From a candidate division FCPU426 bacterium (lineage in GTDB: Bacteria > Oederibacteriota > Muellerivitia > Muellerivitales > Muellerivitaceae), in the NCBI GenBank assembly GCA_003136635.1, contig PLFD01000035.1, forward strand, positions 13,984 through 77,983: DNA of 64,000 bases, in the 5' to 3' direction. The notes below the pieces were generated by a model that searched no databases, was not told where the DNA came from, and worked only from the letters and a program-made list of their open reading frames with translations. The first letter of the stretch is position 1. Each line of letters starts with the position of its first letter. Shown piece by piece: positions 1 through 64,000 of the stretch. The translations under genes were made by a program, and so were the position numbers.

Positions 1-1004
1 TGCGCGTCGGCCCAAAGGACTTGAGCTTTCAGGGAAACAGGATCGCTTGAGGAACCGGAATACTTGTTGGCGTAAACAAAGGCAGGACCGAAGGTCTTAG
101 ATGAGAAGGTTCCCGCAGGCTGATCCCCGTCAGAGCCGAAGCCGTAATGGCCGCCACCGAACATATTCAGCAGTGTGTTGCCGATGTGCTCCGTGAGCTC
201 CCGGTGCATGGGTCCGCCGTCATAATACTCGTGGCTGGGCACCGTCTGCCAGATGCCGTAGGGCGCACTCGTGGAAGCCCAACCCCAAACGTTGAGCTGG
301 CCCAACGGATCGCTATAGGCGTATTTGCACTCCGTGAGTCCGTTATAAATGCCGCTGGTCCACTGGGTCACTTCCTTGGGCGCGCCCGGAACAGCGATTG
401 ACGAATCGCTCGGTGAACCCATTTCACGGAACCGATAGGGGTCTACAGCCAACCAGTTGAAAATAGAACCTACGTAGACGTTTGTTCGCAGTTCGGCGCC
501 GGGATAGTCGGGGTAGCTGGACTGATGGGTAAGAATAACCGTGTCGTAAAAGCCTTGTTGGCCACGATTCAGGTCAAAGTAGGCTGCCGCGTCCATTGGA
601 CTGCCCGTCTGTTGGAGCCACACTTCCGCTTGATTGCCGCCGTTGTCGGCAGGGTTTACCGTCAGTGTATAAGTTGGGTTGTTGAAGGTCGGTCCGCCGG
701 AACCATCGATGTAAAAGTGTCCCCCGCCGCTGCCTCCGGAAAGAAGATTCGTCCCGCTGTAGGTGAAATTAGTGATATTGGCGTTAGTCGTGTCGATGGT
801 AAAAGAAACAATGCCATTGGAAAGAACCACGTTGGATCCGTTTTGAGTTACGGTTACGTTCGCTCCTGTACCTGTTCCACCGCCAGGCACATTAGCGAAA
901 GAGAGGGAAGGAAGACAAACAAGAATGACTAGCCCAATAAGGGTCAAGAAACTTGGTTTCGGGGCGGAGGAAAGTGTAAAACGTTTAAAGTTGAAAAATT
1001 TCAT
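1..1004 (-). CDS. Secreted rhamnogalacturonan lyase, PL4 family (3' end runs off the window; absent from the ORF track)
   Basis: Manual translation from ATG at 1004 is open to position 1: signal peptide MKFFNFKRF...LVILVCLPSLSFA, then PL4-type motifs ECKYAYS, WGW, EYYDGGPMHRELTEH, LLNMFGGGHYG, KTFGPAFVYAN, LWADA. Confidence 0.75.
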   Translation of the reverse strand, partial: MKFFNFKRFTLSSAPKPSFLTLIGLVILVCLPSLSFANVPGGGTGTGANVTVTQNGSNVVLSNGIVSFTIDTTNANITNFTYSGTNLLSGGSGGGHFYIDGSGGPTFNNPTYTLTVNPADNGGNQAEVWLQQTGSPMDAAAYFDLNRGQQGFYDTVILTHQSSYPDYPGAELRTNVYVGSIFNWLAVDPYRFREMGSPSDSSIAVPGAPKEVTQWTSGIYNGLTECKYAYSDPLGQLNVWGWASTSAPYGIWQTVPSHEYYDGGPMHRELTEHIGNTLLNMFGGGHYGFGSDGDQPAGTFSSKTFGPAFVYANKYSGSSSDPVSLKAQVLWADA

Positions 1005-1189
1005 TTCTCAATACCATCCATCAGTTGATTCATCCCCTTCGTCAAAACGGGAGAGGAGAAGATTCCTCCACAACTTGGATGCATATCGAGATCGGTTTAT
1101 TCCATCTTTTAAAAATTTTTTAGAACTTATTGTTTTAAAGGTATTCGACTAAATTTTAACGATAAAGCAGGTGACAAATAAAAGACAAA

Positions 1190-2542
1190 CTACTTCTCAA
1201 CGGCTAGAACTTCAGGCTGGAACCGATCTTCCCCGCCCGAATCGTACTTAAGATCCACTTGATAAAAATAATGGCCGGGAGCGAAAGACTGGATGTTAAG
1301 AACGCTTTGCTGAATCCCAATTGATTGGGCATTCTGTAAACTAGCCGCCAACACCCCTGAAGCGTTCCATACCCTGATAAAGGCCGTACCGCTTCCAGCC
1401 ATGTTGTAAACAAAGTTGACCGTTGGTCCGCTGGAAGGGTTCGAAAAAACATAAGGTTTATTAGCAGGCGCTGGCGGGCTAGGCGTGGGGCTGCAAACCG
1501 CCAGCACCGTTACCGGATTGGAGGTCACTGATCCGGATGGCGCGCCCACATTGAACTGGGCCGTATTGATATAGGACTCATTGCAATTGTTTCCGGTTGT
1601 GATCATTTGAACCGTCGCGGCTGAACCGGCCACTATACTTCCAAGATTCCAAGTTGGGTTCGAACCATTAAAAACTGGAGCCCCAATTGAGGAAGAAACA
1701 TAGGATAACCCATTGGGTAAATCATCAATAAAACTAACGCCATCCGCGTCGGGCGATTGAACGACTTGAACGTTATCAAAAATGACAGCCGAAGCCCCTT
1801 GAACCTGAAGACCAGGATACCCCGGGCCCAAGGAAATAGTGGTACTAGCGGTAGCCACCACCGTTCCATTCACGTAAGCCGTTAATAACACGGGATTGAT
1901 GCCCGATACGGCTAACTTGACCGTATACCATTGCCCGATATTAATATTCGCGCTGGAAGTGACTAAATTTTTATAGGGGGAATTGTCTTGAGCCACGAGG
2001 TTGATGTTATTTAAGGTTCCCTGTGAAAAAGTCATTTGATATTGATTGTTATTAACGTCGTTTCTCCATATTAACCCTGCGGCGTCACCCGAATTGGGGA
2101 AATAGATATCCGCCTGAATGGAACCATCTGTCACGGACCCGGCGGAGATATAGTCCAACCTTCCGCAAAAAGGACTGCAGCCATAATTAAAAACCGCCGA
2201 TACAGCCTGATTTCCCGGCTCGGTGGTGCCATTGAGGCCCGCTGTCACGGTTTCAGAAATGACCGAACCGACTCGGCTGCCGCCATAAGTTACCCATCCG
2301 GCCGGCATGGTTCCCGGTGTATCCCCTTCAAAATTATCAAGAGTTGTCACGGGAACCGCCGAATTGAAATAGGCAAAATTATAAATGACGGGCTGGCCGC
2401 CCATGACCATTGGCGCGGGCGAGGTTTGAGTCAGATTGAGGGATTGGCCCAAAGCAGGATGTGTTCCCCATCCCAGGTTGAGAAAAACTCCCGACATTAA
2501 GAAAATAAAAAACTTAATCCAACCCAATTTCCACTCCCGCAT
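1190..2542 (-). CDS. Secreted beta-sandwich protein (lectin/DUF1080-like + DUF11-like) with a T9SS type A/FlgD-Ig-like C-terminal domain
   Basis: Signal peptide; FIDDLPNGLSYVSS DUF11-like motif; PTPSPP linker; C-terminal YVFSNP...IRVWNASG...APGHYFYQV...LAVEK. Confidence 0.65.
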   Translation of the reverse strand: MREWKLGWIKFFIFLMSGVFLNLGWGTHPALGQSLNLTQTSPAPMVMGGQPVIYNFAYFNSAVPVTTLDNFEGDTPGTMPAGWVTYGGSRVGSVISETVTAGLNGTTEPGNQAVSAVFNYGCSPFCGRLDYISAGSVTDGSIQADIYFPNSGDAAGLIWRNDVNNNQYQMTFSQGTLNNINLVAQDNSPYKNLVTSSANINIGQWYTVKLAVSGINPVLLTAYVNGTVVATASTTISLGPGYPGLQVQGASAVIFDNVQVVQSPDADGVSFIDDLPNGLSYVSSSIGAPVFNGSNPTWNLGSIVAGSAATVQMITTGNNCNESYINTAQFNVGAPSGSVTSNPVTVLAVCSPTPSPPAPANKPYVFSNPSSGPTVNFVYNMAGSGTAFIRVWNASGVLAASLQNAQSIGIQQSVLNIQSFAPGHYFYQVDLKYDSGGEDRFQPEVLAVEK

Positions 2543-3849
2543 TATTTTGAATCCGTCACGGCTTTATATCTAACCAGCCAATCTTTCAGCGCCTGATCAT
2601 CCGGCCTTAATTGAATGACCATTTGAAAACATTCAACGGCGTTAACTTTATTTCCATTACGGTAATAAAGGTTGGCCAGCGCCTGCCACAGAAGGACATC
2701 TTTAGGATTATCTTTAAGCCCATCTATATAGAGCTGGATAGCGTCTTGAAGCTTGCCCTGCTTCTCCAAATCCTGTCCCTGGCTTAATGGATCAGAGTTA
2801 ATTTTAAAATGAACTTCCACATCCTTCGAGGGTTGGGTCGCTTCAGGAACCTTTTGAATCACCGTCACGGGCATTTGAACTGGCACTTCGACCACTTCTT
2901 TTGGCAAATCGAATTGGTAATCCAGACTGATCCGTTGGGACGACCCCAGAGTTCCAAAAAATAAATAGGCGTAATCCAAAGTGAACGCGTTAATTTTCAT
3001 CCCCGCTCCAGCCGTAAGACCGGTAAGACCGTCAATTTGGTTATTATAAAAAGGCATTTGATAACCGGCTCTTAAAGTCCACTGATGGTTCAGGGTTCCC
3101 TCCAATCCGGCTTGGGCATTGCCTACGCTGCCCGGAGTCCAATCTCCGGACAAAGCGGTTAAAAGAGTAAAACGGGGATTGAGGGTTAAAAGACAAGATC
3201 CTCCTGCTTTTAAATCACCCGACAGAGAACTTCCTTCCACCGATGTTCCCAGATTGAGATAGGAAATACCCATTCGCCAACCGGAAGCGGGCTGCCAGAG
3301 AATCCCGATATCCGCAGCCAGACTGGTATAAAGGTTATAAACCACCTTGTCTTGGAGAACTCTCAAAGCCAGACCTGCCGAAAAACCCTGAAACCATTCT
3401 CTTCCCCATCCCGCCGTAAAACCCACATCACTATCATTGTAATTACCCTGGGAATTCCCAAAAACGTCTCTCAGATCCAGTGTTCCCCAGTTAACATAAT
3501 CCAGCGAAAAAGCCAGTCCACCCAAGTCTCCTGCGGGAAATCCAGTGGATAAAATTTCCTGAAAGGTCCCGGCTAAATAACTGTTGTGGTTCAATTCAAT
3601 ATCGGGTGCTTTTAAACCGGAAAGGCCGGCTGGATTAAAATATAAGGAAGAGGTGTCATCCGCGACTCCCACAAAAGCGGAACCCAATCCTATATCGCGG
3701 GCTGAGCCTTCTAGATTTTCCAGTGGATCCGCTAGGCCTGCGGCGCCTGTCACCGTCTGGGCCCCCAGCGAAGAAAAAGAGATCAATAGGGGGAAAAAAA
3801 ATATCAGGCCAAGAGGTTTTAACCTTTTCGCAGCATAAAAACGATTCAT
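2542..3849 (-). CDS. PorV/PorQ-family outer-membrane protein with C-terminal TPR domain
   Basis: SARDIGLGSAFVGVADDTSSLYFNPAGL N-terminal signature; LRAGY, GAG, LDYAY...LGSSQRISLDYQF barrel end; TPR helices at the C-terminus. Confidence 0.8.
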   Translation of the reverse strand: MNRFYAAKRLKPLGLIFFFPLLISFSSLGAQTVTGAAGLADPLENLEGSARDIGLGSAFVGVADDTSSLYFNPAGLSGLKAPDIELNHNSYLAGTFQEILSTGFPAGDLGGLAFSLDYVNWGTLDLRDVFGNSQGNYNDSDVGFTAGWGREWFQGFSAGLALRVLQDKVVYNLYTSLAADIGILWQPASGWRMGISYLNLGTSVEGSSLSGDLKAGGSCLLTLNPRFTLLTALSGDWTPGSVGNAQAGLEGTLNHQWTLRAGYQMPFYNNQIDGLTGLTAGAGMKINAFTLDYAYLFFGTLGSSQRISLDYQFDLPKEVVEVPVQMPVTVIQKVPEATQPSKDVEVHFKINSDPLSQGQDLEKQGKLQDAIQLYIDGLKDNPKDVLLWQALANLYYRNGNKVNAVECFQMVIQLRPDDQALKDWLVRYKAVTDSK

Positions 3850-3856
3850 GGGTTTT

Positions 3857-3865
3857 ATTCTAGCA
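3857..3865 (-). promoter_or_regulatory. Extended -10 element (TGC-TAGAAT) 7 nt before the porV-like ATG; probable leaderless transcript
   Basis: Minus strand reads TGCTAGAATAAAACCCATG with no SD sequence. Confidence 0.45.
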
Positions 3866-3914
3866 GTGAAACGTTTTACGAGAACTTGGAAAGAAAAAAC
3901 TTCGAGTTCTTTAA

Positions 3915-3946
3915 GTCACGGTTTTTGAAAGAACAAAAACCATGAC
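3915..3946 (-). terminator. Hairpin after the anti-sigma gene (no clear U tract)
   Basis: gtcacggtttttg-aaagaa-caaaaaccatgac inverted repeat. Confidence 0.4.
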
Positions 3947-3951
3947 AATCA

Positions 3952-4608
3952 CTATTCAATACTCACATTTTTTGACATCTCAGTTTCGCCCGACTGAATA
4001 TGGATCATGTAATTTCCCGCGGGAGCTTGGACGCCGTTTGTAAGAAGCCCGTCCCAATGAACGGACCATTTTCCGGATGGCAATACACCCTGATAAAGAT
4101 CGCGCACTTTTTGATCTTTCGGGCCAAGGACACAAATTTGAACCGGCGCCGGCTTATCCAATTCCACCATAACGCTCAGCCGGTTTCCCTCAACAGAGTC
4201 GTCTCCCAACCTTTGCGGAACCTCAATCGGCGGCGGCGGTAAAACCTCCGGCTTTTTCGAAACCTCGGCAACTATGGGTTGTTGAGGTAAAATTGCCGTC
4301 ATGGCCGGAACCTTTAACTCCGGATGGGACTTCGTCCGCCAGGTCAGGGAAACCAATCCCACGCCCACCAGAGCGGATAATCCCAAAACCGGCCCAAGCC
4401 AAGACATTGGAGAAATAGAAACAGGCGAATGAAAGTTTTTAGGGATTTTAGGTTCGGGTAATCCCAGAGACAGATACTCCTGATGAAGTATTTCTCCAAA
4501 ACGAGATGACGCTTCTGGAGATTTTTCCAAAAGCTCTTCCAGGCTCTGGGCTTCGGCCTCGGTCAGATTTCGTTTAAAAAATTCATCCACCAGATTGATC
4601 ATTTCCAT
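3952..4608 (-). CDS. Putative anti-sigma factor: N-terminal ASD-like helices, one TM helix, Pro-rich linker, periplasmic FlgD-Ig/CTD-like domain
   Basis: Overlaps the ECF sigma stop; LVDEFFKRNLTEAEAQSLEELL ASD-like start; TM segment; C-terminal KVRDL...WDG...APAGNYMIHI. Confidence 0.7.
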   Translation of the reverse strand: MEMINLVDEFFKRNLTEAEAQSLEELLEKSPEASSRFGEILHQEYLSLGLPEPKIPKNFHSPVSISPMSWLGPVLGLSALVGVGLVSLTWRTKSHPELKVPAMTAILPQQPIVAEVSKKPEVLPPPPIEVPQRLGDDSVEGNRLSVMVELDKPAPVQICVLGPKDQKVRDLYQGVLPSGKWSVHWDGLLTNGVQAPAGNYMIHIQSGETEMSKNVSIE

Positions 4609-5183
4609 CCCTCACTGATCATTCGTTTCACTATTTCTCTCAAATCCGCCGTGCAGCGTGCCAACCGGGACATCACAGTCCCCATAGGAACTTTCAAGGT
4701 CCTGGCGATCTCGACGTAACTGGCTCCCGACCGACTCCTTAATTCAAGAATTTGGCGGCAGGGGCTGCCCATTTTTTCCAACGCGCTGCGAACAATCTCC
4801 GTTTTCACTTTTAACTCTTCGGATCGCGAATGCTCTTCCGCCGATTCCATAGCTTTCGACCGCAATAACCCTTCCAGCGATTCCTGTTCCTGCGCTACCA
4901 ATCGGCCCTTCTGTCGAAAATGCCGGTAGCACTGGTGGATACAAATCTGTGTCAGCCAGGTATTCAAACTCGAACGAAACTCGAACTGAGAAAGTTTTTG
5001 GAATGCTGTCAAAAAAACTTCCTGGAGAATATCCTCAATGGCTGGATCGTTCGCACCCATCATGTAGACGCAAAAACTGTAAAGTTTTTGTTTATGGGCT
5101 TGATAGAGATCAAATTTGGCCCGCTCGTCGCCCTTGAGGACTTTTTCGACCAGTTTCCGCTCGTCCAAAGAATCCCCTATCAT
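4599..5183 (-). CDS. ECF-family RNA polymerase sigma factor
   Basis: EDILQEVF, FEFRSSLNTWLTQI (region 2) and SYVEIARTLKVPMGTVMSRLAR (region 4.2). Confidence 0.93.
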   Translation of the reverse strand: MIGDSLDERKLVEKVLKGDERAKFDLYQAHKQKLYSFCVYMMGANDPAIEDILQEVFLTAFQKLSQFEFRSSLNTWLTQICIHQCYRHFRQKGRLVAQEQESLEGLLRSKAMESAEEHSRSEELKVKTEIVRSALEKMGSPCRQILELRSRSGASYVEIARTLKVPMGTVMSRLARCTADLREIVKRMISEGWK

Positions 5184-5354
5184 TTACTTAGTGCCGTCCC
5201 GAGGAAATATATTCCCGAAACGGTCAAAACAGTCTTAAAAAATGAATAGAACTTTCGCGGAATGAATCCAAGAATGAATAAAAAGGGTTAAAAGGCTTGT
5301 AAAAGACTCAATTTGATAGAAATCGGTTTGAGATCAAAACTTCAAGAAATAGAA

Positions 5355-6842
5355 CTACTTTAACAAAACTCTGCCAACCGCTTCTTTCCAGCCCTCCCAT
5401 AAATGCTTTCGGGTTTTGTCTTTCATCCGGGGACTAAACACTTTATCGACACGGCGGATCTTTTGAATTTCAGGACCATTTTTCCAAAAGCCGATCTGCA
5501 GCCCGGCCAAAAAAGCGGCGCCGATAGCGGTCGTTTCGACCATCTTGGGCCGGTTAATTCTGGCCTTGAGAATGTCAGCCTGAAACTGCATAAGCAGGTT
5601 ATTTTTGCAGGCTCCTCCATCCACCCGAAGCTCCTTGAGTTTTAAACGGGAATCTTTGAGCATGGCATCCACTAGGTCTTTTGTTTGATAGGCCATCGAT
5701 TCCAATGTGGCGCGAACCACATGCTCTTTAGTTGTGCCGCGGGTTAGTCCCACCAAAGCTCCGCGCGCGTGGCCGTCCCAATAAGGGGCTCCCAAACCCA
5801 CAAAAGCCGGAACCAAATAAACGCCGCCCGTATCCGTCACTTTCAATGCCACCGTTTCAGATTCGGGCGAAGATTTAATTAATCCCAAACCGTCCCGGAT
5901 CCATTGAATGGCCGCACCGCCGATAAAAACCGAACCTTCCAGAGCGTAAACCGGTTGGCCTTTGCCGTCGCAAGCCAAGGTCGTCAAAAGCTTATTCTTG
6001 GAAGTAACATATTTCTTACCCACATTCAAAAGAAGAAAACACCCGGTCCCATAAGTATTTTTCAAAGTACCCGGTTCGTGGCAGCCTTGACCAAAGAGAG
6101 CCGCCTGTTGATCACCTGCCATACCGGTGATGGGAATACCAGCACCCAAATAACTTTTTGAGGAAGTGGTTCCAAATAAACTGGCTGAAGCCTTCGCCTG
6201 AGGTAGAAGTGATTCAGACACATGAAGCGTTTTTAAAAGCTGTGGATCCCACCGCTTCGTCTTGATATTAAAAAGAAGTGTGCGGGAAGCGTTGGAATAG
6301 TCCGTGGCGTGAGATTTTCCCTCGGTGAGATTCCATAAAAGCCAGGTATCAATCGTGCCAAAAGCCAATTCACCTTTAGCCGCCCTTTTAGCGGCACCTG
6401 GAACGTTTTGAAGAAGCCACTCTACCTTGGTACCGGAAAAATAAGCGTCGATCACCAACCCCGTTTTATTTAAGAATAATTTTTCCTTGCCCTGTTTTTT
6501 TAATTCGTCACAGCGGTGGGCAGTACGGCGGCATTGCCACACAATGGCTTTATGAATGGGTTTGCCTGTTTTGCGATCCCAGATAACCGCGGTTTCCCGT
6601 TGATTGGTAATACCAATGGCCGCGATTTGAAAGGTTTTTACCCCGGCGGACTTGAGAGCCTTTTTACCTGTTTCTTCGACGGTGCGCTGGATTTCTAAGG
6701 CGTCATGCTCTACCCAACCCGGTTTGGGAAAATACTGGGTGAACTCCCGATAAGCGCTTCCCACCACTTTACCCGAGTGGTCAAAAAGATAAGTCCGGGT
6801 GCCTGTCGTACCCTGATCGATCGCTAAAATCAGTTTTTCCAT
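5355..6842 (-). CDS. glpK: Glycerol kinase
   Basis: ILAIDQGTT, GITNQRET, WQCRRT, DAYFSGTK, GDQQAALFGQ, KNTYGTG; start moved to MEKL at 6842. Confidence 0.96.
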   Translation of the reverse strand: MEKLILAIDQGTTGTRTYLFDHSGKVVGSAYREFTQYFPKPGWVEHDALEIQRTVEETGKKALKSAGVKTFQIAAIGITNQRETAVIWDRKTGKPIHKAIVWQCRRTAHRCDELKKQGKEKLFLNKTGLVIDAYFSGTKVEWLLQNVPGAAKRAAKGELAFGTIDTWLLWNLTEGKSHATDYSNASRTLLFNIKTKRWDPQLLKTLHVSESLLPQAKASASLFGTTSSKSYLGAGIPITGMAGDQQAALFGQGCHEPGTLKNTYGTGCFLLLNVGKKYVTSKNKLLTTLACDGKGQPVYALEGSVFIGGAAIQWIRDGLGLIKSSPESETVALKVTDTGGVYLVPAFVGLGAPYWDGHARGALVGLTRGTTKEHVVRATLESMAYQTKDLVDAMLKDSRLKLKELRVDGGACKNNLLMQFQADILKARINRPKMVETTAIGAAFLAGLQIGFWKNGPEIQKIRRVDKVFSPRMKDKTRKHLWEGWKEAVGRVLLK

Positions 6843-8305
6843 AAGCCGCCCCAAGTCGGAACATCGCTCACATCCAATTTTTGATTCGAGATTAAAATTA
6901 AATCGTCTCCATACTTCACGGGATACCAGATCGTAACCATCTTTTGAATTTCGGCCAAATCCCCCCGGTGCGCGACACAAAGAACGGTTTGCTTCGTTAA
7001 AAACTCCTTTTGAATATCCCCGACATCTTGATAAAGAGGTTCGGCCGCGTGATCAGAGAAAAACAATAAGGCGTTATTGAGCCCAAAAAACTCTTCCCGC
7101 AAGGCGATTAGTTTGTCGCCGTTATCCGCGAAATATTTTATGTAAGGGGCAATAATTCTAGTGTCTTTTTCGCGGTCTTTATCCAGAGCGATTGGCAAAG
7201 CGTTAAGTAAAATAATTGCGACCAACCCTATGGATACAATTCCCTTGATCAGTTTTTCCCGGTTTTCGGGTAAATCAACCCAGTGATAAAGACCATAAGC
7301 CGACACCAAGGCCAAAGCGGGCAAAGACTGCATGAGATACCAAATGTACCGGGTTTTCATACAGCTCATAACAATCAAAACGGTTAATGACCACAACAAG
7401 AGCAGAAGGGTGGTTTCCCTATCTTTTAAATCTCCCCGAATAATTCGAAACAGTCCATAAATGGCAACGGGTATCCACGGCCAATAGAAAATAAAAAGAT
7501 CTTTTATAAATCCCAGATGGGCGTACCAGGCTTCGGGCCTATCATCAGAAACTTTACCTAAAATAATGAATTTCAAATGAGTATTAATAAAATCCTGGCC
7601 GCCCACCACATATTGGCTGGCCACCCATACCGCGCCAACACCCACTGCGGTCAGCACACCGCCCCAGAAATGTACGTTGATAAAAATCTTCCACCGGCCG
7701 GCCAGAATAAGAAATAAAAAAGTAATCAGTAGCGGAAAAACACCCAAGGCGCTCTTCGTTAAAATAGCCAGCCCGATGGACAATCCCCACAACCAGAAAT
7801 ACTTAGGATTTTTGCGCAGAGCCAGCACTAAAGCGGTCAAGGCCAGAGTGACGAAAAAGGCCAGAGTCACATCCAGCATGGAATGCCTGGCGTATTTAAA
7901 GAAGGGATAGGTGGTAGATAAAATAAAGGCGGCCAAAAAACCCTGAGTGCTGTCAAAAAGAATTTTGCCCAGGTAATAAATAAGAAAGACTGTCAGAAAA
8001 CCCATGAGCGCCGATGGAAATTTTGCCGCGTAGACGCTAAATCCAAAAACCTTATAAGAAAGAGCCACCAACCACATAAACAAGGGAGCGTTATGGTAAG
8101 CCGCCGCCCCGTTAAAATGCAGAATGACCCAGTTGCCTGTCTTTAATATTTCTTTGGCTTCTTCCGCGTAAAAACAGTCGTCATAGTTGGCTAAACCGTT
8201 TAACCCGAGCTTGCTGAAAAAAACCGTCATGGAAAAAAGGATTAAAAACAATAATCTGAAATTTTCTTTTAAAACCAATTCATTGAAACTTATTTTCTTT
8301 TTCAA
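6830..8305 (-). CDS. ArnT/PMT-like (GT83/GT39) integral membrane glycosyltransferase
   Basis: DD..YAEEAKE, APLFMWLVA, KFPSAL, many TM helices, LTKS motif. Confidence 0.85.
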   Translation of the reverse strand: MKKKISFNELVLKENFRLLFLILFSMTVFFSKLGLNGLANYDDCFYAEEAKEILKTGNWVILHFNGAAAYHNAPLFMWLVALSYKVFGFSVYAAKFPSALMGFLTVFLIYYLGKILFDSTQGFLAAFILSTTYPFFKYARHSMLDVTLAFFVTLALTALVLALRKNPKYFWLWGLSIGLAILTKSALGVFPLLITFLFLILAGRWKIFINVHFWGGVLTAVGVGAVWVASQYVVGGQDFINTHLKFIILGKVSDDRPEAWYAHLGFIKDLFIFYWPWIPVAIYGLFRIIRGDLKDRETTLLLLLWSLTVLIVMSCMKTRYIWYLMQSLPALALVSAYGLYHWVDLPENREKLIKGIVSIGLVAIILLNALPIALDKDREKDTRIIAPYIKYFADNGDKLIALREEFFGLNNALLFFSDHAAEPLYQDVGDIQKEFLTKQTVLCVAHRGDLAEIQKMVTIWYPVKYGDDLILISNQKLDVSDVPTWGGLWKN

Positions 8306-8314
8306 AAAAATTCC

Positions 8315-9058
8315 TTAATCCAATTTGAAAATATTAAACCGGATAATTTTCATTTTGGTCAGGCGAAACTGTAGGGCCGTCCAAAGACAACCCAGTCCAT
8401 AGATTGAACTTCGGGCAAAATTAATGGAAGAAGCTTCAGCGAAATATTTGGCCGGGCAGGTTATTTCGGCAATTTTGAAACCAAAAAACTGAATCTGCGA
8501 AAGCATTTGATTATCAAACACAAAATCGTCGGAGTTTTTTTCCATCGGTACTGTTTCTAAAACCTTTCGGGTAAAGGCACGGTAACCTGTGTGATATTCG
8601 GATATTTTGGCTCCGATCAGAATGTTTTGTGTCAGAGTCAAAAAACGATTGCTGATGTATTTGTAGAAAGGCATGCCTCCCGCCAAAGCCTGACCGCCCA
8701 AAATCCGGGATCCCAGAACCACGTCATAAAGCCCGGATTCCAGTAAATAAGCCATCGGCGCGATCAGTTTGGGAGTGTATTGATAATCCGGATGAAGCAT
8801 GATGACGATATCCGCGCCGGATTTTAAGGCCGCCTTGTAGCAGGTTTTCTGGTTTCCGCCGTAGCCGCGGTTTTGGGGTTGCACAATCGTCTTAATTCCG
8901 AGCTTTTTCGCCACTTTTATCGTCGCGTCTTTGCTGGCGTCATCTACCAAAATCACTTCATCCACAATATCTTTGGGAATTTCCGCGTAGGTATCTTTGA
9001 GAGTTTTTTCGGCGTTGTAAGCCGGCATCACCACGACAATTTTCTTTTTCCGGATCAC
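8315..9058 (-). CDS. Glycosyltransferase family 2 (DPM1-like)
   Basis: VVMPAYNAE, VDDASKD, NRGYGGNQK, HPDYQY, GYRAF. Confidence 0.92.
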   Translation of the reverse strand: MIRKKKIVVVMPAYNAEKTLKDTYAEIPKDIVDEVILVDDASKDATIKVAKKLGIKTIVQPQNRGYGGNQKTCYKAALKSGADIVIMLHPDYQYTPKLIAPMAYLLESGLYDVVLGSRILGGQALAGGMPFYKYISNRFLTLTQNILIGAKISEYHTGYRAFTRKVLETVPMEKNSDDFVFDNQMLSQIQFFGFKIAEITCPAKYFAEASSINFARSSIYGLGCLWTALQFRLTKMKIIRFNIFKLD

Positions 9059-9073
9059 AGCGGGCCTTTCAAA

Positions 9074-9325
9074 TTAATTGCTTTTGATCATCCGAATGAC
9101 GATCAACAATACCACCGCTCCGCCCACGGATACCGCTAAATCACCCCAAATACCACCCGCCATTTGAATATGAAGAACGCTTAAAAAAGTGCCTCCTAAG
9201 ACAGCTCCCAAAACGCCAATAATCAGATCTGGAAGCAGTCCCAAACCTCTCCCCTGAACAACAATACCAGCCAACCAGCCCACCAGAATGCCGCATAAGA
9301 TTTGAAGAATGAAATGCAAATGCAT
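9074..9325 (-). CDS. GlsB/YeaQ/YmgE (transglycosylase-associated) membrane protein
   Basis: GWLAG...G.GLL.DLIIGVLGAVLGG...GAVVLL pattern. Confidence 0.88.
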   Translation of the reverse strand: MHLHFILQILCGILVGWLAGIVVQGRGLGLLPDLIIGVLGAVLGGTFLSVLHIQMAGGIWGDLAVSVGGAVVLLIVIRMIKSN

Positions 9326-9371
9326 AAAATTTCCCCCGAAGTTAAGTTACTGGTTGAGAAATGAAACTATA

Positions 9372-10157
9372 TTATCGAGTGGTTTTTAAAACCTGACTAT
9401 GTACCAAACCATTACTGGAAATACAGGTACCGCCATAAATGGTTTTCTTGCCTTTAATGTCGGTAAAAATTCCGCCGGCTTCTTCGACACAAATTTTGGC
9501 AGATGCCACGTCATAAGGCTGCACCACCGGATCCAAATTAGCTTCCACCATTCCCTGACAAACCAGGGCGTGGCCAAAACTGTCCCCGAAAGAACGGTCA
9601 TCGTAAGCGGATTTAACTAAATTAATAAATTTCTTTCCGTAAGGGGCAGAAGCAATTCGACGAATACCCCCGTAAGTAATGGTGCCATCTTGAATTTTTT
9701 TGATTTTCGAAACATAAACCCGTTTGCCGTTGGCGTAGCAGCCCAAACCCTTCCCCGCCCAAATAGTTAAATTAATAGCAGGATGATGCATAACTCCCGC
9801 CACCACTTCCCCTCTATATTCCAAACCCAGCAAAGTTCCCCAAAAAGGTAAACCCCGAATAAATTGACGGGTTCCGTCGACTGGATCGATCCACCATTTA
9901 TAATCGGGGGAATAATTTTTATCCCAGCCAAATTCCTCGCCGCAGAGTTGATGATGCGGAAAAGCTTTGGACAAAACGCCGCGAATAACCACTTCACCTT
10001 CCCGGTCTGCCCGGGTCACGGGAGTTCGGTCAATCTTCTTAATGACCTTAACGTCTTTTCGAAAATATTTGAGGGATTTTTGACCGCCTTGGTGGGCGGC
10101 TAACCAGGCGACTGACAGAAAATGCTTTAGTTCGGACTTCGATGGATGAGTTTTCAT
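9372..10157 (-). CDS. hisN: Inositol monophosphatase family, probable histidinol-phosphatase (HisN)
   Basis: PVTRADREGE, GEEFG, WIDPVDGTRQFIRGLP.WGTL, YDVA...VEEAGG. Confidence 0.75.
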   Translation of the reverse strand: MKTHPSKSELKHFLSVAWLAAHQGGQKSLKYFRKDVKVIKKIDRTPVTRADREGEVVIRGVLSKAFPHHQLCGEEFGWDKNYSPDYKWWIDPVDGTRQFIRGLPFWGTLLGLEYRGEVVAGVMHHPAINLTIWAGKGLGCYANGKRVYVSKIKKIQDGTITYGGIRRIASAPYGKKFINLVKSAYDDRSFGDSFGHALVCQGMVEANLDPVVQPYDVASAKICVEEAGGIFTDIKGKKTIYGGTCISSNGLVHSQVLKTTR

Positions 10158-10191
10158 TGGCGCATTTTACAGAGGAGCGCAGACAGGTAAA

Positions 10192-10219
10192 ACAAAAAAG
10201 GCGCCCGCAGGCGCCTTTT
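10192..10219 (-). terminator. Rho-independent terminator
   Basis: Minus strand: aaaaggcgcc-tgcg-ggcgccttttttgt. Confidence 0.75.
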
Positions 10220-10239
10220 CGTTAGAACGTTAAGTAACA

Positions 10240-10650
10240 TTACATCATTTCAAAACCGGTTAGTTTAATTGGCTTTTTCCCGTTTTTATCGATCACAAAG
10301 GCTTTCTTGGGATGAATCAAGTTATCTCCGTAGGCCTCACCCTTAATTTCAACCGTTTGACCTGCCACATCAGCAAAAGCCTTCGCGGGAAAGATAAGAA
10401 TATAAACTTTATCGTCCACTAACACTCCTGCCGGAATACCTGAGTTAAGACAATCTTTACCACAGGCTTTCATACCATCGTGATCATCGCCTTTCTGTCC
10501 CTCCTCAAAATAACAGGAAGTATCCACCAAAATTCCATGAACCGTAATCGTTTTATTTTTTGAGTCTGAATCCTTGGCAGAGGCGTCATCCGCGAAACTT
10601 TGCCCAACCAACAGAGCCCACAAAGCCAAAATCATCAATATTTTTTTCAA
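10240..10650 (-). CDS. Secreted hypothetical protein with a Cys/His motif (OB-fold-like)
   Basis: Signal peptide; G.LVD.SCY...H...C...C...GIPAG pattern. Confidence 0.75.
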   Translation of the reverse strand: MKKILMILALWALLVGQSFADDASAKDSDSKNKTITVHGILVDTSCYFEEGQKGDDHDGMKACGKDCLNSGIPAGVLVDDKVYILIFPAKAFADVAGQTVEIKGEAYGDNLIHPKKAFVIDKNGKKPIKLTGFEMM

Positions 10651-10703
10651 AATGTTTCTCCTTGGTTTAATGATTCCATTGTTACTCCACTATTTAAGGG
10701 TTT

Positions 10704-11174
10704 TCAAGCCAACCGATTAATTTCATTTTCAGCCGATGGAAATTCAATTAAAAGCTTTTCTTTTTCACCAAACGAAAAATCGGCGAAATCAAATCCCGGC
10801 GCCACTGTTGTTCCCATTAATGCAAACTGACCGCCGTCGTTTAAGTAACCCCCAAACCAGGTTCCCGCTTTCACCAGAAGCTGAAGTTGTTGTCCCTTCT
10901 TGATGTCATGGCCCAAAACAACCTTTTCAACTTCGCCATTTTTATGCAGCAGAACCCAGATTACGGAACTTCCCAAATAAAAATGAAACATTTCGTCGTT
11001 TTTTAACGCGTGAAATTTTGAAATCGAACCCGGAACCAGCATGTAATAAATCCCGGTTGAATAAACTCGATCCAAACCCGGAATTTGTTTCTCACTTCGA
11101 TAGGTTTCCCGGTAAAACCCGCCTTCGGGATGGGGTTGTAAATGAAGTAATTGAATAATCTCATCGGCTGTCAT
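10704..11174 (-). CDS. Cupin domain protein (DUF985/cupin_5)
   Basis: LQPHPEGGFYRETYRS, STGIYY, FH, VAPGFDFADF; start moved to MTAD. Confidence 0.92.
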   Translation of the reverse strand: MTADEIIQLLHLQPHPEGGFYRETYRSEKQIPGLDRVYSTGIYYMLVPGSISKFHALKNDEMFHFYLGSSVIWVLLHKNGEVEKVVLGHDIKKGQQLQLLVKAGTWFGGYLNDGGQFALMGTTVAPGFDFADFSFGEKEKLLIEFPSAENEINRLA

Positions 11175-11187
11175 AAACACTCCCCAT

Positions 11188-11220
11188 AAAAAAGGGGAAA
11201 CGGCCAAAGCCATTTCCCCC
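11188..11220 (-). terminator. Rho-independent terminator after the FKBP gene
   Basis: Minus strand: ggggaaatggc-tttg-gccgtttcccc followed by a U tract. Confidence 0.65.
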
Positions 11221-11234
11221 TGACAAATCTTACT

Positions 11235-11732
11235 TTATTGAATACCCAAAAGCTCCACGTCAAAAACCAAAGTAGCGTTCGGCGGAATCACATTCCCAGC
11301 ACCGCGTTCTCCATAACCCAAGTTAGACGGAATGGTTAATTTTCGTTTTTCCCCAACCTTCATACCAGAGACGCCTTCATCCCAACCTTTGATGACTTGA
11401 CCGGCGCCTAACGCAAAGTTAAAGGGTTGTCCCCTATCCACAGAACTATCAAACTTAGTTCCATCGGTCAGCCAGCCGGTGTAATGAACCGAAACCGTCT
11501 GCCCCGCCGTGGCTACCGGACCGTTTCCTGGACGAAGAACCTCATATTTCAAGCCATCCGCCGTCGTCACAACGTTACTAGCGGCAGAAGTACCTGCCGC
11601 GGGACTGGCAACTGCCGCAGCTGGTGCGGGAGCCTCTGATTGAGTTTCTTGTTCTTTCTTCGCGCAGGCTGTCGCCACATAAGCCACGACAGCCAAAACC
11701 ACTAAACCCAGAATAATAAAACGATGAGACAT
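11235..11732 (-). CDS. FKBP-type peptidyl-prolyl cis-trans isomerase (exported or lipoprotein)
   Basis: [43 protein letters not shown]; SD GGAGG before MSHRF. Confidence 0.95.
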
Positions 11733-11812
11733 TGAAACCTCCGAATGAAAAGTGAGAAGCGGTGAAAGTATAACCGAAGAAAAGACCGGTTTCACCAGGC
11801 CGATATATGGCA

Positions 11813-11862
11813 CAAAAAAGAAAACCCCATCCCATAAGATCTTCTTTATGGGATGGGGTTTT
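11813..11862 (-). terminator. Rho-independent terminator after the BON gene
   Basis: aaaaccccatcccataa...ttatgggatggggtttt stem followed by a U tract. Confidence 0.7.
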
Positions 11863-11874
11863 AAACCGCTTTCG

Positions 11875-12132
11875 CTATTCCCTGGAAACTCTAATGTTAT
11901 TGGTCACTTCGCGAACGCCGCCCATCCCTTGTATTTCCTGGGATATTTGCCGTTTCGTTCCAAAGTCATCCACAATACCAGAAACGGTCACATGTCCTCC
12001 GCTGACATGAACGCGAATACCCTCACCTAAACGGCGGACGGTTCGGCTAATGTTGTTTTCTAATTCAACATCTTTAGGATCGGATTGAGGCTGAAAAGAC
12101 GGATCCATGGGCTCCATATCTACCTCCTCCAT
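11875..12132 (-). CDS. BON domain protein
   Basis: [14 protein letters not shown]...[11 protein letters not shown]. Confidence 0.85.
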
Positions 12133-12287
12133 AGGCTTACCAACGTTTACACCTCTAGATTACCCCTATAGACAAGCATTTTCAACCAAACCCATCCCCG
12201 GCTTAATTATTGAGGCATTTGACCTGTCATTTACTGATGAGACACTTGCCAAAATCTGGGATTAATTTTTTTGGTTTTTGGTCATGC

Positions 12288-12704
12288 TTAGATACTGCTG
12301 TTTTGGTTTAACGCAGCGGTCAATTGACTTTTCTGGCCGGCGGTGATTTCTTTCTTGCCGTTCTGCTTGAAAAACCCCAATTCTTGTTTACGAATGTTTT
12401 TCAAATTTTCCCAGGCTGTCTGGGCTTGTATCTTGGTAATTTTTCCATTTTTAAAATCTTTAGAGATATGTCTCATCTGGTGCCGCAAAACAAGATTCAT
12501 TGAGTGCGCATTTGAGTCTTGCGCAGGCGAATGAATGTCGGAAAACTTAGCCACACCATTGACTGGTCCGCCGATTACGGGCGTCGACTTGAATTGGAGT
12601 GAAATCGATGGAGAACCCGGTTTATTCTGGGCCCATGCCGACCCAGTCCAGGCCAAATAAATGGAAGCTGTAAAAATAAAAAAAGATTTCATCATTCCCT
12701 CCAT
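12288..12704 (-). CDS. Secreted hypothetical protein, helical C-terminus
   Basis: Signal peptide ending SAWA; no recognisable family. Confidence 0.6.
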   Translation of the reverse strand: MEGMMKSFFIFTASIYLAWTGSAWAQNKPGSPSISLQFKSTPVIGGPVNGVAKFSDIHSPAQDSNAHSMNLVLRHQMRHISKDFKNGKITKIQAQTAWENLKNIRKQELGFFKQNGKKEITAGQKSQLTAALNQNSSI

Positions 12705-12779
12705 AAATCTGACTTTAAATTCTATCCAATACTATTTTCAAGTTTTTTTGCCGTTCCTGAACCAATATCAGCCATGCTT

Positions 12780-15700
12780 TTAATGAAACACTAAAACCTT
12801 GCCGGTTTTGGTCGTTATCTCATAGCCGTTATTTACTTGTATCGAGTAAATATAAAGCCCGCTCGCCACAGCTGATTGGGCTTTGTTTCTCAATAACCAG
12901 GTAATCGTATTCATTCCAGTGTTGCCTTCTGTCGTATCCGAATAAACTTCCTCGCCCATCAAGGTATATAAATTCAGTTGAATCGAAGCGTTATAGCCCA
13001 GGTTGATCATAAACTTAATCGGTTCTCCATCTCTGGAGATATTCGGACCAGCCACTGCTGATATCAGTAAACCAGAAGCTGTTGGTGTAGGCGTCAAAGC
13101 ATTCACCGATATTGGTTCATTAGTGCTTGCAGCGGTAACGTTGGGTGTGGGCGTGTTGGTCGCAGTACTCTCCGAAGGTTCAAAAATACCAACAGCAGCC
13201 CTGACCACACCGGGCACAACTGTCGGTGTCTTAGTCAGCGTTTTAGTAGGTGTAAAAGTACTCGTCTTGGTGGGCGTTGAAGTAGCGGTATTTGTCTTCG
13301 TATTCGTGGGTGTGTTGGTCGGTGTTTTAGTGGGTGTGAAAGTGTTGGTCCTGGTTGGTGTCACCGTAAAGGTATTTGTTTTCGTAGGTGTCGCTGTAAT
13401 CGTAGGCGTTTTAGTCGGGGTAATAGTCGGTGTCTTTGTTTTCGTAGGAGTGGCGGTAATAGTCGGTGTGTTGGTCGGCGTGAAAGTTTTCGTCTTGGTA
13501 GGGGTTACAGTAGGCGTTTTGGTTTTTGTCGGTGTAGCTGTAATGGTCGGCGTATTGGTTACTGTAGCGGTTTTAGTCTTGGTAAAGGTGGCCGTAAAGG
13601 TGGAAGTATTAGTTCTCGTGGGCGAATTGGTAGGCGTAAAGGTCTTGGTGGAAGTGCTGGTTATAGTATTAGTAGCTGTCTGTGTTTTCGTCGAAGTGTT
13701 AGTCGGCTGTACCGTCGATGTATTGGTCAGTGTATTGGTAAACGTAATAGTTGGGGTATACGTCTGCGTATTCGTAAAGGTGTTAGTTGGCGGTACTGTG
13801 GGTGTATAGGTCCGTGTATTAGTAAATGTACTAGTTTGCGTGTTCGTTGCCATGGGCGTGTAGGTTGGACTGGTCAAACAATTCGTCACAGGGCAATTTC
13901 CGAATCCAAATACTTGGCTGTTCCCGTCATCGGCCACATACCAATTGCCGCCATTCCCCACGGCGACTCCTTCTGTGTCCAAGAAGCCCGTGCTTCCATC
14001 CTGTCCATATCCAAGGAAATTACCGTTTAGGTCAAAAATACCCACTGATCCGAATCCGTCCGTCACATAAGCCAGACAATTCCCATATATCGTGATGAAA
14101 TTTGCCGCCAAAAGTGTTGTCCCTTGCGTCACATCCCACTGCGACATGAAAACACCGCCGGAGGTGAACACCTGCACCAGACCCGTACCTTCATCTGCCA
14201 CATAAACATTACCCGAAGCGTCCAAGGCTATTCCCAGCGGCGTGTCAAAAGTCCCATTGGACCCAGTCCCCGGGCCGCCCCATTGGGTAATGAACGCACC
14301 CTGATTGTTAAACATTTCTACCCTTTGGCCGCCCGCATCCACCACATAAATACTGGTTCCCTGTGGATTTACTGCGATACCGTAAGGCGTAGTAAATTGG
14401 CCATTCCCTGTTCCCAAAGAACCAAAATTTACCGCCAATGCCCCTGGGTTGGTGGGGCCGTTGACCGCATTAAATATATCCACCTGGTTTTGGAATTCGT
14501 CTGTCACATAAATATTACCGCTTCCATCCAACGCCACTCCCACCGGCTGATTCAGCGTCCCCAAACCCACCTGAGTCAAGGCCGTGCCTCCGGACGTGAA
14601 GACCTTTACCGAATTATCTAAAGTTTCAGCGATGTATACGTTTCCGGTGCCGTCCAAGGCTACACCCCAGGGCTCGTCCTGGACCCACGAATTCAGCGCC
14701 TGACATAACGAAGGTGCAGAGGTGGGTGATGGTGTTAAAGTAGGGGTAGATGACTGAGTCTGTGTATTCGTGGGTGTATTGGTTGCCAAAACGGTGGGGG
14801 TACAAGTAGGTACGAGGGTGATGCAAACTGAACTTGAAGCCCATCCAGTAACATCCATGGCTGTGTTTCCATTACCAGAATAATCTGCTGAGGTTGTACC
14901 CGTTCCTTCGTCGGCATGCCAACCAGCAATTAATCCATTATTCCACGGCCCCAAACACGAGGCCATATTTCCATGATATCCATTTCCAGAATTCCATAAA
15001 AATGTGATTTCAGTGGCAGATAGAACGCGATTAAAAATCAATGGTTCGTCAATTAATCCAGCATATGGAATTTGACCACTAAAAGTTGAATCGCCGAAAA
15101 TAACAGCACTTGGGGTTCTCAATAACGGAGAAACTGTTCCGGCTGAACCGGTTAAAAAAGAACCATTATTATAAGATGCAAAAGCACCAGATATTGAATC
15201 ATATGTAAAGCACAAAAACGACCATGTGTTTAATGGAAGAGCAGTATTATCACCTACGCTCGCTCTTACCTGTGTATATGAAGCATCGTTAAACCAAAAC
15301 CATTGTGGAGCCGCTCCAAAGTTAGCAACAAGAAACATTCCGTCAGTGGCCGTGCCTCCAGGTGTAGTAACGCCTCCAACTATTGGTTGAAGACTACTGC
15401 CAGAAATTGAACTCGGATTTACCCAAATACAAAATGAAAAACTTGTTGTTGGAATTAATGTATTGGTCATCGTTACGCCAGCAGATTGAGAACCTGTAAA
15501 CGACCAAGCGGTTTGGCCGTCACTAACAGTGAGAGTCGATGTCGGGGTATTCGTGGAAGTATTAGAAGGCGTATTGGTTGGTGTATTCGTCAATGTGTTT
15601 GTAGACGTATTTGTTGAGGTGGGTGTGGGCGATGTTGTCAAAGTTGGAGCAGGTGATGCTATAAAGGTCGGTGTCAGCGTCGGAAAAGGCTGCTCATAAG

Positions 15701-18434
15701 CCAGCATACGGCTTCGTTCAAAGTCGACCGCGTAAAAATTTCCCTGGCTGTCGGAAGTAATGGCCCAAGGGTCCGAACTATAGTCCTTCAAATAGGTCAC
15801 GGGCCAATCCTGGCCTGTAGAAGTTAAAACCGACTGGGGTAGTGTTGGATTGGTGAAAACCACAGGAAAACTACCCGCATAACCGCTTTTTCCCACCACC
15901 ATAACGCTGTCATCCGGGTTGAAAGCAACCCCCAAAGGATAATTGGCGGATAGATTCGGATCCGAACTATGTGGATTGGAGAGGTTATTCGATGTGGTGA
16001 CCGACGTAAAATCACCGTTTCTCCCATAAACAGCAGAAGCCGGAATACCGAATCGGGCAGTGGTCGTAGAAGTATTCTGGATCGTAGAGGCGTCGAACCT
16101 TAACAACCGTCCGTTGCCTTGGGTTTCCTGATCGAAATCGGAAACGTACAGGTTCCCATGGTGGTCCATAGTCACATTACCAGGATTGCCCAAGGTGTAA
16201 GCGGTAGCGGTAGAAATATTGGGTATTGGATAAACCTTACCCTGATTGTAGAGCGTAGCCCCGGCCGCGGCGCTATTTTGGCCGAGGATGATGTCCACCA
16301 CCGGGTTCGTCAAGGGGTTCCGAATGTGAAGTACCCGATTTTCCGTCTTATCAGCGACCCAAAGGTTGAGCTGGGAATCTACCACCAACCCTTGCAGACT
16401 AATCCAACTCACCGACATCGCCCCGCCACCTAGGACAGGAAGGGGCGAAGTGATACTCAAAGCTGCCGATTCACCTTGCGTGAGGGGCAGGTTATAAACC
16501 TCGATCCAATTCGAGGAGGAATTATTACTGTTCGTAATGGCCCATAAATGGGGCGTTGGCTGAGGTGTCAGTTGAGATGTCACACTGTCATCCGAACAAA
16601 TTCGCCCATAAGAAATGGCAGTAGCCGCCGGACCAAAGGAAATCGCCGCGTTGGACGCTCCCGCAAAGCCGTTGGGCGTTTGTCCGAGCGTAAGGGCGGT
16701 GGCGCCGCCGAAGGGATTATTCGTATTCCAGAATAGAAGACCGTAAGTGGCCACGATGATCTGAGGTGTGGTTACGTTTTGGGCCACCGCAACTCCCTGT
16801 GGACCCAGGGGAAAAGTGGACATGGTCATAACATTAAATTGGGGGAATGATGTCGGTTTAAAGACGTCTACGTCCGCTGTATGGGCTATTCCGGTTTGGG
16901 GCGTGGGGATGGGAGCCGGAAAACGCCAAACGTCGTCGCCAGGGTATTGATACGAAATATAGACATTACCCGAACCATCTACACCCAATCCCCCCGTGGC
17001 GCCCGACAGTCCATAGTTAGTATTTGAAGATCCTGGAGGATAGTTGTATGAAAAGGAAGTAGGATTTCCCACACCGTCCCCATCTCCGGTCAGCCCCCCT
17101 TCGCCTTGTGCGTCCAACGGGGTCCAGTTCGACGTCATGAGGGGAGTATCTCGCATCAAAACCTTGAGGGGAGTAAAGTTAGTGGGATTACTGGGACTTA
17201 CTCCAAAAAGAACTGCTTGGGCTGTGAGACTATCAAGCATCCAAAGGCCGCCTGTTCCTCCAGGAACGGAAGTCGGTACATCCCACTCCAAACCCATGGG
17301 CTCCTCAGAATACATGGTGGTCGCATTGCTGGCTGTCATCCCGGAGGTATAAGTGGGTACTCCATTATTACTACCAGTGGGTTGAAAAACCAGAACTCTC
17401 CCGATCAAACTATTCCCCGAGCGAGGATAGAGAAAAGGAGTATCAGCCACATAGACATTTCCCACCTTGTCGACCCGGACAGCCATGGGAGCCGCTAAAT
17501 CAGACAAATCGTTGGCAGTAGCAAATATGCTTGGCTGGCCCAGCACTATATCGGCAGTTCCCGATGGAATTCCTGTATTCGGTGCGTTGGGGTTAGGAAA
17601 ACGAATCACCCGATTGTTTTTCGTGTCAGCTACCCACAGGTTTCCCCAGGTGTCCGTAGCCACACCAGACACAAACTGATTGGTCACACCGTTGTAGCCC
17701 CAGAAATTAAGATTCGATGGTCCATCGCCAGTCACGGCGCCTGAGAAATTGGTTGTACTCGACCCCTGGCCCCAGACGTAAGAAGCTGGTTCAGAGCTGT
17801 AGATAGGCGCGTTGTATCGAAGCACGCGGCTGTTGTAGAAATCAGGCACATAAAGGTTTCCCTGGCTGTCCACCGCCATATTGGCGCCAGAATTGGTTTC
17901 AGCAACCGAGTTGGCGAATTGAGGTAAGCCACAAAGACAAGAGGCGGAAGGCGCGGTTGGATTAGGATAGTCCTGGAAGTTGCCGTCCCAGTTGCAGCCC
18001 GTGTGTTTGAAATCCGGCTGACCGAGAACGATGTCGGCCCCATAACCCGGGTCCGAAGCCGCCGCGTTGGGATTAAATTCGGAAATATTGTTGAATCCCA
18101 GAATGCGGCTGTTATGGCTGTCCCAAACATAGAGTCGATTGGAGGCTGTATCTACTACAACGCCTCCGACGTAATTTAAGCTGGTGTTGGTGGCCAGATT
18201 GCCCGTAATATCCGAATAGTCGATCTGGCCGAGGATCAAGTCGGCCCACAGGTCGCCGACCACGCCGCGCGCGGGATAAATGAATCCGGCGGATTGCGCA
18301 TTTTGCGGATTCTGAGGGAGATACTGGGCCCAAGCTTTGGAATCGCAAGAAAACATCACGAAAAAAAATGCGGCTAAAAGCGGGATGGCTAATGTGTTTT
18401 TAAATTGCCTGCGCCCGCTCATAAATACCGCCAA
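12780..18434 (-). CDS. Giant secreted surface protein: NHL beta-propeller region, LamG-like domain, second NHL propeller, Thr/Pro linkers, T9SS-like C-terminal domain
   Basis: Signal peptide; repeated [20 protein letters not shown] and GVALDG.GN.YV motifs; [15 protein letters not shown] LamG motif; TPT runs; terminal GPN...YTLMGE...W...ASGLYIY...GKVLVFH. Confidence 0.85.
13210..13870 (-). repeat. Degenerate low-complexity repeat encoding the T-P-T-K/N-T linker
   Basis: About 220 codons of TPTKT/TFTPT/TITAT units, diverged at DNA level. Confidence 0.8.
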
Positions 18435-18635
18435 ATATTCAATCTTAAATACGAAAAGAGAAACGATGGAGGAAGTTTAAAGACAACCGATCATACAATC
18501 AACAAATTTATTTAAAATTTTAAAAAATGTCGTTTTTCTGTCCGGTTTTTTATGGTGTTAACAAAAATTTAACGGGTAAATGGAAAAAAGGATGATCGTT
18601 GAATGCGATTTATGGAATGACTGCCAATTATTTCA

Positions 18636-19448
18636 TCAATCTTTCGGCGCAAACATCCTTCCAATTTCATCAATCTGTTCCCGGCTCAATCCCTGCGGCG
18701 TTTGGCCGGTTTGCTTGCAAAGCAAATACAAAATAGCCGCTTTGTTCATGGCATCAATCAAATCAAAAGCTTCAATGGCATCCTTACCTACCGCTAAAAC
18801 ACCATGTTTTTCCCACATGACCACTTTATGTTTTCGTTCCAAAGCTTTAACCGTTTCTTTAGCAAGTTCTTGCGAAGCGGTTAAGCGGTAAGGCACCCAA
18901 CCAATCCCCCGAGGCACATAAATTTTCGCTTCGGGAATCATGCTCCACAGGGCGTAATTTAATTTTTCTTCGCCCGCAGTTTCGGACAAGTGCGTTAACG
19001 CGATAAGTTCGTTCGGATGGGTATGAAGTACAACCTTTTCCTTCGCTCCGCTTTTTCGAAGTGAGTTCTGCATCAACAGATGCGAGGGTAACTCAGAAGT
19101 CGGCTTGAACCCTTCCCTTTTTCCGCCCCAAAACAAATGAAACCCTTTAGCGTCTCCCGAAATTTGGAGGACACATAAACACTCAGAGGAATGATTTTGA
19201 ATGTCTCGATAGCGAGTTCCCGTACCGGTGACCAAATAGCTTCGGCCCGCGAACTCGGGTAAAAGTCCCGCGATGGGTTTTACAGGAAATTTCTTCAGCT
19301 TGGCTGGTGTAATAGCAATATGGTCGGTGATATCCACCGAAAGGTTACCCGCGTTTTTTTCCGCCCATCCCTTTTGCCAGAGATACTGGCCCACTTCCCC
19401 CACTTCACGAATCACTTGATGAACACTTTTGGAAAGGGTAATGGGCAT
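18636..19448 (-). CDS. rhaD: Rhamnulose-1-phosphate aldolase
   Basis: WQKGWAEKNAGNLS, PTSELPSH, HTHP, WSMIPE, WEKHG; start moved to MPITL. Confidence 0.9.
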   Translation of the reverse strand: MPITLSKSVHQVIREVGEVGQYLWQKGWAEKNAGNLSVDITDHIAITPAKLKKFPVKPIAGLLPEFAGRSYLVTGTGTRYRDIQNHSSECLCVLQISGDAKGFHLFWGGKREGFKPTSELPSHLLMQNSLRKSGAKEKVVLHTHPNELIALTHLSETAGEEKLNYALWSMIPEAKIYVPRGIGWVPYRLTASQELAKETVKALERKHKVVMWEKHGVLAVGKDAIEAFDLIDAMNKAAILYLLCKQTGQTPQGLSREQIDEIGRMFAPKD

Positions 19449-19566
19449 AAATCCTCCGAAGTTAATTGCCGTAATTATAATCATTTTTTTCATTCTGGCT
19501 GGTCAAGTTGACACTACTAAACACCACCCATAAGATGCTCTCTTCATTTCGCTCCAAGGAAGATGT

Positions 19567-20592
19567 ATGGAAAACGCCCTTCACGTTGAAAACCTGGCCA
19601 AAAGTTACAAACGCCGCGTGCGTAAACCCGGTCTGGCGGGAGCTTTTCAAAGTATGTTTTCAGGGAAAACAGAGGAATTTCACGCGGTCAAAGGCATTTC
19701 CTTTTCCATCAAACGGGGTGAAAAAGTCGGCCTCATCGGCGAAAATGGCGCGGGTAAATCCACCACGCTTAAAATGCTCACCGGCATTATTGTTCCTACC
19801 GGCGGCCAACTGGAAGTTTTGGGTTTAGTGCCCTGGCAAAAGCGTCGCCAGTTAGCCCTCAATATCGGGGTGGTCTTCGGTCAAAGACCCCAGCTTTTAT
19901 GGGATATTCCGGTTCGGGAAACCTTTCGGCTTTTAAAAGACATGTACCACATCCCCAATGATGTGTTTGAAATTACCTATCCCGAAGCGGTCAAACGGCT
20001 GGACCTGGAACCGCTTTTAAGCACCCCTGTGCGCCTTCTTTCGTTAGGCCAGAGAATGCGCTGCGATCTGGCGGCTTCCCTCTTGCACGCGCCCGCTGTG
20101 GCTTTTTTAGATGAACCCACCATTGGATTGGACCTTACGGTCAAAGAACAGGTACGTGAATATATCCGGGATATGCAAAACCGGTTCGGAACCACTTTGC
20201 TGATTACCACCCATGATTTGAAAGATATTACGGAAGTCTGTGACAGGCTTCTTTTGCTCGATAAGGGAAAATTGCTTTTCGACGGCTCTTTGAAAGCCTT
20301 TGAGAAACGTTTCGCCAACGAAAGCCGGATTGTGGCTGAGCTGCACCAGCCCGCCACTCCCGCTTCCCTGAAGAAACTCTCAGCGGAAATTAAACGCTAT
20401 GGCGGCGTTATCACCTTTTCGGAAGGCCATCGCTTGATATTGGAATACCGAAAAGCGGGCGCCGCCCCGGCCCTAACCCAGATTTTATTGAAACGCCAAA
20501 AAGTCGTCGATTTAACCCTGGAAAAAACCGACATTGATACCATCGTAACGAGGATTTACCGGAAACCCGCCGGGGAAAAAATGAAGCCATGA
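19567..20592 (+). CDS. ABC exporter ATP-binding subunit
   Basis: GENGAGKST, VFGQR, LSLGQRMRC, LDEPTIGLD. Confidence 0.95.
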   Translation: MENALHVENLAKSYKRRVRKPGLAGAFQSMFSGKTEEFHAVKGISFSIKRGEKVGLIGENGAGKSTTLKMLTGIIVPTGGQLEVLGLVPWQKRRQLALNIGVVFGQRPQLLWDIPVRETFRLLKDMYHIPNDVFEITYPEAVKRLDLEPLLSTPVRLLSLGQRMRCDLAASLLHAPAVAFLDEPTIGLDLTVKEQVREYIRDMQNRFGTTLLITTHDLKDITEVCDRLLLLDKGKLLFDGSLKAFEKRFANESRIVAELHQPATPASLKKLSAEIKRYGGVITFSEGHRLILEYRKAGAAPALTQILLKRQKVVDLTLEKTDIDTIVTRIYRKPAGEKMKP

Positions 20593-21416
20593 GACCGCTT
20601 CAACCGCCGCTTACACTTTTAAGTAGTTTTCAAAGCTACGCTTCTTACTTTGTGCGCTGCCTCAAAGCCAGCTTCGCCTATCGGGCCGCCACCATTACCA
20701 ATCTGCTGACAGCGGCGGTCAGCTATTCGATCACCATCATGATTTGGCGGCAGGTCTATTCGCAAAACCCCAACCTTTTGATTCCCAGCGATCAAATGTA
20801 CGTTTATCTACTTTTAGCCGGCTGCGTCAACTATGCCATGATCATGAATATCGAGTTTCGCATCAGTCAAAGAATTCGAACCGGTTTAGTCGCCACCGAT
20901 CTTCTCAAACCGGTCGATTTTCAAATCGCACAGGGTATTCAAGCCATCAGCGACGGGTTCTTTAACGGTTCCATGGGCATCATGGTTTTTCTATGCGGTT
21001 TTTTGGTATTTGGAACGCGAATGTTTCCTCCTGATTTCCAATGTCTGGGTCTTTTTATTATCAGTTTTCTTTTGGGTTTTACGGTGATGTACGGGGTTTG
21101 TTTTGTTTTCGTTCAGGGCGCCTTCTACACTTATAGCGGTTACGGCATCATGGCTTCACGCAACGCCTTACAACTGACCTTTTCAGGCGTTTCTGCCCCT
21201 CTGGCTTTTTACCCGCCGCTTCTCAAAACCATCGCCGATTGGCTGCCTTTCAAACACATCATCTACTCGCCTATTTCCATTTATATGGGCTGGGCCAAAA
21301 ATGCCGACTCTTATCACTTAATTCTTCAACAAGCCGGCTGGGCGTTGTTTCTATTTATTTTGGGCAAAATCATTATGAAACACGCCTTAAAGCAACTCGA
21401 AGTTCAGGGAGGTTGA
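20589..21416 (+). CDS. ABC-2 family permease (DUF990-like)
   Basis: IRTG.VATDLLKP motif, LPF, C-terminal VQGG. Confidence 0.88.
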   Translation: MRPLQPPLTLLSSFQSYASYFVRCLKASFAYRAATITNLLTAAVSYSITIMIWRQVYSQNPNLLIPSDQMYVYLLLAGCVNYAMIMNIEFRISQRIRTGLVATDLLKPVDFQIAQGIQAISDGFFNGSMGIMVFLCGFLVFGTRMFPPDFQCLGLFIISFLLGFTVMYGVCFVFVQGAFYTYSGYGIMASRNALQLTFSGVSAPLAFYPPLLKTIADWLPFKHIIYSPISIYMGWAKNADSYHLILQQAGWALFLFILGKIIMKHALKQLEVQGG

Positions 21417-21418
21417 CC

Positions 21419-22204
21419 ATGCGGGAAAATATTAAATTGTATTGGACCGCCTTCAATACTGCCCTTCAGGCCAAATTTGAATATCGGGTAGATTTTTTTG
21501 TTGGTGTTCTCACCTCCTGCATGCTTCAACTTTCATCCTTATTTTTTCTTTGGATTGTTTTTCATCAAACCCCGAGCATCAACGGATGGATGCCCGATCA
21601 GGTAATTTTACTTTTCGGTATGACCGCCGCCGCTCTGGGTCTTTCGGAACTTTTCTTCAATCATATCTGGTTCGTTCCCTCTTACATTGTCCAGGGCGAC
21701 CTGGACCGCCTTTTAACTTACCCCGTCAATTCCCTTTATTTTCTTCTGATCACCCGGCCCGAACTGCATGCTTTTGGAAATCTGGCTACCGGCACTCTTT
21801 TGACTTCCTATGCCCTGATCCATTTAAACGCGCCATGGTACGCCTGGGTTCTTTTTCCGCTATTCGCCGTGAGCGGCTGCCTGATTTACACTGCGGCATT
21901 GGTGATTGCGGCATCCCTTTCTTTTAAATTTGTCGGGCCTACTTCGATCAACTTATTTATTACGAACATTCTTCTGAACGCCACCCGTTACCCCCTGAGT
22001 ATCTATCCCCAAGTCGTTCAGATCGTTCTTTTGGTATTGGTTCCCTACGGAGCCTTCCACTACCTGCCCGCCAGTTTGCTTTTAGGGAAAGACCTGAACC
22101 TTTGGATAATTCTGGTTACGCCTTTGGCGGCTTTGTGTTTCTTTTGGGAAGCGGGTTGGTTTTGGCGCTGGGGTCTTAACCAATACGAAAGCACTGGTTC
22201 TTGA
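21419..22204 (+). CDS. ABC-2 family permease (DUF990-like)
   Basis: EYRVDF, GDLDRLL.YP, YPLSIY, C-terminal YESTGS; start moved to MRENI after SD GGAGG. Confidence 0.88.
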   Translation: MRENIKLYWTAFNTALQAKFEYRVDFFVGVLTSCMLQLSSLFFLWIVFHQTPSINGWMPDQVILLFGMTAAALGLSELFFNHIWFVPSYIVQGDLDRLLTYPVNSLYFLLITRPELHAFGNLATGTLLTSYALIHLNAPWYAWVLFPLFAVSGCLIYTAALVIAASLSFKFVGPTSINLFITNILLNATRYPLSIYPQVVQIVLLVLVPYGAFHYLPASLLLGKDLNLWIILVTPLAALCFFWEAGWFWRWGLNQYESTGS

Positions 22205-22231
22205 GAAGATAAATTAGATTCGAATGATTAT

Positions 22232-23101
22232 TTAGCGGTAAATTTCGGGACGGAAGAAAAACCGGCGCTGAATGACCTGCTTGATCTTCGGTATATGTTT
22301 TTTGGCTTCCTTTTCACCCACCGCGATCATTTCTTTGCCCATGCTAAAATCAAAAAGATCAAATTTGGTCATATCCGGTTCAATAATGATGTCAGCGTTT
22401 TCCCGCCAGGAAGATTCTTCCTGGACAAAGAAATACCAAACCCGCATAAGAATTTGAAATACGTTAGACGCCGGCGGAAATACCTGATGGTGGCCGAACA
22501 GGTTGACCGCGATCACCACGTCCGCTCCCAGACCTTTTAACGCTTTTACCGGAACATTCTCGGCCATCCCGCCATCCGCCAATTGATGGCCTTCCAATTC
22601 CACCGGGGTATAAACACCCGGTATGGAGCAGGACGCGCGCACCGCTTTATCCAAAGGTCCATTGGTAAAGATAATTTCTTCCCCCGAGCATAAGTCCGTC
22701 GTGACTACCGCCAGGGGTTTCTTTAGCTGTGCGAAGTTTTCAACTTTTAAAAATTTTCGGATGTATTCCTCGATAGGCCCGGAGGAAACCAAGCCCTTGC
22801 GTGAAGGACGAAAAGAAAATAACTGCCCCCAGCCTGTTTGAATGCCGATTTCCTCAATGCGTGAAACCGACAGGCCCGAAGCGTAGGCCGCCGCGATAAT
22901 CGCCCCCGCGCTGGTGCCCGCGACACAATCCACGTGAATGCCCGCTTCTTCCAGTGCTTTGAGAACCCCTATCTGCGCCACGCCGTAAGCCACACCGCCG
23001 CAAAGAGCCAACCCAACCTTATACTGATTTTCCGCGACAGTCTTTTTCAGCTGGCTCAGAGTATAAAAATTAGGAGCGGCCTTGCGGTTTTTGGGGGGCA
23101 T
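22232..23101 (-). CDS. Patatin-like phospholipase
   Basis: LCGGVAYG, GTSAGA nucleophile motif, DGG. Confidence 0.92.
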   Translation of the reverse strand: MPPKNRKAAPNFYTLSQLKKTVAENQYKVGLALCGGVAYGVAQIGVLKALEEAGIHVDCVAGTSAGAIIAAAYASGLSVSRIEEIGIQTGWGQLFSFRPSRKGLVSSGPIEEYIRKFLKVENFAQLKKPLAVVTTDLCSGEEIIFTNGPLDKAVRASCSIPGVYTPVELEGHQLADGGMAENVPVKALKGLGADVVIAVNLFGHHQVFPPASNVFQILMRVWYFFVQEESSWRENADIIIEPDMTKFDLFDFSMGKEMIAVGEKEAKKHIPKIKQVIQRRFFFRPEIYR

Positions 23102-23110
23102 GGTGTTTTC

Positions 23111-23890
23111 TCACAAATCCGTAAATTGCGGCTGGCGTTTTTCCACAAAAGCCTTCACGCCTTCTTTCATATCAGGCGATTTGCAACAGGCGCCAAAACC
23201 CTCGAGTTCAACCTTTAGGCCCTCTTCCAAGGATAGTTGATCCAATCCCTGGTAAACCGCCTTCAGCGTCTGGGCAATCCCCACTGCCGGTTTCATGGCG
23301 ATTTTCTTGGCCAACCCCTGGGCTTGGCGCAGTACTTCGGCTTCCGGTACCACATGATTGACCAATCCCAAAGCTTTAGCATCTAGCGGAGGAATACTAT
23401 CGCCCGTAAGAATCCACTCCAGCGCTTTGCCCGTTCCCACCAGGCGGGATAACCGTTGGGTGCCGCCAAAGCCGGGGATGATTCCCAGGTTGATTTCCGG
23501 CTGACCCAGTTTGGCGTGATCCGACGCGATGCGGATGTGACAGGCCATCGCCAATTCCATCCCGCCGCCCAGACAAACGCCGTTAATGGCGGCAATGACG
23601 GGTTTTTTCAACCGTTCGATTTTCGTGAAAATCCTCTGGCCAAACCCCGCCGCTTTTTTACCATCTTCTTCCGATTGAATTTGAGAGAACTCTTTAATAT
23701 CAGCCCCCGCGATAAACACTGGACCGACGCCGGTGAGAACTATCACCTTCACATCTTTGGTCGTTTCGAGCTCGTCGAACATCGCTTCCAGTTCTTTCAA
23801 AACTTCCTGCGAAAGAGCATTGACCGGCGGATGGTTAATGGTAACTGTGGCGACTTTACTCTCGATAGCTACACTTAAAAATTGTCCCAT
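23111..23890 (-). CDS. Enoyl-CoA hydratase/isomerase
   Basis: FIAGADIKE, GGGMELAMAC, GQPEINLGIIPGFGGTQRL. Confidence 0.95.
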   Translation of the reverse strand: MGQFLSVAIESKVATVTINHPPVNALSQEVLKELEAMFDELETTKDVKVIVLTGVGPVFIAGADIKEFSQIQSEEDGKKAAGFGQRIFTKIERLKKPVIAAINGVCLGGGMELAMACHIRIASDHAKLGQPEINLGIIPGFGGTQRLSRLVGTGKALEWILTGDSIPPLDAKALGLVNHVVPEAEVLRQAQGLAKKIAMKPAVGIAQTLKAVYQGLDQLSLEEGLKVELEGFGACCKSPDMKEGVKAFVEKRQPQFTDL

Positions 23891-23910
23891 AAAAACCTCC
23901 AATTTTTTTG

Positions 23911-23995
23911 AACCACAGAGTACACAGAGTTTTCAGAGTAAAAAATTTTGATGAACATGAAATATTTTAAGCCTTACTTTGTGAACTCTGTGGTG
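23911..23995. repeat. Intergenic palindromic element (family A, copy 1)
   Basis: Arms aaccacagagtacacagagt / actttgtgaactctgtggtg around an AT-rich spacer. Confidence 0.75.
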
Positions 23996-24000
23996 AATAA

Positions 24001-25212
24001 TCAATAATTAAAAAAGCCTCTCTTTGTTTTTTGACCCAGGTAATTGGCCGAAACCATGCGTTTGAGAATCGGCGCGGGCCAAAAACGGGGGCCTAATTGC
24101 TTTGAAAACTCTTTCAGTTTTTCAACCACCACATCAATCCCAATGGCGTCAGCGGTATGCAACGGTCCGCCTTTATCCTGTGGATAACCCGTGCCCGCCA
24201 GCATGGCCAGGTCGATATCCGAGGGAGAAGCCACGTTTTCTTCCAAACAAAAAGCCGCTTCGTTAATCATTTGAAACACCAGCCGTTCGGGTGAAAAAGG
24301 CGTGCCCTTGATTCCGGTTTTGGCCTGAATCGCGTCAACCGTCGGTTTCAAATCGCCTGTTTTCGACTCGTCATAAACATAAAAACCAATCCCATTCTTC
24401 ACACCCAGTCGGTTGTTCTTATGCATTTCTCCCAAAATCTCGGCGGCTTTCATGCGGGGTCCGAAAGAATCATAAAGAATCATGGAAACATCGGCGCATA
24501 CATCCAATCCCAGCATATCCAAAAGGGCAAAAGGCCCCATGGGCATACCGAAAGCGCGCATCGCTTTGTCAATTTCATCAGCGGGGGCGGAGCCTTCCTG
24601 AAAAGCATAGGCCGCCTCATTGAGATATGGCAGTAAAAGTCGGTTCACCAAAAAACCTGCGCATTCTTTAACCCGAACCGGCATCTTGCGGAGCGATTCA
24701 ACAAAAGCAACGGCATCATCCACTGTTTCGGTTGAGGTTTGAAGACCCGGTATAACTTCAACCAGCTTCATGACGGGCGCCGGATTAAAAAAGTGAATGC
24801 CAATAACTTTATCGGACTTTTTCACCGCCGAGGCGATTTGGCTGATGGAAAGAGCGGAGGTATTGCTGGCCATAATGGCAGTTTCGGGCAGAACCTTTTC
24901 GAGTTCCTGGAATACCTGGTGCTTCACCTTCATGTTTTCAAAGACTGCTTCAATGACCAGGTCGCAGTCCTTAAAGTCGTCATAAGACGTGGTTCCCATT
25001 ACCAGCTTCATCTTTTGGTCCATTTCAGAAGCGGTCATTTTACCTTTGTCCACGCGGCCCTGATAAACCTTGCGGATCATCCCAATGCCCTTGTCCACGC
25101 GCTCCTGATCCGTATCTTTCAAAACCACCGGAAGGCCGGAAAAAGAAATCACCTGCGCGATACCGGCGCCCATTGCCCCCGCGCCCACCACACCCGCCTT
25201 ATAAATGAACAT
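24001..25212 (-). CDS. 3-hydroxyacyl-CoA dehydrogenase with duplicated C-terminal domain
   Basis: GAGAMGAGIA, VIEAVFE, SNTS, HFFNP, GFLVNR, PMGP; second 3HCDH C-domain. Confidence 0.93.
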   Translation of the reverse strand: MFIYKAGVVGAGAMGAGIAQVISFSGLPVVLKDTDQERVDKGIGMIRKVYQGRVDKGKMTASEMDQKMKLVMGTTSYDDFKDCDLVIEAVFENMKVKHQVFQELEKVLPETAIMASNTSALSISQIASAVKKSDKVIGIHFFNPAPVMKLVEVIPGLQTSTETVDDAVAFVESLRKMPVRVKECAGFLVNRLLLPYLNEAAYAFQEGSAPADEIDKAMRAFGMPMGPFALLDMLGLDVCADVSMILYDSFGPRMKAAEILGEMHKNNRLGVKNGIGFYVYDESKTGDLKPTVDAIQAKTGIKGTPFSPERLVFQMINEAAFCLEENVASPSDIDLAMLAGTGYPQDKGGPLHTADAIGIDVVVEKLKEFSKQLGPRFWPAPILKRMVSANYLGQKTKRGFFNY

Positions 25213-25395
25213 AACCGCCTCCGTTTTCACTTGGGGTATACAGGCTCAACGCTCAAGAAGACTTGCGAATTTGATTGTAAAGCTCAGGGGAGGCAGGTAC
25301 AAGTAGGATTGCCTTTAAAAATAAAAAGCTCCGGAACTAGCCAAGAGCTTTCAAAAGAATTTATGAATTAAAAAATTTGATTAGCTGTTTTAGAT

Positions 25396-26679
25396 TTAGT
25401 AACCACTTGCCGGTGCAGCGGTAAAAGTAACTGAACCATTGGCTCCATTGGAACTGACACCGTAGTCGGTATAAACCCCATTATTTGATTCCAAAACCGA
25501 CGTAGTTCCCGAGAACGATGTTAAATTTTCAATAAGGGAAATAATACCGCCGCCAGAATTACCAATTGCCATAATGCTTGAGCTTCCTGATGATCCTGCG
25601 TTCGCGGTTAATTTACCTGAGCCTGTAATAGTACTGGCTTCTATTAGAATGGAGCCACCCGCGCCGCCCGCGCCGTCTTCATACCCGCACCCGCAACTAC
25701 CACAACCAGCGAAACCATCCATATCTATTGTTCCATTAATAACTGCAGGGGCAACTTGATTGGTCGCGGGATTGTAAACAACAATCCAAATCAAACCACC
25801 ACCCCAACCCGCTGGAGCAATATAAATTCCACCGCACATATTTGGCTCTCCACCACCGCTTCCCATATAAACCGGGTGAACAGGATCATCATTGGCCGCG
25901 CCACCCTTAACAACGCTATAAGCATCGTTAACATATGACGGCAAAAGAAAACCATAACCACCCATTCCCCCATGTCCCGCCCCACTGGACGGATAGCCAT
26001 TATTGTCTGAACTGGAAAAACCATTTCCGGGACCCCACATATTCGGTTGACCAGGCCCAACAGCTCCGCCCCCGTAAGTCACAGGCAACCCATTTGCGGC
26101 AGAAAAAGTTATATCGGGTGTTGTATTAGTTTCTGTTGACCAATATCCCAGTCCCCTAATCGTCGCACCCGCCCCCAAAGTAAAAGACTGGGCGAAAATA
26201 GTAACTCCGCCGCCTAAAGTCACCAGCGCACTGCCGCTGATATCAACTGTATTAAAATAATAGTCGCCTCCCTGCAGTATCGTGGTGCCTGAACTCATAA
26301 TAAAATTCGAACTGGAAACGGTAAAAGTAGCCGTATTGGTCGGGGTATATGTTTCTGTAGGCGTATAAGTATTTGTGACTGTATTCGTTGCGGTTTTTGT
26401 CGCGGTATTGGTAGCGGTGTCTGTCGGCGTACTGGTGATAATATTAGTTGCTGTGTTGGTAAGCGTAATTGTTGGGGTATTTGTAAAAGTGTTTATCGGC
26501 AACCCAGTAGCTGTGTTAGTGGGGGTATTAGTCGAAGAAAAAGTCGGCGTAAAAGTTATAGAAAGTAAAGAAGCTGAAGTGGGAAGAACTCCCGTATTCT
26601 TATTACAAGCCCAGGGCAATACACCCGTTAACAACAAACCAAGAATTAGAAATAGGTTTAAATAGTTTCGATTTCTCAT
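25396..26679 (-). CDS. Lipoprotein with Thr-rich linker and glycine-rich (GGG-repeat) domain
   Basis: Lipobox LPWA-C; TPT linker; GAGHGG.GG, GSGGG, GGGLI, GGAGGSI repeats. Confidence 0.75.
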   Translation of the reverse strand: MRNRNYLNLFLILGLLLTGVLPWACNKNTGVLPTSASLLSITFTPTFSSTNTPTNTATGLPINTFTNTPTITLTNTATNIITSTPTDTATNTATKTATNTVTNTYTPTETYTPTNTATFTVSSSNFIMSSGTTILQGGDYYFNTVDISGSALVTLGGGVTIFAQSFTLGAGATIRGLGYWSTETNTTPDITFSAANGLPVTYGGGAVGPGQPNMWGPGNGFSSSDNNGYPSSGAGHGGMGGYGFLLPSYVNDAYSVVKGGAANDDPVHPVYMGSGGGEPNMCGGIYIAPAGWGGGLIWIVVYNPATNQVAPAVINGTIDMDGFAGCGSCGCGYEDGAGGAGGSILIEASTITGSGKLTANAGSSGSSSIMAIGNSGGGIISLIENLTSFSGTTSVLESNNGVYTDYGVSSNGANGSVTFTAAPASGY

Positions 26680-26800
26680 GTAGTTATCATACTCTTCTGA
26701 TGACCCCTTCCAATGTTAAATCGTTAAATTCCCCTAAAAGTGCCTAATTTATGGCTAAAACACTTTTTGAAATTACGGATTTTTGAATCCGGAATGGCCT

Positions 26801-28711
26801 TTATTGACCTAATTGAGTGACGGTTTGAAGTTCGCTATTCATGACTGATATGACCCTGGCATTCGTGTCAAACCCCCGTTGGGCGATAATCATATTGGTT
26901 AATTCGACCGTCAAATCCACATTGGAACCTTCTAACGAATCGCCTTCAATGGTTCCCAAACCGTTTTGGCCCGCCAAACCAAGCTGCATCGCTCCGGAAT
27001 TACGGGAGGTGGAATAATAATTACTGCCCGTATTATTAAGTCCATCCGGGTTATTCACTGAAGCCAGCGCCACTTGCGCCAGATTCAGCTTTTGACCATT
27101 AGAAAAAGACCCAATGATTTTGCCTGATTCATCAAAATTAAGACTCTGTAAGGTTCCGTCCGAATAGCCGTTCTGTGTAGCCCCGACGTGGCTGTCCGGT
27201 ACATAAGTATTCACCCCGTTAATCGTCTGATAAGTTCCCTGAGCATCGCCCGTAAGGCCATCGCGCTGCCCCACTCCTATCGCCCCAAAAGTCCCAAAGT
27301 TCAAAGTAACTTGCGTGATTTCCGCACCCGTACTGGGAATCGGAGAAATGGGTAAAGGATTATTAACGGGCGGAAGATAGATATGGGGAGAAGCCGGAAA
27401 TCCGCCGGAGGGTGGAACGCCAAAAATATTACCAGGCGGAACGCCAAAACCCCCGCCAGCTGAGGCTAAAGACCCATCCGTATTAAAATAAATGAGATCG
27501 CCTATTTCAATCTGTCCCAGCACTCCTTCGTCGTAACCGGACAGAGGCGCGGTATCCCCCTCAAGAATTCCAGTCCCGCCTAACAAACTAGCGGTCGAAA
27601 CCGCTTGTCCCCCCGTGGTGTCAAAGGCATACCAGGCATAGGCCGCCTGACTGGGACCGGTCGTGGTATTAATTCCCCCCGCGCCCAAATCATTCACTTG
27701 ATAAAATTGAATCGTAACCTGCCTCTGTTGTCCATTGGAGTCATAAACCGTTTCACTTATTTGTGTCGCGGGCGGCAGCGGCGGTTGTTGTTCCCAGGCG
27801 TAATTGCCTTGGTTAGCCGTCACTAAATTGAGGTCAATCCCAAAATCCACAATGGGCGACTGAGCCGCCGTAAAATCCGCGGTTTGCTGGATGGCGTAAG
27901 ACGTTGCGGCGGTCACCGGACCCGGAGGGATGGCTTGTTCTGTCGCGACCGCCGGATTCAACGTGGGAAACCCCGCCAAAAGCCCCTGGTCAATGCTTAC
28001 CGCCAAAGGCAAGACAGGCTGTCCGTTGGGATTTATATTCAGAACTCCGCCGCTAGTCGTGGCTTGCTGAAAGGCATCCAAATTTCCCTGAAGATTCATC
28101 ACCGTCGTGGCCTTCGGCGGCATGGTCATATTGGGATTAATTTGAATGTTGGTGATATTCGCCGTATCCGATGTATTCAATTGGTAAGAGGCGTTTGTAA
28201 TCACAGCCGGTACAGAGGGAGGAGCAAAAGGAGATCCTAAATTAGAAAAACTATTAATTGTCGTTCGTGTGTATTGAAGACTGGCGTTATAACCCTGAAT
28301 GAGTCCGCCATTGCCATCCACTAAATTTCCATTGCTATCAAAATTCAAATTACCCGCGCGGGTTAGGTAAGTTCCGCTTCCACTTTTAGCGACTAAAAAT
28401 CCATTTCCCTGAATAGAGATATCTGTGGAGACACCGGTCGCCTGAGTTGACCCCTGCGCAAAATTGGCCTGGATGGATTGAACCCTGGTGCCTGTCCCCA
28501 GCGACCTCGGATCAACACCGCCCATTTCGGACAAGGCATTATCGCCCGATCCGTTGAAAAGGGATTGGTTGAACTGATCCGCGAAACTCACCGAACTGGA
28601 CTTATAGCCGGTGGTATTGGAGTTGGAAATATTATTTCCAATCACGTCTAACCACGTACTATCCGATTGCAGCCCGGAGATCGCGCTATAGAGGGCGGAT
28701 GAAGCCATCAA
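26801..28711 (-). CDS. flgE: Flagellar hook protein FlgE-like, elongated (636 aa)
   Basis: SGL...LDVIGNNISNSNTTGYK, GNGF, TRAGN, NGYSDGTL, LEGSNVDLTVELTNMIIAQRGFDTNARVI. Confidence 0.88.
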   Translation of the reverse strand: MMASSALYSAISGLQSDSTWLDVIGNNISNSNTTGYKSSSVSFADQFNQSLFNGSGDNALSEMGGVDPRSLGTGTRVQSIQANFAQGSTQATGVSTDISIQGNGFLVAKSGSGTYLTRAGNLNFDSNGNLVDGNGGLIQGYNASLQYTRTTINSFSNLGSPFAPPSVPAVITNASYQLNTSDTANITNIQINPNMTMPPKATTVMNLQGNLDAFQQATTSGGVLNINPNGQPVLPLAVSIDQGLLAGFPTLNPAVATEQAIPPGPVTAATSYAIQQTADFTAAQSPIVDFGIDLNLVTANQGNYAWEQQPPLPPATQISETVYDSNGQQRQVTIQFYQVNDLGAGGINTTTGPSQAAYAWYAFDTTGGQAVSTASLLGGTGILEGDTAPLSGYDEGVLGQIEIGDLIYFNTDGSLASAGGGFGVPPGNIFGVPPSGGFPASPHIYLPPVNNPLPISPIPSTGAEITQVTLNFGTFGAIGVGQRDGLTGDAQGTYQTINGVNTYVPDSHVGATQNGYSDGTLQSLNFDESGKIIGSFSNGQKLNLAQVALASVNNPDGLNNTGSNYYSTSRNSGAMQLGLAGQNGLGTIEGDSLEGSNVDLTVELTNMIIAQRGFDTNARVISVMNSELQTVTQLGQ

Positions 28712-28763
28712 TTGTCACTTTCGAATAATGTCAGTGTCGTCAGGGCGTGGTAAATCGCCTCAC

Positions 28764-28791
28764 CTAACGGCTTTTTTTAAGGAATTCTTGA
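28764..28791 (-). promoter_or_regulatory. Sigma28 (FliA)-like promoter
   Basis: Minus strand TCAAG-N15-GCCGTTAG about 50 nt upstream of flgE (consensus TAAA/TCAAG-N15-GCCGATAA). Confidence 0.45.
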
Positions 28792-28862
28792 GGAAAAACG
28801 GAGGTAATCCGGCAGATAAACCGGCTAAAAACCAATAAAAACAAAAGAAAATTCATGAGGAC

Positions 28863-28902
28863 AAAAAAATACCGCCTTTTCCAATGAAGAAAAGACGGTA
28901 TT
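28863..28902 (-). terminator. Rho-independent terminator after the SET gene
   Basis: Minus strand: aataccgtcttttc-ttcattg-gaaaaggcggtattttttt. Confidence 0.7.
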
Positions 28903-28918
28903 AAGAATTAAAGGATGA

Positions 28919-29419
28919 TTAAACCGCTACCGGTGTTTTAGAACGAAATTGGGGTCCCACTTGCACCTTGCCGGTGCAACTGGCTGTACCACAATGGCAG
29001 TTAAACTCGTAAGTCCAGTTGCCAATGTTGTCGGTCTTACGGTAGTCCCAGCTGATTTCCTCACCCGCCGGAATATCCCGGGAAGCGAGAAGAATAATGC
29101 CGTTCTCAATATGCGCGCTGGGAGTACAGGCGTGGTTCACGAAACAGAGAGGGTCGCAGCCGTTTTCATAATCATGAAGCATGATGAAACCGGGATAAAT
29201 ATACATCGCATGATCGATATTCAGCTTTTCGGGCGCGACGTTCTTTTTTAAAGTATCAATGTCTTCTTCGGGCATCACGATTCCGCCGAAAACCCCAACC
29301 ACGTCTCCCTTTTTAATTTTACGAACGGAGTAAACCCCTTTACCTTCCATACCGCTTTGCTTCACCTCAACCGCTTCACTCACCCAAGGCTTTATTTTCA
29401 TGAGCTTTTGTTCAACCAT
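28919..29419 (-). CDS. SET domain protein (putative lysine methyltransferase) with post-SET motif
   Basis: GKGVY, FVNHAC.P, RDIPAGEEISWDY, CHCGTASC. Confidence 0.9.
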   Translation of the reverse strand: MVEQKLMKIKPWVSEAVEVKQSGMEGKGVYSVRKIKKGDVVGVFGGIVMPEEDIDTLKKNVAPEKLNIDHAMYIYPGFIMLHDYENGCDPLCFVNHACTPSAHIENGIILLASRDIPAGEEISWDYRKTDNIGNWTYEFNCHCGTASCTGKVQVGPQFRSKTPVAV

Positions 29420-29555
29420 CCTTCTTCTCGTAATACCTGGGTTAAACCCCGGCTTGGGGAGTGATTCTAGCGCAAAGGGTCCCCCGGTTCATGGATTGTT
29501 TGGGGGCTTTTCGGGGGGTTTAAAAGGGGTTTTGAAAATATCTTTTAAGGTAGCT

Positions 29556-30020
29556 TCAAATGTGACAGCTTCCCAGACCCCGTTTGGCCAGGTATTGCTG
29601 GTGATAATCCTCGGCTTTCCAAAAGGTTTTGGCGGGCACAATTTCAGTCACGATCTCCCGGGGAAAGAGCTTCTGCGCTTTTTCCTTGGAAGCCTTGGCG
29701 GTTTTTTCCTGCTCGGGGCTATGGAAAAAAATGGCCGAGCGGTATTGGGTGCCGACATCCGGACCCTGGCGGTTTAACGTGGTCGGGTTATGCCCCTTCC
29801 AGAAAACATCCAGAAGAGCGTCATAGCCAATTTGGGCGGGATCGTAAGTGACTTCCACCACTTCGGCATGAAGGGTGCGGCCAGTGCAGACATCCTCGTA
29901 AGTTGGGCGTTCCAAATGGCCACCCTCATAACCGACGGCGGTAGATGTGACGCCTTTTAATTGGCGGAAAGATTCTTCCACTCCCCAAAAACAGCCTGCC
30001 CCAAAAGTAGCTTTTTCCAT
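29556..30020 (-). CDS. msrA: Peptide methionine sulfoxide reductase A
   Basis: [26 protein letters not shown]. Confidence 0.97.
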
Positions 30021-30052
30021 GATGTCCTCCTAAACTTTTAAAAAATTGATTG

Positions 30053-30184
30053 AACCACAAAGTTCACAAAGTAAGGCAAAACTTCGGTTAAAGCTGAAAC
30101 CAAAAAATATCTTAAACCTCAAATAGTTTATGCCTTAATCAAATTATTTCGATTCACTTTGTGAACTCTGTGTACTCCGTGGTG
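30053..30184. repeat. Intergenic palindromic element (family A, copy 2, inverted relative to copy 1)
   Basis: aaccacaaagttcacaaagtaaggc matches the reverse complement of 23971-23995 at 23/25; right arm ctttgtgaactctgtgtactccgtggtg. Confidence 0.75.
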
Positions 30185-30209
30185 AAATTTTATCGTCTTA
30201 CCCCTTTTA

Positions 30210-30235
30210 TACTGAAAAAGAAGAAAAGAAGTTAC
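30210..30235 (-). promoter_or_regulatory. ECF (SigF/ECF16-like) promoter for msrA
   Basis: Minus strand GTAACT-N16-AGTA, same as upstream of the DUF2282 gene. Confidence 0.6.
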
Positions 30236-30320
30236 TTCGCTATGCAGCCTTTTGGTTAATTCGTTTCCCTCGGTGTCATAGCCATCCTCCACAATTAACG
30301 TCGTTGGCAATAGGGATCAG

Positions 30321-30369
30321 ACAAAAAAGAAAAACCCCGTAAAAACGTTTCTCTGTCTTTACGAGGTTC
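30321..30369 (-). terminator. Rho-independent terminator after hicAB
   Basis: Minus strand: aacctcgtaaaag...tttttacggggtttttcttttt. Confidence 0.55.
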
Positions 30370-30408
30370 AATTTCAGTGTTTTTATATTCTCTTGTCATA
30401 AGCACGGT

Positions 30409-30627
30409 TTAGGCAAAAGCCAACTTTCTACCTTTTGGCCGGGGGATTTCACGTCCTTCTTCCTTAGCCGTATGAATCCATTCTTTGATAATTACCTGAA
30501 CATTCTTTAATGATTTGCCATAAGTTTCTCCATCGGCCATACAACCGGGCAATTCTGGAACCTCCGCAATAAAAGCGTGGTCGTCTTCACTCCAATAGAT
30601 AATCACTTCGTATTTGTCATTCGCCAT
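30409..30627 (-). CDS. hicB: HicB-family antitoxin (short, no DNA-binding domain)
   Basis: YEVIIYWSEDD.AFIAEVPELPGCMADG...W......GREIP.P. Confidence 0.9.
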   Translation of the reverse strand: MANDKYEVIIYWSEDDHAFIAEVPELPGCMADGETYGKSLKNVQVIIKEWIHTAKEEGREIPRPKGRKLAFA

Positions 30628-30877
30628 TTAATCCTCCAAACTTGTACTTCAAAATCAATCCTCTAACTTGTTTAACTTGATAAGGCTTCGCTTTATTGCC
30701 GTCCGATTGCAAATTGATGATTTCTTCTACTCCATCTTTTACAAAAATATGATGACTGCCTTTCACGCGTTCCCGAAATTCCAAATCTTTGAGCAAATGA
30801 CATAATTCACTAAAACGAATATTGACATCAGCCCTGCCGCTTAGGATTTGTGCTAAAAGCCTTTTTTTCTTACTCAA
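30617..30877 (-). CDS. hicA: HicA-family toxin
   Basis: KGSHHIF, EIINLQ, KAKPYQVKQV; overlaps hicB. Confidence 0.9.
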   Translation of the reverse strand: MSKKKRLLAQILSGRADVNIRFSELCHLLKDLEFRERVKGSHHIFVKDGVEEIINLQSDGNKAKPYQVKQVRGLILKYKFGGLNGE

Positions 30878-30973
30878 ATATCTATCCTTTGTTGATTATA
30901 CCTAAAAACATGAAAAACTGCCTAATACCCGATGAGTGAGCATTGTCGACAAACAAACCGCGGCTGGCAAACC

Positions 30974-31768
30974 TTAAATAGAATGGAAATCTGTCAAATT
31001 ACTTTTAAAATCATCGGCTATCCAGCCCTGTTTGAGTGTGAACCAATAAGCTTCCCGAACATTTTCCTCCGAAAGGCCGGTGGATCTCACTAGGGCTGAA
31101 GTGGTTTTTCCCGCCATCGTTTCTTTCATCACGGTCATCAGGATTTCATTTACCGGCGTCACCCTCGGGCTTCCCTCGTCAGACCAAACCACCAGCGATT
31201 CCGGTTCCTTTTTGAACATTTCGCCCTCAAAACCATCCACGCCCTTTTCGGTAAAACCAGCCCAGGCTTTGTGAATTTTATAGGCGGATTGCACCAGCCG
31301 GACTGAATTCTTAAACCTTAGTTTTGATTCCCGCCCGATTTCAGGCAATTCACCCGTCAACGACGGTTCGGGTGGAGCGTAAAAAGCCCGCTCCAAAGCC
31401 CATTCCAGCCGGGCCACCTCCGGGATAAAGGCCAGATGCTGTATTTCTTCCCGGCCCGCCAAAAAATCCCCAAAGCCGCCGCCATACTGAATCAGGTCCG
31501 AATCACGGGAAGGATTTTGATACAGAAAATCCCGGCTGAAAAAGTTGAAATTATTCTCACCCAGCAGCACCCGGGTGAAAACATAGGTTTCTTTCATGGC
31601 GCCGATCAACCCAAAAACCAGATTGCCCCGGTAAATCTTGAGCCCGTTATGGGGGTCCGAATGCTGAGGGTCCAGAAAGTAGGACCGAATATGGTTTTTC
31701 TGCTCTTCCCCGGGCTTGGCGGTATAAAGAAATTCAATGAACTCCTTTTGCAGTTGTTCAAGCGACAT
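30974..31768 (-). CDS. DUF2063 (HvfC/BufC-type) MNIO partner protein
   Basis: L..LQ..F, GLKIYRGN, YG..F..FL, EVARLEWA..RAFYA. Confidence 0.85.
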   Translation of the reverse strand: MSLEQLQKEFIEFLYTAKPGEEQKNHIRSYFLDPQHSDPHNGLKIYRGNLVFGLIGAMKETYVFTRVLLGENNFNFFSRDFLYQNPSRDSDLIQYGGGFGDFLAGREEIQHLAFIPEVARLEWALERAFYAPPEPSLTGELPEIGRESKLRFKNSVRLVQSAYKIHKAWAGFTEKGVDGFEGEMFKKEPESLVVWSDEGSPRVTPVNEILMTVMKETMAGKTTSALVRSTGLSEENVREAYWFTLKQGWIADDFKSNLTDFHSI

Positions 31769-32585
31769 GGGATACCCCGCTCAGAACCGCCTGGGCCTTT
31801 TGGGCTTCGGCCCAGACCACCTCAAAGGCCGGAATATTCAAATCCCACTCCATTAACGTCGGCACCTGGGGAAAGCGCGCCGCGGCATACCGGTAAAGAT
31901 CCCAAACTTCATCGCACACCGCCGAACCGTGATTATCGACCAAAATACCCTCGGTTCTCAAATGACCGGCCAGATGCATTTCCTTCACCCGGTCCACCGG
32001 CATGGCATCTATATAGAGATAAGGATCAAACCGAAGGTTTTCGGAATTCACGTAAATATTATTAATATCGAGAAGCAGGTGGCAATCGGCCTTTTCCACC
32101 ACCGCTTTGACGAATTCCCACTCGGTCATTTCGGATTGGTTGAATCTCAAATAGCCCGAAAGGTTTTCAATCAGCATGCGCCGGCCCAGTTTTTCCTGGG
32201 CTTGCTGGATACGGGAAGCCGCGTGGGACACCGCGTCGGCGGTGTAGGGCAAAGGTAAAAGGTCGTGCGATTGGAGGCCGTTGGCGCCGACCCAGCAAAG
32301 ATGGTCGGATATCCACTGGGGTTGGTAGCGTTCGATCAGTTCGGAAAGTCTTTTAAAATAGCTGTCGTTGAGAACTTCGGTAGAGCCCAGGTTCATGCCC
32401 AGACAATGAAAGGTCAGCGGATAGTGGGTTCTGATTTTTTCCAGAGCCCGATGGGGTATTTCACCTTGGTTGAGATAGTTGTCCGCCATCACCTCAAACC
32501 AGGGAACCGGGGGTTTGTTTTCTAAAACACCCGATAAATGGGGGGAGCGGAGACCCATCCCCGCCCCCTGAATAACAGATCCCAT
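31758..32585 (-). CDS. DUF692 multinuclear non-heme iron oxidative enzyme (MNIO; BufB/HvfB-like)
   Basis: G.GLR, WFEV.ADNY, SDHLCW, DLLPLPYT, IEN, LLDINN, EMHLAGH, DNHG, EWD. Confidence 0.93.
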   Translation of the reverse strand: MGSVIQGAGMGLRSPHLSGVLENKPPVPWFEVMADNYLNQGEIPHRALEKIRTHYPLTFHCLGMNLGSTEVLNDSYFKRLSELIERYQPQWISDHLCWVGANGLQSHDLLPLPYTADAVSHAASRIQQAQEKLGRRMLIENLSGYLRFNQSEMTEWEFVKAVVEKADCHLLLDINNIYVNSENLRFDPYLYIDAMPVDRVKEMHLAGHLRTEGILVDNHGSAVCDEVWDLYRYAAARFPQVPTLMEWDLNIPAFEVVWAEAQKAQAVLSGVSHVA

Positions 32586-32596
32586 AAATTAATCTC

Positions 32597-32899
32597 TTAC
32601 ATCGCCGCCGCTGGGGCCGCGTCTGCCGGCTTCAAGCTTCCGCCGATTTTATCGCTCACACCCTTGGGCAAATAGATCCATTCGTTCGGATCGTTATCGA
32701 CCTTGGACTGGCCGGCGCAGGAATGACCTTTGGCGGCGCAATCGTTCTTGCCGGCCTTGGCCACACCATAAACCTTCTCTACTTTGATTCCCTTAATCTT
32801 GGTCCAGTCACCCGCGTGGGCGGTGGTGGTAAGGGCAACCGCGCTAAAAGCGACAGCGGTGGCAATGGCGGTGGTTGAGGCTAATTTGGTACCGTTCAT
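32597..32899 (-). CDS. DUF2282 (BufA1-type) RiPP precursor with signal peptide; only two Cys
   Basis: EKVYGVAKAGKNDCAAKGHSCAGQSKVDNDPNEWIYLPKGVSDKIGG; SD AAGGAG before MNGTK. Confidence 0.85.
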   Translation of the reverse strand: MNGTKLASTTAIATAVAFSAVALTTTAHAGDWTKIKGIKVEKVYGVAKAGKNDCAAKGHSCAGQSKVDNDPNEWIYLPKGVSDKIGGSLKPADAAPAAAM

Positions 32900-32950
32900 A
32901 ACAACTCCTTTAAAATTAATAAGCCCTCCCAAAGAAGAGCTGGAAATAGA

Positions 32951-32976
32951 TACTCCCCGACCGGAAAGAAAGTTAC
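32951..32976 (-). promoter_or_regulatory. ECF (SigF/ECF16-like) promoter for the RiPP operon
   Basis: Minus strand GTAACT-N16-AGTA. Confidence 0.6.
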
Positions 32977-33022
32977 CAGAAAAATCGGTACTGTTACAGT
33001 TTACAAATTAATGACTTTCGAT

Positions 33023-33228
33023 GTCATTGCGAGGAGAAACCGTCGAATAGACGGTTGTCATCGACGAAGCAACCCCAGTTTAAATAAAGTTTGAACCCTC
33101 CACATTACCAACAACCCAAGCACCGTCGTTGTACATGGGCTTTGCCCATGCAGGGTCGGCCACACAGGCTGACCACTTCAAGCCTGTCATAACCAGCCCC
33201 CTATTCAGGGGCCATTCCTCGCAATGAC
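33023..33228. repeat. Palindromic REP/RPE-like element
   Basis: 13-bp terminal inverted repeats gtcattgcgagga / tcctcgcaatgac, internal cgaagcaa and nested hairpins. Confidence 0.7.
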
Positions 33229-33266
33229 GGCTAAACTATAACACTACTGAAAATTCTTCTCTTCTC

Positions 33267-33292
33267 GTAACCCTTTTCCCCCTTATTCCGTA
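33267..33292 (+). promoter_or_regulatory. ECF (SigF/ECF16-like) promoter for yceI
   Basis: GTAACC-N16-CGTA, 37 nt before the ATG. Confidence 0.6.
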
Positions 33293-33329
33293 ATCTATAC
33301 CAGCTGTCGATCAATTTAAGGAGCCGGAT

Positions 33330-33926
33330 ATGAAAAAAGGTTTTATGATTTTAGCCTTGGTTTTAGGGGTCTTTTCCGCCGTCAGTATCAGTCAAGCCGC
33401 TGTTTACAAGATAGACCCGGACCACAGCAGTATTACCTTTAAAGTAAAGCATCTGACCATCAGCACAGTCATGGGAAAGTTTTCCAAATTTTCAGGAACA
33501 TTTAACTTTGACGAAAAGAATCCCTCCCAATCGAAGGTCACGGTCACCATTGACCCGGCCAGCGTGGATACAGGCGTCAAGGGCCGCGACGACCATTTGC
33601 GCAGCGACGCCTTTTTCGAGGTGGAAACCTATCCGACGGCCGTTTTCAAAAGCACCAAAGTCAGCGATATCAAAGACGGGGATTTTACCATTGAGGGTAA
33701 TTTGACCCTGCATGGGGTGACCAAGCCGGTGGTGTTAAAAGCCAGCTATGAAGGTTCCATCGCCGACGATCAGGGCCAGACCCACGCGGCTTTCAGCGCC
33801 GAAACCGAAATCAACCGGCAGGATTACGGAATTGACTTCAGCGAAGCCCTGGATAAGGGCGGCCTTTTAGCGGCCAATGAAGTGAAATTGAGTTTTGAAG
33901 TGGAAGGCGTTCAAGCCTCCCAATAA
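33330..33926 (+). CDS. YceI-family polyisoprenoid-binding periplasmic protein
   Basis: YKIDPDHS...F.VKHL, RDDHLRS.AFF, GNLTLHGVTKPV, INRQDYG. Confidence 0.93.
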   Translation: MKKGFMILALVLGVFSAVSISQAAVYKIDPDHSSITFKVKHLTISTVMGKFSKFSGTFNFDEKNPSQSKVTVTIDPASVDTGVKGRDDHLRSDAFFEVETYPTAVFKSTKVSDIKDGDFTIEGNLTLHGVTKPVVLKASYEGSIADDQGQTHAAFSAETEINRQDYGIDFSEALDKGGLLAANEVKLSFEVEGVQASQ

Positions 33927-33948
33927 CCCCGAAACCCAAAACAATTTT

Positions 33949-34123
33949 TAACCACCAAGGCACCAAGGGCACCATGCCGGCCTTCAATAAAGCTTTTAAA
34001 GAGGTCGGTATAGTACCGATTTCCATAATTTGTTTTATAGTAAATCGGCACAAGAAAATCTTTAATGTTTAAATCAAATTCCTCTTCTTGCCTTCCTTGG
34101 TGCCCTTGGTGCCTTGGTGGTTA
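33949..34123. repeat. Intergenic palindromic element (family A variant)
   Basis: Perfect 26-bp IR taaccaccaaggcaccaagggcacca / tggtgcccttggtgccttggtggtta with an AT-rich spacer. Confidence 0.8.
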
Positions 34124-34207
34124 GAGAAGTTTTTATGCCTTGCCCTTCCCTTGCAATCCGCACCCTTCCCCCTCTAGTCTGGCCTATCCCATTCGAAGGA
34201 GTCAGAA

Positions 34208-35200
34208 ATGCAAAAACGAAAATTAGGAAGCCAGGGTCTGGAAGTTCCCGTCCTGGGTTTAGGCTGTATGGGTATGACTTTCGCTTACAACGGCGGCAAG
34301 GCCGATCCGGATGAATGCCTCAAAGTTCTGGACCGGTCGCTGGAATTGGGAATCAATTTTTGGGACACCGCCCAGAGCTATGGACCCTTTACGAATGAGG
34401 AACTTCTGGGCAAGTCCTTAAAAGGCCGCCGTGAAAAAGTAATTGTGGCTACCAAGTTCGCCTGGAAAAACGGCGCGGCGGGTCCCGACACGCTGGATGG
34501 ATCGCCTGAAAACGCCCGGGAAAGTTTGGAAGGCTGTTTAAAAAGATTAGGCACGGACTACGTGGACCTTTACTATCTTCACCGCAAAGACCCTAAAGTA
34601 CCAATCGAGGAAACGGTTGGCGCCATGGGCCAATTGGTCAAAGAAGGCAAAGTCCGTTATATCGGTTTAAGCGAAGTGGGCCCCGTTACCCTGCGAAAAG
34701 CCCACGCCGTCCACCCTTTAACCGCTTTGCAAAGCGAATATTCCCTCTGGGAAACGGGCCTGGAAGAAAAAATTCTTCCTGTGCTGAGGGAATTGAAAAT
34801 CGGCCTGGTGGCCTTTAGCCCCGTGGGCCGGGGCTTTTTAACCGGACAGATTAAACGCTTTGAGGATATTCCGGAAAAAGACATGCGCCGCACCCTTCCC
34901 CGTTTTCAGGGTGAAAACTTCGCCGCGAATTTAAAATTGGTAGAAGCCGTCAAGGACCTGGGCGCCTCGAAGGGGGCTACCGCTTCCCAAACCGCGCTGG
35001 CCTGGCTGCTGCGGCAAGGGGAGGATATCACCGCCATCCCCGGCACCACCCATGTTCACCATTTGGAGGAAAACGCCAAGGCGGCGGAGATTCATTTGAG
35101 CGAACAGGATTTGGCGGGGATACAACAAATTCTGGCGAAAATTCCGATTTCGGGAAACCGCTATTCCGAAATGATGGCCAAAATGGTTTCGGCTGAATAA
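34208..35200 (+). CDS. Aldo/keto reductase
   Basis: GLGCMGM, DTA..YG, ATKF, LKRLGTDYVDLYYLHR, GKVRYIGLSE, QSEYSLW, IPGT. Confidence 0.95.
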   Translation: MQKRKLGSQGLEVPVLGLGCMGMTFAYNGGKADPDECLKVLDRSLELGINFWDTAQSYGPFTNEELLGKSLKGRREKVIVATKFAWKNGAAGPDTLDGSPENARESLEGCLKRLGTDYVDLYYLHRKDPKVPIEETVGAMGQLVKEGKVRYIGLSEVGPVTLRKAHAVHPLTALQSEYSLWETGLEEKILPVLRELKIGLVAFSPVGRGFLTGQIKRFEDIPEKDMRRTLPRFQGENFAANLKLVEAVKDLGASKGATASQTALAWLLRQGEDITAIPGTTHVHHLEENAKAAEIHLSEQDLAGIQQILAKIPISGNRYSEMMAKMVSAE

Positions 35201-35269
35201 TTCCAATCCAGCCTTGAAACATCGCCACGACTTCAAGGCCTCAGCTTTAAAAGGAAATCTTAAAACCCA

Positions 35270-35374
35270 TTCACGGAGTACACCAAGTTTTAAAGAGTTT
35301 ATCGGCAAATCTTTAGCAGGGTAGACGGAAAAAAATACAGGTTTAACTCCAAGTAACTTCGTCGTTTCCGTGAA
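35270..35374. repeat. Degenerate palindromic element (family A-related)
   Basis: ttcacggagtacacc...tccgtgaa; left arm shared with 62916. Confidence 0.5.
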
Positions 35375-35452
35375 ATCTTAAAATCATTCACAGCGATGCG
35401 GAATTTTCGGGAGTTTATGGTTTGATAAAACCGCTTCTCATCACGTCTAAAC

Positions 35453-35487
35453 AAAAAGGGCCGTTCCCTTTCGGGAACAGCCCTTTC
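35453..35487 (-). terminator. Rho-independent terminator after GSIII
   Basis: Minus strand: aaagggctgttccc-gaaa-gggaacggcccttttt. Confidence 0.8.
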
Positions 35488-35503
35488 AATAGCTGCAGTT
35501 TGC

Positions 35504-37675
35504 TTAGTACTGGAACAACATCTCCCGGTACTTCGGCAAAGGCCACGCTTCGTCATCCACATAACCTTCCAGCCAGTCCGCCAACTCGCGGACTTTAAGC
35601 ATTTGCGGTATCACGGAATCCTTTAAGGAAGCCGCGATCTGGTGCAGACTCGAACCTTCGTTCGCCTTATCAATCAACTCATCCAAAGCCTCAATGGCTT
35701 CGAAAAGATCGCTGGCACCCTTGGCCACATTCGCCAAAAGATCGTTTTGACCCTTTTGACCGCTCTTCAACACCGCGGCTGTCAAACCAATCGTGTTGGC
35801 TAACTTGGATTGGTAGCCAATCACCGCCGGCAAAATCTGATTGCGGGCAATGTCCACCGTCGCGTTGGCTTCGATGTTGGTCACCTTCACATAACGTTCC
35901 CACATGATCTCTTCGCGGGCGTCGTATTCCTTCTCGTTCAATACTTTGTATTTCTCGAAAAGTTGTTTGTATTCTTTCTTCTTCATGGCATGCAAGGCCT
36001 CAATAGTCGTCTTGAGGTTCGGCAAGCCGCGCTTGGCCGCTTCCGCGTGCCATTCGGCGCCGTAGCCGTTGCCGTTAAAGAGAACCCGTTTGTGTTCTTT
36101 AATTTCTTTTTGAAGCACTGTCGCCAAAGCGCTGTTGAAATCACCCTTCGCGCCTTCAAGCTCCGTGGCGATACGGTCAATCGACTCCGCCACAATGGTG
36201 TTCAAAATAGTGTTCGGCCAGTAGATGGCGGCCGTGGAACCTACCGCGCGGAACTCGAACTTGTTGCCCGTAAAGGCAAAAGGCGAGGTACGGTTACGGT
36301 CGGTCGCATCTCTGGGTAAAGGCGGAAGGGTCGAAACACCCAATTCCATAACGCCTCCCGACTTGCTGGAGGAAGGCTTGCCTTTTTCCAATTGATCAAT
36401 GACGTCCTGCAATTGATCTCCCAGGAAGATGGAAATAATCGCCGGAGGAGCTTCATTCGCGCCCAAACGGTGGTCATTACCCGGTCCGCTGATGCCGATA
36501 CGCAAAAGTTCCGCGTATTTATCGACCGCGGCGATGATCGCTACCAGGACCGCCAGGAACTGCGCGTTTTCATGGGGCGTCTTGCCCGGCTCCAGCAGGT
36601 TTTCATTTTCATTGGTCGACATGGACCAGTTGTTGTGCTTCCCGTTACCGTTGATACCGGCAAAAGGCTTTTCATGCAGCAGGCAGACCAGGCCATGACG
36701 GATGGCGATCTTGCGCATCAATTCCATCACGATCATATTGTGATCGGCGGCAATGGATGACTTTTCGAAAATGGGGGCCATTTCAAACTGGGCCGGGGCC
36801 ACTTCGTTATGACGGGTCTTGGACGGAATGCCCAAGCGCCACAATTCACGGTCTAAATCCATCATGAACGCCAAAATACGTTCCTTAATGGCTCCGAAAT
36901 AATGATCTTCCAGTTCCTGCCCTCTATAGGGAGGCGCGCCGAAAAGAGTACGGCCGCCGGCAATTAAATCCGGGCGGAGTTCAAAATATTGGCGGTCAAT
37001 TAGGAAATATTCCTGTTCCGGACCCATGTTCGTAAACACATGCTTTGCGGTTTTGTTACCGAAAAGCTTGAGTAAACGAAGCGACTGAACCGAAAGGGCC
37101 TCTACTGAACGAAGCAGCGGGGTTTTGAAATCCAAAGCTTCGCCGGTGTAGCTGACGAAAGCGGTGGGTATGGTCAAAGTCGCGCCGTTAATTCCTTCTT
37201 GAATAAAAGCCGAAGAAGTCGGATCCCAGGCCGTATAACCGCGGGCCTCAAAGGTGGAACGGGTTCCGCCCGAAGGGAAAGACGAAGCGTCCGGCTCGCC
37301 CTTAATTAAAGTCTTGCCGTCAAACTCAGCGACCGTTCCGCCTTCAGCGGTCGGATCCAGAAATGAGTCATGCTTTTCCGCGCCCAAACCGGTCAAAGGA
37401 ATAAACCAATGGGTATAGTGAGTTACTCCGTGGGACAAAGCCCACTCTTTCATGCCCTGCGCGACCTGGTCGGCGATGGAAGGATCAAGGGCTTCGCCGC
37501 GAAGGGTAGTGGCTCTTAATTTCTTATAAACATCTTTGGAAAGGTATTGTTTCTGAGCGCCATCATTGAAAACTAATGAACCATAAATTTCAGTTCCGGG
37601 TTTAGCTTTATATTCTTCAACGGGAGGCATTTCTTTTTCGAGAGAAATTGCTATTTTTTTTCTGAGATTAGACAT
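35504..37675 (-). CDS. glnA: Glutamine synthetase type III
   Basis: HYTHWF.PLTG..AEKHDSF, GEPDASSFPSGG, FEARGYTAWD, HNEVAP.QFE, HEKPFAG.NG, DRNRTSPFAFTGNKFEFRA; 723 aa. Confidence 0.95.
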   Translation of the reverse strand: MSNLRKKIAISLEKEMPPVEEYKAKPGTEIYGSLVFNDGAQKQYLSKDVYKKLRATTLRGEALDPSIADQVAQGMKEWALSHGVTHYTHWFIPLTGLGAEKHDSFLDPTAEGGTVAEFDGKTLIKGEPDASSFPSGGTRSTFEARGYTAWDPTSSAFIQEGINGATLTIPTAFVSYTGEALDFKTPLLRSVEALSVQSLRLLKLFGNKTAKHVFTNMGPEQEYFLIDRQYFELRPDLIAGGRTLFGAPPYRGQELEDHYFGAIKERILAFMMDLDRELWRLGIPSKTRHNEVAPAQFEMAPIFEKSSIAADHNMIVMELMRKIAIRHGLVCLLHEKPFAGINGNGKHNNWSMSTNENENLLEPGKTPHENAQFLAVLVAIIAAVDKYAELLRIGISGPGNDHRLGANEAPPAIISIFLGDQLQDVIDQLEKGKPSSSKSGGVMELGVSTLPPLPRDATDRNRTSPFAFTGNKFEFRAVGSTAAIYWPNTILNTIVAESIDRIATELEGAKGDFNSALATVLQKEIKEHKRVLFNGNGYGAEWHAEAAKRGLPNLKTTIEALHAMKKKEYKQLFEKYKVLNEKEYDAREEIMWERYVKVTNIEANATVDIARNQILPAVIGYQSKLANTIGLTAAVLKSGQKGQNDLLANVAKGASDLFEAIEALDELIDKANEGSSLHQIAASLKDSVIPQMLKVRELADWLEGYVDDEAWPLPKYREMLFQY

Positions 37676-37785
37676 GATTTATATCTCCTTGAAACCTTGA
37701 GTTTGTAATGTTGGGGGGTAACTTCGTCATTCACTTAAACGGAAACAAAAAACCTTACATTTTCTTTACTTTTTATTTTGGGATT

Positions 37786-37850
37786 TAAAAAACCGGTCGG
37801 GTGTTGGAGGAATGGCGCTCAACTTTGCCACTTTCCTAAACCCGACCGGC
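37786..37850 (-). terminator. Long hairpin with U tract between the porin and GSIII genes
   Basis: Minus strand: ccggtcgggt...acccgaccgg-tttttt. Confidence 0.55.
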
Positions 37851-37899
37851 CTCTTAAATTTTCAGCAACAAACCGCTAACAACTTTTTGAAACTAAACT

Positions 37900-39063
37900 T
37901 TAGAACACGATCGCAGTATCTAAAGTCGTGGTCAACTGATCAGCACTATGAGCGGTAAACGGACCAGCATGAGGACCAGGAACAACACCGTTAACAACGG
38001 CGTAGTCATAACGGCCTTCCAACGAAACGGTGAAAGCGGAAGTCAGGTTATGAGTAATAGTCAAAGTAGCATCGCGACCTTCGTCTTTCTGACCAATACC
38101 TAAACCGTAAATTCCCAAGGTTCCGCCATTATCAGACACTTCTTCTAAACGAAGAGCGGCTGAATAATCGCTGGAAAGAGCTAACTTGGCATACAAGTCC
38201 GCACCCCAGAAATCAGCAGTTCCGATTCCATTTTCTCCGCCAGCTTCCGCATCCAACGCGAAAGTCAAGTCAGAGGCAGCGTTAAAGCCAATGATGGCTT
38301 CGCCAACATATCTGTTAAGACCAGCCGGTATAACAGGCAAAGGAGCCTGGGATCCCGGACCATCTACTCCGTTCAAGGTGACACTCCAAACTGAATTAGG
38401 CGTCCAAGCTAAGGACAATCCATAAGTCTGGATCAATGAATCGGTAGTAATCGCAGTATTAACAGCATTGTTCCAACCGTTAGTGGCATAGCCCGTCAAT
38501 TTGAAAGTTGAATCGGGAGCGAAAGCTACGCTAACACCTTGGTGCCACAAGGGAATGGTGTACCAGAAAAGCAACGAACGGCTGATGTTCCAGTTGCCCG
38601 TGCTTTCAATGACTTCATTACCCATCCAGGTCACAAAACGACCACCAGATAAAGTAAATACGCCCGGAGCGTAAGAAACATAAGCTTGTTCCACGTCAAT
38701 TCCAGGAACGGCAGAACCAATTGCTAAATTGGCTTCTTGTCCATAGGCCAAAACCAAATGACCACTGGCCAATCCCTGGGTCGCGGTGGCTTTTAATTCA
38801 GCCAAGCCCAAGGTATAGGAACCATCCGTACCATCAAAAAAAGTTCCAAGATTTCCCGCACCGTTGGCTTTATTGGCCGCATTAGTGAAATTGTACGAAT
38901 AGTACGCATCCACCATTCCATCAATCACAACCGCCGGAGGCGCTGGCGTAGCCGCAGCCGTAGGTGCTGGTGTCGCCGCGGTTTGAGCCAAAACGGGCGA
39001 TAAGCCACCCGCCATGACGAGCGCAGCAACCAAACCCATCAAATTTTTAATAAACTTGTTCAT
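37900..39063 (-). CDS. Outer-membrane beta-barrel porin (BBP2/DUF1597-like)
   Basis: Signal peptide; G.VDAYYSYNF, EQAYV, GRF.T.MG.EVIES..NWN.SRS.LF, NGW; terminal Phe. Confidence 0.82.
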   Translation of the reverse strand: MNKFIKNLMGLVAALVMAGGLSPVLAQTAATPAPTAAATPAPPAVVIDGMVDAYYSYNFTNAANKANGAGNLGTFFDGTDGSYTLGLAELKATATQGLASGHLVLAYGQEANLAIGSAVPGIDVEQAYVSYAPGVFTLSGGRFVTWMGNEVIESTGNWNISRSLLFWYTIPLWHQGVSVAFAPDSTFKLTGYATNGWNNAVNTAITTDSLIQTYGLSLAWTPNSVWSVTLNGVDGPGSQAPLPVIPAGLNRYVGEAIIGFNAASDLTFALDAEAGGENGIGTADFWGADLYAKLALSSDYSAALRLEEVSDNGGTLGIYGLGIGQKDEGRDATLTITHNLTSAFTVSLEGRYDYAVVNGVVPGPHAGPFTAHSADQLTTTLDTAIVF

Positions 39064-39177
39064 CTCTTCCTCCTAAATAAAATTAAACGACAAAATTCAA
39101 CGTCGACTTCATTACAACAACCTTCTCGAACAGCATTCAGAGACAAGAAGGGTTCGGCAATTCCGTGCTTTGAATAA

Positions 39178-39194
39178 AGCAAGCCTTATGCCAA
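39178..39194 (-). promoter_or_regulatory. Sigma54 -24/-12 promoter (porin)
   Basis: TTGGCATAAGGCTTGCT (GG-N10-GC). Confidence 0.8.
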
Positions 39195-39516
39195 TCCAAC
39201 ACCCGGAATAACCTCGTTGCAAATCGGTAAATTCTATGTGAAATCACGTATTTAAAACAACTTTTTGAGCTTTTATTTTTTAAAACATCAACCATATTTG
39301 GCCTAAATTGTCCTTATCTACAATTTTGATTAATACCCACTTCCTTCAAAAACCCCATCAAATTCAGCAAAATTAGGTTTTTTTGAATTTTAACCCCATC
39401 AAAAAACACATTTGAAAACTACAACGAATCATTACATTAGGATTCTGTTTAAATTGGAAAAAAGCGGTCTTAAATTGTTAAATAACCTTCTGTTAGATGA
39501 CCCAACAGGTTAATAG

Positions 39517-39548
39517 AAAAGGGCCTCCCCTTTCGGAGAGAGCCTTTT
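39517..39548 (-). terminator. Rho-independent terminator
   Basis: Minus strand: aaaaggctctctcc-gaaa-ggggaggccctttt. Confidence 0.65.
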
Positions 39549-39554
39549 CCACTA

Positions 39555-40667
39555 TCAATAATTGGCTGTGTTAATGGAACCATTTGCAGGAATTGAACCA
39601 TCGATAAAAGAACCACTCATACTTCCACCATTGGAAAGATTAACTGTATAGCTATAAGTAATAGTTCGGTTGCAATCCGACTGCAAAGTATAAGTGGTAG
39701 CAACACCATCCGAAATGGACTGTGTTCCTAAATCTCCCGACGAGACAATGTTACCAAACAACGAGACGGAATATGTCACATCAATAGTACTTCCCGAACA
39801 CAATAAATTAGCAGAATCAAGCTCAAAAGAAATTGTACCTGTTAGTTCTGTCGTGCAATTTCTATTAGCATTTGTAATTGAAACATTGCTTGAAAATAAT
39901 ATTGAAACCGGAATCGAATAATTCTTCGATATTCCAATATTGGAAGTCGCATTTGTTGCTCCACCGAGTAAATCAAATGCCGTAAAATTCAAGGAAGTGC
40001 TATTAGCATCACAAGAGTTTTTAGTAATCGTTAGGGGAGCCATTGATCCTAATGTGTTTAAAATAACATGGGAAGGCGAAACACTAAAAGCCGAAGACAA
40101 ACCACTAGTTTGAATCGAAACTGGCACATCCAAATTCCCAGAATAGGAATACGAAACCGTAACTGGGATTTGATAGCCCACCGAAGATGAATAACCAATA
40201 GACGTTGGATTAGTTGAAATGGTTTGCCCTGAACAGCTAAAAGTAACGGCGTAATTGCCCGCGCCCGCTATGGTTAAGGGCTGAGAACTGTAAAGATATC
40301 GGGTTTGGGTGGGGATGTTTACCGAATAAATACCATCAAAAGAAGGCGTAAACAATAAGGGAGTTCCGCCGGAAGTTTGAGTAGTTGTATTAATGGTATT
40401 ACCGTTGGGATCAACCAAGTTCCAGGAAACACCGTTTTGCGAACTACCGCCATAGTTAACATAACAACTGACATTAACAGGGCCCAAAGTAGCTGTAGGC
40501 GTTGGTGAATTGGTTGGCGTGGCAGTATTGGTAGCGGTAGCCGTTACAGTAGGAACATCATAGGGTCCATTGGGAAGTTGGGTGCTTTTACAACCCAAAA
40601 TGAAACTAAAGCACATCAGTGAACAAAGAATAATTAGAGTCGAAATCTTCAAGTATTTGAGATTCAT
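39555..40667 (-). CDS. Ser/Thr-rich beta-sandwich lipoprotein, function unknown
   Basis: Lipobox ILG-C; short TPT linker; AT-rich coding sequence. Confidence 0.7.
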   Translation of the reverse strand: MNLKYLKISTLIILCSLMCFSFILGCKSTQLPNGPYDVPTVTATATNTATPTNSPTPTATLGPVNVSCYVNYGGSSQNGVSWNLVDPNGNTINTTTQTSGGTPLLFTPSFDGIYSVNIPTQTRYLYSSQPLTIAGAGNYAVTFSCSGQTISTNPTSIGYSSSVGYQIPVTVSYSYSGNLDVPVSIQTSGLSSAFSVSPSHVILNTLGSMAPLTITKNSCDANSTSLNFTAFDLLGGATNATSNIGISKNYSIPVSILFSSNVSITNANRNCTTELTGTISFELDSANLLCSGSTIDVTYSVSLFGNIVSSGDLGTQSISDGVATTYTLQSDCNRTITYSYTVNLSNGGSMSGSFIDGSIPANGSINTANY

Positions 40668-40687
40668 ATTTTTCCCCGGAAATAATC

Positions 40688-40824
40688 AATTGTAACCTCT
40701 GAAAAACTCGGCCATCGCCGTCTTTTCAGAAAAACATTCAAAGAAACCCCACGATTTCTTGCAGAGATCTCTGGGTCGCAACCTCTGTTTGAAGCTAACT
40801 ATTAGTTTTTCAGAGATTACAATT
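40688..40824. mobile_element. MITE-like element (137 bp)
   Basis: Terminal IRs aattgtaacctctgaaaaact / agtttttcagagattacaatt (20/21 match); no ORF. Confidence 0.5.
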
Positions 40825-41010
40825 AAAATTAGTTTTGATACTCATTAAGTGAATAATCGCGGAGCAGTTTACTATTCGAGGCCTAAACTTGAAAAGATCA
40901 AAAATAAAACTTCAAACTAAACAAATATTCACGGCAAATATTATAGTTTCATGAGGTTTTTTTAAGACTTTGTAAATGACATCATTTCAACTTTGATTAA
41001 ACCACTGGTC

Positions 41011-41045
41011 AAAAAAAAGGGCCGTCCCCTTTCGGGGACGGCCTT
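41011..41045 (-). terminator. Rho-independent terminator after the APC-PII gene
   Basis: Minus strand: ggccgtcccc-gaaa-ggggacggcc-cttttttt. Confidence 0.85.
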
Positions 41046-41068
41046 CCCATCTAAGCTTAATTTAAAAC

Positions 41069-43045
41069 TTAAACAGCGCTGATACCAGTCTCACCCGTAC
41101 GGACACGAACGGCTTCGCTCGTATCGAGGACGAAGATCTTACCGTCGCCTTTGTTACCCGTATTCAAGACTTCCGTCATGACTTCAATGACGTGAGGGAC
41201 ATCCCACACATTCACCACAACATCCACGCGGATCTTGTCGATGAATTTGACTTTGGTCGGCGCATCATCGGTTTTAGAGCCTCTGGTGCGGCCATAGCCC
41301 TTGACATCGGATACGGTCATCCCTTGAACCAATTCTTCTTTGTTCAAAGCATCCGCCAGGTTCTCCAGGGAATCCGGCCGAATGATGGCCGAGATCATCT
41401 TCATCCCGTGAGATTTCAAGATGGAGGTAAAGAACACGTAGAGGAACCAAACCAGGCCCCAGCCGCCCGCGATATAGAAGAATATCTTGGCTTCCAGCTG
41501 GGAATCGGCGTTACCGATGGTATAGAGGTAGATAACCCCCCAGCACATCAGCACGTTCAAAATGAGTCCGCCGAACGGAATGACGAAATGTTTGAACAAG
41601 TTAAAGTCTTTGCGTTTCTTGTAGGCGATAAAGGTCCAGATACAAACCGCGCCGTAAAGAACGAAAGTACCAAAGTTAGAGGCCAAGGTAATACCCGTCA
41701 AACCGTCCACCGATTGGCAGCCAATGGTCGCGATAATGCAGGAAACCGAGACCAGGAGCCAGATAGCGGCATGAGGCGAGCCTTTTTTCACGTGAATAAA
41801 GCCCAAGAAGTCAGGAAGTTCCCTGTCTTCAGCCATACCGGCGGTAACGCGAACGGCGGTGTTATAGCAAGCCAGGGTCGTTCCGATGACGGCGATGATG
41901 ACCGTGATGGCCATACAAATCATCAAGGGGAAACCCAAGTGACCGAAGAAAGCGTCGCCCAAACGGACAACCATGTCCCCGATCGGAGCGCTGGAAGCAG
42001 CACTCGCGGCCATACCGGTAACCACTGCGGTAGTCGCGGGAGCGGCAGCCACAGCGGCCACAGCAGCCACAGCGGGAGTAGTAGCGGTAGCGGCAACAGC
42101 CGGTACAGCGGCCACAGCGGCCACAGCCGGAACTGGAACGGTTCCCGTCAGCTTTTCGCTCACCATGAAGTTGGCTGCCCAATATTCAAACATATAGGCC
42201 AGCACGCACTGAACGATCAAAGCCACAATAATGGCTTTCGGAATATTCTTTTCCGGTTCTTTCGTTTCAGCCGATAAGGAAGTGGAGCTTTCGAAACCCA
42301 CGAGAATCAAAATGGCGATCGTGGCTTGAACCAATACCCCTTGAACCGAATGGAACTTAACGATGTCAAAGCCATCGCTGAAAGCCCACGAAGTAGCGTG
42401 TTCCGGATTAATCAGGCGGTAGGCGATAGCCGCGATGCTGAATATGCCCAATGTGGTCCATTGAATAATATTGCCCCACATGTTCATCTTCGTGGAACCG
42501 GCCACACCCTGGTAGGCGATGAGGCCCACACCGAAGGCAAATACCCAGGCGACGACCAGTTCCCATAACATGGGCAAGGTTGCCCCGTTAAAGAACGCGC
42601 CGTAAAGGTACGAAACCATGGTTCCCATGAAGGCCACCATGACGCCGGGATATACCCAATAAAACAAATGGGCCGCCCAGCCGGTGATCAGCTTGGCGAT
42701 ACGAGCCGCCGAAGCAGGACCGGGACGCTTTAATCCCTGGTCATCAATAAAGGCTTTTTCCGCGAAATACACAGCTCCGGCAAAACCCGCTTCCGGATAA
42801 ATTTTCGCCAATTCCATGTAGGACAAGGCTGTTAAAAGAGCCAATCCCAAAGCGACGAGAATGCCGCCCCACATGTCATTCGCACAGGAAGCTCCCGACG
42901 GGGTCGAAGCTGCCGCCTGTAGTTGATAGGTAATCCACAAAAACGCGCCCGGCGCGATCAGCGCCATAGCGTTAGTAGACGCACCTTTCCAATCAAGCAC
43001 CCTTTCAACCGCGGACGGCGGCGTGGGCGTAGATGACTTAGCCAT
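41069..43045 (-). CDS. APC-family amino-acid/amine permease fused to a C-terminal P-II domain
   Basis: About 12 TM helices with GFES...L.AETKEP; C-terminus MKMISAIIRP...GMTVSDVKGYG...TGNKGDGKIFV...RVRTGE, single ORF. Confidence 0.88.
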   Translation of the reverse strand: MAKSSTPTPPSAVERVLDWKGASTNAMALIAPGAFLWITYQLQAAASTPSGASCANDMWGGILVALGLALLTALSYMELAKIYPEAGFAGAVYFAEKAFIDDQGLKRPGPASAARIAKLITGWAAHLFYWVYPGVMVAFMGTMVSYLYGAFFNGATLPMLWELVVAWVFAFGVGLIAYQGVAGSTKMNMWGNIIQWTTLGIFSIAAIAYRLINPEHATSWAFSDGFDIVKFHSVQGVLVQATIAILILVGFESSTSLSAETKEPEKNIPKAIIVALIVQCVLAYMFEYWAANFMVSEKLTGTVPVPAVAAVAAVPAVAATATTPAVAAVAAVAAAPATTAVVTGMAASAASSAPIGDMVVRLGDAFFGHLGFPLMICMAITVIIAVIGTTLACYNTAVRVTAGMAEDRELPDFLGFIHVKKGSPHAAIWLLVSVSCIIATIGCQSVDGLTGITLASNFGTFVLYGAVCIWTFIAYKKRKDFNLFKHFVIPFGGLILNVLMCWGVIYLYTIGNADSQLEAKIFFYIAGGWGLVWFLYVFFTSILKSHGMKMISAIIRPDSLENLADALNKEELVQGMTVSDVKGYGRTRGSKTDDAPTKVKFIDKIRVDVVVNVWDVPHVIEVMTEVLNTGNKGDGKIFVLDTSEAVRVRTGETGISAV

Positions 43046-43098
43046 AATAATTCTCCTTTTTTACAGCAGATTGCTGAAATGTTTGACGAGGGTGTTAA

Positions 43099-43114
43099 AG
43101 CAAGGCTCATGCCA
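43099..43114 (-). promoter_or_regulatory. Sigma54 -24/-12 promoter (APC-PII)
   Basis: TGGCATGAGCCTTGCT. Confidence 0.8.
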
Positions 43115-43541
43115 TCTATAAATTTTTAGTAATAACCTAGTAAATATTTAATAAACATCGCAAATTATTAATAAAAATCTAATAAACAAAAGATAAATTT
43201 CCGGTTCAAAAATGTAGATGTATACAAAAAATCCCACATCCAACACCAAAAACGCAATTTTCGGTTTTGAACTAAATGTTGGGGTTTTATTGATTATTGA
43301 GTTATTTAAAAGAGATGAACAACAACGATTAGATCACAAACGATGGTGGAGTACTTCAAAAAGGCGGAGGCTTTTGACGACGGATTATCCATTAAACTTA
43401 TTTAAGAACGAACCCCGCCGCTTAAATAAAGTGATTTCGTCTCTTTAATAGTTTAAGAGAAGTATGGGGATCAACGTTTTCACTCCTATTTTTGGGCAAA
43501 ATCAAAAATAGGGACAAACCAATAGCTCAATGGCACTTCAT

Positions 43542-43823
43542 TTAGGGAGCGTAGATTTTCATGAGTTTGTAAACGACGAGGGCCGCCAGAACTGCCACCA
43601 TAATCCCCACTTTGACTAAAACCTTTTTTTTGGTCTTTTTTTTCTCACAAGCGGGGCAATAACCCACCGTTGAATCCCGCGGATCGACGCCGTATTTGGT
43701 TCCGCACTCAGTACAGGTCGCGACCAACAAGCTTTTCGATTTGCCGCAAGAGGGACATTCGGTTTGATTTTTTTCCAGATAGGCACCGCAAAACTTACAC
43801 TTGATTCTTGAAATTTTAGCCAT
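43542..43823 (-). CDS. Double zinc-ribbon protein with C-terminal TM anchor
   Basis: Four CxxC pairs, basic stretch, hydrophobic tail; SD AGGAG. Confidence 0.75.
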   Translation of the reverse strand: MAKISRIKCKFCGAYLEKNQTECPSCGKSKSLLVATCTECGTKYGVDPRDSTVGYCPACEKKKTKKKVLVKVGIMVAVLAALVVYKLMKIYAP

Positions 43824-43840
43824 GGAGGATCTCCTGAAAA

Positions 43841-44242
43841 TTATTTACGGCGTTTCGCCGGCTTTTTGCGCGCGGAAACTTTCGGCTTAACGCTTCTGCG
43901 TTTCTTCGGCTTCGCAGCCCGTTTGGCCCTAACCGCGGGGCCACAAGGCGGCTTTAACTTGGCCCGGAATTTTTTTTCCAAAGCCTTCCTTTGAGCCGCC
44001 GTCAAATCGGGGGTATAAAGAACGTTTACCCTCAATTCATATTTTTTTGAATTTTTAAGCCAGCATTCCCGGCGGGTACTGGTTTCAATGGCCTTGCGGA
44101 CCTCTTCGGATTCCCCGATATCTAAAATGGTGTGCTTTCCCTTGAGATATTCGGTAACCAAAAATATTCCCGGTTTATTCCTCAAATCTCCTGGAGCCTG
44201 GTAAGACCCTTCAAAGAGATAAGAATCGATTTTGACGCTCAT
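43841..44242 (-). CDS. Small GIY-YIG-like protein with a basic histone-like tail
   Basis: PGIF...LDIGES...CW...R..LE......PPCG; K/R/A/P-rich tail. Confidence 0.55.
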   Translation of the reverse strand: MSVKIDSYLFEGSYQAPGDLRNKPGIFLVTEYLKGKHTILDIGESEEVRKAIETSTRRECWLKNSKKYELRVNVLYTPDLTAAQRKALEKKFRAKLKPPCGPAVRAKRAAKPKKRRSVKPKVSARKKPAKRRK

Positions 44243-44402
44243 GGTAAAAACTCCTTGCCTATTTAAGAAAAGAATCTCTCCGCGTTAACGGAAAGCCTCG
44301 CGAAAACCATCTGCGCATCAACCGCCTTCGCCAATTGAATGATACAACAGGTTGCAAATCCGGTGCTTTATAAATTGAACCCATCGATAAATCTTCTATC
44401 CG

Positions 44403-44437
44403 AAAAACAAAGGGCCAACCGGGGAGGTTGACCCTTT
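44403..44437 (-). terminator. Rho-independent terminator after glnK
   Basis: Minus strand: aaagggtcaacc-tcccc-ggttggccctttgttttt. Confidence 0.7.
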
Positions 44438-44477
44438 ATAGACCTGCATCAGTTTTCTGATTCCAAATAAAAGCCGA

Positions 44478-44819
44478 TTAATCGATGGCTTTTTCTCCAG
44501 TTTCCTTCGAGCTAATACGAATCGCGTCGTCGACTTTATAAACAAATATCTTTCCATCGCCGACTTTTCCCGAGGCGCAAACGTCCAGAATTCCTTCAAT
44601 CAGCTTGTCCACCAATTTGTCCGAAACCACGAGCTCTACTTTGATCTTCGGCAAAAACGGTGTTTTGTACTGCGTTCCGCGCCATTGGTGAGTCACGCCG
44701 CGCTGCTTGCCGTGTCCCACAATTTCGGTAACCGACATTCCCGGATATCCGAGGCTTTCCAGGTGCAAACGCAACGGCTCAAGATTTTCAGGCCGGATGA
44801 TCGCTTCAATTTTTTTCAT
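44478..44819 (-). CDS. glnK: P-II nitrogen regulator
   Basis: MKKIEAIIRP, GHGKQRG, RG..Y51, GKVGDGKIFV; downstream of amtB. Confidence 0.93.
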   Translation of the reverse strand: MKKIEAIIRPENLEPLRLHLESLGYPGMSVTEIVGHGKQRGVTHQWRGTQYKTPFLPKIKVELVVSDKLVDKLIEGILDVCASGKVGDGKIFVYKVDDAIRISSKETGEKAID

Positions 44820-44882
44820 GTGAATCCTCCTTGTAAAGTGAAGGGGATGGTTCTAAAACCATCCCCCCTAATACACTGCTGG

Positions 44883-46463
44883 CTAGTCAAGTTCCGGATA
44901 AGCTGTGCCGCCGTGTTCGTGAATGTCCATGCCTTCCAGTTCGCCTTCTTTCGAGATACGAAGGGTTCCTGTCAGGTTGACAGCGTACATCAGGATGAGA
45001 GCCACAATGAAAGTCGCTCCGCCGATGGCCGCGTTACCCTCGACCTGCGCGATGAATTGATTCCATCCGCCGCCGTAGAAAAGACCTGTTACAACTGCTC
45101 CCGCTGAATTGTCAGGACCAAGAGGACCAGGAGCGCCATATTTACCCGTGGCGAATAATCCCAAGCTCCAGGTACCCCAGATACCGCAGGCACCGTGAAC
45201 CGGCCAAGCGCCTACTGGATCGTCGATGCGGATGTACTCTAAGAAGTCGGTTGCCAAGACCACAACCACGCCCGCCACCGCGCCGAGAATGATGGCGCCC
45301 AGGGGATCAACCCAGTAGCAAGGGCAGGTGATAGCCACAAGACCGGCCAAGAAGCCGTTCACGCAGGTACCGCAATCCCAAATTTTGGCCCGAGGATAAA
45401 CAAAGAAGAGGGCTGAAAGACCGCCCGCGCAAGCCGCCAAAGTCGTATTGGCTGAAATTCTGGCGCAGCCTTGGAAATCCATACCCGACAAGGTCGATCC
45501 AGGATTAAACCCGTACCAGCCGAACCAGAGGATGACACCGCCGACCGCGGCGATCGTCATATTATGACCGGGCATCGGTCCGCCGCCGTCGCGTTTGAAT
45601 TTGCGTCCCAAACGAGGGCCGAGAACAATGGCGCCCGCTAAGGCGACCATTCCGCCGATGGTATGAACCACGGTGGAACCCGCGAAATCGTGGAACGGAG
45701 TCTTCAAGTTATTCAACCATCCATCCGGACCCCAAGCCCAGTGACCGATGATCGGATAGATAAAGCCCGAAACGCCCAAGCTATAGAGAAGATCGCCGAT
45801 GAAACCCGTACGGCCGACCATGGCACCCGAAGTAACTGTCGAGCAGGTATCCGCGAAAGCAAACTGGAAAATCCAGACTGCCAACATCGGAACACCGGTC
45901 GTCAGATAGGTATCTGGCGCGCCCGTTAAGCAATAATACTGATTGCCGATCCAGCCGCTTCCCGCGCCGAACATCCAGGCAAAACCCCAAGCCCAGAATA
46001 AAAGACCGCAGAGACAGGTATCCACAATACCTTCCAACAGGACGTTAACTGTTTCCCGGGTCCGGGCAAAACCGGCTTCCAGGAACATGAACCCCGCCTG
46101 CATGAAAAACACCAGGAAGGCCGCGACCAGCGTCCACATGGTATTAATCGGATTAACATACTCCGGGTTTGGCGGAGTCGCCGCCGGAGCAGCAGCCGCT
46201 GCCGGGGCCGCCGCGGTGGCAGCTGCCGCCGCTGTAGCCGTTACCGGACTATCCTGCGCTAAAGACTTGGTGCCGAACACATAAACAGAAATCATCGTGA
46301 TCAGCGCGAAAAGCACAACCAACCCGAGGGCCTTCCCGCCCAGAATCGTGAAAAAAAGTTTACGCTGTTGCGGATCACTCCATTTTTCGCGAAGCCGATT
46401 GATGAATTCCCCCCTTCCTCGAACCGGGGAAACATCACGGTTCTTTTTTGAAAAAATAGCCAT
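44883..46463 (-). CDS. amtB: Ammonium transporter
   Basis: LVFFMQAGF..LEAG, FQFAFA, DFAGSTVVH, LWFGWYGFNPGS, DDPVGAWPVHG; start moved to MAIF after SD GGAGG. Confidence 0.95.
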   Translation of the reverse strand: MAIFSKKNRDVSPVRGRGEFINRLREKWSDPQQRKLFFTILGGKALGLVVLFALITMISVYVFGTKSLAQDSPVTATAAAAATAAAPAAAAAPAATPPNPEYVNPINTMWTLVAAFLVFFMQAGFMFLEAGFARTRETVNVLLEGIVDTCLCGLLFWAWGFAWMFGAGSGWIGNQYYCLTGAPDTYLTTGVPMLAVWIFQFAFADTCSTVTSGAMVGRTGFIGDLLYSLGVSGFIYPIIGHWAWGPDGWLNNLKTPFHDFAGSTVVHTIGGMVALAGAIVLGPRLGRKFKRDGGGPMPGHNMTIAAVGGVILWFGWYGFNPGSTLSGMDFQGCARISANTTLAACAGGLSALFFVYPRAKIWDCGTCVNGFLAGLVAITCPCYWVDPLGAIILGAVAGVVVVLATDFLEYIRIDDPVGAWPVHGACGIWGTWSLGLFATGKYGAPGPLGPDNSAGAVVTGLFYGGGWNQFIAQVEGNAAIGGATFIVALILMYAVNLTGTLRISKEGELEGMDIHEHGGTAYPELD

Positions 46464-46513
46464 GGAAAACCTCCTGAAGAAAATAATGGTAAAACCAACC
46501 ATGTCTCCCTTAG

Positions 46514-46529
46514 AGCAAAGGGTATGCCA
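46514..46529 (-). promoter_or_regulatory. Sigma54 -24/-12 promoter (amtB-glnK)
   Basis: TGGCATACCCTTTGCT. Confidence 0.8.
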
Positions 46530-46971
46530 TTTCAAACTGAGAATTTTTTCAGCGGGGGGATTCTTCGGAGCGATCCAAGGCTTACACGTCTTAAAAAACT
46601 GAAAGATAATTTCGAAATGCCGCAAAACACTGAACTGGTACGGAAAAAAAGAGATTAGTTTTCAAACGAGCTCTTAAATAATTTTAAAATTATTTTCAAC
46701 TGTCGAAAAAAAGGAGCGGTAAACCAAAAAATTTTTACTACTTCCTTACGGGTCTTGGGGCACCGACGATTTTTTATCCAAAACACTTACTTTTAACTTA
46801 CTAAATATTTACTATTTATTTACTACAACTTTTGTATGATTACCGTAAAGGTCTACATAAACGTCCAAATTTAATTGTCAATTCTCTCTATTTCCATTTG
46901 CAAATGTAAAAAGTCGTAAATAAACAATAAGATTATCGTAATTGGAAGCTGCTTAAAATCTAGTCGGTAAC

Positions 46972-46987
46972 GGGCATTAACCTTGCT
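46972..46987 (+). promoter_or_regulatory. Sigma54 -24/-12 promoter (kdpD-like operon)
   Basis: GGGCATTAACCTTGCT (GG-N10-GC). Confidence 0.65.
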
Positions 46988-47082
46988 TTCAATAGGGTAA
47001 TAATTCGTTTCAAACCAGCCCCTCATCAAAAAGTTTCAACGGTTGTCGCCGAAGAAACAAAACGACAAATTAGGATCAGAAA

Positions 47083-48654
47083 ATGAAAAAAAACGCGGAG
47101 GATATCTCTCCTCTTACGGTCCTTATCGACTCCCACCCCGCCAGCTCATCCGCTCTAAAAACCGTATATGACTGGAAATCTTATCTCTTCGCCCTCTTGG
47201 TTCTTGTCATCTGTAACGGCTCAGCTTGGATTTGCAAAGACTTTTTAGCTCTCACCAATATTCTGATGATCTATTTAATCGGCATTCTGATTGTTGTTTT
47301 TAAGTGCGGAAAAGGTCCTTCAATCTTCGCCTGCGTCCTTGGTGTTTTAAGTTTTGATTTCTTTATGGTCCCGCCCCGGTTCGTTTTTGCCCACAGCGAC
47401 ACCCAATATCTCATCACACTTTTAGTCATTCTCATGATCACCCTTACGATTAGTGGGTTAATGGTAAGAATCCGTTATCAAACCGAAACCATCCAATTGA
47501 GAGAAAATCGGACTGCCGCACTCTTTACGCTCAGTTGTAAATTAGCGGCATGCCAGGAGGTTAACTCCTTGCTTGAAACCGCGGTAGAACATATCTCTCA
47601 TATTATGGATTGCCGGGTAATTCTTCTGATGCCGGATCAGAATAAATTGTTGACTGTACGAGCCGGACTGGAATCCGGATTTGTCTTAACCCCTTCGGAG
47701 CGAAAAATTGCCGATTCGGTTTATCATTCCGAAAATAGGTCCCCACAGGAAACTAAAACTTTTTCTGACATGGACGGGTTATACCTTCCCCTGATGGTTT
47801 CAGGTAATCCTCTGGGAGTCCTGGGAGTACAACCACTTCATCAAGATTCTTTATCCTCAGAACAACAACATTTTCTTCAGTCCCTCGCCAATCAAATCGG
47901 AGCCTCTCTGGAAAATGCCAGGCTTGCCGAGGAAAGTCAAAAATCCCGTTTACAGATTGAAACCGAACAGTTAAGAAGCGCTCTTTTAAGTTCGGTTTCT
48001 CACGACTTGCGCACGCCTTTAGCGGTCATTACGGGTTCGGCCAGCGGTCTCTTGGAGCCCGAAAACCGTCTGAGTGCCAAAGCCCGTCAGGAACTGATTC
48101 AGGATATTTTCGATGAATCCGAACGCTTAAACCGTCTTTTAAGCAATTTGCTCGAGATGACCAAACTCAGCACTGACAAGATTCGGTTGAAAAAAGAAAT
48201 TCAACCCCTGGAAGAAATTCTGGGATCTTCTCTTTTCCGCTTGGAAAAAAAGCTGGGAAATCGTCCGGTTAAAACAATGATTCCTATCAATCTTCCTATG
48301 GTTCCTTTGGATAGCATTCTGATGGAACAGGTTTTTATCAACCTGATCGAGAATGCCCTCAAATACACTCCTCCTGATTCTCCTATTGAGATTTCAGCTT
48401 CTCAGGAAGGAACCTTTTTAAAAACCCAAATATCGGACCATGGTCCAGGCCTGGAAAAAGATGATGAAGAACATATTTTTGAAAAGTTTTATCGCGGTCT
48501 TAAAACCGGAACGCAAGGCGGGGTCGGCTTGGGACTGGCGATCTGCAAAAGCATTGTGGAAGCCCACGGCGGCAAAATATGGGCCGAAACCCGACGGGAT
48601 GGCGGCGCTTCTTTTTATTTCACCCTCCCTTTAACGACAAAGACGGAATCATGA
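47083..48654 (+). CDS. KdpD-like sensor histidine kinase lacking the N-terminal KdpD and USP domains (DUF4118-GAF-HisKA-HATPase)
   Basis: FDFFMVPPRF TM module; E.LRSALLSSVSHDLRTPL; NLIENALKY; GLGLAICK. Confidence 0.88.
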   Translation: MKKNAEDISPLTVLIDSHPASSSALKTVYDWKSYLFALLVLVICNGSAWICKDFLALTNILMIYLIGILIVVFKCGKGPSIFACVLGVLSFDFFMVPPRFVFAHSDTQYLITLLVILMITLTISGLMVRIRYQTETIQLRENRTAALFTLSCKLAACQEVNSLLETAVEHISHIMDCRVILLMPDQNKLLTVRAGLESGFVLTPSERKIADSVYHSENRSPQETKTFSDMDGLYLPLMVSGNPLGVLGVQPLHQDSLSSEQQHFLQSLANQIGASLENARLAEESQKSRLQIETEQLRSALLSSVSHDLRTPLAVITGSASGLLEPENRLSAKARQELIQDIFDESERLNRLLSNLLEMTKLSTDKIRLKKEIQPLEEILGSSLFRLEKKLGNRPVKTMIPINLPMVPLDSILMEQVFINLIENALKYTPPDSPIEISASQEGTFLKTQISDHGPGLEKDDEEHIFEKFYRGLKTGTQGGVGLGLAICKSIVEAHGGKIWAETRRDGGASFYFTLPLTTKTES

Positions 48655-48672
48655 CCAAAGAAAGGATTTAAA

Positions 48673-49371
48673 ATGGCGGCAATATATCCAACAATTCTAA
48701 TGATCGAGGACGAAGAACATATTCGGCGGTTTCTGAGGCATTCTCTGGAAAGCCAGGACTTCCGCTTGATTGAATCCGCAACCGGCGCGGAAGGTTTGAC
48801 CTTAGCGGCTTCACATCATCCGGACGTCATCCTGCTGGATCTGGGCCTGCCGGACATGGACGGGTTGGAAGTCCTTCAGCGATGCCGGAGCTGGAATACG
48901 ACGCCCATTATCATTCTTTCCGCCAGAGGCAAGGATCAGGACAAAATCCACGCTCTGGAAATCGGCGCGGACGACTATCTAACCAAACCTTTTAGCGTGG
49001 GTGAGTTAACTGCGCGCATCAAAGTGGCCCTGAGGCATTCCAACCGCCCCAACGCCGCTTCGATTGAAACCGTTTTTAAGTCGGGCAGCTTAATGGTTGA
49101 TATGCAGGAACATCGAGTCACCTTAAACGATCAACCCGTTCATTTAACCCCTACCGAATTCAAATTATTGGCCATTTTAGTCCGTAAAGCAGGCCGATTA
49201 GTGACTTGGAAGGAATTATTAGGCGATATTTGGGGACCCACTGGAGGTGATTCAACTCATTACCTTCGTATTTATATTTCTCAGCTTCGCCACAAATTGG
49301 AGGAAAACCCCGCCAGGCCTCGTTACCTCATTACCGAAGCGGGGGTAGGCTATCGCCTCAATGTTGATTAG
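48673..49371 (+). CDS. kdpE: KdpE-like response regulator
   Basis: LLDLGLPDMDG, GADDYLTKPF, HLTPTEF, HYLRIYISQLRHKLE.NP.RPRY..TE.GVGY. Confidence 0.88.
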   Translation: MAAIYPTILMIEDEEHIRRFLRHSLESQDFRLIESATGAEGLTLAASHHPDVILLDLGLPDMDGLEVLQRCRSWNTTPIIILSARGKDQDKIHALEIGADDYLTKPFSVGELTARIKVALRHSNRPNAASIETVFKSGSLMVDMQEHRVTLNDQPVHLTPTEFKLLAILVRKAGRLVTWKELLGDIWGPTGGDSTHYLRIYISQLRHKLEENPARPRYLITEAGVGYRLNVD

Positions 49372-49403
49372 AAGACTGTAAATGATTAAAAGTCTAAAAA
49401 ATC

Positions 49404-49431
49404 TTTACGATTAACATACTTGCTCTTACAC
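49404..49431 (+). promoter_or_regulatory. Possible KdpE-type binding site
   Basis: Direct repeats tttac/catac/cttac at 11- and 10-bp spacing upstream of the transporter. Confidence 0.3.
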
Positions 49432-49503
49432 TTTGATGTCTTAAAGTGCAGAGCATTTCCCGGAATGTTCTACATTTTAAGTTTTTGAATAGGGAGGCCG
49501 TCT

Positions 49504-51345
49504 TTGGCTAGCGATGTCAAATCAACTTCAGTGAAAGTTCACCAACTCGGCTGGATTCTGGTTTTCGCTATTGTGTACGCGGACATCGGCACCTCGGTTT
49601 TTTACACTCCGGGCATCCTGTACGGCTCCATCGGCAATCTGGCCACCCTGGCCCAATTTATTACCACCGGCGTTTTCGTATCGATCGCGCTCAAGTACGT
49701 TGAGATTTGCGAAAGATGTCCGGACGGCGGCGGTGTGGTTTCCATCACCCGCAAAGCTTTCTCCGCCTGGGAATTTCTGCCTCTGGTTGGCGGCGCTTTT
49801 ATTACGGTCGATTATTTTCTTACTTCGGCCATTTCAGGCGTCTCGGGTCTCTATTACCTGTCAAGCCTGGCGCCCGAAACCAAACATCTCGTCATCGGCG
49901 CTTCCATGCTTTTATTCGCGGTGCTTATCCTCATCAATATCGTCGGCGTTAAAGAATCGGCATCTGTCACATCCAGTTTCGCGACGGTCGAAATTATCGT
50001 GACTTTCATTTTGATGGGGACCGCTTTTTACGTGATCACCTGCAATCCCTCTTATTCCTGGGGCGGCCTGTGGCACAGCGTCACCCATCCCGGCATTCCC
50101 CTCACCTTTCAATCCATCGCCATTGGATACGCCACCACCTGGCTGGCTTATTCGGGATTGGAATCGGTTGCCCAAATTTCCGGAGCGATGAAGGAACCGA
50201 TTAAACGGACTTCTTCCAAAGCCATGTGGTGGGTTATCGGCGTGGTCGCCGTCATTACTTCCCCCATGACGGCGGTCGCGCTTTATATTCTTCCGGACAG
50301 TGTCAAACAAAACAATTCGGATTCACTTTTATCGGCGCTGGGCACCACGGTGGGCGGACCGCTTTTGGGTTTGGCGGTCGTCGTCGCGGCGGCGGCGCTG
50401 CTTTTTATGGCCTGTAACACCGCTATCGTGGGCAATTATCATGTGAATGTCCGGCTTTCCGATTTGGGTTTTCTTCCTTCTTTTTTAAGAAAACGCCATC
50501 CTCGGTTAAACACACCTTATTTTTCCATCATTATTTCTGGCTTGGTCCCCATGGTGATTATCTTTATCACCAAAGCGAACGTGGACGCTCTGGGCGATCT
50601 TTATAATTTTGGACTATTAGGAACACTTTCCCTTTCTTCAATTGCCATTGACCGCCTGCGTTGGAGAGATGGCGACCGGAGTTTCAAGTTCTGGATCGGG
50701 GTTTTTACCACCGTAGCGCTTCTGGCGGCCTGGATCATCAACATGATTCACAAACCTTACGCCCTGCTCTTTGGCGGAACACTTTCCATCATTCTGGTAG
50801 CAAGCGGTATTTGGCACCGGATCGGCGCTTCCCGCAAGGCCCTGGAGAGTTTCGCTAAAGCAGAAATCAACGCCGCCGATCTTCCGGAAGCCTCCAACAT
50901 TCTGACACTTGAGGAAGCACACGAGGCCATGGCCATCGAATCCTCCCCTGTCTTAGTGGCCATCAGCCAGGTCAATGAAAAGCTTTTGGACGAAGTTTCT
51001 ATTTACATCAGGGGCCTGAAAAAGACGAATGTCTATTTGGTTTATATTGATGAACTACCAGGATTGTTTTTACCCACGATCATCAAACCCAGCGACGAGG
51101 CCGTAAAAGTATTGCTGGAAAACTGCGCCGAACTTGAAAAAAGAAAAATATCCGGTATTCCCATTTGGCGCATGGCCGAAGATGCCGGTACTTCTCTGGC
51201 TGAAGCCGCTAAAATTTTGCAGATCAAAACTATTTTTGTCGGTTCTTCAAAGAGAACTTTCTTTTGGAGGATGGTCAAAGGGCGTCTTCTAAAGCGGATG
51301 TCCGCCGGTCTTCCCGAATCAGTCAATATGATTATCGTGGGTTAA
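49504..51345 (+). CDS. APC-family permease with C-terminal USP-like domain (possible K+ transporter)
   Basis: ADIGTSVFY, PDGGG, DY.LT.AIS, YSGLES; soluble C-terminal alpha/beta domain with IFVGSSKR. Confidence 0.8.
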   Translation: MASDVKSTSVKVHQLGWILVFAIVYADIGTSVFYTPGILYGSIGNLATLAQFITTGVFVSIALKYVEICERCPDGGGVVSITRKAFSAWEFLPLVGGAFITVDYFLTSAISGVSGLYYLSSLAPETKHLVIGASMLLFAVLILINIVGVKESASVTSSFATVEIIVTFILMGTAFYVITCNPSYSWGGLWHSVTHPGIPLTFQSIAIGYATTWLAYSGLESVAQISGAMKEPIKRTSSKAMWWVIGVVAVITSPMTAVALYILPDSVKQNNSDSLLSALGTTVGGPLLGLAVVVAAAALLFMACNTAIVGNYHVNVRLSDLGFLPSFLRKRHPRLNTPYFSIIISGLVPMVIIFITKANVDALGDLYNFGLLGTLSLSSIAIDRLRWRDGDRSFKFWIGVFTTVALLAAWIINMIHKPYALLFGGTLSIILVASGIWHRIGASRKALESFAKAEINAADLPEASNILTLEEAHEAMAIESSPVLVAISQVNEKLLDEVSIYIRGLKKTNVYLVYIDELPGLFLPTIIKPSDEAVKVLLENCAELEKRKISGIPIWRMAEDAGTSLAEAAKILQIKTIFVGSSKRTFFWRMVKGRLLKRMSAGLPESVNMIIVG

Positions 51346-51368
51346 CCTTTTACCACAACATCCCAGGG

Positions 51369-52124
51369 TTATTCTTCGCCGTTGGTAAGCGATAACTCGG
51401 ACAGCGGACGCCAAGGACTCCTCAACGGAACCTGGTGGTATTTTTCTTGAGTCCAATAAACTTTATAAACTCCGGCTTTTGTTTTCGAGGAAATGGCCCG
51501 ATAGCGGTCACCCACTACTTCCAACGCCGCGCAATTATCCATCGCGATAGCGGTTCCATTGGTTTTTTTCATCATTTTCTTGAGCTCGGGTTTTCGGTCT
51601 TTTTCGGCGTCATAATGGGGGCATGCCAAAGCGTTGATAAAGCCCAGCCCCGTGACCTTGATAAGACCGGCTTGAGGATTGTGATATTTCCGGGAATCCG
51701 AATTACCCTGACGAAACCAGCAAATGGCCCCGGCGCTGGTGCCGCAGAGGACTTTACCCTTTTGACGCGCTTCCCGCAAAACTTTATCCACGCCCAGTTT
51801 TTTCCAGCGGTTCATCATCATGAGCGTATTACCGCCGCCCACATAAACAATGTCAGCGGCCAAAGTGCGATGACGGACATCCGTTAAAGTTGGTTTTTGT
51901 TTATAAAGATAAAGAACATCAACCTGACACCCCAGCTTGCCGAAGTGCGCCTGAACCATTCGGGCATAGGATTTATCGTCCGAACTGGCCGTGGGAATAA
52001 ATAGGAGTTTGGGTTTCTTCTTGCCGGACAAACGAATAATTTCCAGGCTAATGGGCATGACTTGCGAAGGCGCCGCACCCCACCCCATTTTACCCCCGCC
52101 GATAGCCACAATCTTTTGAATCAT
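51369..52124 (-). CDS. Peptidase E (S51 family)
   Basis: IVAIGGG, FIPTAS, IVYVGGGNT, GTSAGAICW, CPHY. Confidence 0.9.
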   Translation of the reverse strand: MIQKIVAIGGGKMGWGAAPSQVMPISLEIIRLSGKKKPKLLFIPTASSDDKSYARMVQAHFGKLGCQVDVLYLYKQKPTLTDVRHRTLAADIVYVGGGNTLMMMNRWKKLGVDKVLREARQKGKVLCGTSAGAICWFRQGNSDSRKYHNPQAGLIKVTGLGFINALACPHYDAEKDRKPELKKMMKKTNGTAIAMDNCAALEVVGDRYRAISSKTKAGVYKVYWTQEKYHQVPLRSPWRPLSELSLTNGEE

Positions 52125-52567
52125 GAACGGGGAGAGCGGACTTTCTTAAGAGCCAGAAGCATGGAACGATTGGAATAAATAATCCAGCCCAACGAAAGCG
52201 TTGAAAAAATAAACGAAAGAATGATCAGCCAATCCCGCCAGGACCAGGCCGGAACCCAGGGACTGTTGGATTTAACCATGTCTAAAAACTTCTTCAGTTC
52301 AGGATTGTTGGAATGAAGCCGTAAGCTTTCTTCAATCGCCACCACCGCTTCGGTACGGTTGGAATTTTGATAATAAGCCTCGCCTAAAAACTGGTAAGCC
52401 TGCCAAAAATCGGGTTTTTCCTGGATGGACGCGTGGAAATACTGAATCGCTCTTTCATAATCTTTTTGCTGAAACAGCCCGATTCCCGCGTTGTAATAAT
52501 CCTCCGCAGGTACAGTGGCCCAAAGCGGTGCGGCAGTTAAAAATAACAATAAAAATAGTTTCTTCAT
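52121..52567 (-). CDS. TPR membrane protein
   Basis: Signal peptide, two TPR motifs, C-terminal TM helix. Confidence 0.75.
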   Translation of the reverse strand: MKKLFLLLFLTAAPLWATVPAEDYYNAGIGLFQQKDYERAIQYFHASIQEKPDFWQAYQFLGEAYYQNSNRTEAVVAIEESLRLHSNNPELKKFLDMVKSNSPWVPAWSWRDWLIILSFIFSTLSLGWIIYSNRSMLLALKKVRSPRS

Positions 52568-52625
52568 GATTCCCCCTGAAAAATTGAAGGCTATTTTACC
52601 TATTCCATCGGCAAAATTGATCTTT

Positions 52626-53450
52626 TTAATTAGTACCGGGAGTTGTGTCTGAACTCGACGAGGGCATCAAATCCTTCATGCTCTCCAAATTTTGTACCGC
52701 ATTGGCGTTTCCCTGCAGCGCCGACTTTTCAAACCAACTCGCCGCATCGTCATAACTTTGAGAAACTCCATGTCCATTTTCGTAGCAAAAACCGATACAG
52801 TTCTCCGCCACCGCGTTTCCCTGATTCGCCGACTTTAAATACCAGCTCATCGCCTCTTTATAATCCTGGGGCACCCCCAAAGCCATGTCATAAATCAGAC
52901 CGACACAACATTGCGCTTCCGCGTCCCCTTTATTGGCCGCCATCAAACTCCACTTCAGCGCTTCGTGATAATCTTTGGGAACCCCTTGCCCGTTCATATA
53001 GAGGTTGGCGAGATTTTTCGCGGCTTGAACATCGCCCTGCGCCGCCGCCTTTTGGTAATCATTCAAGTTTTGGGCCGAAGCGGTGGTGATATGCGCTTTA
53101 AACGCACTTTTGATGCCGCCGTTCGGGGTACCTGTCTTCTTTTTTTGTGCCATGGTATTAGAAATCGTCGGTTGTGAAACAACCTGGGGTACAGCCGTAG
53201 GCTGAGGTAAGGCTGATGGGTTGTTACCTCTGCAATTACGCAGGAGCAGGATAATCACCGCTAAAACAATTAAAAAAACAACCGCGATCAGCACACTGTT
53301 TGACCGCTTTTTTTCATCCGTTTTTACAACAATAGATTCCTTAACCGCCGCCGTTTTCTTAACTTTTAACGTTTTTGATTTTTTCCTGGTTTTAGTTTTG
53401 CTGGTCGGTTTTGGCGCCAATTTCTCGTTCCTTTGTCCTCTTGTGGTCAT
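52626..53450 (-). CDS. Membrane-anchored Sel1-like repeat protein (start uncertain)
   Basis: Basic N-terminus, TM helix, three A..LG..Y..G.GV.QD...A..W..KSA.QG repeats. Confidence 0.82.
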   Translation of the reverse strand: MTTRGQRNEKLAPKPTSKTKTRKKSKTLKVKKTAAVKESIVVKTDEKKRSNSVLIAVVFLIVLAVIILLLRNCRGNNPSALPQPTAVPQVVSQPTISNTMAQKKKTGTPNGGIKSAFKAHITTASAQNLNDYQKAAAQGDVQAAKNLANLYMNGQGVPKDYHEALKWSLMAANKGDAEAQCCVGLIYDMALGVPQDYKEAMSWYLKSANQGNAVAENCIGFCYENGHGVSQSYDDAASWFEKSALQGNANAVQNLESMKDLMPSSSSDTTPGTN

Positions 53451-53559
53451 TCTCAAGAATGTTTTTTTGAACCCATTTCCATTAAAATAAGAAAAAAGGG
53501 ATGTTTTTATCCAACCAACTTTATAAACTAAATCGTCCAAACTTTAACAGGTATTCACT

Positions 53560-53883
53560 ATGCGCGGTATACAAAACAATTTAGCGAACCTTCAAATTAA
53601 TCAGATCGCCGCGGAGCAGGCGGCTCTTCTAGCCGCGAAAAACCAGCAAACAGCCCGTGTTCGCGCCGAAACAGCTGAAGAAATTTTAAAAGAACAGGAC
53701 AAAAGTAACGCCAAAAAAGATTTAACGACATCATCAACCGATCCGGACGGAAAAAAATCAAACTCGCAGGATTTTAAAAATATTCTTTACTCCAAAGACG
53801 GGACCACCCAAGCAAAATCAGTTAACCCACCTGATGAATCAACTCCAATTCCAACGGTAACACATATTGATTTTAAGGTTTAA
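53560..53883 (+). CDS. Hypothetical protein
   Basis: 107-aa ORF filling an intergenic gap; ends HIDFKV. Confidence 0.55.
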   Translation: MRGIQNNLANLQINQIAAEQAALLAAKNQQTARVRAETAEEILKEQDKSNAKKDLTTSSTDPDGKKSNSQDFKNILYSKDGTTQAKSVNPPDESTPIPTVTHIDFKV

Positions 53884-53943
53884 ACGTTAAAACATTTGGA
53901 GTGAATCGGCAGGAGTATATCTCAGCTCAAAAACAACGTGGCC

Positions 53944-56502
53944 TTAGCTTCGAACAAGTAAAATCTTCCCAGACAATAAAACAGCCGAAGCGTTGCTTTT
54001 GATGACATAAATATAAATTCCCGTAGAAACAGGTATGGAAGGCGTATTTCTCCCATCCCAATAGATATAACCATTCGACGGCAATAAACAGCTAAACGTT
54101 CCGCCTTGCTCAAGATGTCTGACCAATTCACCCGAAACGGTATAAATATCCATGGTCGCCCCAAAAGGCAACGGGCCCGCTTTCAAGACATTACAAACCG
54201 CATACTTTGGATTAAAAGGATTTGGCCAAACCGCTAATGTCGGAATTGGCGTGGGTGAAAAAGTAAATGTGGGAGTAACAGTTGGCGTATTAGTCGGTAT
54301 TGGAGTATTTGTAATGGTCGCGGTTGGACTATTGGTGGGCGTATTGGTCGCCGTATTCGTATTGACCGGTGTATTCGTGGCGGTATTAGTCGGTGTGTTG
54401 GTCGCCGTATTCGTCGGAGTATTGGTAGGTGTTAAAGTAGGCGTATTGGTAGCAATCGGAGTTGGACTATTCGTCGGCGTATTGGTGGGAGTAGCTGTAT
54501 TGCAAAGATTTACGTTGAGAGTAACCAAGTTAGAGGTGGCAGGCGAGTTCGTAACGTTACTGGCGGTCATGGTGAATTGGTTGTTGACCGGTGCCGCGAT
54601 ACAACCGACCGTTCCCCACCAAGTCACGGGGCATTCGTCGATCACCGAACCTGGGTTACTCCAAACCAGAGGGCCATTGGGCACGCCTGAAGTAGGCGCC
54701 ACACTAGAGCCGGAATAAGTAATTCCAGACGGAATAGCATCCGTAATTGTGTAATTCGCTACCGGGCCGCCGCTATAAACCTGAAGATTAGAGAAATAAT
54801 CAATCTGAGTCGTTGTGTACGCTTGCCAACCCTGTAACCAACCGCAGGAGCACCCCGAAATAGTCCCGGGGTTGTTAGGCACATCCGTAGAATCGTTGGG
54901 GTCCGTATAAACGAATGTAGCCGCATCCGCGGGAACACCGGTGGGCCAAAGAACAGCGGTATAAGTAATAGGGCCGCTCCCCGAAAACTGAACATTCACA
55001 TTCACTGTGTACCAATTTCCCACAATGATGGGAGATCCAGCAGCGGTAGGAAAAAGTGGAAGGTTGTCAGTTCCCATAGGCGTCGGATAAATCGCGCCGT
55101 CATAATTTTGATTTTTTTGAAAGTAAAAATAATCTGGAATGTTGTTTTGGGATATAGCGGCGACCATAGTGACTCCATAGGTTGGATTCACCGCCACAAC
55201 CATTGCGCAATCCCCGCTGGTCGCGCCCGGCGCCGCCAAAGGAATTTGCAAGTCGCCCTGGACCGTAAACCCGCCGCAAATATTTACTCCTGGTCCATTT
55301 CGGATCAGCGCCGGATAGTCTTGGGAGACGCCGGCAGAACTTAAATACTGGGTCGTGCCGCTAATATAATTATTGCCGTTTGAAACTCCAACAGACCATG
55401 TTCCCAGATCTCCATCGACTGCCGCGTATCGGGTATAAGCCGTGGTACCGTCATAGCCCAAGATGGAACCATTGGTCGTACCTACCGTGTCATTATCGTA
55501 GGAATCGTAATAATCGAGATTCAAGCCGGAGGCTAACCAACCGAGAATATAGGTTACCGGGTTTCCGGCTGAAGCCGTTGAAGCGGATTCGCTCTTAGTG
55601 AGCGTCAATGACGGATTTTGAACCGTTACCGTAGCAAAACTACTGCAAGTTGTACTGGAGGTCGTTCCTGTTACTGAATCCGTGATCACCGTCCCATTGG
55701 TAGTTCCAACGTTGACGCTGAGTAAAAGCCATGCCGTACCGGTTATCGGAGCCGCCGCAACTCCGCTATAGGGCATCCAAGTTACCGTCCCGGCGCTTAA
55801 GCTTCCTCCCGGGCTTATAGAGGATACGGTTGTATTGGCTGGTACCGCACTGGCCAGAGTGAAACTAGTGGTGTTCACAAAGGAGTAATTAAGGGTATAG
55901 AGAATAAGTCCACCCGGAGCCGTAGTGATGCTCCCGACTGTATCGGTTAGAGAACAACTTGTCGGCGGCAGGGGAATCGTAATTCCCATCGAAATATTAG
56001 TGTTGCCAGCGGCGCAGGAAGCAAAATATTCACCTTCCTGCACAACGATATTGAAGGAACCACCTGATGACAATGCCGCCGGAATGGTCACAGTGAAAAT
56101 TTGGGTATAGGGGTTGGCAACGGTTCCCGTCGTTGAAGTTCCCACCCATCCGTTGCTTGAATCAGTTGTGTCCTGCTGGGCAGAAACTACCGGATTCGCT
56201 CCCGTATTACCGGTGTTTCCATCCACCAGAAAATATTGATTGGGGGTAGCGGCACACACCATATTGCTGTTGGTTGAAGGCGTGATTCCCACAATCCAAT
56301 TGGGCTGTTCAAAAGTAGTTTCATTGTAAGTAACGGTAACGGAGATGCTGGAACCAGCGGCGGGATTCGTATTGGAAACATTGATAGAGAGAAGTGTCGC
56401 CGCGGCTAAAACCATCGACGGCAAAAACAAAACAGAAAGAGCGATAAAAATCGCACTCATCTTGAAACGATTTAAGAAAAGTTGACAAAGCTGTTTTAGC
56501 AT
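53944..56502 (-). CDS. Secreted multidomain protein (DUF11-like and lectin-like domains), Thr/Pro linker, T9SS-like C-terminal domain
   Basis: Signal peptide; [17 protein letters not shown]; TPTN repeats; terminal VWPNPF...[10 protein letters not shown]...WDGRN...STGIYIY...GKILLVR. Confidence 0.82.
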
Positions 56503-56698
56503 TTCACCATCTCTTTATTTCAATCGTCCCGCTCAGAGATCTTTCATCCATAAACCCGCAGAGAAACGACGGCAAATGGGCGAGAGAATGGTCGAACTAA
56601 TTATATCCCAAACTATGTATTGTCATGTAAAAAGAGCCTGAAAATCGGGGTTTTGGGCTGTTAAAGGCTTAACAACCGGTTATGAACCGATTCTTATA

Positions 56699-57823
56699 TC
56701 AAAAAGGTGACTTTTGTTTTTCTTTCATGGCTGCCGCTTGTGCAGCCGCCTGAACGGCTGCCGCTTCCTGGTCCACCAGGGGCTGGAATCTCTTTTTCTC
56801 ATTGGATTTCAAATAGGCTTCCTGGGCCGTAATCTTGCCGTCATCATAAAATTTTTGCAGGCACTGATCCATGGTTTGCATGCCCTGCTTGGCGCCCAAT
56901 TCAATCAGCGAGTTTAAACCGGAAATTTTGCCGGTTCGAATCAGATTCGGAAGACTCTTGTTATAGGTCAATATTTCAACCGCGGCACAGCGGCCTTTGC
57001 CGTCTTTGGTCGGGCATAACTGCTGGGCCACAATGCCCTTTGTGCTGGAAGCCAAAGCCCCGCGGGCCTTATCCCGTTCATCTGAGGGGAAAACGTTAAT
57101 AATGCGGTCAATCGTCTTGGCGGCCGAGTTGGTGTGCAATGTGCCAAAAACCAAAATGCCCATTTCAGCGGCGGCGATAGCTAAAGAAATTGTTTCATAA
57201 TCGCGCATTTCACCCACCAGAATGATGTCCGGATCCTGGCGCATGGAAGAGCGCAAAGCCGCTTTAAACGAATGGGTATCGCGGTGAACTTCTCTTTGGG
57301 TCACCTTGCATTTTTTAACCGGATGAACGAATTCGATCGGGTCCTCAATGGTTAAAATATTTCCCTCACGGCTCTCATTAATGTCGTCAATCATCCCGGC
57401 CAAAGTCGTACTTTTACCGCTGCCGGTCGGCCCCGTTACCAGAATCAATCCCCTTTTGACCTTGCATAAATCCCGCACCGCCTGGGGCATACCCAATTGA
57501 TCCAACGTTAAAATTTTCGTGGGAATAGTTCTAAAGACCGCCGCGATACCCTGCTGGTTGAAAAATACGTTACAGCGAAAACGGGCGACCCCCGGCACTT
57601 CATAGGCATAGTCATAATCGTGTCTCTGCCAGCACAACTGCCACTGTTCGGGACTCATGGTTTCGTAAATAAGACCTTGAAGAACCTGCTCGGTCATAAT
57701 CCAATCCGCCAAAGGTTCCAGGTCGCCTTTAATTCTCAATAAAGGCGTATTACCCACAGTCAAATGCATATCCGAGGCTTTACGATCCACCATGGTCTGG
57801 AAAAGCTGGTCGATTGCCGCCAT
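56699..57823 (-). CDS. pilT: Type IV pilus retraction ATPase (PilT/PilU family)
   Basis: ASDMHL, GPTGSGKSTT, TIEDPIE, RQDPDIILVGEMRD, TLHT. Confidence 0.88.
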   Translation of the reverse strand: MAAIDQLFQTMVDRKASDMHLTVGNTPLLRIKGDLEPLADWIMTEQVLQGLIYETMSPEQWQLCWQRHDYDYAYEVPGVARFRCNVFFNQQGIAAVFRTIPTKILTLDQLGMPQAVRDLCKVKRGLILVTGPTGSGKSTTLAGMIDDINESREGNILTIEDPIEFVHPVKKCKVTQREVHRDTHSFKAALRSSMRQDPDIILVGEMRDYETISLAIAAAEMGILVFGTLHTNSAAKTIDRIINVFPSDERDKARGALASSTKGIVAQQLCPTKDGKGRCAAVEILTYNKSLPNLIRTGKISGLNSLIELGAKQGMQTMDQCLQKFYDDGKITAQEAYLKSNEKKRFQPLVDQEAAAVQAAAQAAAMKEKQKSPF

Positions 57824-58857
57824 TAGCTTTCCTCCAGCAAAACTTCATCCATCTGGGCCTGGGTTATTTTTTTCGCGGCCACCATATCCCGAAGCGCCGT
57901 TTCCATCGTTTGCATTCCAACACCCGCGCCCGTCGAAATCATTGAGGGAATTTTGAAATAGTCCCCTTCCCGAATAATGTTGGCCATCGCGAAAGTATTC
58001 ACCAGCACTTCAAAAGCCGGCACCATGGCGGTTCCCTCGGCGTTGATCAAAAGCCGCTGGGAAATAACTCCCACCAAACTTTCAGAAACGCTGGCAACCG
58101 CCTGGGATTGTTCGGACGCGGGAAAAAGATTGACCACACGGGAAATGGTGGCCGCCGCTGAGCCTGTGTGTAAAGTGCCGATGACCAAATGACCCGTTTC
58201 CGCCGCGGTTAAAGCCAAACTCATGGTTTCATAATCGCGCATTTCCCCGACCATGATGATATCCGGGTCCTCGCGCAAAGCGCTGCGCAAGGCGGAAGCG
58301 AAGGTTTCGGTGTGAGGGCCTACACTGCGCTGATTGACCAGCGAAAGTTTGCGGCCGTGAATGTATTCGATGGGATCTTCAATTGTGATGATGTGTTCTG
58401 AACTTTCGGAATTCATATAGTCCACCAGCGCTGCGCAGGTGGTGGATTTGCCTGAACGTCCGGGACCAGTGATGAGAATGAGGCCCTGATTGGCATCCGC
58501 GAACTTTTTGAGAATCAGCGGCAGACCCAGCTCTTCCATCGATAAAATTCTGGACCCGAAATGACGGAAAACCGCGTCCAGGCCTTTTCGCTGGCGGTAA
58601 ACATTCACGCGAAAGCGCTCGCCATTTTCCATGGCATAGGCCGTATCCACTTCCAAATCGTCCTTCAATTTGGCCTGGGTTCTTTCGTCCAGAATTTCCA
58701 TGAGAAGTTGTTCACATACCTCAGCCGTCAGCGGCTGTGGGGTAATGGGCTGTAACCTGCCCAATTGGCGCACAAACACAGGGGATTCGGAGGCAATATG
58801 AAGGTCCGACCCTTTGCGCTGAATGCAGGCGGTTAGATATTTGTCGATTTGGGCCAT
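57823..58857 (-). CDS. PilT/PilU family ATPase with a variant Walker A
   Basis: SDLHI, GPGRSGKSTT, TIEDPIE, LREDPDIIMVGEMRD, AETGHLV..TLHT. Confidence 0.88.
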   Translation of the reverse strand: MAQIDKYLTACIQRKGSDLHIASESPVFVRQLGRLQPITPQPLTAEVCEQLLMEILDERTQAKLKDDLEVDTAYAMENGERFRVNVYRQRKGLDAVFRHFGSRILSMEELGLPLILKKFADANQGLILITGPGRSGKSTTCAALVDYMNSESSEHIITIEDPIEYIHGRKLSLVNQRSVGPHTETFASALRSALREDPDIIMVGEMRDYETMSLALTAAETGHLVIGTLHTGSAAATISRVVNLFPASEQSQAVASVSESLVGVISQRLLINAEGTAMVPAFEVLVNTFAMANIIREGDYFKIPSMISTGAGVGMQTMETALRDMVAAKKITQAQMDEVLLEES

Positions 58858-58917
58858 AGCTCGTTCTAAAGAAAGTAGTAGAAGCGCTGCACCACTAAAT
58901 TATATCGAAGGACTAGA

Positions 58918-60711
58918 TTAAAAACCCTTAAATTGCAGAACCCGGTAGTTATTCGAATCCACCACAAATACATTTGGTGGAGTCGCCCCATCTACTGCAA
59001 TGGCCGTTAGATTGTTGAAGGTTGAAGGTGTTATCGAACCACCTAACGAGGGTCCCCACGTCGCTTTAAAAACACCAGACGTAGTCATTTCAACCACGCG
59101 GTTATTGCCCGTATCAGCAATAAAAAGTAATTGAGGAGACGCCACTGTATCCAACGCGATCCCTTGTGGACCTAAAAAAGCTTTGGGATTAAAAGGATTA
59201 TTGTCAGTGGTCCAAGTATTGCCAGAAATACCGTTCGCGTCATAAGTCTCTACCTGATTATGGCCTGCATCCGCCACATAAACTGTTGTGCCATCAGTCG
59301 CGATGCCAGTCGAACTCGTACTAGTTCCAATTTGTCCGTTCCAAAAAGTAGTAGCCGGACCTGATGAAGTTGTTGGATAGTTAGCAACCAATACATCAGC
59401 AAATCCACCAGTGCCAGAATCAGTAATATAAATATCTTTCGGATAAGTCCCTGAATTCGGCGAAGCCGCCACAAATTCCGGCGAGAAAAATTCTGCCTGA
59501 TTAGCCTTAGGAATGGTATCCGGTAATGTTCCAGCCCCAAAACCTACAGATCCCCCAAAACCCCAAGTCCCCATAGCAAACATCGAAACTTTTTTACCAA
59601 TCGCGTCTGCCACATAAATTGTCGCGCCCGCCGAATCGACCGCCAACCCATTTGCTGAATTAAGATTACTTATACCAAAAGTTGCAACCGGTGTTGCGAC
59701 AGCGTTAAACACATGCACACAAGCAACAGCATTTGAAGTCGTTGACCCGCCATCCGAAACAAAAATACTAGTCGCCGCACCATTCGAAGGATAAACCGCT
59801 ATCCCATAACTATTAGATGTAATTCCGTTAAAGACCAACTGCGGTGCGTAAGGCGATCCGTCCACTTTAGACTGTTCGTATCCACAGTAATTCAGCGTTG
59901 TGTTCAAACGAAAAACAAAACCAGGTCCTGAAACGCCCGGTACGCCCGCGCTTGTAATTTGAAGCCAAGCGTACCCGCCCGTTAGTATTTTCACGCAATA
60001 AACATCGCCGTTTGTCACCGGTTGAGCGTTTCCACCCAAAACAGCCGCTTTGGAGGTGCTAGAACTATTACTAAATCTGGAACTGGATGGAACCGTTAAA
60101 TAATTAACAAAATTGCCATTACCCATATAAGCCACCGTGCTATTGGCGAAAGATGGATTTTCCAACGCTTAACCCAAACTACCAACCGCATTGCACACCA
60201 TATCCAAACTCGCAATGGTTGTCGGCGTATTAGCCCCAACAAAAGTCGTCGTATAATTCTCAAACCCAAACGCGTCACCAGCGGCCAAATTAGAAACCTG
60301 ATAATAATTTTTGGTTAGAGGTCCTAATGTAACCGAACCAGTTCCGGGCAACGCTGAAGCGCCTATTGCCAAAGCTTGCTGTGTGGCACTATTGCTGATC
60401 TCAACAGAAAGGAGATTGTAGTTGCTAACACCATTGGGGATGTCGACAGGAATACTAATCAGACCCGTAAGAGCCGAAGCTGAAACAGGACCGTAAGAAC
60501 CTGTTATTGACGCGCCAGCACCGCTAATGTTGTAAAGAATCAAATTTTGGGCCGCACCCACAATTTGCGCATTAGGATTTGATACTAGTTTGATAGTTAA
60601 ACTGGAACCACTGGCAGGTGAGAGGGGTTGACTACCCTTATTGCAACCCCAAAAAAGAGCTACAGGAATAAATGCTACTGCCAGAGAGACTGATAAACTT
60701 TTTAATTTCAC
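58918..60711 (-). pseudogene. NHL-repeat lipoprotein interrupted by one in-frame TAA (60169-60171)
   Basis: ORFs 60169..60771 and 58918..60165 share a frame: ...GSLG*ALENPS...; lipobox FWG-C in the first part, NHL repeats in the second; probable start GTG at 60711. Confidence 0.65.
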
Positions 60712-60830
60712 GTTAAAACCCGCTTTTAAGGTAATGAATTCTGAATAACGTAACAATTCTACAGCCCACACCTAACCCGTCAATGGCAATAGGGTAAAAA
60801 GCTAAATAACGTTTAACTTTTACCCGGCTT

Positions 60831-62888
60831 TTACTTTAGCACCGGAAAAGCCGTTATTCGAAGCCGGGTAGAGCCATAGGGAGACAATTCCAGCTTTTCT
60901 AAAGTTTCCATACTTTCAACCGGGCTTTGAGGCGGCGGCGCGGCGGCGCCCTCGGAAGATTGCCAACTATCCAATCGTCTGCCTTCCACCGTTACCTGAA
61001 TAGGTTCATTACCCGGATCAAAAGGATTACCCTTTAAAGGCCGCTGAGTGACCGTTAGCGATTGATTGGGATCGTTTGTATTTAAGGCTAAAGCATAGTT
61101 CCATGGGGTCTGAGGCATGGCGGCCCAATCAAACTTGCGGGGTCCGGCCGGTTGAAATTTAAAAGGCATAAAGTCAAACCACTTGGGCTTGAGACCTAAA
61201 CTAAAAACCAAAGGCCCCCGTTCCACGCTGACCGAATCCTGGTAGCCTTTTCGCAATTTAAATGGCATGGGCAATTGAAGCAAAAGCGTTTCGGTTCCAT
61301 TCCATTGTCTTGAAACTTCATGAAACTCACCGGGCTTCAACGACTCAATGGTGCCATCCGGCAGTTTTAAAGTCGCGCCCTGGGTCCATTCGGGGACCCG
61401 GAAATAGAGGGGAAATGTGGCAGGCCGGGCAGTGGTCACATTGAAAGTCAGACTTTCGCTAAAGGGGTAATTGGTCACTTCTTCTATATGTACGGCATCA
61501 CCCTGAACCTGGGTATCGACCACGCAAGGCGCGTAAACCACCGCCGCCAATCCCCCTTCGGGCGATTCCATCCATAAATGAGAGGTCAGCTTGGGCCAGC
61601 CCTGGTGCATGTTGGCGGTACAGCAGCCGTATTGGGGTTCTAAACCAAAAATATTCGCGATTCCCGATACGGTGGCATAAATGGGCTGTTCCACATAAGC
61701 GCTGGCAACCTGATTGGATTGTTCCACATATTGATGGCGCCAATAGTCCGGCGTACAGGCGGCGGGTAACGCGTTATAGGCCACTTTTTCGAGCCGGTCC
61801 GCGAAGCGAACATCGCCGGTAACGGCCAAAGAGTTCTCAAGCGAAAACATCATTTCCACAATGACGCAAAGTTCCGTACCCTGTGAAGGATTCAGGCCCG
61901 CCAGACATTCGTCCGCGCTCATCAAGCCGTTGGGCTCGCCGTGATAACGGTCCAACTGTTCAATGGCCCGCCAGGCTAATTTTTTATAGCGGGCATCCCC
62001 CGTCAACCGGTACAACAACGCCGGCACCTTGAGACCCATGGCGTTATTCACGCCGTGCCCCACCCAGTTCCACCTTTCGGATTTATGCTTGAGCGGCAAA
62101 TCCCAAAAATGGGAAGTCCAGTTGTAACCTTGATTGGCGGCTTTCGCAGCCAGTTCCAACAGCCAGGGTTCATGGGTGCGGTCATAGAGCCAATAAACAC
62201 TCACCACCAGATCGCCCCAGCGGAAAAAGTTCCAGTTAAAGAGAGGGCGCTGGTCCAATTGAAGATCGATACTGCGCATGGATTTTTCCATCGCCGGAAT
62301 GATTCGGGGATCGCCGGTCGCTTCCTCGTATTGGCTCAGAACTTTAAGAATAATGAATTGGGGCCAGGGATCGCGAACCTCATTGGGCTGCGCTTTTCCG
62401 ATCAAACCATAAGCGGGATTTCCCCGTTCCGGTCCCAGCCAGCCGTCCGCGGTTTGGTGTTTGAGGATATAGTCCACCCAGTGTTTGGCTTTCGCCTTCA
62501 GTTTGGCGTCGTCGGTGAGATAGGCCATTGGCACCATGCCGTCCAGCCAATAGGGCGCCCTTTCCCAGCCTTCGGCCTTACCGCCAATCCAACCGCTGTC
62601 CTTCACGTCAGGCCAAAATTCGTCCAGATGGCCGGTTAGACCGGAAGATTGAAGTTTTAATTGTTCTAAAAGCCAGCCCTTTGGCATTACGCTTCCCAAA
62701 GGCAGAGGGTTAAAAACCGGGGCGGCCAGAGCGTCGAGCGGCGTATCATGACCGGGACGATTGGCCTGTATATATAGATACCAACCAAGGCAAACGGAAG
62801 CGCCGACGAAAAATATTGCCGCCAACCACCACAACCATAAAGCAGGTTTGGGTTTCGGGTTGATTGGATTCAGATTCATTTCGGGCAT
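60831..62888 (-). CDS. GH127-family beta-L-arabinofuranosidase-like glycoside hydrolase, N-terminally anchored
   Basis: GWERAPYWLDG, HGVN, DE, TELC..VE, DRLE..AYN, CCTANMHQGWP, T.YPF, RGPLVF. Confidence 0.85.
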   Translation of the reverse strand: MPEMNLNPINPKPKPALWLWWLAAIFFVGASVCLGWYLYIQANRPGHDTPLDALAAPVFNPLPLGSVMPKGWLLEQLKLQSSGLTGHLDEFWPDVKDSGWIGGKAEGWERAPYWLDGMVPMAYLTDDAKLKAKAKHWVDYILKHQTADGWLGPERGNPAYGLIGKAQPNEVRDPWPQFIILKVLSQYEEATGDPRIIPAMEKSMRSIDLQLDQRPLFNWNFFRWGDLVVSVYWLYDRTHEPWLLELAAKAANQGYNWTSHFWDLPLKHKSERWNWVGHGVNNAMGLKVPALLYRLTGDARYKKLAWRAIEQLDRYHGEPNGLMSADECLAGLNPSQGTELCVIVEMMFSLENSLAVTGDVRFADRLEKVAYNALPAACTPDYWRHQYVEQSNQVASAYVEQPIYATVSGIANIFGLEPQYGCCTANMHQGWPKLTSHLWMESPEGGLAAVVYAPCVVDTQVQGDAVHIEEVTNYPFSESLTFNVTTARPATFPLYFRVPEWTQGATLKLPDGTIESLKPGEFHEVSRQWNGTETLLLQLPMPFKLRKGYQDSVSVERGPLVFSLGLKPKWFDFMPFKFQPAGPRKFDWAAMPQTPWNYALALNTNDPNQSLTVTQRPLKGNPFDPGNEPIQVTVEGRRLDSWQSSEGAAAPPPQSPVESMETLEKLELSPYGSTRLRITAFPVLK

Positions 62889-62915
62889 TTCGACCTTCTG
62901 CTTTTAAAAGATTTC

Positions 62916-63004
62916 TTCACGGAGTACACCGAGTTTAACGGAGAAAACAGGGATTCATCATTTTAAAAGCCGAATACTCCCCATTAAACTCCGTCTTTTC
63001 CGTG
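62916..63004. repeat. Degenerate palindromic element (family A-related)
   Basis: ttcacggagtacaccgagtttaa...ttaaactccgtcttttccgtg. Confidence 0.5.
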
Positions 63005-63090
63005 TCATTCCCTTCGGCTGAATTCCCTTTGTTTTTGGCCCTTTCACCCTTATCCTACGGCCCTTCCAATTTGAAGCGTGAGGATGATCC

Positions 63091-64000
63091 GTGGGAATTC
63101 TGTTGAGCTGTCAAAACCTGTCGAAAAGCTTTGGGGCCAGGCCTCTTTTTGAAAACCTTTCTTTTGGCCTCTTTGAGGGAGAACGCACTGGCCTGATTGG
63201 CCCCAATGGTACAGGTAAATCCACTCTGCTTAAAATTTTAGCCGGCGTCGAAACCCAGGACGAAGGCCTTATTTCGGCCCGCAAGGGATTGCGCATCGGT
63301 TATCTACCCCAGCAGGAAAAATATGCCGACTTGGGACCGGACATTGACGTGCGCACAGTTTTAACCCAAGGCCTTCAAGGTTTAGGTTTGGAAGATTATG
63401 AGATCGACATTCGAATCGATGACGGACTGGAACAGGCGGGATTCAAAGACCCCGAACAAAAGGTTTCCAAACTCTCCGGCGGTTGGCGCAAACGGCTGGC
63501 CATCCTGACCCAGGTCTTGCGGGAACCCGATCTTCTTCTATTAGATGAACCGACCAACCATTTGGACCTGGAAGGTGTTCTTTGGCTGGAACGTTTTATG
63601 CAAAATCTGACCCTGTCCTTTTTGGTCGTTACCCATGACCGCCGCTTTTTGGAATATGTCAGCAACCGCGTCATCGAACTCAACAAGCGCTACCCCGAGG
63701 GCTTTTTCGGCAGCGAGGGAAACTACAGCAAGTTTTTGGAAAAACGCGAGGGGCTCTTTAACTCCCAGGCCAAACACGAGGACACCGTCGCCAACACGGT
63801 TCGCCGTGAAATCGAGTGGCTGAGCCGCGGCCCCAAAGCCCGCCAGACCAAGCAGCAGGCCCGCATTGACCGGGCCGGCGACCTGATGGACGAATTGGGC
63901 GAATTGAAATACCGCAACGATCAGAATAAAAACGTGGATATCGACTTTTCCGGCAGCGGCCGCCAGACCCAGCGCCTGGTTGCCGCCTCCAATGTGGGTA
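63091..64000 (+). CDS. ABC-F family ATPase (Uup-like), 3' end runs off the window; absent from the ORF track
   Basis: Manual translation from GTG: GPNGTGKSTLLK, LSGGWRKR, LLDEPTNHLD, THDRRFL, GNYS, EWL.RGPKAR.TKQ.AR. Confidence 0.9.
   Translation, partial: MGILLSCQNLSKSFGARPLFENLSFGLFEGERTGLIGPNGTGKSTLLKILAGVETQDEGLISARKGLRIGYLPQQEKYADLGPDIDVRTVLTQGLQGLGLEDYEIDIRIDDGLEQAGFKDPEQKVSKLSGGWRKRLAILTQVLREPDLLLLDEPTNHLDLEGVLWLERFMQNLTLSFLVVTHDRRFLEYVSNRVIELNKRYPEGFFGSEGNYSKFLEKREGLFNSQAKHEDTVANTVRREIEWLSRGPKARQTKQQARIDRAGDLMDELGELKYRNDQNKNVDIDFSGSGRQTQRLVAASNVG

Follow-up and report, generated by a model that had tools for sequence, protein, structure and literature searches.

The closest described relative of the locus reported here is the bufferin 1 cluster of Caulobacter vibrioides (bufA1B1C1D1, CCNA_03363-03366; Leprevost et al. 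2024, PMC11626156), in which a DUF2282 precursor with an N-terminal signal peptide is encoded together with a BufB-type MNIO, a DUF2063 partner and a DoxX protein (bufD), and which is driven by SigF. In the published Buf1 model a disulfide staples the first β-strand to a short helix, and a laboratory variant in which Cys I and Cys IV were both changed to Ser is described as undetected and thought to be proteolysed (PMC11626156). The same paper reports DoxX to be dispensable for modification and copper protection in Caulobacter, and the Caulobacter buf2 cluster to be likewise without a doxX gene. Bufferin 2 (BUF_6/12Cys) and the EGKCG peptides (oxazolin, fontiphorin and gonophorin; "captophorins", PMC13097082) also combine an MNIO with a DUF2063 partner, and are described as carrying Cys-derived thiooxazoles and binding copper, but they form separate precursor families. 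As presented in PMC11626156 and PMC12452194, four cysteines are a constant of the bufferin 1 family, and removal of the outer pair leads to loss of the peptide. A two-cysteine (2-Cys) Buf1 was not found in a search of the literature on bufferins, DUF2282 or MNIO enzymes, the supplements of which might list precursors with fewer cysteines or the frequency of doxX-less clusters.

The window, by which we mean the whole 64,000-nucleotide stretch of DNA that was analysed, had been proposed in a first-pass annotation to hold a DUF2282 precursor, a DUF692 enzyme and a DUF2063 partner in one operon, and family matches bore this out and identified the operon as bufferin-1-type:

32597..32899, minus strand: bufA, DUF2282 (bufferin-1-type) precursor of 100 aa (Pfam DUF2282 match)
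31758..32585, minus strand: bufB, MNIO (DUF692) maturase (NCBIfam MNIO_BufB and Pfam PF05114 matches)
30974..31768, minus strand: bufC, DUF2063 partner protein (Pfam DUF2063 match; 11-nt overlap with bufB)

The bufA product matched Pfam DUF2282 (PF10048) over residues 41-88 with 77.8 bits (cut-off 22.4) and NCBIfam BufA2 with just 19.2 bits (cut-off 60), and its frame is intact, with an ATG at 32899, AAGGAG 5 nt upstream and a stop at 32597-32599. BufB scored 350 bits against the NCBIfam equivalog NF050167 MNIO_BufB (cut-off 310) and 347 bits against Pfam MbnB_TglH_ChrH (PF05114), while BufC scored 57.1 bits against Pfam DUF2063 (PF09836; cut-off 27.2) and a weak 27.7 bits, under the cut-off of 142, against NCBIfam HvfC. 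Judged by eye, the BufA N-terminus (Lys5, a hydrophobic run at 11-23, and Ala27-His28-Ala29 before Gly30) makes residues 1-29 a putative signal peptide (AHA/G), which would leave a mature peptide of 71 aa. The gene order A-B-C and the sequence context of the two central cysteines are those of Caulobacter bufferin 1, and the precursor is without the EGKCG repeats. Unlike its Caulobacter counterpart, the cluster contains no bufD and has yceI and msrA as conserved neighbours.

The four-cysteine (4-Cys) feature of Buf1 precursors is incomplete in this BufA, which reads ...VEK-V43-YG...ND-C54...HS-C61...PKGV-S82-DKI... and has only Cys II and Cys III (C54, TGC at 32738-32740; C61, TGC at 32717-32719). 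The Cys I site is Val43 (GTT at 32771-32773) and the Cys IV site Ser82 (AGC at 32654-32656), so that, in contrast to Caulobacter Buf1, no disulfide is possible. These residues had been called in the first pass, along with the argument that at least three substitutions at two sites were required and that a sequencing error was thus unlikely. All of this held: TGY to GTT takes two substitutions and TGC to AGC one, and the replacement recurs in 13 independent coding sequences (the window, one same-genus genome and 11 metagenome contigs), as well as in DNA contigs from two further studies that cover both codons with no other letters. All 13 encode Val with either GTT or GTC, a synonymous variation; the Cys IV site is AGC (Ser) in 10 and GCC (Ala) in three, and the Cys II and Cys III codons are intact throughout. 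Over the 56-codon mature core the pairwise dN/dS did not exceed 0.233 in 63 pairs, with a median of 0.088, and purifying selection maintains the Val/Ser(Ala) variant. Two studies also provide RNA-library contigs, which span 32547-32898 along with parts of bufB and bufC; these contigs are no proof of transcription, because DNA may occur in such libraries, and the stretches lacking contig cover in these two runs (about 32899-32955 and much of bufB and bufC) cannot be taken as absent, as contigs cannot show absence. We conclude that bufA-bufB-bufC is a real, selected and probably expressed bufferin-1-type RiPP operon.

The conserved subfamily lacking outer cysteines that had been postulated does exist, and it is small. 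It comprises 12 cluster representatives (P0001-P0012), the same-genus genome G001, which also carries a 2-Cys bufA, and 12 metagenome loci (L129-L140), in all of which bufB is next to bufA, with bufC following wherever the contig continues. The possibility that two-cysteine precursors would prove common was not borne out, since they form a single clade among about 350 BufA sequences, the sample on which their rarity rests. Four cysteines are present in 105 of the 120 best homologues, and 12 of the remaining 15 are the 2-Cys clade (P0018, P0019 and P0012 are named as cases apart); the 150 best of 1529 cluster representatives contain 153 domains with all four cysteines, the outer ones missing from the clade's own representative only; and in 80 further species genomes 102 of 103 BufA ORFs have both outer cysteines, the single exception being a truncated ORF call. 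The outer sites are thus Cys in every sampled homologue outside the clade, and disulfide-free lineages other than this one may exist among the clusters ranked below the best 150 of the 1529. One 62-aa metagenome protein, P0018, combines Cys I with Ala at site IV and represents an intermediate or else a chimeric assembly.

In a BufB tree, ten 2-Cys loci form one clade (support 100/99) nested within a clade of 14 rows (95/97), the other four of which are 4-Cys loci from the same bacterial family. The outer-cysteine replacement therefore arose once, in one genus-level clade of uncultured bacteria. [quoted passage not shown]

33330..33926, plus strand: yceI, secreted YceI-like protein, divergent neighbour (Pfam YceI, 179.6 bits)
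33267..33292, plus strand: sigma-F (ECF)-type promoter-like motif GTAACC-N16-CGTA, 38 nt upstream of yceI (from alignment)
32951..32976, minus strand: sigma-F (ECF)-type promoter-like motif GTAACT-N16-AGTA, upstream of bufA
30409..30877, minus strand: toxin-antitoxin pair hicA (30617-30877) and hicB (30409-30627) (Pfam HicA_toxin, HicB_lk_antitox and UPF0150)
30210..30235 (C61:44193-44218), minus strand: sigma-F-type promoter-like motif GTAACT-N16-AGTA, 190 nt upstream of msrA
29556..30020, minus strand: msrA, peptide methionine sulfoxide reductase, conserved downstream neighbour (Pfam PMSR, 218 bits)

The yceI gene lies beside bufA also in the same-genus genome, in family relatives and in metagenome loci, and probably shares a regulon with bufABC. 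The insertion of hicAB between bufC and msrA is confined to this genome; msrA directly follows bufC in L044, L045, L047 and L129-L134. Upstream of bufA, GGTAACTTT, GTC and AGTAT are invariant across five otherwise diverged upstream regions, and the motif precedes bufA in 9 of 9 2-Cys loci and in two of the four 4-Cys relatives scanned. The yceI-side motif class occurs at the syntenic place in L044, L045, L046, L048, L129, L131-L134 and L137, and the msrA-side class at the bufC end in L044, L129 and L131-L134. Like these, the Caulobacter cluster has a sigma-F-type motif upstream; the C. crescentus sigma-F motif is given as GTAACC-N16-CGAA (PMC3511200), from which the bufA motif differs in the -10 element. 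The strict clade consensus matches only the bufA site in the genome, and looser forms are not enriched: GTAACT-N16-[AC]GTA has seven matches genome-wide, the bufA site among them, against about 12 expected from length alone by our own estimate, made without shuffles. Given that the motif is unenriched, the case for it rests on position, gene function and conservation. The genome also encodes three ECF-sigma/NrsF pairs, with their sigma factors on contigs C10, C51 and C56, and Pfam was used to check two of these pairs. We infer from these features that bufABC is under sigma-F control, and propose that it would sit in a small sigma-F/NrsF-type stress island (yceI, bufABC, msrA), each unit of which has a GTAAC-N16-xGTA motif in front of it.

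By analogy with Caulobacter Buf1, Sec would export the precursor, and cleavage would follow Ala29. BufB, together with BufC, would convert Cys54 and Cys61 by oxidation into 5-thiooxazoles, which would act as copper chelators in the periplasm, a function demonstrated for the Caulobacter peptide. Val43 and Ser82 (Ala in some strains) stand in for the Cys I-Cys IV disulfide. The sequences GKNDC54 and HSC61AG are invariant across an alignment of 20 sequences (A1). An AlphaFold2 model built on A1 was poor (pLDDT 50.5) and was set aside, while a 144-sequence alignment gave a mean pLDDT of 85.7 and a pTM of 0.70, with the caveat that 132 of its rows are 4-Cys proteins. That model has strands at mature residues 11-15 and 45-49 and a helix at 52-56, and it agrees with the fold of BufA1 as described in PMC11626156. 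V43 falls in the first strand and S82 in the short helix, the two elements joined by the disulfide in the published Buf1 model; the variant would have to fold without that bond. Solved structures included no sequence relatives at E ≤ 1, and Foldseek returned no match at E ≤ 0.001 (25 rows at E 4-10).

Like the laboratory Ser/Ser Buf1, the natural variant has no cysteine at either outer position, but it differs in having Val at site I, in being under purifying selection and in its presence in RNA libraries. The loss of the Caulobacter double mutant, the sole experimental result on removal of the disulfide, points the opposite way, so the stability of a Val/Ser peptide must rest on compensation. 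That the Val/Ser (or Val/Ala) pair is itself a selected and self-sufficient substitute for the disulfide, with fold, MNIO recognition and copper binding all independent of it, is a proposal we make tentatively and judge to be plausible though short of an even chance.

The fate of the Caulobacter double mutant, undetectable according to PMC11626156, can also be read to mean that the peptide is no longer a functional bufferin, being unstable, unmodified or repurposed, for instance as a sacrificial or redox peptide of a sigma-F/MsrA island. The conserved neighbours msrA and yceI and a C-terminal Met conserved in the clade fit such a role, as do SigF/NrsF regulons elsewhere that are described as serving defence against hypochlorite and methionine oxidation (PMC4436054). 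We nevertheless consider it unlikely, given the low dN/dS of the mature core, the retention of both central Cys codons in all 13 coding sequences, the intact bufB and bufC in every locus long enough to hold them, a BufB score above the curated BufB cut-off, and flanks of the central cysteines (GKNDC, HxCAG) that are the same as in 4-Cys homologues.

The remaining question is that of doxX. No DoxX match was found on the window's contig (C61) or near bufABC, as the first-pass annotation had observed for the adjacent genes; a whole-genome search gave five matches elsewhere, on contigs C51, C31 and C11, one of which adjoins a sigF-nrsF pair with matching promoters and is only weakly similar to cluster-borne DoxX (best E 5e-14). 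For the cluster comparison, the detector was an HMM built from the genome's five DoxX ORFs, iterated and then checked with Pfam, which identified 5 of 5 matches as DoxX and none of five other membrane-protein ORFs near clusters scored as lacking it. In the five relatives, each DoxX lies either on a separate contig or at a distance of over 450 kb. The statement that a doxX gene normally follows these clusters stands as a description of the majority and fails as a general rule: doxX is present beside 60 of 106 sampled 4-Cys A-B clusters and missing beside 46, with the qualification that in about 11 of the loci without it the flanking sequence on one side falls short of 1.5 kb, which makes them possible false negatives, and that L013 and L258 are one contig counted in both samples. 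DoxX is thus not a defining feature of the cluster.

The first-pass annotation had inferred a joint loss, the disulfide disappearing along with DoxX as its redox helper, and had suggested adaptation to reducing or anoxic niches as a possible cause. In keeping with this, no 2-Cys locus has an adjacent doxX, and sequencing runs containing the stretch carry the label peat or permafrost metagenome. Peat and permafrost are habitats that are often reducing. Moreover, DsbB was found in none of the 31 family genomes and VKOR was not found in the genus, so that the 2-Cys variant arose in a lineage without either. The proposal does not survive comparison with the relatives, however. None of the 14 rows of the BufB family clade, 2-Cys and 4-Cys alike, has doxX next to it. 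As the four nearest 4-Cys relatives are among them, the gene had gone before the disulfide cysteines did, which separates the two losses in time. Another 46 of the 106 sampled 4-Cys clusters are also without doxX, and the outer cysteines were lost a single time, one evolutionary event being unable to show co-occurrence. The genome, furthermore, retains its five DoxX matches, and modification and function in Caulobacter are reported not to need DoxX (PMC11626156).

The disulfide machinery was rejected as a driver of the cysteine loss. VKOR is present in 12 of the 31 family genomes, but is missing from the 4-Cys relatives G005, G021 and G015 just as it is from the 2-Cys genus, with a sub-cut-off fragment only in the 4-Cys G016; DsbB is equally missing from these relatives; and Thioredoxin_4 (DsbA-like) is present in 14 of the 31, including G000 and G002 of the genus and the 4-Cys G005 and G015, and not in G001. 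Given this lack of contrast between 2-Cys and 4-Cys genomes, the machinery is at most a permissive background. The anoxic idea is without specific support, because heme-copper oxidase (COX1) matches are present in all three genomes of the genus (G000, G001 and G002), which argues that these organisms respire oxygen; MNIO enzymes, for their part, are described as using O2 (10.64898/2025.12.15.693703). Adaptation to a reducing or anoxic niche is therefore not favoured as the cause, and we regard joint loss as very unlikely: the outer-cysteine replacement is unrelated to the absence of doxX, which was already gone in 4-Cys ancestors. A sequencing, assembly or gene-calling artefact, for which one might cite the 61-contig, 89.7 % complete assembly, has a negligible chance of being the explanation, given the synonymous variation of the Val codon, the agreement of the DNA contigs from two other studies and the intact frame, ribosome-binding site and stop of bufA.

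We think it probable that the explanation holds as a whole, namely a real, selected bufferin operon that underwent a single swap of its outer cysteines, independently of doxX, in a sigma-F/NrsF-type island. Its scope is modest, being that of a single small clade with chemistry predicted by analogy. Within that scope, the finding separates the disulfide from DoxX, a pair of features whose connection had been taken for granted, and bufABC appears in the setting of a putative sigma-F-type stress island with yceI and msrA. A natural clade that lacks the outer pair and has kept its maturase genes offers a ready-made test of the role of the disulfide and of compensating substitutions. If the Val/Ser pair is indeed self-sufficient, the disulfide would be dispensable for bufferin function. 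Introducing the same two residues, if need be along with a small number of background changes, might then stabilise the Caulobacter peptide that is lost as a Cys-to-Ser mutant, and might yield a disulfide-free scaffold for the production of thiooxazole metallophores.

The three genes of the cluster are packed tightly on the minus strand, with AAGGAG preceding the ATG of bufA and an overlap of 11 nt between bufB and bufC:

32597-32899, minus strand, bufA, DUF2282 precursor, 100 aa (Pfam, 77.8 bits)
31758-32585, minus strand, bufB, MbnB_TglH_ChrH (MNIO/DUF692) maturase, 275 aa (Pfam, 347 bits)
30974-31768, minus strand, bufC, DUF2063 partner, 264 aa (Pfam, 57.1 bits)

Given these three matches, and a score of 350 bits for the bufB product against the NCBIfam BufB equivalog (curated cut-off 310), bufABC belongs by sequence to the bufferin-1 type described in the available text of Leprevost et al. 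(PMC11626156), as the first-pass annotation had proposed in calling it a bufferin-type operon. The precursor reads MNGTKLASTTAIATAVAFSAVALTTTAHA / GDWTK...EK-V43-YG...ND-C54...HS-C61-AG...PKGV-S82-DKI...M100, and thus lacks one defining feature of the published bufferin 1 family, the four cysteines, whereas the cluster shares the other defining features open to a sequence test. The outer cysteines (sites I and IV) are replaced by Val (GTT, 32771-32773) and Ser (AGC, 32654-32656), both codons lying exactly where they were first placed. Met is the last residue of all such 2-Cys precursors in a 20-sequence BufA alignment and of several 4-Cys relatives, and other 4-Cys relatives in it have Lys/Met-rich tails (e.g. 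...MKMDK); such C-termini may serve as additional metal sites or as sites sensitive to oxidants, beside the conserved msrA.

The 2-Cys pattern is a property of a clade. Among the best 120 of 1249 homologues it is found in 12 cluster representatives (P0001-P0012), most of the remainder having four cysteines; it is present in a genome of the same genus (84% identity) and on 12 metagenome contigs (L129-L140), with bufB next in every 2-Cys locus and bufC next wherever the contig continues. In 13 coding sequences site I has a Val codon (GTT or GTC), site IV carries either AGC (Ser, n=10) or GCC (Ala, n=3), and both central Cys codons are intact throughout; over the 56-codon mature core, pairwise dN/dS has a median of 0.088 and a maximum of 0.233 (63 pairs). 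Two DNA runs of other studies also yield contigs in which both bufA codons are unchanged. Sequencing error, already considered unlikely, and decay of bufA are therefore ruled out, and the biosynthetic genes are intact and under purifying selection.

RNA-library contigs of two studies cover the precursor gene whole (32547-32898) and bufB and bufC in part, which for bufA is consistent with expression, though such libraries can hold DNA. In both studies these contigs end at 32898, within the start codon and with no loose end, whereas DNA contigs extend past it. The shared end hints weakly at an RNA 5' end, though at this position it would be at odds with the promoter motif that lies 52 nt upstream.

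The variant is rare. A profile run against 1.84 billion representative proteins returned 1529 clusters at E <= 0.001, and among the best 150 the outer cysteines are missing only in the clade's own representative, the remainder comprising 153 CCCC domains and three alignment oddities. CCCC was likewise found in 102 of 103 BufA ORFs from 80 further species genomes, the exception being a truncated ORF call, and in 56 of 63 ORFs of a first locus set, where five of the others are copies of the window or same-genus gene and two are Thiotrichaceae paralogues without the central pair. The latter (L063:3952-4191 and 5063-5302), two of the five DUF2282 genes that stand in tandem upstream of a single MNIO in a Thiotrichaceae MAG, show the opposite loss to the window precursor, keeping the outer cysteines while both central ones and the segment between them are gone.

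The ten 2-Cys loci group together (100/99) when 51 BufB proteins are placed on a maximum-likelihood tree. Their clade sits inside one of 14 rows (95/97), in which the remaining four are 4-Cys loci of the same bacterial family; loss of the outer cysteines was therefore a single, derived event. Ala-type precursors have their own distinct C-terminal tail in common, yet fall in two places on the tree, which suggests recombination among close strains. P0018, a 62-aa protein from a single metagenome contig, has Cys at site I and, leaving aside the residue at its called start, otherwise matches the Ala-type precursor of L131/L132 exactly. Either it represents a Cys I/Ala IV intermediate, or its assembly is chimeric at the conserved GKNDC stretch, where the window has 35 nt in common with a contig (179 nt) from a 4-Cys relative.

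A parallel comes from studies of BPTI, in which Val/Ala replacements classically take the place of a buried disulfide and leave the protein stable. An AlphaFold2 model of the mature 71-aa peptide (pLDDT 85.7; 144-sequence alignment, mostly 4-Cys homologues) has strands at precursor residues 40-44 and 74-78 and a short helix at 81-85, which places Val43 in the first strand and Ser82 in the helix. In the published BufA1 model, as described in the available text (PMC11626156), the disulfide links these two elements, and so the Val/Ser(Ala) pair would pack in place of the disulfide staple. With the model driven mostly by 4-Cys homologues, and with a Ser/Ser laboratory mutant of Caulobacter Buf1 described there as not detectable, we only infer that window BufA folds without a disulfide.

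Weak capacity for disulfide formation may have been permissive, but it does not tell 2-Cys genomes apart from 4-Cys ones: DsbB was not found in any of the 31 family genomes, and VKOR, present in 12 of them, was not found in the 2-Cys genus or in three 4-Cys relatives (G005, G015, G021). A DsbA-like thioredoxin is present in the window's own genome. The suggested adaptation to reducing or anoxic niches is unsupported. COX1 (heme-copper oxidase) occurs in 29 of the 31 genomes, including all three of the genus, and the available text of one report has O2 used in MNIO chemistry (10.64898/2025.12.15.693703). The sequencing runs in which the stretch occurs carry the label peat or permafrost metagenome (14 rows with at least half of its words, three flagged as possible sources).

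It had also been proposed that the disulfide and doxX were lost together. The window's contig indeed has no DoxX match, and the suggested whole-genome search gave five, all on other contigs. However, the 4-Cys family genomes G005, G015, G016 and G021, which have the window's yceI/bufABC neighbourhood (with msrA also adjoining in G015 and G016), have no DoxX near bufA, theirs lying on other contigs or >450 kb away; doxX was therefore absent before the disulfide cysteines went. Scored within 3 kb of clusters with a 4-Cys BufA beside BufB, DoxX is present in 13/34 and 47/72 in two samples, 60/106 in total (one contig counted in both; 10/10 detector checks agree with Pfam), and missing beside 46, about 11 with short flanks and four being the relatives just named. 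That a doxX gene normally follows thus holds as a majority rule, not generally. In the available text of PMC11626156, doxX deletion left both modification and copper protection unaffected. Joint loss is thus without support, and coupling of outer-cysteine loss to doxX is refuted.

Between bufC and msrA lies a HicA/HicB toxin-antitoxin pair (30409-30877, minus strand). In the same-genus genome, two 4-Cys relatives and six metagenome loci msrA directly follows bufC, so the pair appears to have entered the island recently. In the yceI-bufA spacer, a 32-nt stretch (33197-33228), with a second exact genome copy at C31:59840, is matched by numerous unrelated contigs from metagenomes (depth 94 in X4) and may be a small mobile repeat; it lies within a hairpin-bearing segment of ~200 nt common to the window and L131, for which L130 and L133 have a very dissimilar counterpart.

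Upstream of bufA, GGTAACTTT-N6-GTC-N4-AGTAT is invariant across five otherwise diverged loci. Its form, GTAACT-N16-AGTA, may be compared with the C. crescentus sigma-F motif, GTAACC-N16-CGAA (PMC3511200). The motif class precedes bufA in 9/9 clade loci and 2/4 loci of the 4-Cys relatives, and is also found in front of yceI and, ahead of msrA, at the end of bufC. GTAACT-N16-[AC]GTA occurs seven times in the genome, five of them 12-190 nt upstream of a gene:

C10:12117, upstream of an ECF sigma factor, then nrsF
C31:49447, upstream of MsrA with an N-terminal extension
C51:83356, upstream of a pyridine-nucleotide disulfide oxidoreductase (thioredoxin-reductase-like)
Window 32951-32976, upstream of bufA
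Window 30210-30235, upstream of msrA

The motif counts do not exceed what length alone would roughly predict, and the argument for a regulon is positional and comparative. The genome has three sigma/NrsF pairs (C10, C51, C56); at C51:110725-112736 (loci L002, L162) an ECF sigma factor gene and nrsF are transcribed away from doxX, and GTAACC-N16-GCTA lies in the promoter regions of both directions (two of its four genome matches), so that doxX persists under a related promoter type, outside the buf cluster. The five motif-preceded genes form a candidate oxidative- or metal-stress regulon, and the window bufferin 1, judged from sequence, is a real, rare, disulfide-free variant of single origin.
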